35,497 nucleotides of DNA, taken from the NCBI GenBank assembly GCA_003614675.1, contig ML002379.1:1-35497 (forward strand), in the 5' to 3' direction. A program made the position numbers and the translations under genes. Below, piece after piece: positions 1-35,497 of this stretch. Source of the stretch: Dimargaris cristalligena. Lineage: Eukaryota. The notes below the pieces were generated by a model. That model did no database searches. It worked only from the letters and a program-made list of their open reading frames with translations, and was not told the DNA's origin. Each line of letters starts with the position of its first letter. The stretch's first letter is position 1.

Positions 1-73
1 TAAACATCCCACCAATTTTCCCATACACATATCGGTTAAACCCTTATACAACCAAGCTGAACTTTACCCATAT
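1..73. repeat. Direct repeat copy 1 (copy 2 at 1937-2009); may extend left of the window
   Basis: 1-73 aligns ungapped to 1937-2009 with 5 mismatches, including the identical core catatcggttaaacccttatacaaccaagctgaactt. Confidence 0.9.
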
Positions 74-647
74 AAAAAAAGGGGGTTTTATTGAGACATA
101 AAGGGTTCGCGGAATTGCGTGTAATTTTCTAGCTTACAACTCGTGTTCCCTAGTCAGATTGACTCTGGGGTGGTAATAACCCTGTTCGCCAATTGCAGGG
201 CAGAGAGGGGGTGAACTGGCCATATATGGGCGGGGGACATTCCCATTGTAGTTCCGAGTGGACCAGCGGCTGCAATGGAATAGTATCGATGACGGACTAG
301 GGAGACGAGGGGTTAGGGTTAGTTTGGCCTAAGGAAGAGCCGCCCACGCTTAAGCGCATGCGCAGGTAACGCAGTCTTACCACGAAACCAGCTCTCGGAA
401 TTCGCATACCACGCCTGTCTCTCCCAAGTTCGGACAAGGGTCTTTAGAGGGAGAGATGCCTTACGTGCAGCGTAAGGGTTTGGCAAAGGGTGGACAGGTG
501 TGACCATGGCCGTTAATAAGTAACACATGGGTATACTGCGCATATCCTCAACAGCTCCGTCCGTTTCAGCAGTAGGAAAGAGCCAACCCGCTTCTTTAAT
601 ATAATACAATACCATACCAATGGAATGGTGTATAGGCCGTTGGCCCG

Positions 648-654
648 TATAAAA
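648..654 (+). promoter_or_regulatory. TATA box candidate for the 783-1157 gene
   Basis: TATAAAA about 130 nt upstream of the ATG, followed by a pyrimidine-rich leader. Confidence 0.5.
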
Positions 655-782
655 GCCCAGCCCTGCGGCAGGGAAGGTGGCATATACATCGTCTTCGTGA
701 TATTCGCTTCCCTTGATTACAACTTATACACTACATCCCCTCTCAATTCGCACTAACATTCTTTTCTAGCCCTCTAGCCACC

Positions 783-1157
783 ATGAAGCTGAACGCCGTT
801 TTCATTGTCGGATTGACCACCCTGGCCGTAGCGATGGGTGTGCCCCTTCCCCTTCACTATCCCCAAACCTCCCAGGCGTGGACGAATCTGCGCCAGAGCG
901 GCACCCAGTTTCTCCATTCGCTGGGGCGCCTACCCGTTGCCCTTGCCCACGACTCAAGCAATGCTTTTCGCGCAAAGCAGCGAAGCTCCCAGGCCGCTTG
1001 GCAAGCTAGGGAGCGGCGCATCAACATAGCCGTACAGAATAAGAAACAGGCGGTGCGTAACGAAGTCCACCAATTCACCAACAATGCCGCCACCTCCCTT
1101 GATCGAATCAGTGAGTATCTGCGAGCCAAGGCGGCCCCCCTCTCGCACGCTCAGTAA
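783..1157 (+). CDS. Small secreted protein, 124 aa, unknown function
   Basis: ATG in strong context (ccaccATG). Signal-peptide-like N-terminus MKLNAVFIVGLTTLAVAMG. Cys-free, Ala/Gln/Arg-rich mature region. Upstream TATA and AT-rich 3' flank. Confidence 0.8.
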   Translation: MKLNAVFIVGLTTLAVAMGVPLPLHYPQTSQAWTNLRQSGTQFLHSLGRLPVALAHDSSNAFRAKQRSSQAAWQARERRINIAVQNKKQAVRNEVHQFTNNAATSLDRISEYLRAKAAPLSHAQ

Positions 1158-1936
1158 CCGCTTAGTACCCTAACATTTCACCCTTGGTTATCGTCTGGTC
1201 TTGTGCGAAGGTCCCAGTAAAGTAGTTAGTGTATTCCCGGGCATAGTGGTTAGTGATTTTTTTAGCCGGCGAGATGATTATATCCATTGTATTTATTATA
1301 GTTATAAAGTAAATTGTATAAACCATATTGGTAGGCTTGTATCCAGCGGATTAAGTTGTGCTAAATTTAAACCGGAATTCGACTTGCCAATAGGCCACAC
1401 CCACTTGGTGGTATATGTGCAAAAGCTGGGCTGGCGAAGAGTGGGAAGAAGCACCCCCCACACTGCAGATGGTATGGGAGGGCCGCCAAAGGGGTGGCAG
1501 ATGAGTCATGTGGAGTGGGTTGGACGGTTCTGTCCAAAGAAATAGGAAGGGGGTCTATTTAAAAGGTGCCAACATCGCCGAGTAGCCAGCAGCGAAAGTG
1601 CAATGGTACCAATTGAACATTATATTTCTGACCTTGGAAAAAATGTGACAAGAGGTCCCAAATAGGCTTCCAAGGGCCACTGTAGAATAGTCGGCATTCG
1701 GCGGATGAAACCCGCACCGTAGCCACCCCGATTATCGGGAATGGTTCGGGCTAATGGTCCGGAAAATAGTCAAACCTGGCAGTAATGTATTGCTGCAAAG
1801 TGTAGGATGGGGGAAGGTCTCATTTTAATCGATTTAATTAGTACTGACCATTTCCAAATATTTATATATGGGAGTAATTCAACAAGGCTGTATAACAAAA
1901 AATCCATTTGATAAGGCAAATACTACTGGTTGAAAA

Positions 1937-2009
1937 TAAACATACCACCGATTTCCCCATACGCATATCGGTTAAACCCTTATACAACCAAGCTGAACTT
2001 CACCCATAT
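1937..2009. repeat. Direct repeat copy 2 of 1-73
   Basis: 68 of 73 positions identical to 1-73, same orientation. Confidence 0.9.
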
Positions 2010-2764
2010 GTATAACTTATTATGGGATGGGCGATACCACTGGCTCGTCGCATGATTTGGACATCACTACTAAAACCACAAGGGAAAAGCAAACCAACTG
2101 CAACGGGGTTTGGAGTGGCGGCAGAGGTCATCAATGATGAGGAAGCCTTCGCTGATGACCATGTGGACACCTTCCACATCAATCCCCTTAGCTTTGCAAC
2201 TGGGTGTATTTAAACCCGCCGAATTTGTGCCTGAAACGGGGAGCGCAGTCTTGCACACAAATTTGAGATATTTATTGGTCGTTAACGAATTAAAATTACT
2301 TTAATAACCAGGCACCAGCCGCTTATATTTTATAGAGGGACCAATGAGGGCGAAGTCATCAGTAGCCCTGGTTCTCTGAGTATGCCTATTTCGGCTTAAA
2401 AAGGGATTTATTTGATATGTTCATAAACTATTACTCGTTCTTTTTAAATTATGTTCCGCTCCAAACAATGCCGCCCTACTTCACTAATATAGTCAGCTCC
2501 CTCGCCGCCAACCTCCCGGCCTCGATCCCCTATAAACTAGTTGTTTGGACCAGCCTCGCCGTCCCGGTCTGGGCCCCCTCAACCCGGTAGGACCACGCTG
2601 AATCCTCCCGGAACCCCGGGCCGCGTTACTCACTACACAAGTCATACCATGGATAAATCCCCCGCCCTGCTAGATAGAAACCGTGAATATAAAGGTCCAA
2701 GCACATTGAAATAAAGGTAGCCATGCTAATAAATGCCACTACTGAGTCTGAACGAACCCCGGGT

Positions 2765-4137
2765 CTAAAGCTGGGGCTTCAGGGGGGACCCATTAGGGAC
2801 AAAGGCCATTGCGTGCGTAAGAAACAGGGCCAGGTGGGATGCCACTAAAGCCGGACGTTCCATGAGTAGTAAATGGCCCGAACCCTTAATAATGTAGACA
2901 TCAGCTCGGATGCTGGCATTGGCATGGGCCTGGCCGAATTGCTCGTTAGGGCATATGGTGGACTCCTCCCCCATCAGATACCGCAGGGGGCATCCAATCT
3001 CGACCAAGCGAGACAAGAGCCAGACTGCATCCCGGAAACCCCCCTGGAAGACTTCATACTCGTCCTTGGGGTGGCACTTCAGCTGCCACGCCTCGGTTCC
3101 GGGTACTGAGGTGAGACCGTGCTGGACATGCAGGGCCTGCACGCGCGGGTCCCAGTCCCGAAAGAAGGGGTGTCGGGTGAAGTACGTGTGGGCCTCCGCA
3201 ATGTCCCGCCACTGAGCCTTGCGAGACAGGACTCGCTCAAAGCTGGTTTCCAGGAATCGAGGTCCGGCAAAGGCAATGACTGGCTCCACCGGCAAGAGTG
3301 CGGCAAAGGTGCCCGGCTTAACGATCTCCGTGAGAAGACTGCGCATGGGCCATATTAAATTGATTAGAATGATTACATGCAGATTTTACCCAAATTACTA
3401 AAGAAGCCGCAGTGATATCCATGCTTGCACAGGGATTAGGCCAAAAAAGACCAGCCCGGAGCACCCATCTCGGCGACTTGAGGTGGTGTTCAACTAGAAC
3501 GGGGCACTTACAGAGATGAGGCACCGTAGGAATGACCGACTCCGATAAGCGCGGTATCAATGGACAGTTGTTGAATTAGGGCCAGGATATCGCGGGTGTT
3601 GTCCAGCCACGAAGCTAATCGGTGCACCATTATTATAAGAATAGATGATTGTCAATAGAGTGACGTAAAAAAATCATTAAGTTAAATGGATATGGGATGG
3701 GAATATGCCCCTCCTATTGATCTACCGCCCACATCCCTGGGCATACACTGGTCAAATTTAATTCACGTACTTTTTTGCTGTAAGTGGGAGCGGTTGAGAG
3801 CGGCACTGTCGCCGTGACACCAGCCATCAAATGCAATAATTCGAGCAATATGCCACGACCGGGGGTGATCGGTAGCGGTCTTGGAAGACCCCCAGTAGAT
3901 ATTGGAGATGTGGGTACTTGGCTGGGGCGGGTTCAGTACCTCGTCCGCACTGGAAAGGGGCAGCTCTTCCAGAAGCGGCTCCCAAAGTTCCTTGTGAAAG
4001 CCGGTGGCGTGGGCTAGCAAAAGAGTAACGGGTCGGCCGGTGGGCGAGGGGCCTTGGGGAAAAAACTGCTTAACCGCCAGGCTCTGTCCTGGGCGAGCAC
4101 CCTGGACCACCTGGTGCGTAATGCGGTAACGGTCCAT
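2765..4137 (-). CDS. Alpha/beta-fold hydrolase (Abhydrolase_6/Lpx1-like), 3 exons, 347 aa
   Basis: Exons 4137-3771, 3614-3512 and 3338-2765 join in frame at GT..AG sites. Motifs: LLLAHATGFHKELWEP, nucleophile elbow GVGHSYGAS in exon 2 (absent from the ORF track), catalytic His region GSGHLLLMERP. Confidence 0.9.
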
Positions 4138-4716
4138 GGAAAGGGGAAGTCCAAGGTAAGGTGGAGGACTAAGTAGCGTTTCGTCAATTGATGGGTGAGG
4201 GTACACTAGGCAGGCGTTGCAGGTAAGGAAGGAATGGCAGACGATGTACTGGGCTGAATGCGCTATTCCTATATGGTGAATGTAAGTGACTATCCTTTAC
4301 TCCGAGTAAAAGCAGGCACGTGTGAATCACTTACTCCTAGTAAACCAACGCATGTCAATAATACATACTACATACCGCCCCGGCGGGGAAGTAGTATGGG
4401 AGGAACAAAGAAGATAACCTCCTCTCCTAAACCAATTGGCGCGCCTGGGCCATACTACTGCTGAAAATATCCCCCTCCACGGGACTATTGTACCCCGCTT
4501 CCTACCCAATCACAATAGACTTGTAGGCAATCAATATAATCCGATGGTCCCTCCAACAGCAAGGGCCCATGTCATGGTCAAGTTGGCCTGCAATAGTAAT
4601 AAAAAAACACCCTTTATTTCACATGATGACATGGTGTTTATAATCTACCCCATCGTCAGCAAGCACCAATTACGCCCCTTGATATCCCCTGCCCGACCTA
4701 CATGTAGGGCCTGGCT

Positions 4717-6863
4717 CTAATGAAGAAGGCGGGGTTCCTCGTCCTCATCGGGGTGATGCCGGTGGCTGTTCGACATGGTCCCAGCGGGTGGACTCGGGGT
4801 CCGCGTCAGAAGCGGTTTGATGAACCTATCATCAATAGATTGGATCCAGGCCTGCGCATCGTTCACCACAGGGGGTGCGTCGCTTGGGCCAGTCTGGGAA
4901 GGCACCATGGGGATACTCGTTTGGTGTAAAGAGGTTTCCACCGTATGGGCCCCGTCGGTGGAGGGCGGTGGCTGCTGGAATTCACCCCAGCGGGTGGCCG
5001 GGGACGGGTCCCTGTCGTCGAGGCTAGCTCGGCTCACTTCGCTGTCACTATAGGCGTCGTCGGGGGTCCGGAGTAGGCGGGCCTGGGCGGATGATCGTGG
5101 GGCGGGCGTGGGTTCAACGCCGGTCGGGATGTTCAGGGCCCGGATCACGGTCGGAATAGTCCCCCCGAAACCCACGACGCTCACCACCACTACCACCAGT
5201 ACCATGGCCCGGATCACATGGCCACTATGGCCCGGGATGTCCCCGGCCAGGGCAAAGGCCACCGCCCCGCGCAGCCCGGCCCAGAAAAGCATGGTCTGGT
5301 GCTCATAGGTAACGCACTTGGTCTGGCCCCAGATCCGGACGGTCACGTAGTTGAGTAGCCGGGAGAGGGGGAACACGGATACAAACCGGGCAATCACCAT
5401 AACCAGCACCATGTAGACAATAAACACGGGCTTGTAAATGGCCTCCATGTTGGTGAAGAGGGTGATACCCAAATAAAGGAAGATGAAGTTCTCGGACAGC
5501 TGGGACAGTACGTGGAACATGTCGTGCAGCGTGTCCCGAGTGCCGCGGGACATGTTATCAAACGCATAGTGTTTGAGGGCCATGCCGCAGAAAAGCAGGG
5601 ACACAATGCCCGACATGTGGATACCATTGGAGATGAAGTAGGTGTTGTAGGCCATCACGGTAATGAAGCAGATTTCCAGGTGGCGGTAGCGGTGCAGCTG
5701 GGTCATTTTAAGGACGAGGGCGCAGAGGGCCCCGCTGAGTAGGCCGAGGACCAGGGAGACGGTAAACACCAGGAAGAACAGGCCAATGATTTGAACCATG
5801 TTACCCATGTGCATGGAATGGCCCCGGAAGCGCTTGTAGGATTCGTACAGGACAATGGATACGGCGTCATTGAGCATGCTTTCGCCAAAGATGATGGTAT
5901 ACAGGCGGGGCTCGACCTTGAGTTGGTTGAAGATGGCCAGGACCGTGACCGGATCCGTGGAGGACAGGATAGCCCCGACCATAAGGCATTCGAGGAAACT
6001 CAGGGAGAGATTCTCCAGGCCAGTGACAGAGTACAGATAGGCCAAAACACTACATATCGGGGGAATAGCGAAGCCGTCGAACAACAATGGCAGCAATGTC
6101 AACGAAAGGAATTAGAGACCCCGTGGTAGAGGTAGGGTGCGGCAAATGGTGGGCATTGCAGGATCGGGCATAGTCAGGGATACTTACCCGGTAAACATCG
6201 CACTGATGAAGGTTCCCACAAAGGCAAAGGCGAATATCGGCACGGCCAGGCTAAAGAAATCTTTCTGGAGAGATGGGTAGGATAATCATTACCATCGCCA
6301 TTATCATAATAATAACAACAATAACGGTTGGCTATAGAGGGTTAGTATAGGGGCAAATAAATACAGAAAGAGAGGACCAAGGAAGATTCGGAAGGATGCA
6401 GGATTTACCTTGTTCAGAGAATAGCCACAGTTTAAAATGATAGGTGGTAGTAGCATGTTGAAGAAGTAGGTGTGGTCAAAGGTCACCATATCCCGGATAT
6501 GGTATAAATTGGCGACGCGGATAAACAGGCCAACCAGCATCCCTGTGAGTGGACGGAACCCCAGACCAGGCAAGATATTATGTAAATACATTAAGTTGAA
6601 AGGTTAGTTTGGAGGCTGTAGGTATATGAGTGTGTGGGCGGACCAGCCCAACGAGTCGAGATGGAGTACAGACTAGAATACTTACCGGCTAGCAGGGCGA
6701 CCACGGATTCGTGGATGACCTGGATTTTACGCCGCTGCAGGAAGTAGCTTAGTAATAAGGAGCAGGCCATCAGAGTGAGCAGCAGAAATAGGGCCCAGCT
6801 GGAATACAATTCCTTTCCCTCCTCGTCATTCTGGCGGCGAACTACAGCCTGTAGTGGGTCCAT
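4717..6863 (-). CDS. NHX1: Endosomal Na+(K+)/H+ exchanger (CPA1 family), 4 exons, 573 aa
   Basis: Exons 6863-6686, 6542-6409, 6264-6188, 6049-4717 are in frame. Motifs IHESVVALLAG, FFNMLLPPIILNCGY, SSTDPVTVLAIF, FGESMLNDAVSIV, WAGLRGAVAFALA; many TM segments. Confidence 0.95.
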
Positions 6864-7582
6864 GGTATACAATGGGGTTCAATAGAAAAGGAGAATATAG
6901 ACACAATTTACAAGGAAACTAAATGAAATGAAAAGGGCATAATAGGGCAATAATAGGTGGTGCTGGGGCGCATTCATGCTGACAGAGCTGGAAAATAATA
7001 AGTGAAGCGGATGGGTCACGCATAGAGGGATGTATGCGCCAAGTCTCTTCCCCGTTTCATTACTACGGCCAGGGTGAGTGGGATGACGTGTGGGATTTGG
7101 CCAGGGTTGCTCTATTAAACAAGGCGGGGAGATTGGCCCGTCTAATAAAGTCATGTTCAATCAAAAGAGGACTTGTTAGGGTTAATGGGGACCGAATGAA
7201 TCAAGGTTGTCCTGGCCCCAAAGATTCAGTAACGCGTTAGCCGGCCACGCGTGGTGTGGAGAAAGATCATGGCAATGTTCCCCGGCCGAGTGAGCTTGGG
7301 CCGACTGATCGACCTGGAAGGGCCCGACGCGTTCGGCCGCCGCTGATTGGCTGCGGAGTTTGTTTTTATTGTGTATGCTTGTGAGGGTATATGCATTCCA
7401 ACTACCCTTGCCTGGGTAGGCGCTTCCCATAAATAAATCCTGCCGGCCTCCCTGCCCGCTTCGGTTGGTTAAACTCCTGTATTTCTTACCTTCCCTTCAG
7501 TAGCCTCACTAGTACTCTCCGCACACTATCCCCTGTATTGTCTGGTCCTTTTCTTCCGCACACCCACCCACACTTCTTACCC

Positions 7583-9164
7583 ATGGTCGTCATCCTCGCC
7601 CCCAAGCCACAAATGCTGGTTCTCGTCGGCTTGCCCGGCAGTGGCAAGACCGCCTTCTCCACCCTGCTCTGTTCCTTGGACAAGGTAAGCTTATGAGCGT
7701 CTTCTCTTTGCCCTAGTCAAGACCCCGCCCCCCCTGGTGGTGCTGCTCATTCACCCCTCCCGACTCTAACCCCCCTCCTGCCACTTTCACTTGTATGCGA
7801 ATCTTATCGTCCACTTCCCCACCCACTCCGAGTAGTCCTGGGTCCGAGTCAACCAGGAGGAGGTGGGGTCCCGCTCAGCCTGCGAGGCCATAGCCGCCAA
7901 GGCCCTCAAAGAAAACAAAAACATCGTCGTCGATCGCTGTAACTTTGACGAAAGCCAACGGAAAACCTGGGTAAGCCTCGGTGAACAGGCCGGTATACCC
8001 GTCGATGCCTTATTCTTTGATATTCCCACCAAGGTGTGCCAGGATCGTGTGCTGAAACGCTCGGGCCACCCCGCCGGGGTCGAGGGCAAGTTCGGGGCGA
8101 GCGTGGTGACCCGGTTCGAGTCCATCCTGACTCGTCCCACTGTGTACGAAGGTCTGCGGATGATCCACAACATCGGCACCCATCTGCCCAACCGCCCCAA
8201 GGTTGAGGAAGTATATACCAAGGAAACCATGATTAGCATCATGCGCCTGTTCCCGCCAGCCAAAGCCCCGGCCCCCGCCAAACCTGCTTCCAAGCCGGCC
8301 GGCAAGCCCGCCACCCCCGGCGGTAACCCCAAGCCCGACGAGGATGCGGAGAAGAAGAAGAAGGCCGAGGCTGTCATTTCCCACTTTGGCCACGATCACG
8401 GCCATCCCCACCACCATTTCCACCACTCTTGGCAGCACCCTCACGCCGCGGCCGGTAGTCCGCCGCCTTCCCCGCCGTTTGGTGCCCCCGCTGGCCCCAA
8501 AAACATCAGTGTCCTGGCCAAGCCCATCGAGGGCCACGGTACCTTCAAGGAAAGCAAGGGTGTCTGGGAGGATGAAAACAACAACAAGCACTACAACCAC
8601 AGTCTGTACAATGAACACGCCGAGCAGGAGGCCGATGGCAGCAAACACCTCGATCGCCATACCCGCCATCTGCAGCACAGCGACCATATCAGCAACCCCA
8701 TCGCCGGGTTCCAGCGTGCCTTTGACCACCTAACATTTGACCGCCAGGAGGAGGGCCACGAGCTGGGCAAGGACGGCAAAAAGTCCCACTTTTCGGACAA
8801 GTCGCACTTCTACCACCAGAGCGAGCATGAGGAGGACGCCAAAAAGGGCACCATGAAATCCTACGAGCACAAGCACGTCAACAACATGCGCCATATCCAT
8901 AGCGATAAGCCCGACCGTAGTCGCATGGAGGGTTTCGAACACCGCTCGTTCAACTACGCTTACAAGGGCGACGAGTTCGAGCCGTCGTGCATCATGGACA
9001 ACTCGTATGGGGGCAAGTCCAAATTCGACGACGAGATCAAGGCCAGCTTCCACAACCTACCGGCCCAGGAACACTATTCGTTCGGCCAGAAGATTTCGTG
9101 GGAGGGTGGTCTGCCCCCCAAGCCCAAGATGCCCGGGGTGAGTTTTATGCACCCACCCAAATAA
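7583..9164 (+). CDS. P-loop nucleotide/polynucleotide kinase-like (AAA_33-type) domain fused to a His-rich C-terminal domain, 2 exons, 476 aa
   Basis: Exon 1 (7583-7684) encodes MVVILAPKPQMLVLVGLPGSGKT (Walker A). Intron 7685-7835 (GTAAGC..TAG). Exon 2 (7836-9164) has WVRVNQEEVG, IVVDRCNFDESQRKTW and CQDRVLKRSGHP, then a Pro/Ala/Lys linker and a His-rich tail. Confidence 0.88.
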
Positions 9165-9205
9165 ACGCCCCTGACCCACCTACTTCCCCACTTTTTTATA
9201 TAACG

Positions 9206-9232
9206 TATATATATAGATATATATATATATAT
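9206..9232. repeat. (TA)n microsatellite, imperfect
   Basis: tatatatatagatatatatatatatat, just 3' of the kinase gene. Confidence 0.8.
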
Positions 9233-10007
9233 TTACATATTCTCCGCCTTTTTCTTTTGTTATTAATGGTTTTTGTTTTCTGCACCATGGTCTTGGCCCG
9301 CATTCCTCCATGTCCCTGATTGGCACGACTTCGTTTGATGATTACTTTGATCACCCCCCTCCATTATTCTATTCTATGATATCCGAATTCTTTTGCTACG
9401 TTTTCACGACTGTTCACCTTTTCTTTCCTTCCGATTCTTCCCCTCGCGGTGCTCCTATAATCGCACCCCCCTATCTTTATTATAGGTATGGACAGTGCTG
9501 GGTTGAATTCCCCCGCACTTGCCGCCGGCCACGCCAGCCGGTTTCCTAATAAATCATTACCCACTCAGTGCCGCCATTTGGGAGAATCTGGCCTGCGTCA
9601 AATGAATTGTGTCAACACACACCCCGTTGCATATGGTGTCCTGCGCGGTGGGATTCGTGCATTGTGCTTGGAGGGATAGGGCTTACAACTGAATACTTGT
9701 CATATCCCACTGGCCAATGGCGTGGGTATGACTAAGCCAGGTAGGTAAGTAGATTGGTGTAAAGGGGGAAAAGGGCTGCTTTTACTGTTTTACCCGCTCA
9801 ATAGAGGCGCTTCATCACCACCACCACCACCGTACCTTCAAAGGGGAAGTAGACCGTAGTAGCAGAAGCCCTCTCCGAGCAGCGACCCCTGCCGCTGCTG
9901 CAATTTACCCTCTCCCCACCGTTGCTGCCTACCCTTATTGTGCCCCACCACATTCCCATTGGGTTCCTTGGCCCCTTTGTCTGTCTCCATTTTATTTATT
10001 TATTCAG

Positions 10008-11510
10008 ATGGCGCTTGCCACCTTTCCCCCACAGCGCAAGGCTTCCACGACTGCTCTATTGGACTTTGCCCTGGACGGGCCAGCGTCCCAGTCGTCCGAC
10101 TATGATTCCGAGGAGGAGGAAGACGAGGTAGCTTGGCGGCCTAGTCCCCCCTCCGCCAAGGCACTCCGCTTACTTGGCCTCAGCGCACCGCCCTCGTCTC
10201 CACTGGTAGCGGCGAACAGCCACGTGGTTGGACCAAGAGAGGAAGAAGCTGAGGAAGAAGAGGAGGAGGGGCTGTCCTTCCTCGAGGGCTTGGCCCTATC
10301 CGTCGAGCCCTCCCCAGCCACCTTGAACCCTACACCTAAACGGAGGTTCCGACGGTACCCGGCGTCTTCCTTCTCGTCATCCTCGGACCACACCGTAGTT
10401 TCCCTTCCCGTCCCGGCCAACCAGGCGGCCTCGGCCCGTAACAAATTCAAGCCCTCGTTCGACCTGCCGTCCCCTATCGAAACCCTCCCGGATATGCACT
10501 CCCCCCTGCCTACTACCTCGGGCTGGTTTTGGGAGCGGTCCATTGCCGCCAATGTGCACTGGTTTCGCCGCCATGCCTTTCATCCGCCCTACCATCCCTA
10601 CTTTTTTCTCCAGTGGCTCTTCTGCGTCCTCATTTTCTTTGGCCAATTCCTCTACCAGGGCCGCTTTGTGCAGGACCAGCCCGCGGCCTTCCGCGCTGTC
10701 TACGTTGTTGGTATTCTCATGAGCTTATGCACTGGCCTTCTGAACATCGCCGTCTCTGCGCTGGATCCCACCGATCCGGTGGTCAAGCAGGCCGCCGTGC
10801 CCCGCAATCCCGTGTACGATTTGACCCCTGGTATTCTCGTCAATAACCTGGTCACTGGTGTGTGCGACGTGTGTTTGGTCCAAACCGACTTCCACACCCG
10901 CCATTGCAAGCGCTGCAACCGGTGTGTGGCCGGGTTTGACCACCACTGCAAATGGCTCAATACCTGCATCGGCAGTCGCAACTACCGCACCTTCATCGCC
11001 CTTCTGGCGGTGGGCTGGATAACCGCCCTCGGCTACCTGGCCAACTCCATTTACATTATTTACCTGTTCTTTTACCAAAAGGACGTCTATTTGCGGCGGG
11101 TGGCCGATATATTTGATTTAGACACCCCGCAACCCGATGCCCGGGCCTCCGCCGTCATCGGGGCCGACGTTTTGGTAGGCTGTCTGACCTTTTTGAACTG
11201 GATGGCCGTCTCGGCCGTCACCCAAATTCTGGTGTTCCATCTCCGCCTGCGCCGAACGGGCCAAACCACCGTTGACTACCTGAATGAGCTTGACGACCGC
11301 CGGCACGCCGAGGCCCACCTTCCCCCCGGGGTCCCCACCACTGGGCGGGTCCGGTTCCTTCGTCGCCTGCAGACCGTATCGAATGCAGTCCGCCATACTA
11401 TCCGCCGAGTCCTTCGCCTGCCGAATCCCGCCAATGGACCGACCGATCTCCCCTATTCGTATTGGAAACCGCCACAACAGCCGGAGCCCGTGCCTCTCAA
11501 TGCGCTTTAA
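10008..11510 (+). CDS. DHHC-type protein S-palmitoyltransferase, 500 aa
   Basis: Cys-rich domain CDVC..HTRHCKRCNRCVAGFDHHCKWLNTCIGSRNY, four TM segments, TTxE-like TTVD motif, acidic disordered N-terminus. The ATG directly follows an acceptor-like ttattcag, so an upstream exon is possible. Confidence 0.93.
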   Translation: MALATFPPQRKASTTALLDFALDGPASQSSDYDSEEEEDEVAWRPSPPSAKALRLLGLSAPPSSPLVAANSHVVGPREEEAEEEEEEGLSFLEGLALSVEPSPATLNPTPKRRFRRYPASSFSSSSDHTVVSLPVPANQAASARNKFKPSFDLPSPIETLPDMHSPLPTTSGWFWERSIAANVHWFRRHAFHPPYHPYFFLQWLFCVLIFFGQFLYQGRFVQDQPAAFRAVYVVGILMSLCTGLLNIAVSALDPTDPVVKQAAVPRNPVYDLTPGILVNNLVTGVCDVCLVQTDFHTRHCKRCNRCVAGFDHHCKWLNTCIGSRNYRTFIALLAVGWITALGYLANSIYIIYLFFYQKDVYLRRVADIFDLDTPQPDARASAVIGADVLVGCLTFLNWMAVSAVTQILVFHLRLRRTGQTTVDYLNELDDRRHAEAHLPPGVPTTGRVRFLRRLQTVSNAVRHTIRRVLRLPNPANGPTDLPYSYWKPPQQPEPVPLNAL

Positions 11511-11887
11511 TGACGGGTCATTGGCAATTCATACTTCTTCTGATTCTCTCAAAGACGCGATACCTGGGGCCGGGTGGCTTTTGGGTTACTCCTAATCTGA
11601 TCCCATACCTGTGTATTATTAAATCCGAGTCCGCAACCTGCCGCATAACTTTAGTGTAATCATAGCATAGCTTCCTCCCCCGGTGCTTCCACTAGTACGG
11701 ACATTTTGGATAGGTGATTCTGCTTGGTGGCGCTTTTTCAGTTCCACACACACCCCCCCTGTGACCTTGCACGGTAGTTGATTATACCGAGGAGGAACGC
11801 AGTTATATCAATATATTTATTAAAAATAAAGCAATGGCCAATGGCAGGCCCGAATGAGACTAACCCCACATACCATCGTCACTCAGG

Positions 11888-12084
11888 GGGTGGAGCTGGA
11901 TGAAGGAAGATACTTTGGGTTCCTTCCGGGTTTGAGGTATCGACTAGAGTCGGCTTTACGGGAACCGAGTTAATTAGGGGGCGGGCATACCCCGATTTGT
12001 GCCAAGCTTCGGTTCCCCGGTAGATGTCGACTTTAGCATGGTGATACCCCCGTATCCCAATTTGCTCTGAATGGTCCCTTCACC
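11888..12084 (+). ncRNA. Candidate structured non-coding RNA or inverted-repeat element (unassigned family)
   Basis: Stem 11944-11968 pairs with 12009-12036 (25 bp, 3 G:U, two small bulges). It extends through ggtatc 11936-11941 / gatacc 12043-12048. Side hairpins at 11902-11926 and 11984-12003. Confidence 0.4.
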
Positions 12085-12888
12085 TATATTGAAGACCAGC
12101 TATGATTGACCCTGCTACCCAACAGTACACTGATTGCCGGCCTAAGTAGGTAATAATTACTGTCTCATCTCCAACTGGAGTAGGCCTTTCTCGCACCACT
12201 TGGTCAAGGATTGCCATTGAATCTTCCCACAACCCCGCCAACAATGCCATGAACCTTTTAGGGTTATTGCGGGCTTTGTTTGCATGTCCTCGAATGCAGA
12301 CGCCTGCACCCGTAGATTCGGACTTGGCTGGCGCGATGGGGCTTACGCTAATTAGGTTTTCGCTAGGGTCATTGGAGTTAGGTGACCGACAGGATTGAGT
12401 ACCGGCCATAATCCCGTCCAACGAAATGTCAGTCATCGACTGTGCTTAGGGTGTTTGATCTCACTGTGCCATGATTTCCCTCGATTCCTCGTACTATCCC
12501 CGCCACTCACTAATGAGTAGGGTTATAACAACAACCTAATTCGCTGCACTTGTATTTGAAACATTCAACGGGGCAAGTCCACTTCTAGATCCCCCTTTCT
12601 CACCCAACATCCGTCGCCTTTTTTTTGGGGGGGTGTGAGGGGGGGAGGGTCGGACCCTACGCATGGGTTGGCCTGTATATTTCACCCTCTGCTTACACAT
12701 GGTAATATTTAAGGCCTCAAAGGCCATCTTCCGCCTGGCTTACTTTCCGGCTTTGTTCTTTGCGTATTGATCTTCATTCCCCCCCTAATTAACCACCGGT
12801 CTACTTGGTGGGTAGCCCCTCAGCCAACTATATCGAATTATTAGACATTTTCCCATTACCCGGGCCTTTTCACGAGACTTGGCGTACC

Positions 12889-14550
12889 ATGCTTAGTCGG
12901 TGGTGCGCTCGGGTGACCATTATAGCCCTGGGTTTGTGGCTGGGGTGTGTTCGGGATAGCCAGGCCTCACTAACGACGGTCGCCACTCAGGAAACTTTCC
13001 GGGCCTATGACTTTCCCCGCAACGATGACCACCCAGCACCGGGGCTAAGTGCCTTCTCCGGCCATCTATTATTAGCCTCCGTGGATGAGAACTGCCACAT
13101 CCAGGTGGATGACTCAAAGTATCCCAGTATTTTGGGTAACAATGGGCCGCGGAACGACTCGCTGGGCACTATCCTCGCGTACGTCGATATGTCCAACTTG
13201 CCAAGCATCAAGTGTCGCCGTTTAGTATCCGTACTTGAAGTCAGCCAAGGTCTCGAATCCATCGACGCCCTCGTTTTCGCCTCGATCCACGACTCCGACA
13301 CCGACTTTGGGGGACTCGACGACATTAATTTGTATTTCTACCGGGAGGCCTTGCCCATACCCCAGTTTTTATTGGCAGTGGGCCAAGACACGGGCCAGAG
13401 CCTCTTGCGCCAGCTTACCGAACACCCCGCCCCGGAGGGGATTTCCGTGACCGGCGTGTGGGACGACAGCCCCTGGACGGTTCTGGCCGGAAGCGTGGGC
13501 TTTCTGTTTGTCCGCTGGCTCTTCTTTGCTATCCGCGTGTTAGCGGCCTTGTATGTGACGTACCACATGTTTACCATGTACCGCCTCTCCTGCTTCCGCT
13601 ACTCGTTCAAATTCCTGGTCTTTACGGCGATTCTAGTCCACCTGGTTGCCTTTATGATCGGACCGCTGGAGCTATATATTTACCGCTACCAGGCCTGGCT
13701 GTTCCTCATTGGCTGGTTTGCGGTCAATGCGGCTTTTTACGCACTAATTCTACGGTGGGCCCGGGTGGTGCGGTCCATTTACCCCTGGAAATGGCTCCGG
13801 TTCTTCACCGCTCTAGCCCATGTCGCCTTTTACGCTGTCTTCATCACTCTCTTCTTCACGGGCCTTAATTACTTTACCTTGCCCAGCCGGGAGTTTGTGT
13901 CCGATTTCGGCAACATTTTACGCACCTATGTCGTAACGTCCCTGACGGCCATCCAATCGGTCTTCTTCACAACAGTGGGGCTAAGGGTCGTATTCCTCCA
14001 ATGGCGTCAGTACCGTTCGGACCCGGGTGCCATGGCTCTCATTAAATTGACCCTGCTATGCCTGTTTTCCATGTTTGGCTGGCTACTGCTATCACTGGTG
14101 CTGGTCCTCATCCAAACTGTTTGGGCCGTTCCCGATGTGAAAACCTACCTGGGCCGGATTATTTGCTCCCATATCGCCAGTCTATTGGCGGTTTTCGCGG
14201 TCTTTTGGAATATGACCGTGTCAGGTGTCGATTCGCATTCATCTGACCCGTCCGGCCAAGCCCGGACGTCGCTGGGTGGTCGATTGGGCAGTGTCCACCT
14301 ACAGTCCTGCAATGGCCACTTAGTCGACACGTGTGCGTCAACCCCACGCACCTCGCGCGACTGCGTTTCGGACGTCCTCGAAAAGGATTGCAAAAACCCT
14401 CTGTCCGAAAAACCGGTTAGGTTGTCGATTCTTCCCTCGGTGTCGCCGAGACCCCGTCATCTCAGCCGGTGTGAACCTGAGCCGCGGGCTCTGAATGAGG
14501 ACCCACCTACTTTTGGGACCGAATCTTATGAATGTAAAGTACTTATTTAG
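12889..14550 (+). CDS. Signal peptide + PA-domain-like ectodomain + 7-transmembrane receptor-like protein, 553 aa
   Basis: First ATG at 12889 (accATG). Signal peptide MLSRWCARVTIIALGLWLGCVRDSQA, ~170-aa luminal region, seven hydrophobic segments, Ser/Pro-rich cytosolic tail. Single exon. Confidence 0.85.
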   Translation: MLSRWCARVTIIALGLWLGCVRDSQASLTTVATQETFRAYDFPRNDDHPAPGLSAFSGHLLLASVDENCHIQVDDSKYPSILGNNGPRNDSLGTILAYVDMSNLPSIKCRRLVSVLEVSQGLESIDALVFASIHDSDTDFGGLDDINLYFYREALPIPQFLLAVGQDTGQSLLRQLTEHPAPEGISVTGVWDDSPWTVLAGSVGFLFVRWLFFAIRVLAALYVTYHMFTMYRLSCFRYSFKFLVFTAILVHLVAFMIGPLELYIYRYQAWLFLIGWFAVNAAFYALILRWARVVRSIYPWKWLRFFTALAHVAFYAVFITLFFTGLNYFTLPSREFVSDFGNILRTYVVTSLTAIQSVFFTTVGLRVVFLQWRQYRSDPGAMALIKLTLLCLFSMFGWLLLSLVLVLIQTVWAVPDVKTYLGRIICSHIASLLAVFAVFWNMTVSGVDSHSSDPSGQARTSLGGRLGSVHLQSCNGHLVDTCASTPRTSRDCVSDVLEKDCKNPLSEKPVRLSILPSVSPRPRHLSRCEPEPRALNEDPPTFGTESYECKVLI

Positions 14551-17055
14551 TCATGGCCGAAAAGGCCGGTTATTAATGAATTTAATTACACCGCTGGTAA
14601 CTAAAGTTGGACTCTTCCCCCCCCCCTGTGTTAGTGAAACAAGGTCTCTCAGGGTATGATGTGGGGAAAGAAGGGTGGTTGGCCCTACTACCAATAGCTG
14701 TATCGAATTTTTTGGTTTAGGATTGGCCAAATAGCCAAAACAATCGCTTGATAAAATATATGACTGTAACTTGGCCCCGCTATATAGAAGGTTGTACATG
14801 ATCTGTGTATAGGATAAAATAGGCAGACAATTTGTTTTTATCCAGTAGCATGTGCCTCATCCAGCGGAGTTTTCGTTATATAGCCCAGTCGAACCTCTTC
14901 TATGTTGACTTGGGTGGTGACTGAGTACACACAGCCAACTAGCGGGTATTAGTAGGACCGAAAGTCGGTTAGAGTTAGCCTGGCATTATTTGAAACTCGG
15001 TGTCAATCGGGAAATTGGGCCATCTGTATTTAAATCGGGAATAACGCGTCCGATGGCCCCCACCACTCCACCGGATGCTCACTACTGCCAAAACTTTAAA
15101 GTACATGATGCGTACTGTAATTCACGGCCACAACCATGTTAAACATGACGACCCTAAAGTTGTCAGTAGTAGTATGGAGTATAAGTTCCCCTGGCCCATG
15201 CGGTAGCTGCTTGTTGTCCTTTACCTTGGCTTGGGACTGTCGGGTAGGTATGATATTCCGGCCATTTCACTTCACACACCCCCCTCCGGCATAGTCGCCA
15301 TGAAAATATAGGTACCTAACCACATCCTATGTAACGGGGCTCCCTGCTGGGCTTGGGAGGGCGGAACAATGCCGCCTCCGCTATACTAACATGTCCGCTG
15401 GTTATTAAAAGCCCACACTGGTGAGTGCCCTTAATCCTTACTGCATTCAACTGGTGCCTTCAGCCCCACCACGTTGGTCCCAGTCCACTGTGATAAAATA
15501 GCGCAATTAACACCGGATTCGGCCGGTCCGACTCAGTTTTGCAAGTATTGCTTATTGATGGGCGCAGTTGCTCATAGATTACCGCCTTTGTTCCTTCCTA
15601 CGAACTTCGTGTTAGGAAGGGGAGGGGTGGGCTGGATAAATATTTGGCATTCCTTAAAAGTATTCGACGGTAGCTGGCCCAACAAAATGGGGCCGATTTG
15701 CGGCCATTGGATAAGCCAAGTGGCAATCGATACGGCTGATCGATGTGTATATATGTGGGTATTCGAAAGAGGAGGCGACGACCCGGATCAGTAATTAGCC
15801 AGGTTGGTTACGGAGATAGGTTCTGTTCGTATGATCAGGAAGAGCATCGTTAGGCAATCGTGGAGTATCAAGACTTTCGTCAAGGCTAAGAGATTGGTTA
15901 GGTTTTATTACAGAGAGCACCGACTTCATTGGACGTGTATCCCTTTATTGGCGGGAGTCGCTGTGGGTGGGAAGGCAAGGGCGGGTTGGAGGCACAATAA
16001 AAATAGAAAACAGAGGCACAAGGTTAATTCGGCCAGCGCTTTTTAGCATTACGTTGCCATTGGGAGGACTGTGGGCGGGGCCAGTGTCGGACCAATGATT
16101 GGGCTACGATTTTCCCTCGCCCCTCTTTACGAGAAGTGATGAATGGGCTATTCAGTGCATCGACCCAGCAGTGCCTGGACCAAGGCTGTGTAGGGGTAGC
16201 CTTCCATACATCCCCCATTTGGTCCAGTCCGTTCGGTGGGGCGTTACCCAGTCTGTTGTTCTCTGGCCGATATCCCAAAATAGCGAGTCGCGGCGACCTC
16301 GACTGGCCCTTTCTAATGCCTTAGTACCACGGACCTCCCCCTTTGCCGGGCCGCGGTGAAAAAGACTCATCGATTATAACAAATGCTCGGTCGGGGCAAA
16401 CGGCGGGTGATAGGGTTCCAGTAAGGCCGGTTAGGGTTAGGAGGGGTAAGTCCGACACCGGAGCGGGGGATTGGCTACGCGTTCTAGTCCTAAAATAGAA
16501 TGGCGGATGAGCAAAAGGAGCGGCAAATGGGCGAGACATGCTGGAGTGAAGATTCGCGCTGAGAACAGTGGAGTTCGTTAATCTGCCAATCGGGCGAATA
16601 CATATCATCATCATCATCAGAAACGCATGTGTCCCCTCGCCTTCGAATTTATGAGCGGAAAACCAAACACATACCACCGGCCATGTGAACAGCATAAACG
16701 AGCGGTTTAAAGATAACGTGAGGCCGCCAAGGATAGTCAAGGGCTGGTACTAACAGCCTCGCCAACGAAAATAGGCAGGGCCCCGACGACGGCCAGCTTA
16801 CCCAGGCCGACTCGATCCACTTCATCAGATACAAGATGGATGGGGACTTCCCTCATGAGGGGGGAGACCCAGCGGCGGTAGGGGTCGCAGAAATCGCTCG
16901 ATGCGAGATTATCGAGGTGTCCTCCATTTGTCCGTTGGTGGGGATTGCCCCCTTTTCGTTTCACACTTCTCCAGCATTAAAGCCCATTGGACTCCTCCTG
17001 GCTTCCGTACTCCAGTCTATGGATAACCAGGGGTAATTCACCGTGCCGGGAGCAC

Positions 17056-17063
17056 TATTTAAA
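17056..17063 (+). promoter_or_regulatory. TATA-like element upstream of the SOD gene
   Basis: TATTTAAA followed by a CT-rich leader, about 160 nt before the ATG. Confidence 0.4.
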
Positions 17064-17221
17064 CCGGCCCTAGCCCTCTCGTTCCTTCCCTATTCACACC
17101 ATCCACTTTCCCCTCCTCTTTCCCTCTGATCGGCCTGTTGTGAGTCCGCTAGCTCCATTTTCATTTCGCCTGCCTAGTCTCCACGCATTTCCCCCTGATT
17201 ATTGCCGCACTTCCCTTCACT

Positions 17222-17743
17222 ATGCGTTTCTCTACTGCTTGTCTGGCTCTGACCGCCTTGGCCGCCCCCGCTTTGGCCCTGCCGACCGCCGACCACGCCG
17301 TCGCCAAGTTCGAAAACCCCGCCGGAGTATCGGGCCAGGTGACTTTTGAGCGCCAGCCCAAGTGCGGCGCGCAGGGTACGCACGTCTCCTTCCAGTTTAG
17401 CGGGTTTGGCGCCACCGCCGTCGGCCCCTTCTCCTACCATATTCACCAGTCTCCGGTAGGCGCGGACGGTGGCTGCACGGCCACGGGCGGACACTTTGAC
17501 CCCTACGCCGTCCCCAAAACCCCCGTGTACACCTGCAATCCCGCGCAGGCCCGTGCCACCTGTGAGGTGGGCGACCTTAGTGGTAAGCACGGGAAGCTCA
17601 ACCCCCTGCCCGCCAACGGACCCGTCAGTGGGTCGTACCACGACGTCGACGTGGAGCTCACCGGAGCCAACGCTATCGTGGGGCGGTCGGTGGTGGTGCA
17701 CAATGCCCAGGGTGACCGGATTGCTTGCGCCAACATTGTTTAG
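17222..17743 (+). CDS. Secreted Cu/Zn-family superoxide dismutase, Cu-only (SOD5-like) type, 173 aa
   Basis: Signal peptide; YHIH, GGHFDP, CEVGDLSGKHG, GRSVVVH and RIACANI motifs. Confidence 0.93.
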   Translation: MRFSTACLALTALAAPALALPTADHAVAKFENPAGVSGQVTFERQPKCGAQGTHVSFQFSGFGATAVGPFSYHIHQSPVGADGGCTATGGHFDPYAVPKTPVYTCNPAQARATCEVGDLSGKHGKLNPLPANGPVSGSYHDVDVELTGANAIVGRSVVVHNAQGDRIACANIV

Positions 17744-18337
17744 ACTCGGCCGGGTTTTTGCCGGATAATCTCGCATGGTGCTTAGACGCCCACGTTGTAA
17801 TGCCATTTCCCATATTTATGGGCGCTTTCATCCGTAGACTCGGATGGGTTGGACAGAGTGCCTTTTTTAATGACCCTTTCATGACTAGGGGCTAAATACC
17901 CCGTCTCGCGACTAATAAAACGCATATTTGATATCGAATGAGGGTGGGTAGATATAGTATATCTATTTTCTTAGGGCGTTTAGCCAAAAAGGCAGTGCGG
18001 GTTTATGGCGGAGAAGTCCAATCAAACCAAAACAAGACAGGGCAAGTACCGCCCCATTCAGCTGGTGAGGAACGGTGATAATCAAGGCCAGCCCTAGTAG
18101 ACTGCTCCGAAAACCATTCCCCCCCAGTGTGAGGGCTTTTGGAGGAGCATTAGTTTGGGAATGTTTAGCGTCGAATCCAAACCTCTAAGGCAGGGCAAAA
18201 TAGTTGAGGGAGGGTTATAGAGACTTCCCTCCTTTTACTGGCGGTTCATTGCCCTCCTCTATCCACTAGACTCCTTTCGCTGACCTACTCCTTCTGCCCA
18301 TTTTACTTGTCGCGTATACTTCAGCCCCTCTAACACC

Positions 18338-19272
18338 ATGAGCGACCCCTTGGAAGACCTCATTCGGAACATGTCGTCTGCTCCGGATGAAACCGCCCAA
18401 GAGCAGCGGCGGAAACAGCTGGACCAGGACCTCACTTCAGACGAAGATGACCACGATAGTGCAGAGGCTGAACCGTCCCTCTACACCCGGGAGCTAACGG
18501 ACGGGCCCCAAACGGGACCTAAAGGGGTTCTCGCTGACTATCGACACTTTAAAGCTATTCAGCAGCAATACCAACGCCAGCCTCGGTCCCAGCCCCCGCC
18601 CCGGGAACCGACGCGTGGGGCCGAGTCAGCAGACGACTCGGAATTCGATGACCTACTCGACGACGAGGTCCTACAGCAGTACAGCCAGCAGCGGCTGGCC
18701 GAGTGGCAAGCGAACCAAAAAACCTTTGGTACAGTGGAGGAGGTGGCCGCGGACAGCTACGCGACCACGGTGGACCAGGAGGCGCCCACGGTGCGGGTGG
18801 TAGTCCACGTATACGACGACTCGGTGGCGGTCTGCCGGCATCTCAATGAAATGCTGAGTGGGCTGGCCCGGACGCTTCCTCACATCCGGTTTATCAAGAT
18901 TCAGGCATGGGAGACGGGCCAATCCACGTTTACCCCAGATGTCCTTCCGATTTTGCTGGCGTACCAGGACGGCCTGTTGATTGATACGGTTATTCGGGCG
19001 GCCGACCAACTGCCGACTGGCCACTTTACGGCGACAGACGTGGCTAACCTGCTGCAAAAGTAAGTCGATAACGTTCCGTCACCCCATGTCCCTCGTTTCT
19101 CAGTTGCTGGGCTATGCCGTTCTGGAATAACCCTCCCCCCCCGGTCGTTGAGCCTAGCTGATAGATCCTAACTCCCCCCATCTATACGCTTGTTTGTTCA
19201 TAACATGATGCCTTCTCCTCTCCCGCCTTCTTCAGGACCGAATTGCTGCCAACCACCACCACCACCAACTGA
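18338..19272 (+). CDS. Phosducin-like protein (PhLP1-type, thioredoxin fold), 2 exons, 252 aa
   Basis: TGPKGVLADY motif, acidic DDSEFDDLLDDE, VVVHVY..C..LNEML..LA and DVLPILLAYQDG. Exons 18338-19059 and 19236-19272 (GTAAGT..TTCAG) are in frame. Confidence 0.92.
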
Positions 19273-20950
19273 GAATCCGGAAGTACGTGTGCGCTGATTC
19301 GGGGGTATCAAGCCTCCCTGGGACGCAGCTGTCATGTGAACTGGCCAGTTCTTTGGCTTTTCCAATCTTCCATTTTACCGTAGGCCAGTTGAGGAGGTTC
19401 CCTGTCGCCCGAATAATAAAGGAGATATGTTTTATACAATATAATATAATATAGGTAGGGGGGTATTACTGCCCTTTTGATCGGAGCAGCTGCGTGTGGT
19501 TGGGGGGATGTGTGGCCTAAGCACCGGCCGTTATAGGCTGAAGAAGGGGGGGCCTATCGTTCGGCAGAAGAGGGCTCATCGCAGCCCCCGTGATTCGCAC
19601 GACCATCCCCTCTTTACTGGAGGGAGGGCAAATCGGCCAAGTCGGGTGATGGATTGACGGCGACGACTCTATTATAATATCCACAGGCCAACGTGGGCAT
19701 TCACTAGCCCTCTTCTGCCTCCTGAATCCGGGCTGATTCGTGTGGCCGTGGAAAGGCCCCTGGATGCGAGACCATTCCGCCCCCTGGGTTCCAAATCCCC
19801 TCCTTGCTAGCGATGGTCGCGCGATTCTTACTTAATGGGTCCCTATCTAGAGGCTAGTTAATATGGCGACACAAAAGGGTGCGTGCGGACGCGTTTGGCA
19901 GTCGTCGCCATCGTAATCTTTAACGTAGCCGAAATCGTAATCGCAAGGGGATTAGTTAGAGGGTTAGTTAGGCGCATTAGCATCTTCGTCCGTCGCCGTC
20001 TCCGTCGTTGATGCTGCCCTCCCACTACTGGCCTTGGGGAGGACCTGCAGATTAAACAGAGTCTAACCCTCCCGGAAGAGCCAACCCCCTCCGCCCCATG
20101 ACCATCCCCCCCTTCCTTAGTTTATTTAGAACATCCAGTAGAATCTGACCCACATCTTTCTCCCTTTCTCCTTGCTCTTCTGGTTAGAACTTGCCTGGCC
20201 TTAGAAGCTCTGCACGCGTCTTTTTCTTGTCTTCATATGTTTAGCTGTGTTTAGTTGCTTCCTTTGATATTCTTACATTACTTTGATTAGGTCTTTAATA
20301 TTAATATATATATATTCAGACACACACGTAACTATCTATCTATCTAGCTATCTATAAATATTGCAGAATTCGTTTTGGATTGTTTTTTGGCTGGCCAAGA
20401 CGACTCTCACTGCCCAATCCTTTTGGACTATTGCACCCCTGACCAACGACCTCATCTGCCTCCGTTGCTCTAGCCCATCTCATTCCGGCCTTCCCTCTCA
20501 GCTCCCTCATTTCCGCCCCGTCCGCATTCCAACCTTTCACCAACAGGTACGCATCGTCTCCGTTAAGGCAAGCCCACGGCTGGCCACGTCTGGGGAATAT
20601 ACATATATACATACACTACTTCTAAATTGCCAGTCCTGTATAGAGAGAAACCTTCATATTGGCCTGCCTCGATAGAGCCTACCACATGACTGTTATTCGG
20701 TAACCCCCCTGTAGTTATTACTATCATTATCATTATCATTATTACTATTACTATTATTATGCTGCCCTGCGTTCGGGGTGGGGGGCAGTCAGCCTACATT
20801 GCCAAGCACTCCTCCTTCACCTAACCTTCCCCCCTCCTATAATACCCTATTCTCTACACCCGCTTCCATAATTGCCATGCTACAGAAACTGGGTGCCATA
20901 GTCACCTGACCTCGTCTCACACTCCTCCACTCCCTTCACCGCAGTGTATA

Positions 20951-22695
20951 ATGGCTGATCCGCAACCTGGTAAGTGTACATTAGAGTTAGTTACTTAATT
21001 TAGTTTCTTAGCTAATTAGTTAATTAGTTGCCTCCTTCACATGAAGGTTGAATCAGCCCACTGCCCATGGCGTGGGGCCAGCATCACCATTAATCGCCCC
21101 CGTCAACCTCTCCTCCCCCCTAACTCCAACTCCCCTGGGCCGTTCCCATTGATCACCCCCCCCTCTTTTCTAGGAGCCTGGGGCCATTCCTCCCCCCACC
21201 TTTCCGACCACGCCCAGTCCGCCGCGGACATGTCTTCCACCACCCCGGGGAAGCTATTCATTGGTGGCCTGAGCTGGGAAACCACCAACGACTCCTTGCT
21301 CAACTACTTTTCCACCTTCGGCACCGTCGTCGAACACATGGTTATGCGGGACCAGTACACTGGCCGTTCGCGCGGTTTCGGCTTTGTGCGCTTCGCTGAC
21401 TCGGCCGTGGTCGACCAGGTGGTCCAAAAGGAACACTACATTGACGGTAAAAAGGTGGATCCTAAAGTGGCCGTCCCCAAAGAAGACCAATCCCAGCAGG
21501 AGCTTCACGACCGTGTCGAAAACAAGAACAAGGTATTCGTGGGCCACGTTCCCATCACTACCACTCAGGATCAGTTTCGCCAGTTCTTTGAGCAGTTTGG
21601 CCCCGTAGTTGCCGCTACCCTGATTCACGATAAGGCCACCAACAAGTCGCGGGGATTCGGCTTCGTTAGTTTTGCTACCGAGGAGGGCTATCTCAAGTCC
21701 CTCAACGCCCACGAAGCTACCATTAGTGACCAGTTTGTAAGTGCCCTTCTATGTAAAGATCAATTCGGATAGAATGGATCCGTAGAGTCTCCTTGCCCCC
21801 CCCAAATCACATTCACTATGGTTTAACCGGCCTTCCGTCGTTTGTAATGTTGTCGCACACCTACTCCTCCCCCACCGTATAGTTGGATATTAAACCAGCG
21901 GAGCGCCGTCATGCCCGCCAGAAACCCGAGACTCCCTTTGGCGCCTACTACGACATGGTCGGTGGACGGGAATACGCCAGTGAGCGCTTTGGTCGGCGCG
22001 GTGCCCCCCGGAGTCGTGGTCCCAGCCGAGGCCGCGGGCGCGGGGGCCATTATTGGGCCAACGGCCGCTACCGGAACAATCCCGAAGCCGCTTTCCCCCC
22101 TAATGCCCCGGTATACCCCCCCTACGGATTTGGCTACGTCTACGGACAGCAGGACTTTGGCCGCCCCAACAGCTACGATCCCGCCTCAGGAAACCCTTCG
22201 GCGTTTTACGGCCGTCCCTATCCGGGAGTCTACTCCGAGTATCCCCAGTCGGGGGTGGGCGAACCCACCTCCGGCGCACTGGCCGGTGCCCAGTCCCTTG
22301 CCGGGAGCGCTTACCCGAACTGGCCCTCGTCAGGCGGCGTTCTGGCCGCTGGCCAAGCCGGGTCCTCGGCCGGGGGTTCCATGGCCGCCGGTCTACCCAG
22401 CGGTCCTAATCCGTCGTTTGGGGCCGAGGCTGGCTCGGACTCCTACGCCAGCCCCTACTACCCCTACCGACCCTCCGCTGGGCATCCCCAGGCCAGTAAC
22501 CCCAACTTACAGCCCTACACCAGTTTGTATGGCTCTCAAGGCGGTTCCTACATCCCCGCCTCAGTCGAGAATGGCTCCTATTTGTCAACCCCCGCTGGCA
22601 TTAGTCAGTCCGCGAATAACCCGGGCGCCGCCCACGGGGACGACGGATCAGGCCTGCCGACTGCAACATCAATGGGCTTCCAGCCCTACTCCTAA
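20951..22695 (+). CDS. Two-RRM RNA-binding protein of the Musashi/DAZAP1/Hrp1 family, 3 coding exons, ~464 aa
   Basis: Exons 20951-20969 (MADPQP), 21174-21736 and 21883-22695 are in frame. RRM1 has KLFIGGLSW..RSRGFGFVRF; RRM2 has KVFVG..KSRGFGFVSF. RGG box and Tyr/Pro/Gly/Ser low-complexity tail. An alternative start at ATG 21230 is possible. Confidence 0.92.
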
Positions 22696-23571
22696 GCCGT
22701 TTACTCTCTCTCCCTCCCCGCTATTTATGTTTTTTAACTCTGCTTTGCGCTAGCCCTCAACTATTTTGTTCTGTTTTGTTTTGGAATGATTCGGATTATG
22801 TACATGTTATGACGATGTATATCTTGCCTCCCCACTCTTCTTTTTGCCAACTCTCTCTTCATTGTTTAAACCTTGTTATTCCTTGATTTTTTGGTGGGTT
22901 TTCCCCGTCCAATTCGCTTTTGTTGCCAAATCTTGGCTTGTGTTACGCGTGATTTTGTTCACTGTACAGACGTCCTTTTTATATATATATATATTTCATT
23001 ATTTTCATTATCTTAGTTATAGTAAACCATAATGTTGCCTTTCTTCATTCCGAAATGGTTCCTTTGGGTCTTTGTCAACATGGTCCCATTGTTTCGTACC
23101 TGAGCTTGGGCGGTCTGCACCGCGCTCATCTGTCCAGACTGCATGCTTTATCGAACCACCTAAATTGAGTTGCGACGAGTTCATGCATGCGCGCGCGTGT
23201 GTAACCAATGAAGTGACTGCTTTCTTCGCTTTACCCGTTATTGTCTATGCGCCAGGATCTTGGTCATTATTCCCACCTCCCTCTCCCTCGCTTTCTCTCT
23301 GTCGTGTTAAATCCGTATCACCGTGAAAACGGCCCAGTCCTAACCCAATTACTGCCATCGTCCAATGCTAATATACAGGGATTCTTTAGCGCACCGGTAT
23401 CGTATCGCTTCTTGTACCAACGGTAAGTAATAGGTGACAAAGTGTAGTCATATCCCCTTCTCTCTTAGTACCATTCTTCGTATGGACAGGGGTATACTTA
23501 ATCGGGGTGGCCCGGTAGATGACAGAATGACGTGTTTATAATAAATGCCATACGAAGAGAACTACCGCGTG

Positions 23572-23592
23572 AATAATAATAATAATAATAAT
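23572..23592. repeat. (AAT)7 microsatellite
   Basis: Perfect AAT trinucleotide run between convergent genes. Confidence 0.8.
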
Positions 23593-24492
23593 TGAAATAA
23601 AATAAACATAACGTAAACCGAACCGAGCGCGACCAAATGTCAATTGACGAATATAATGGAAGCGAGCTATGTAAACAAATAGAAGTCGAATTACAAGGTT
23701 GAATATCTTATAAGCAAGACGAGGAGGAGGGGGGGATGAAATAAGAAACGGTTCCGATTCGAAATCAACCGGATGGCATAACCTCGTACATAAACTAGGT
23801 TCAAGCTTGGTAATAATTTAGGATGTAGGAAAGGCAGAGAAGAGAGGTAATGGTGTTGCATAGGCAGCGGGCCCCGTTAGAAATATAGAGGAGGCCCAAA
23901 TGCCACAGGAGAAGGAGGATATAATTGGCATTCCAGATATACCCCCTTTTATAGGAAAGAAGGGCAACTAAAAAACGATTCAGCACTGGTCGACTGATAT
24001 TACTCATCTGGAGGCCACGAAGATGGAGGAACGTAGGGTCAGTGGTCGAATGAACAGGTAAAAATGGTGAAAAGCTATATTAAGCAGCAGTCCAGCCACT
24101 ACCATTACCACTGCAACGAAAAACACCTCCCCGTTTTAAAAAGCGAAGGAGTCCGAGAAAACCAAAGAAAATGCGTTTAAATAGTAAAAAGAAACGAATA
24201 TAAAAAGATAATGTATAGGAATATATGACCCCCCTCACGCCGACCAATGCAGTTTAGGATGCCATTGCGAAGGGGTGATACCATAGAGGCTTGAAGGATT
24301 AGGAGGTGGTCACTGACCGACACAAGCTAGAGTACACGGTGGTACTATACTACGAATGGGGAGGACCTTACCACGTCGGAGTCGCAAGGGAGGGGAAGCG
24401 GGCAAGTTACTATAAAGGTCCCCTATTCAGTGAAAGCAAATGGCAAGGGGGGGGTGAGTTAAGAAACGCGAAAGGGGCAGGAGGTGTATAGT

Positions 24493-27098
24493 CTATTTGT
24501 AACGGAACCGCAGGAGGGGCGATAGCTCCTTTAATGGCCCGGATTTGGTCAAAAACTCGTGGCGTAGCAAATCAGTGGAGTTCGCCCGGCTCGTGATGTC
24601 CACGCACAAACATTCGGCAAGGAACGACTTCAGCTCAGGACTGAGTACTTCGGGCTTCTTGAGTGTGGGGGTTCCGTTGGTGGCAATCAAGTACAGGGCC
24701 TTGAGGGGTTCCTCATCCAGGTATGGTGGCTCGTTCTCAATCATCTCAATGGCCATGATACCGAGGGACCAAATGTCAACCTTGGGTCCGTAGGACTTTT
24801 GCTTCACCACTTCGGGCGCCATCCAGTACGGGGTACCGACCATGGTCGAGCGTTTACTGTGGGCCTCCGACAGTTTGGCGCAGAACCCGAAATCAGTAAT
24901 CTTAACCTGTCCTTCGATGCCCATCAGGATATTGTCACTCTTGATGTCCCGGTGGATAATGCTCTGGGAATGGAGGTGTTGTAAGCCCTTGGTAACTTCG
25001 AAACAAATCGTGGCAATCTGACGCTCCGAGAGATTATTGTTGTCAATGATATCCGTGAGAGCACCGCCCTCCATATATTCCATAACCACCCAGAGCTCCA
25101 TGCTGTGAATAAGGAAACTCTCAATGTAGTTGACAATATTGGGGTGCTGGGACTCTTTCATCACGATAATCTCATTGACTAGGAGCTCCTTCCGGGGTTG
25201 GCTGGACAGGTCCATCTGTTTGATGGCGACCTTCTGGCCGGTGGCCAGCGACCGCGCCACGTAGACGGAGCCCGACGCGCCCTGCCCCACCTTCTTAATC
25301 TTCTGGTACAACACCTTGGGATCCTGCTGCGACACAATCGAACGGAGCTTGGTCATGATTTGGGCCTCCGACATGGTCGATAGCCGCTGCTCCTTGGGAG
25401 GCGCCTTGGGTTGAACTTGGAGGTTATTCATTTTACCGGTCAAGGCGGCCAGGGCATCGCTCTTGGCCTTTTCCACCGATGACTGCGACGAAGGGGCGGT
25501 GGGTGGGGCTTGGGCCATGCCTGCAACCGGTAGAGTGGGAGTGGACAGTTTCTGATGCAGGCTAGTAGGTTCCTGGTCGAAAAGGACCGACATACGCTGG
25601 GGGAGTTCGGGTAGCTTGGGGGAGACCCGTTTGGGGGCCGGGGGATTGGTGGGCCGGGAGTGCGTATAAGCCGGGGAGGCCGGCGCAAGGGCCGCTGGTG
25701 GGGGAGGTGGCGGCGGTGGGGCCACCGAGTAGGCACCGTTGGTGGGTTTAGGCAATTCCTCGGGAGGCCAGCCGCCTGGCGGGTTGGAGGTGGTAGGGTT
25801 CTTGGGAATAAGTCCCTGCCATTTCCCAGGGGGTTGGGTCATACCGTACATATCCGGTGCAGGCTCCTGTTCGTTGTTCTTCGTGTAAAAGTCCAGAACA
25901 TCGAGTACGGCTTGCGGGTTCTTGGTATAGTCGTCCTTCGTAATAGCGGACTGCTGGAGCAGCTTGGCCCATTGGTCAGGCAATCCCTGTGGACCAGCAA
26001 ATCGTCGGTAGAAGTGAGGCATAGGGTAGGGATCAAGGCAGTCCCGATATATGAAAGTGTAAGTATGGGGTTAGGGATAGTTCAGTCGATCCAGGCAGGC
26101 CTGCGAGTGAGACGGGCCTAAGCCTACTTTTGTGAAAGGCTGTAATGAGGGGATGGTCGATGACTTACCGTGAACATGCCGCTGAGCTGGTCAAAGCCCA
26201 CGTGGACCTTGTGTTGGAAGTCCGTTGGACTCGAAACATCCATTATAAGGGGGCATCTCTATCAACCGCGGGATGTAGCATTGCAGTTGGTCCATAGCAG
26301 GGGGTATTAGGCCAAGGCGGATAAACAAATGGTGAGAATCGCCAACGTATACCGGGTTAGCACGGGGGAGGGGTTTGGAAACTATTCACCCACCCTATAA
26401 ATATCCAGAGGGTCCTTTTGCCTTGGGTTGGATTGGGGAGGGAGATACCCATCCGAGTCAAGTCAGAACATACCTCATAGATGGCATCGAGCCACGAATA
26501 TAATTCCTCGTCACCTTTGCAGGATAGGTAGTAGTCCTTGTCTTTGGTCTTGATTTCGATGCAGTATTGGCGAACCTGGCATCGCGAAATACCGATCACA
26601 TCTTTTAGGAAAATGACCGTATTGGCTTGATAGGTATTCTAAAAGGGGGAGGGGGAGTATATATAGAAGAGGGGGCGGCAAACAGGGGAACCGACCAAAT
26701 CCAAAGGAAAAATGGGCCCGGGACTCGTTGGTGAGAATATTGCTTGGAACCTGTAGTAGCACAAGTGGCCTTGGGTCACCAAGTCGCGCTCCACTGCTGA
26801 CTGGAGTCCTCGACAAGGCGAAAGAGGCACGTCCAACTCGAGCGGAGGGGCGCACCATCTGGTAAGTAGGGCCAGAGGGGCTTTGGCGCCTAAGGCGGTT
26901 CGCGTCCAGATGAGGGGGTAGCGGGGTCATCTGGAGGACCATCTCCCAAATACACGGGCGGCCGGCTGGAATACGTACCTCATTGCGATGAAAAGTTATG
27001 GTGCCCTCGCGCAGTAGGGTCCAACGCTTGGACCACAGCCAGGACCGGATCCCATCCTCTTTGATTGACAGGTATCCCTTTTTGAACACCGAGGTCAT
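24493..27098 (-). CDS. CLA4: Cla4-type p21-activated kinase (PH + CRIB + Ser/Thr kinase), 4 exons, 622 aa
   Basis: Exons 27098-26979, 26638-26474, 26258-26169, 25986-24493. PH domain ([28 protein letters not shown]), CRIB ([16 protein letters not shown]), kinase motifs [26 protein letters not shown]. Confidence 0.96.
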
Positions 27099-27513
27099 GG
27101 TCGGGAAAGTCGGGGAGAAGGGTCGAACGGTGGGGGGTGGAAAGGGTCAGGGAGAAAAAAGAGATATCCGAATAGTAGAGCGAGGGTGAAGATGAGTTAG
27201 GGTTGGTAAAGGAAGAAGGGGCGGCACGAACTGAGGGGAGGGTTGGGCCAGGGACCGGATGAGCGCACAGCGAATAAAGTGAGAGTTGAGCCCGGGGAAG
27301 TATAGAGGGTTAGGCTTAGTTAGGGAATTTGGGAATAGGGTGGGGGAGGCACAGGAAAAAAAGAGAGGGGATCCAAAAGCGGAGGCCAAAGGGAACTCAG
27401 TAAGTAGACCAAAGCGGGTAGGGCCGATGGAAACCGCCAAAAAGACAGCAGGTGAAGCGAAGATGAGGCAGCCGGACTTGGGTATTTATAGGGTTATATA
27501 TAGTTGGTGATAA

Positions 27514-27533
27514 ATATATATATATATATATAT
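27514..27533. repeat. (AT)10 microsatellite
   Basis: Perfect AT run in the divergent intergenic region upstream of CLA4. Confidence 0.8.
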
Positions 27534-28154
27534 GTTATATGCGTATTGTAGAGGGGAGATTGGGTGAGAGGGGGGTACGAAGGAGGGCTATATAATAGGT
27601 AGGTGGGTGTATGCATATAGCCAAGGAATGGAATAGCAGCGGCTGGCACAAGGAAGCGGGAATAAGAGGAGAGGAGGAGGGGTCTTGGTTATATATATAG
27701 CTATCTGTAAGTATATATGCTAGAAGACCACCTCTTGGGTATATAAGGGCTAGAACTAGTTTGGGACCTCCCCGACCGAACTGCCGTACTTTCGGCCAGG
27801 CTCCAAAGAAGCCGCCCACCTCGTCGGGGTTGAGAGGCCGTTGCCGTCGCCGTTGTCGCCGTCTGCGTCCCTGGAGTAAAGGCTAAGCCACATTGAGGGC
27901 TTCGACTGCTAGGGAAGGGTATATAGTGTACCACACCACCACGTGTGTAGGCGGGCGGTTGGTTGGTGATGGTAGAAATTATTCGGCTCCTCCCCCCTTT
28001 ATTCCCTCCCCCCTCTCTCCTGTATCACGCCGACGGGGCCCTCCCATTCTGGCCGGTCCTTGTCCTTGGTATCTACTACTGCTTGAATCCACCCTTCGTT
28101 AACTTCGTCAGTGACCGTTGTTCATTCCAAGCCATTTAGTTCCCTCGCCTCACC

Positions 28155-29255
28155 ATGAATTCCGCCGGCTCCGGGCCCTCGGCCACGGGTCACTCCGAAA
28201 ATGCCTGGGAGGCCGTTCGTGAGATGGTCCACAAGCGCATCGTCACCTTTATCCATCTGCGACGGGTAGTGGGCTCCACCCAGTCCCTATTCTTCAATAC
28301 CATCATCATCCCCCCGGAGGACATGGCCGCGTTTTATAACAACATTCGGATGCGTCAACGGTAGGTTCCCCCTCAGTTCCCTCTTTAAACCGGCGTCTAT
28401 ACTCAGTGACCACCTCTGCTGTGTAGGGGAGGCCGCTTGACCTACCTACCCTACTCCTACGGTGTTGGCCCAAGCTAATGCCCGTATAATAAACAAACAA
28501 TTTGATACCCCTCCCACCCATTTTGATGGCGACCCCCCCTCCCTTCCTTTAGCACCCACCAGTTTCTGACTCTGGGCATTAGCCTGGGCCCTATCCTCGA
28601 TATCACCAATCCCAATGACTTCCTCAAGGCCCTCAGTATATTAATGAACGAGTACCACGACTACATCGCCGAGGGAGAGAAACAACGCAAGAAAACCTTC
28701 TTTCGCAAGTCCCGGACGGCCGAAGAGACCCTCCTCCTCAACGCGTCCCATACTACCGGCAACAATGGACTGGCCTCCATCAACTCCAATGGATCGGCCC
28801 CGCTGGGTGTCGCCAACGGACCAAATCACCATGCCGTTTCGGGCACGCTTTCCTCCTCCTCTCCCTACGCGGGACATTCTTCCGCTGGCCCATCGAACTC
28901 CTACTATGTTTTTTTGCCCGAGGGAATGGACTTCAACTACCTAGACGTCCGCCATTTCCCCTTTGACCTCGACTATATCCAAACCTTTGATACGCTATGC
29001 GAAGTGATTTGCCTGGTGTATAACCGGCTGTCCGATACCATCAACACCCTGGTCGAGTCCCCCGCGCTCCAGGACATGATCACCAAAATCGATGGCAAAT
29101 TTAAGAAAATTATTCATTTGGTCCTCAAAGAACTGGATGAGCTGGCCCGCCAGTTAATCCAAGATGAATTCTTCACCCTTGGGTTTTGCGAGGCCACCAA
29201 AACAAGTATGGCCATTGGTTCCAACTCAGTACCAATATGGGACAATGATGTGTAG
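28155..29255 (+). CDS. Conserved-looking fungal protein of unknown function, 2 exons, 302 aa
   Basis: Exons 28155-28360 and 28553-29255 are in frame (GTAGGT..TTTAG); caccATG start. Blocks KRIVTFIHLRR..FFNT, FLTLGISLG and PFDLDYIQTFDTLCEVICLVY resemble, from memory, an uncharacterised fungal family. Confidence 0.85.
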
Positions 29256-29681
29256 CAACTGCCCTCGACTGAGAGTGCGGATACCTTTCTACCGGTCCCT
29301 CATCTGACTTAACAGGTGGTTTAGGTTCAGACAACGTGCTACCATCTGCTGCTACTCTCTCCTTATACCATTACCATTACCATTACTATTATTATTACTA
29401 CTATTACCACTACCCCCTTTCCCCTCACCCCCATTGCCAAAATACCTTTGGCGATTTAACTTGCACTATTAACCCCCCGTCTCCTCACGTATATTTGTTG
29501 GCTATACAATAAACCCTTCCTCCTAAGCCCAGCCGGGTCCCAATGTACTTATTACCGCGTATTCCCAGTGTATTAGCTGTATTTATTATTATTATTATTA
29601 TGGGTGGGTATTCCTGCGGCGTAATGGTCACCAAGTATGGCCCATCTCCCAATGGATATATACAATGGCCAAAATCACTCC

Positions 29682-31626
29682 CTACCACCACAGCTTTTCG
29701 AACTCTTTGAAAAGTGGCCTTCGCCTTCGGCCCAGCAAATGTTGAACGGCTTCCATCATTTCCCGCTGGTCTCGTTTCCCCCTATTATAGTCTAATGACA
29801 TTAGCCGAGACAAAGAAAAAAAACCCTCCCCGTAACATATCGGGCAATCATTTAATTCGTAAGGCTAGGAAGGGGGAGATGAGTGTCCCATTCGTGAACT
29901 CACATAGGACAAGGGTCCCTTTGGAGTGTCGAGCTAAGGACCTTACGCTACTCAGGGGGTCAGTTTCGGACCACTTCACTTACCTTTGACCGTTTGGATC
30001 AGTACCATGAACTAATCGGAATTAGAATTAGAGGAAGTCGATAAGAAAAAGGGGTTTTATAAGGTTGGGCGTTAAGTAGACATACACCAGGGCTAATGAA
30101 TAACACATGGGCTTGCGCTAATGTGGCAACCATCAATTACAAATGTGCTATCCGCCCGGACCTCGCATTCCTTTGACCGAGTTCCCCTTGGTCCACCCGG
30201 TCAAAGGGAATACTGACTTACGTCGTTGTAGGTGAGCTGGGAGCGGGCCTTTTGAAAGAACGCGGCCCCATCGACGGATTCCCGAGATGCCATCGTGGGT
30301 CGTGGACTAGGGCTGAGGGGGTAGCGGTCCAGGGGGATATTCGGTGGTTTCGAGAACATGGTTTCGGGTCGAGTAGTGCCTCCAGGAGTAGGTACAAAGC
30401 GAACCCGACTCGTCTTAGCAGCATTGGGATCGGGCCGTTTAGTCTCTAAGTGAACGGGATCATACACCGGGGACGGTTGGACGGCGTAGGGATCGATATA
30501 GGAGACGGACGGTTCGTCCATAAAATTCGTCGACCCTGCTGGTTCCCCACCGGGCGACTAGTTAATTCCAAATCACGAGGAAAACCATAAGCTTATTAGT
30601 ATAGGCTAGGGTCGATGCCTAAAGTACCAACCACTGCTCGATTTGACGCAGTTTTATTTTACCAAGTCCGCGCTGTCGTTGCGAACTTCCTGGTCCATGC
30701 AGGGCGAACCATCTCCTCCTCCTAGATCCATCACTAACGTACATGGATGCGCACGGGCGGTGGCCCTATTACCCTTGACCCGGGCTCCTCGGCTTGATCC
30801 ATCGTGTGCATAATGACGCTTTTAAGGTCCTGGTAGCGGGTCAGCGATTCGGTCAACTTATCGATTTGCTGATCCCTGGTGCGCTTGTCCAACATTAACA
30901 ATACCATGCCAATTTCTGGAAATGATGGTCAGTGAGAAATTCAACGCAGCGGCTCAGCCTTGAATACAGTGAGTAATGATCATCCTTATCGCTTCTCCCA
31001 ACGGATACCGCACCGTACTTCTCTCCCTAAGTGAACCATGGGTTCATTTGGTATGAGGATGTTCTAGTCATAATTTATTGGTGACTCGCCAATGGCCAAG
31101 GACTACACCACAGTAGGGTAGTCCCACTGGGCGACTAACTTACTTCTCTTCACAGGCCCGTCGTAGATGTTCAACCTCCTCAGTCAACTCTGTGGATTGG
31201 GGTCCAGTATAGTGCATCACAACCGAAATGCGAATAAAGCGCCTCCACTATGAACTCGGAGTGTTTCTTACCAATATAACGGGGATCGATTGTATGGCGG
31301 GGGTTAAATCCTTTGCTAGGGCGAGTCATACTTGCCTATAATCCTGCCGGCCTTAGTGTCCAGCTCGTCTGTTAACCGCACCATTTCGCTTGTTTTACCG
31401 ACAATCTAGGCAACCGCATACCAGGTGCGAGTACAAGTCAGTTATGTGGCCCAGTAAGCAATCAAAAGACGCAAATAAAATTATGGCGGCCATCTTGGGC
31501 GTAAATGCCATGTCCCTCAAGTCCCTTTTAGGCAATCAAAGTGACCTGATTTACCTGCCGGGCAAAGGCCTCTCGGATTAAACGGATACCAGTCTCCAGT
31601 TGCCGGTCGTTTGGTGGAGTGGTCAT
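29682..31626 (-). CDS. Coiled-coil protein with an At4g15545/NAIP-like C-terminal helical domain, ~7 exons, ~264 aa
   Basis: Hand-spliced exons 31626-31555, 31405-31336, 31189-31144, 30875-30743, 30557-30222, 30011-29984, 29791-29682 total 795 nt with an open frame. C-terminus VDGAAFFQKARSQLTYNDFMVLIQTVKDYNRGKRDQREMMEAVQHLLG..LFKEFEKL. Exon 4 boundaries are the least certain. Confidence 0.75.
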
Positions 31627-32164
31627 GTAGTAATAGGTCACAATGCAGTTCGGTCGTATCAGGGGTAGAATAACAAGGATGGAAGAAATAAAGGACAGGT
31701 GTGGGTCAGCAGCAGGGCCTGCCCTAGTCCTAAACAACTTATACTACCAAGTAGCCCACCACCCCCTCTCTTATACTAAGTCTAATCGAAGGGGAAATCA
31801 ATCGACTCTACTGCCGCTCGGTCGCGTTTAACTTCCAATGGTGCCCCCTCTTGGCCATTGTGACAAAGAGCTTCTTCCCCACCTCCGTTTCCCATATGTA
31901 CCCACATGCCCATAGTTAAAGAACATCGGTGGCCAGTTATCAAAATGAGGAGTGTTTTTAAAGGTGAATTTTTACTACTAATAATAAATATCCTGGTGCA
32001 AAGTCGTCCTTAAACACGAACTATCATAAACTATTCCATGGGATGGAACCACTCTAGGAAAGTGGGGGGGGGGGAGAATCCGGTCCAGGCGAGTGCCTGG
32101 GCCGATTCACTAAACCTGTTTTCCGACCAACTACTACTACTACTACTCCTCCTCCTCCTCCGCT

Positions 32165-34249
32165 CTACTGGCGGGTGAGGTAGCTAAGGAGATCAATCTT
32201 CGTCACCACATGCTGTACTTTACCGGAAGTGGCTTCAGCGGGCCGGGCCGTCACAACGGCTGAGCTGTGGTGATCAAAGAAGGACGACAGCTGGCTCAGC
32301 GGAGTGGCGGATGTAATCTCCAAAAACCGACCCTTACCCGGCTGGAAGTGGAACATGGCCCGATCGACCGAGGAGTCCAGGCTGGCCTTGCCATGAGAAA
32401 CGCGCGATAGGATGTTGCCCAGCGTAACTAGACCAACCAGTCGGTCTGTGTGCGGATCAAGCACAGGGAGCTGGTCAAAGTTGTTGGTCTGCATCACCCC
32501 CATGGCCTCCCGGCAGCTCGAGGTCGAAGTAACCGTGACGGCTTGCGGTAGGTGGAGGTCCGCAATGGTGGCCCCTCCCCACTGCTCCACCTGGCGGTGC
32601 TCTTCCTCCTGGGCGCGTTGGTCCAGGAACTGGTGGCGCCGCATCCAGTCATCATTGAGAAACTTGGTCATGTAGTTGCGGACGGAGTCGGGTAGAATGA
32701 CCACACAACGCTGGCCCTTCTTAAGCTGACGAGCGGCCTGCAGGGCTCCGGCGAGGGCACTCCCCGAGGAGCCCCCCGACAAAATACCCTCCTCTTTGAT
32801 AAGGCGGCGGGCTAGGGTGAAGGAGTCCTGGTCATTGCTCTTGTACCACGTGTCAATGACGGACCGGTCCAGGGCCTCGGGTATGAAGTCGTAGCCAATG
32901 CCCTCCACCTGGTAGGACTCCACATTGCCGTTTAGATTCTCGGGCTGGGCTAGAATCGAGCCATGGGGGTCCACGCCCACGACGATACACTGGGGGCACT
33001 TTTCCTTGATCTTCTTAGCCACGCCCGTGATGGTACCACCCGTACCAGCTCCGGCGACTAGCATGTCGATATGCCCGTCACAGGCCTCCAGGATTTCTTC
33101 GGCGGTCGTATCGTAATGGGCAATTGGGTTATACGGGTTGGCGTACTGGTCTAGAATCACGGAGTTGGGGATTTGTTCATTGAGTCGCTTGGCCACGCTA
33201 ATATGGGATTCGGGGGCATCGTAGGCCGCCTCCGTGGGAGTACGGATAATTTCCGCGCCCAGGGCCTTGAGTACATCTACCTACACAAGAGAGACACGGT
33301 ATGGTGGAAAGGGTATATAAAAGGTGGAAAGGGGTTAAGGTTATCATGTAAGGCAAACCAATGGTAATGCCAAATTAGGCAAGGGGATATATATATATAT
33401 GTGAACGGATTAGTTAATAGTATTGATTAGTTGCGGGTTTTACCTTTTCTTGACTCATTTTCTCGGGCATTGTGATAATGGCGCGGTAGCCCTTAACGGC
33501 TGCACACAGAGCCAGGCCGATACCTAGTGGGCACCAATCAATAGGCAGACAAAGCAGTCAATAAAACAGAGGGGTGAGATGACGCCATTTCAATAGGCGG
33601 TATGTAGGGGTGTGGTAACACAGTAATAAACTGATAAGTGGTACCATTTCCGCCTTCAAGTTGGACAGTAGCAAGGCATCGGAAATGCAGAGAAGGGGGT
33701 TTACAAGGTTTGATTGCAGTCCACGGGCGACTTACCCGTATTGCCGGAGGTGGGTTCGATAACCGTATAGCCGGGTTTAATAATACCCTTGCGCTCGGCC
33801 TCTTCGAACATGCGCTTGGCAATGCGATCCTTGACTGAGCCACCGGGGTTAAAGAATTCCACCTTGGCCAGGACCTCACACTCCAGGCCCTCAGACGCAG
33901 GGATGCGGTTAAGCCGGACCAGGGGGGTGTCGCCGATCTGGTCCAAGATGGAGTCGAGGATTTTGGGCTTTGGCGTGCTGTTAGGGTTAGAGGGGGTCAG
34001 TAATAGGTAGGTGCCAGCGCATAAGTTCAGATTAGTACAGCAATAGAGGAGGGCATATACAGGCAGTTTAAGTATTTCTTAGGCGGTCCTCGCCCAGGGA
34101 TTCACATTGAGCTACCAGTAACCCCAGACCAGGGGTGGTAAGAGCGGGGTGGATCATACTTACCGAGTTTGGTGGACATGGGGGATGGTCACATTGGTGG
34201 CGGCATTGCCAACTGGACCGTGGCAGTGACATTCAGTGGGGGAACCCAT
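32165..34249 (-). CDS. CYS4: Cystathionine beta-synthase with C-terminal CBS (Bateman) domains, 4 exons, 507 aa
   Basis: Exons 34249-34164, 33977-33736, 33523-33444, 33280-32165 are in frame. PLP-lysine motif [47 protein letters not shown], then a CBS pair ([23 protein letters not shown]). Confidence 0.96.
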
Positions 34250-35268
34250 GTTGGCGGATAGAAGGGTAATTGAAATAGTTTAGGGGTTTTTTAAACAGAA
34301 ATACGAAGTCTCAAAGTAATAGTAGAAAGAGAGGAAGAAAGACCGAAGCACAGTGTGACTTTGCTTTGGACCTGAAGGGTGTATAGTATAGTCAGGGAAT
34401 AGGAATAGGAATAGTAGGAAAATGCTGGATTTTTATCCCTGATTACTATAACATATCTCTCTCCATGTTTATACGCACTGTACTGCTTACAAACAGAGTA
34501 GTAGGGCTTCTTAGCAGCCCCTTTCCTCCCGTTGGTCCGCTAAACTGAGTATCCAATCTAACATCTACCATACACCAACACCGGGGTTGGGGGGCTGGGC
34601 AAAGTAGTGATATGTGGTTCCATGTGCAACAGCTGCTCTTTCACTGGCCGCCACTCCTCTCGACTATTTCGCGGCCATTGGTTACTTACCGAGTCCTCTT
34701 CATGCCGGTTCGTCCGAACCCCAAGGTCGCCCAGGCCATACATACATATAGGTCAAGTCTAACTCCACTGGATAACACGCTTTTTAATGCTATAGGTACA
34801 TGTAAAAAAAAAGCATTCCGCCTGTTTTACTCAGTAGTACCCGTCTTATTAAATGGATTAGTCGCTATACCGCCAGTCTGCCCGCATATTCAGTCAAAAT
34901 AGCTGGACGAAACAGGTATTTTACACCATCACTAACCGCCGTGTTACACCGAGCAACTATAATAGAGTCATTGAATCGGGAAATGGCACCATTCCATCAG
35001 CTCCCCTCCCCACACACCTTTCCCTTGGATAGCCCCACTACAACCCTTGCAGGGGCTGTATATTGATAACCCATGATGTTAAAAATGTTATTGGAGATGC
35101 AATGAGATGTCATCTAAGTAGCAGGGATAACGCGTCGGTTGAAGTACACAACTATGGACAGACCCCCGACCTAGGGGCCGTCGAATTGTTTAAAGAGTGA
35201 CCGGAGTGGCCGAGGGGATGCTTGGTATATAGAATTGGCCAATAAACGAACCAACGAGAGTTGAGGAC

Positions 35269-35496
35269 CTATTTCAAGACGGGGGACGTGGTAGGACTTC
35301 CTTGGGTGAGATCAGCCAGTGAGATAACCACGTCCTGATCGTCTGAGTAGTCCGAGTCATCATCCCCATCGCTGGAATAGTCTATGGTATTATCTGAGGT
35401 TGGGGTATTGGTATCGGTTGGGTAATCGGACTTAAGCGGTGGTTGACTCCCGCCGATAACGAGTAAATCCCGCAGGGATATTTCGACTTCAACCTG
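35269..35496 (-). CDS. Probable 3' end of a gene starting beyond the window (acidic, Ser/Thr-rich C-terminus)
   Basis: Open frame from the window edge: QVEVEISLRDLLVIGG..YSSDGDDDSDYSDDQDVVISLADLTQGSPTTSPVLK*. No start codon or diagnostic motif is visible. Confidence 0.5.
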   Translation of the reverse strand, partial: QVEVEISLRDLLVIGGSQPPLKSDYPTDTNTPTSDNTIDYSSDGDDDSDYSDDQDVVISLADLTQGSPTTSPVLK

Positions 35497-35497
35497 T

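Follow-up and report, generated by a model that had tools for sequence, protein, structure and literature searches.

The closest described relatives of the protein considered here are the fungal KIN kinases. This family was characterised only in 2024, through biochemistry and yeast complementation, and is a candidate tRNA-splicing enzyme of fungi that split the Trl1 ligase (Ghosh et al., RNA 2024, PMC11571804). The stand-alone KIN enzymes of Mucorales have been implicated in tRNA splicing and act on both RNA and DNA (PMC11571804), while the in-vivo role of KIN is disputed, a 2026 preprint placing it closer to the DNA-repair enzyme Pnk1. In RazKIN the P-loop GSGKST binds the NTP phosphates and Mg, Arg99 stacks on guanine and Arg103 contacts phosphates; the GTP specificity of KIN is explained by Ser146 of the G-loop, and the MciKIN substitutions D36A and D36N abolish or nearly abolish activity, D36E not being reported alongside them (PMC11571804). 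Other polynucleotide kinases come coupled to 3'-end-healing modules: in Trl1 a 2H CPD domain lies C-terminal to the KIN domain, mammalian PNKP combines a 5'-kinase with a 3'-phosphatase, and Clostridium Pnkp has a 2',3'-phosphatase (PMC11571804). In our literature searches the KIN names were used in the relevant sense only in PMC11571804, and no paper was found on Trl1 in Zoopagomycota. Neither PMC11571804 nor PMC10946435 refers to Kickxellomycotina, to Zoopagomycota or to any fused form, and PMC9866270 does not mention kinase, histidine, septa or plug.

Positions 7583-9164 (forward strand) of the 35,497-nucleotide stretch of Dimargaris cristalligena DNA that we analysed (the window) contain a two-exon eukaryotic gene for a protein of 476 aa, the total length that the preliminary description had assumed. 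Its features are:

7583..7684, forward strand: exon 1, with the start codon and first 34 residues, comprising beta1 and the P-loop (reading frame, first ATG, AAA_33/P-loop matches, colinearity with homologue N-termini)
7628-7651, forward strand: P-loop GLPGSGKT, in exon 1
7685..7835, forward strand: intron of 151 nt, read from the sequence (GTAAGC donor, TAG acceptor, branch-like CTCTAAC at about 7764-7770)
7836..8255, forward strand: kinase part of exon 2, residues 1-140 (AAA_33 E 6.2e-10; 9DRZ E 1.4e-26; RazKIN 9D8A E 5.6e-26)
8256..8477, forward strand: variable linker, exon-2 residues 141-214 (composition; only 11-48% identity to homologues; pLDDT <50 in AlphaFold models)
8517..8975, forward strand: His-rich beta domain, residues 14-166 of 8478-9161 (AlphaFold2 strands; conserved His; 56-87% identity, two long-branch copies left out)
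8976..9164, forward strand: C-terminal segment KFDDEIKASFHNLP...ISWEGGLPPKPKMP with the TAA stop at 9162-9164 (near-invariant residues; pLDDT <50)

The exon 1 product reads MVVIL...GLPGSGKT...SLDK. Between its ATG at 7583 and the preceding stop there is no other in-frame ATG, and an alternative start at ATG 7613 would yield an MPQ-type N-terminus as in homologues. The tblastn matches of two homologues, P0001 and P0007, are split into two frames at the intron, and the exon junction is colinear and gap-free against full-length homologues (...K/SWVRVNQ in the window, ...K/NWVRINQ in P0001). Exon 2 (7836-9164) is a single open frame of 442 codons plus TAA. A two-gene artefact was rejected because this frame is continuous and the same architecture is kept in homologues; the original view, one gene in which an unrecognised His-rich domain comes after a P-loop kinase, is thereby upheld. 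The suggestion of high expression from C/G-ending codons did not hold up: the GC3 of the gene (0.77) is close to the background of 12 other long ORFs in the window (0.53-0.76) and hence gives no evidence of it.

Exon 2 matches the Pfam AAA_33 domain (PF13671) with 40 bits against a cut-off of 27, above the gathering threshold, and the 34-aa exon-1 segment with the P-loop also matches AAA_33 (profile positions 1-20) along with other P-loop families. These matches and the DRCN motif bear out the earlier assignment to an AAA_33/PNK-like kinase, but that label is too generic, as the KIN family is closer (E about 1e-26, against only about 3e-4 for PNKP and bacterial Pnkp with the same kinase part). 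The profile of the homologue family reaches the two KIN structures with E values of 3.2e-48 and 1.6e-46, and the NCBIfam models TIGR01663 and TIGR04075 give sub-threshold matches to the window kinase. By homology, the kinase domain belongs to the fungal KIN family of GTP-dependent RNA/DNA 5'-OH kinases, and this placement favours a role in healing nucleic-acid ends over the "structural or storage system" first proposed. The "Transcription factor" label on some homologues has presumably spread from the AAA_33-containing plant protein bHLH140 and is not functional evidence.

At the level of individual residues, DRCN (7932-7943) is invariant in the 14 sequences of alignment A1, in which the lid arginines R71 (8046-8048) and R75 (8058-8060) of exon 2 are near-invariant. 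Both align gap-free with RazKIN Arg99 and Arg103 (native numbering; positions 101 and 105 of the chain). The position of the catalytic Asp36 is taken by Glu (7857-7859) of the window's NQEE, aligned gap-free with the first Asp of NQDD in 9D8A and 9DRZ. The same Glu is present in all three members of the paralogue clade with the site visible (the window protein, P0001 and P0007), while the equivalent Asp is kept in all four clade-B paralogues and in those full-length copies from other orders that cover the site. The exchange is a conservative one, with which this paralogue may or may not be an active kinase. The HMMER alignments to the KIN structures end at chain residues 140-145, before the G-loop Ser146, and beyond HLP the homologues diverge from one another.

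The linker of 74 aa contains 16 Pro and 11 His: a Pro/Ala/Lys-rich stretch, consistent with the "PAK-rich" label it had been given, leads to a KKKK run and then to a His tract, the 21-aa HFGHDHGHPHHHFHHSWQHPH (8382-8444), which holds 11 His. Among the homologues aligned, such a His-rich linker is seen only in the Dimargaritales copies. The tail beyond it (about 215 aa) consists of a beta domain of about 150 aa and a conserved C-terminal segment of 55 aa. His occurs throughout, as the preliminary description had it, and hydrophobic residues are few: of the 151 residues of the beta part, 20 are His (13%) and no more than 29 hydrophobic, and each of 16 of the 20 His recurs in 20 or more of 23 sequences. 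In the beta domain, identity is 79-87% inside the order Dimargaritales and 56-64% when copies from Kickxellales and Harpellales are compared; two long-branch sequences, P0022 of Zancudomyces and P0021 of Ramicandelaber (the latter without a kinase), are kept out of these ranges (45-48% to them). Over the same comparison kinase identity is 54-69%, such that the beta domain equals or exceeds the kinase in conservation, which speaks for selection on the tail. Identity in the C-terminal segment is 44-83%, falling to 26-32% for the two long-branch copies, with D185, I187, K188, A189, S190, F191, N193, L194, P195, W208, P213 and P216 invariant or near-invariant.

Sequence searches agree with the earlier statement that the tail has no described family. 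Against Pfam and NCBIfam it has zero matches at E<=1, and none of the nine tails scanned finds a Pfam family even at E<=10. Comparison with PDB sequences returned a chance row alone (E 6.7); in the ESM Atlas the whole tail scored at best 0.77, below lead level, and the beta part gave no usable match to named clusters. Judged by these comparisons, the tail appears to be an undescribed domain that deserves its own family entry. A clear tandem repeat within it was rejected, the self Smith-Waterman score being 65 against 41.5 +/- 8.1 in 100 shuffles (maximum 70; z about 2.9). Profile comparison of the hairpin units with hhalign gave E 1.4e-4 (52.7% probability) for one of six non-overlapping pairs and E>=0.009 for the other five.

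We also surveyed taxonomic range and stand-alone copies, a check proposed at the outset. A tail search of 1.84 billion representatives returned five clusters, four of them named Kickxellomycotina proteins and the fifth a weak metagenomic match; no homologue was found in Mucorales or, with the exception of this one metagenomic protein, anywhere outside Kickxellomycotina, which agrees with the lineage-specific character first ascribed to the tail. Kickxellomycotina are characterised by plugged septa. AAA_33 and the tail occur together in 19 of 20 homologues from Dimargaritales, Kickxellales and Harpellales, the twentieth being a partial record. The tail also occurs apart from the kinase: Ramicandelaber P0021 (339 aa) has it behind a His/Gly-rich N-terminus, and the metagenomic P0023 carries a divergent copy behind a Gly/Phe-rich N-terminus. 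P0023 retains few of the His of strands 4-7, which implies that the His rows described below are not required in every member. The tail is a conserved, autonomous domain of beta character, in these searches almost restricted to Kickxellomycotina.

The AlphaFold2 model of the tail, made with the 23-sequence alignment, has seven long antiparallel strands of 10-19 residues (22-31, 37-53, 56-73, 78-96, 102-120, 125-141 and 149-163). Its pLDDT is 81-91 per ten-residue block over residues 21-160, and mean pLDDT ranges from 53.6 to 71.4 across the five models. The C-terminal 57 or so residues form two short helices followed by coil (pLDDT <50). A full-length orthologue model has the same strands, although parts of the tail fall to pLDDT 52-59; its pTM of 0.41, together with the disordered linker, indicates independent domains. 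In ESMFold2 the chain had pLDDT <50 in at least one run. The beta-meander of long hairpins anticipated from the sequence is thus predicted in both the tail and full-length AlphaFold models, and all five of the turn-like motifs singled out earlier (EDENNNKH, EADGSKH, GKDGKKSH, EDAKKGT and SDKPDRS) fall on turns between AlphaFold2 strands.

Neither of the deduced faces of the sheet is hydrophobic (11 of 59 and 16 of 56 positions), and the two are about equally conserved, with 30 of 59 and 26 of 56 positions at least 90% conserved. On an idealised hairpin register, conserved His, Gln, Asn, Arg and Glu would line up in cross-strand rows, for instance S42-H67-H84-Q114-H131-N159 and H94-H104-H141-R149. 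The AlphaFold and Foldseek comparison suggested at the start yielded strands and zero PDB matches at E<=0.001, the top-ranked row having a TM-score of 0.18. Structural alignment (VIA wide) brought up BtuB with Z 10.4 and rmsd 5.5 over 134 residues, the last 57 residues of the tail being barely covered, and SprA with Z 8.4 and rmsd 3.5 over 141 residues; on the predicted model, these matches to large membrane barrel segments are generic. By showing the sheet flat and open, AlphaFold2 may have captured it incompletely. A self-association prediction for two tail copies (residues 10-228) scored 0.00, a value obtained without controls and with the chain's own fold uncertain.

Our best guess, to which we give somewhat less than an even chance, is that the tail serves the KIN-family kinase of this two-module protein in assembly or docking, in a manner that depends on metal or His. 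The first module is, by homology, a polynucleotide 5'-OH kinase with its P-loop, DRCN acidic motif and both lid arginines intact; the second is the beta domain with the C-terminal segment, tethered through the disordered and variable linker. A polar sheet of this kind is presumably unstable alone, and its two equally conserved polar faces would be buried by divalent metal bound via the His rows together with self-association or the docking of a partner. In this manner the tail could concentrate or position the kinase at its substrate, be it the tRNA-splicing machinery or broken ends of RNA or DNA, and the linker, through its His tracts, may deliver or sense metal or pH. Metal binding, oligomerisation and partner binding are what we infer from the modelled tail, and conservation as evenly spread over the two faces would equally suit an enzyme folded differently from the model.

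An unlikely alternative is that the tail is a new 3'-end-healing enzyme, a 2',3'-cyclic phosphodiesterase or 3'-phosphatase using His/metal chemistry, in a bifunctional protein like Trl1 KIN-CPD, PNKP or bacterial Pnkp. Polynucleotide kinases of the same fold have repeatedly been fused to unrelated 3'-healing modules; the tail occupies the position of the CPD in Trl1 and offers 16 conserved His along with invariant Glu, Asp and Arg. Further, the nearest longer relatives of the kinase are Metallophos-X-kinase fusions of 764-778 aa with 38-42% kinase identity (P0027-P0029 carry Metallophos), and where fungi have split their tRNA ligase, no 3'-healing enzyme has yet been assigned (PMC11571804; PMC10946435). 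However, the tail matches no phosphoesterase family: neither Metallophos (PF00149) nor HAD-type PNK 3'-phosphatase profiles of Pfam and NCBIfam were found in it, and the 2H and tRNA_lig_CPD profiles gave no match at E<=1, nor at E<=10 in any of the nine tails scanned. A 2H phosphoesterase needs two H-x-T/S-x motifs, whereas the tail has just one conserved H-x-S motif, FEHRSF (H155-R-S157). Its predicted fold is an all-beta, pocketless open polar meander, and no 2H structure is among the Foldseek and VIA matches listed, which at most makes a bilobed alpha+beta 2H fold less likely. Since tail homologues were not detected in Mucorales, the tail cannot be the missing Mucorales CPD. We regard as decidedly unlikely the wider proposal that it is a fourth independent 3'-healing module fused to a polynucleotide kinase, besides the 2H, HAD and metallophosphoesterase ones, filling the gap in fungi with a dismantled trifunctional tRNA ligase.

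There is likewise only a slim chance that the tail is a substrate-recognition domain whose sheet binds tRNA exon halves or damaged DNA and presents the 5'-OH to the kinase. The recognition of the RNA acceptor by KIN enzymes is unexplained (PMC11571804), a flexible tether suits a binding module, and conserved Arg, Lys, His, Tyr and Phe are found on the strands. Still, the beta domain has no basic character (pI 6.6, with 27 Asp+Glu and 23 Lys+Arg), the tail matches no known nucleic-acid-binding family in Pfam, Foldseek or VIA, and the stand-alone Mucorales kinases use RNA and DNA without such a domain (PMC11571804).

It is very improbable that low-complexity sequence, for the most part disordered, makes up the tail and that AlphaFold produced the beta-meander as an artefact. 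In favour are the polar, His-rich composition, the low ESMFold2 confidence, the appreciable spread between the AlphaFold2 models and the low-confidence last 57 residues. However, the tail is as conserved as the catalytic domain across the subphylum whereas the disordered linker diverges, its weak self-similarity speaks against a simple repeat, and the high pLDDT over about 140 residues was obtained from just 23 sequences. Of the three findings named at the outset as fatal to the initial view, namely a Pfam match, an unconserved disordered tail and a tail belonging to a separate gene, none turned up. Finally, that the tail assembles with itself as a structural protein into a lineage-specific cell body such as the septal pore plug, with the kinase as passenger or regulator, is extremely doubtful: the named range of the domain does coincide with Kickxellomycotina, defined morphologically by plugged septa (PMC3734964), equally conserved polar faces would be expected for lattice contacts, and stand-alone copies lie behind low-complexity N-termini, but the link to septa is purely correlative, codon bias shows no unusually high expression, and the retention of a catalytically plausible RNA/DNA kinase in nearly all homologues argues for a nucleic-acid function.

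The fusion is of interest in that a whole fungal subphylum joins a KIN kinase to an equally conserved undescribed domain, a "Rosetta-stone" clue to the working context of the kinase. If the tail were the metal/His-driven assembly module that we favour, it would represent a soluble beta architecture of a new, all-polar kind, and it might serve as a clade marker; if it were catalytic, it would be a new phosphoesterase class and would address the missing 3'-healing enzyme.

Among known systems, membrane barrels and pores (BtuB, autotransporters, SprA, MACPF/CDC) provide the best structural alignments of the tail model, the top Foldseek rows being pore-state hairpins. They share with it only the generic up-down layout of long strands: the tail lacks a hydrophobic face as well as signal and transmembrane features, and it follows a soluble-type kinase domain. 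PNKP and Clostridium Pnkp resemble the window protein in having a homologous kinase (profile E 6e-17 and 2e-11, respectively) coupled to a second module; unlike them, the window protein lacks HAD, FHA and metallophosphoesterase domains, and its second module is unrelated. The KIN-CPD part of Trl1 (Candida albicans 6U05, 6TZM) has the same order of modules, a P-loop 5'-OH kinase and then a His-bearing domain of about 200 aa, and its kinase has a related fold (profile E 0.0013-0.027). Nevertheless, the window kinase is much nearer to KIN and PNKP than to that of Trl1, the predicted all-beta tail is unlike the 2H CPD, and there is no ligase domain. The Mucorales KIN enzymes (MciKIN, RazKIN 9D8A, 9DRZ) are likewise from an early-diverging fungal lineage and share the P-loop, the NQ-acidic motif, DRCNFDE and the lid HPTGV region with the equivalents of Arg99 and Arg103. 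They differ in having the catalytic Asp36 where the window paralogue has Glu and may differ in the G-loop Ser146, for which no conserved counterpart is recognisable: homologues are variable beyond HLP, a point that the 9D8A alignment does not reach. The Mucorales enzymes are stand-alone proteins of 163-208 aa, to which the window protein adds the 74-aa linker and the tail of about 215 aa.

The window DNA is eukaryotic, and a predicted model of the gene under study comprises two exons that join, in a single gene, a kinase of the KIN family (the stand-alone 5'-OH kinases of Mucorales) to a conserved, tethered, lineage-restricted domain rich in beta-strands and histidine. The gene and its antisense ORFs are:

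7583-7684, forward strand: exon 1, 34 residues, among them the P-loop GLPGSGKT (7628-7651)
7685-7835, forward strand: intron of 151 nt with donor GTAAGC, branch-like site CTCTAAC and acceptor TAG
7836-9164, forward strand: exon 2, 442 codons in one open frame, then TAA
7787-8377 and 8010-8729, antisense: long ORFs without independent support, presumably by-products of the GC-rich coding strand

In tblastn searches two full-length homologues are split into two frames exactly at the predicted intron, and the spliced junction aligns with homologues without a gap (...K/SWVRVNQ versus ...K/NWVRINQ, the slash marking the junction). Both ATG 7583, the first in-frame ATG downstream of a stop, and ATG 7613, which gives an N-terminus 'MPQ.LVLVG' as in homologues, are candidate start codons. 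The product of the model equals the 476 aa numbered in the preliminary description, whose placement of kinase and tail in one gene is borne out by the single open frame across exon 2. Its suggestion of high expression from C/G-ending codons did not hold: GC3 is 0.77 in the gene and 0.53-0.76 in neighbouring ORFs. A (TA)n-rich, microsatellite-like stretch (9190-9240) follows shortly after the TAA, in what is presumably the 3' UTR. We saw no functional tie between the gene and five ordinary eukaryotic neighbours in the window:

4717-6102, reverse strand: Na+/H+ exchanger
10008-11510, forward strand: DHHC palmitoyltransferase
18338-19063, forward strand: phosducin-like protein
24493-26022, reverse strand: PAK-type kinase (PBD plus Pkinase)
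32165-33196, reverse strand: PALP plus CBS protein, cystathionine beta-synthase-like

A 581-aa ORF at 12805-14550 (forward strand) matches no Pfam family at E<=0.001.

The tail (about 215 aa; residues numbered from 8478) matches no Pfam or NCBIfam family at E<=1, and the tails of the nine family members scanned match none at E<=10 (9/9); PDB sequences gave no match and the Atlas no lead. Nevertheless, identity over its beta part (tail residues 14-166) is 79-87% within Dimargaritales and 56-64% with Kickxellales and Harpellales, equalling or exceeding the kinase (54-69%); these ranges leave aside P0022 of Zancudomyces, on a long branch, and P0021 of Ramicandelaber, which has no kinase, both of them lower. 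Histidine makes up 20 of the 151 residues of the beta part, 16 of these being kept in 20 or more of the 23 sequences, and the tail also has many invariant Glu, Asp, Arg, Gln, Asn, Tyr and Phe. The C-terminal 60 or so residues (KF.DEIKASFHNLP...W....P.KP) are conserved too, with low model confidence, and internal repetition is weak. The earlier claim of an unrecognised His-rich domain past the kinase is upheld. The intervening linker (exon-2 residues 141-214, counted from 7836) is Pro/Ala/Lys-rich and closes with a tract of 21 aa, 11 of them His; it is predicted to be disordered and shows the lowest identity to homologues of all parts of the protein (11-48%). It is His-rich only in Dimargaritales, and Lys/Glu/Val-rich in Kickxellales and Harpellales.

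A word-indexed search recovered 20 proteins out of 278 candidates, all sourced to Kickxellomycotina genera (Tieghemiomyces, Dimargaris, Dispira, Coemansia, Kickxella, Dipsacomyces, Spiromyces, Furculomyces and Smittium); AAA_33 is present in 19 of them, the remaining one being a partial record. Zancudomyces, Ramicandelaber and Mycoemilia are further named carriers. Taxonomy was looked up for Tieghemiomyces, Ramicandelaber and the classes of Kickxellomycotina; the other tail-bearing genera we take to belong to the same group. Exhaustive phmmer against 1.84 billion representatives returned five tail clusters (E<=1e-30 for four), while a profile search restricted to lengths of 89-387 aa yielded just three proteins, none new. 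Source names include 'Transcription factor' for several homologues and 'Bifunctional polynucleotide phosphatase/kinase' for one Zancudomyces copy; neither agrees with the domain content found.

The tree, built without the homologues P0010-P0012, P0014, P0015, P0024 and P0026, places a duplication at the base of Dimargaritales, with the window gene in clade A (support 99/96) and its paralogues in clade B (98/94). Zancudomyces culisetae (Harpellales) has a second copy, P0022 (463 aa), on a long branch (1.71); it has lost DRCN (DGYN), NQD (NKD) and several conserved tail histidines, and is probably a paralogue that has degenerated or neofunctionalised. P0021 (Ramicandelaber brevisporus, 339 aa; gene model only) has the tail without the kinase, behind a His/Gly-rich N-terminus (HHHVHH, GHGHGHGHGH) that starts with MSGKS and finishes with FEVPAKPEKPK, reminiscent of a P-loop remnant and of the LFPP.K motif at the end of the kinase; either the kinase domain has decayed or the gene model is faulty. 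P0023, a metagenomic protein on a 1-kb contig, carries a distant tail copy (43.8 bits against the tail profile) preceded by a Gly/Phe-rich region and missing most histidines of the later strands.

AlphaFold2, given a 23-sequence alignment, predicts a simple meander of seven long antiparallel strands (tail residues 22-31, 37-53, 56-73, 78-96, 102-120, 125-141 and 149-163), with pLDDT of 81-91 in blocks spanning residues 21-160 and pTM of 0.59; mean pLDDT over five models is 53.6-71.4. All five turn motifs singled out in the preliminary description fall on turns of this model. In a full-length model of the orthologue P0001 (kinase pLDDT mostly 86-96) the linker is disordered and the same strands recur with lower confidence; its pTM of 0.41 indicates that kinase and tail are independent domains. 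Foldseek gave zero matches to the tail model at E<=0.001. An exhaustive VIA search reached Z of 10.4, but aligned the model only with segments of large membrane barrels, including BtuB, autotransporters and SprA (141 residues at rmsd 3.5); we read these matches as reflecting the generic geometry of a gently curved long-hairpin sheet and not a relationship, and the model points to no specific known fold. On an idealised hairpin register, rather than coordinates, the two faces would hold 11/59 and 16/56 hydrophobic residues, 30/59 and 26/56 positions conserved at 90% or above, and cross-strand rows such as S42-H67-H84-Q114-H131-N159 and H94-H104-H141-R149. With both faces polar and equally conserved, the sheet probably does not exist in isolation, but pairs, closes on itself, coordinates metal or attaches to a partner.

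The gene matches AAA_33 at 40 bits (Pfam cut-off 27), with all PNK matches in NCBIfam sub-threshold. Against PDB sequences, a much more specific comparison, its kinase part (7836-8255 on exon 2) finds 9DRZ at E 1.4e-26 and 9D8A, titled 'Rhizopus azygosporus Kinase', at E 5.6e-26, with mammalian PNKP and Clostridium Pnkp at about 3e-4; the family profile gives 3e-48 and 2e-46 for the two KIN structures, 6e-17 for PNKP and 1e-3 to 3e-2 for Trl1. By sequence, then, the kinase half is a member of the known, recently characterised KIN family. According to the report describing 9D8A as RazKIN, the stand-alone Mucorales kinase (163-208 aa) phosphorylates 5'-OH RNA and DNA, strongly prefers GTP, substitutes for Trl1 kinase function in yeast, requires Asp36 and contacts GDP through lid Arg99 and Arg103, its partner 3'-healing cyclic phosphodiesterase being still to be found (Ghosh et al., RNA 2024; PMC11571804). 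A 2026 preprint places this kinase nearer to the DNA-repair Pnk1 and leaves its in-vivo role open. Outside Kickxellomycotina, and within the size range searched, the kinase homologue of highest similarity is P0026 (Calcarisporiella thermophila, 262 aa; 43% identity), whose short C-terminal tail is rich in Gly, Arg and His (e.g. RRHYGGNRGYHGGRSHHEDR) and has no homology to the beta domain. The nearest longer relatives, P0027, P0028 and P0029 (764-778 aa; 38-42% identity), have an N-terminal calcineurin-like phosphoesterase, some 400 aa with no Pfam assignment at E<=1e-4, and then a C-terminal kinase, an order that differs from that of known bacterial Pnkp.

We tentatively propose that the kinase phosphorylates 5'-OH polynucleotide ends and that the tail, as an autonomous module, would satisfy its polar faces through metal coordination via the His rows, together with self-association or partner docking, thereby placing or concentrating the kinase; taken whole, this is slightly more apt to be wrong than right. 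The main bold rival, which makes the tail a new 3'-end-healing enzyme, draws on the habitual fusion of same-fold kinases to healing modules (Trl1 CPD, PNKP phosphatase, Pnkp phosphatase), on the Metallophos-kinase fusions being the nearest longer relatives, and on the tail taking the CPD position; with the phosphoesterase signature absent, a predicted sheet without a pocket, and no tail found in Mucorales, it seems unlikely. Nucleic-acid binding by the tail ranks next and is likewise improbable, the beta domain not being basic. That the tail is disordered, or its sheet a modelling artefact, we consider distinctly improbable, and a part in a structural body such as a septal plug, a purely correlative reading, we all but discount.

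The architecture and the tail itself are new, and our literature search found no paper on either. The kinase adds a new, slightly divergent member to a known family: like Mucorales KIN it retains the P-loop and both lid arginines (exon-2 R71 and R75, in gapless alignment to the KIN structures), along with DRCN; the alignments to the KIN structures end short of the GTP-specifying Ser146, in a segment that varies among homologues. Where KIN has Asp36, it has Glu (NQEE, 7857-7859), as do all three clade-A members with the site visible (the window protein, P0001 and P0007), whereas Asp is found in all four clade-B paralogues and in the full-length copies of other orders that cover the site. This shift, NQEE/SQED in Dimargaritales clade A versus NQD[DE] in KIN kinases, may represent sub-functionalisation following the basal duplication.
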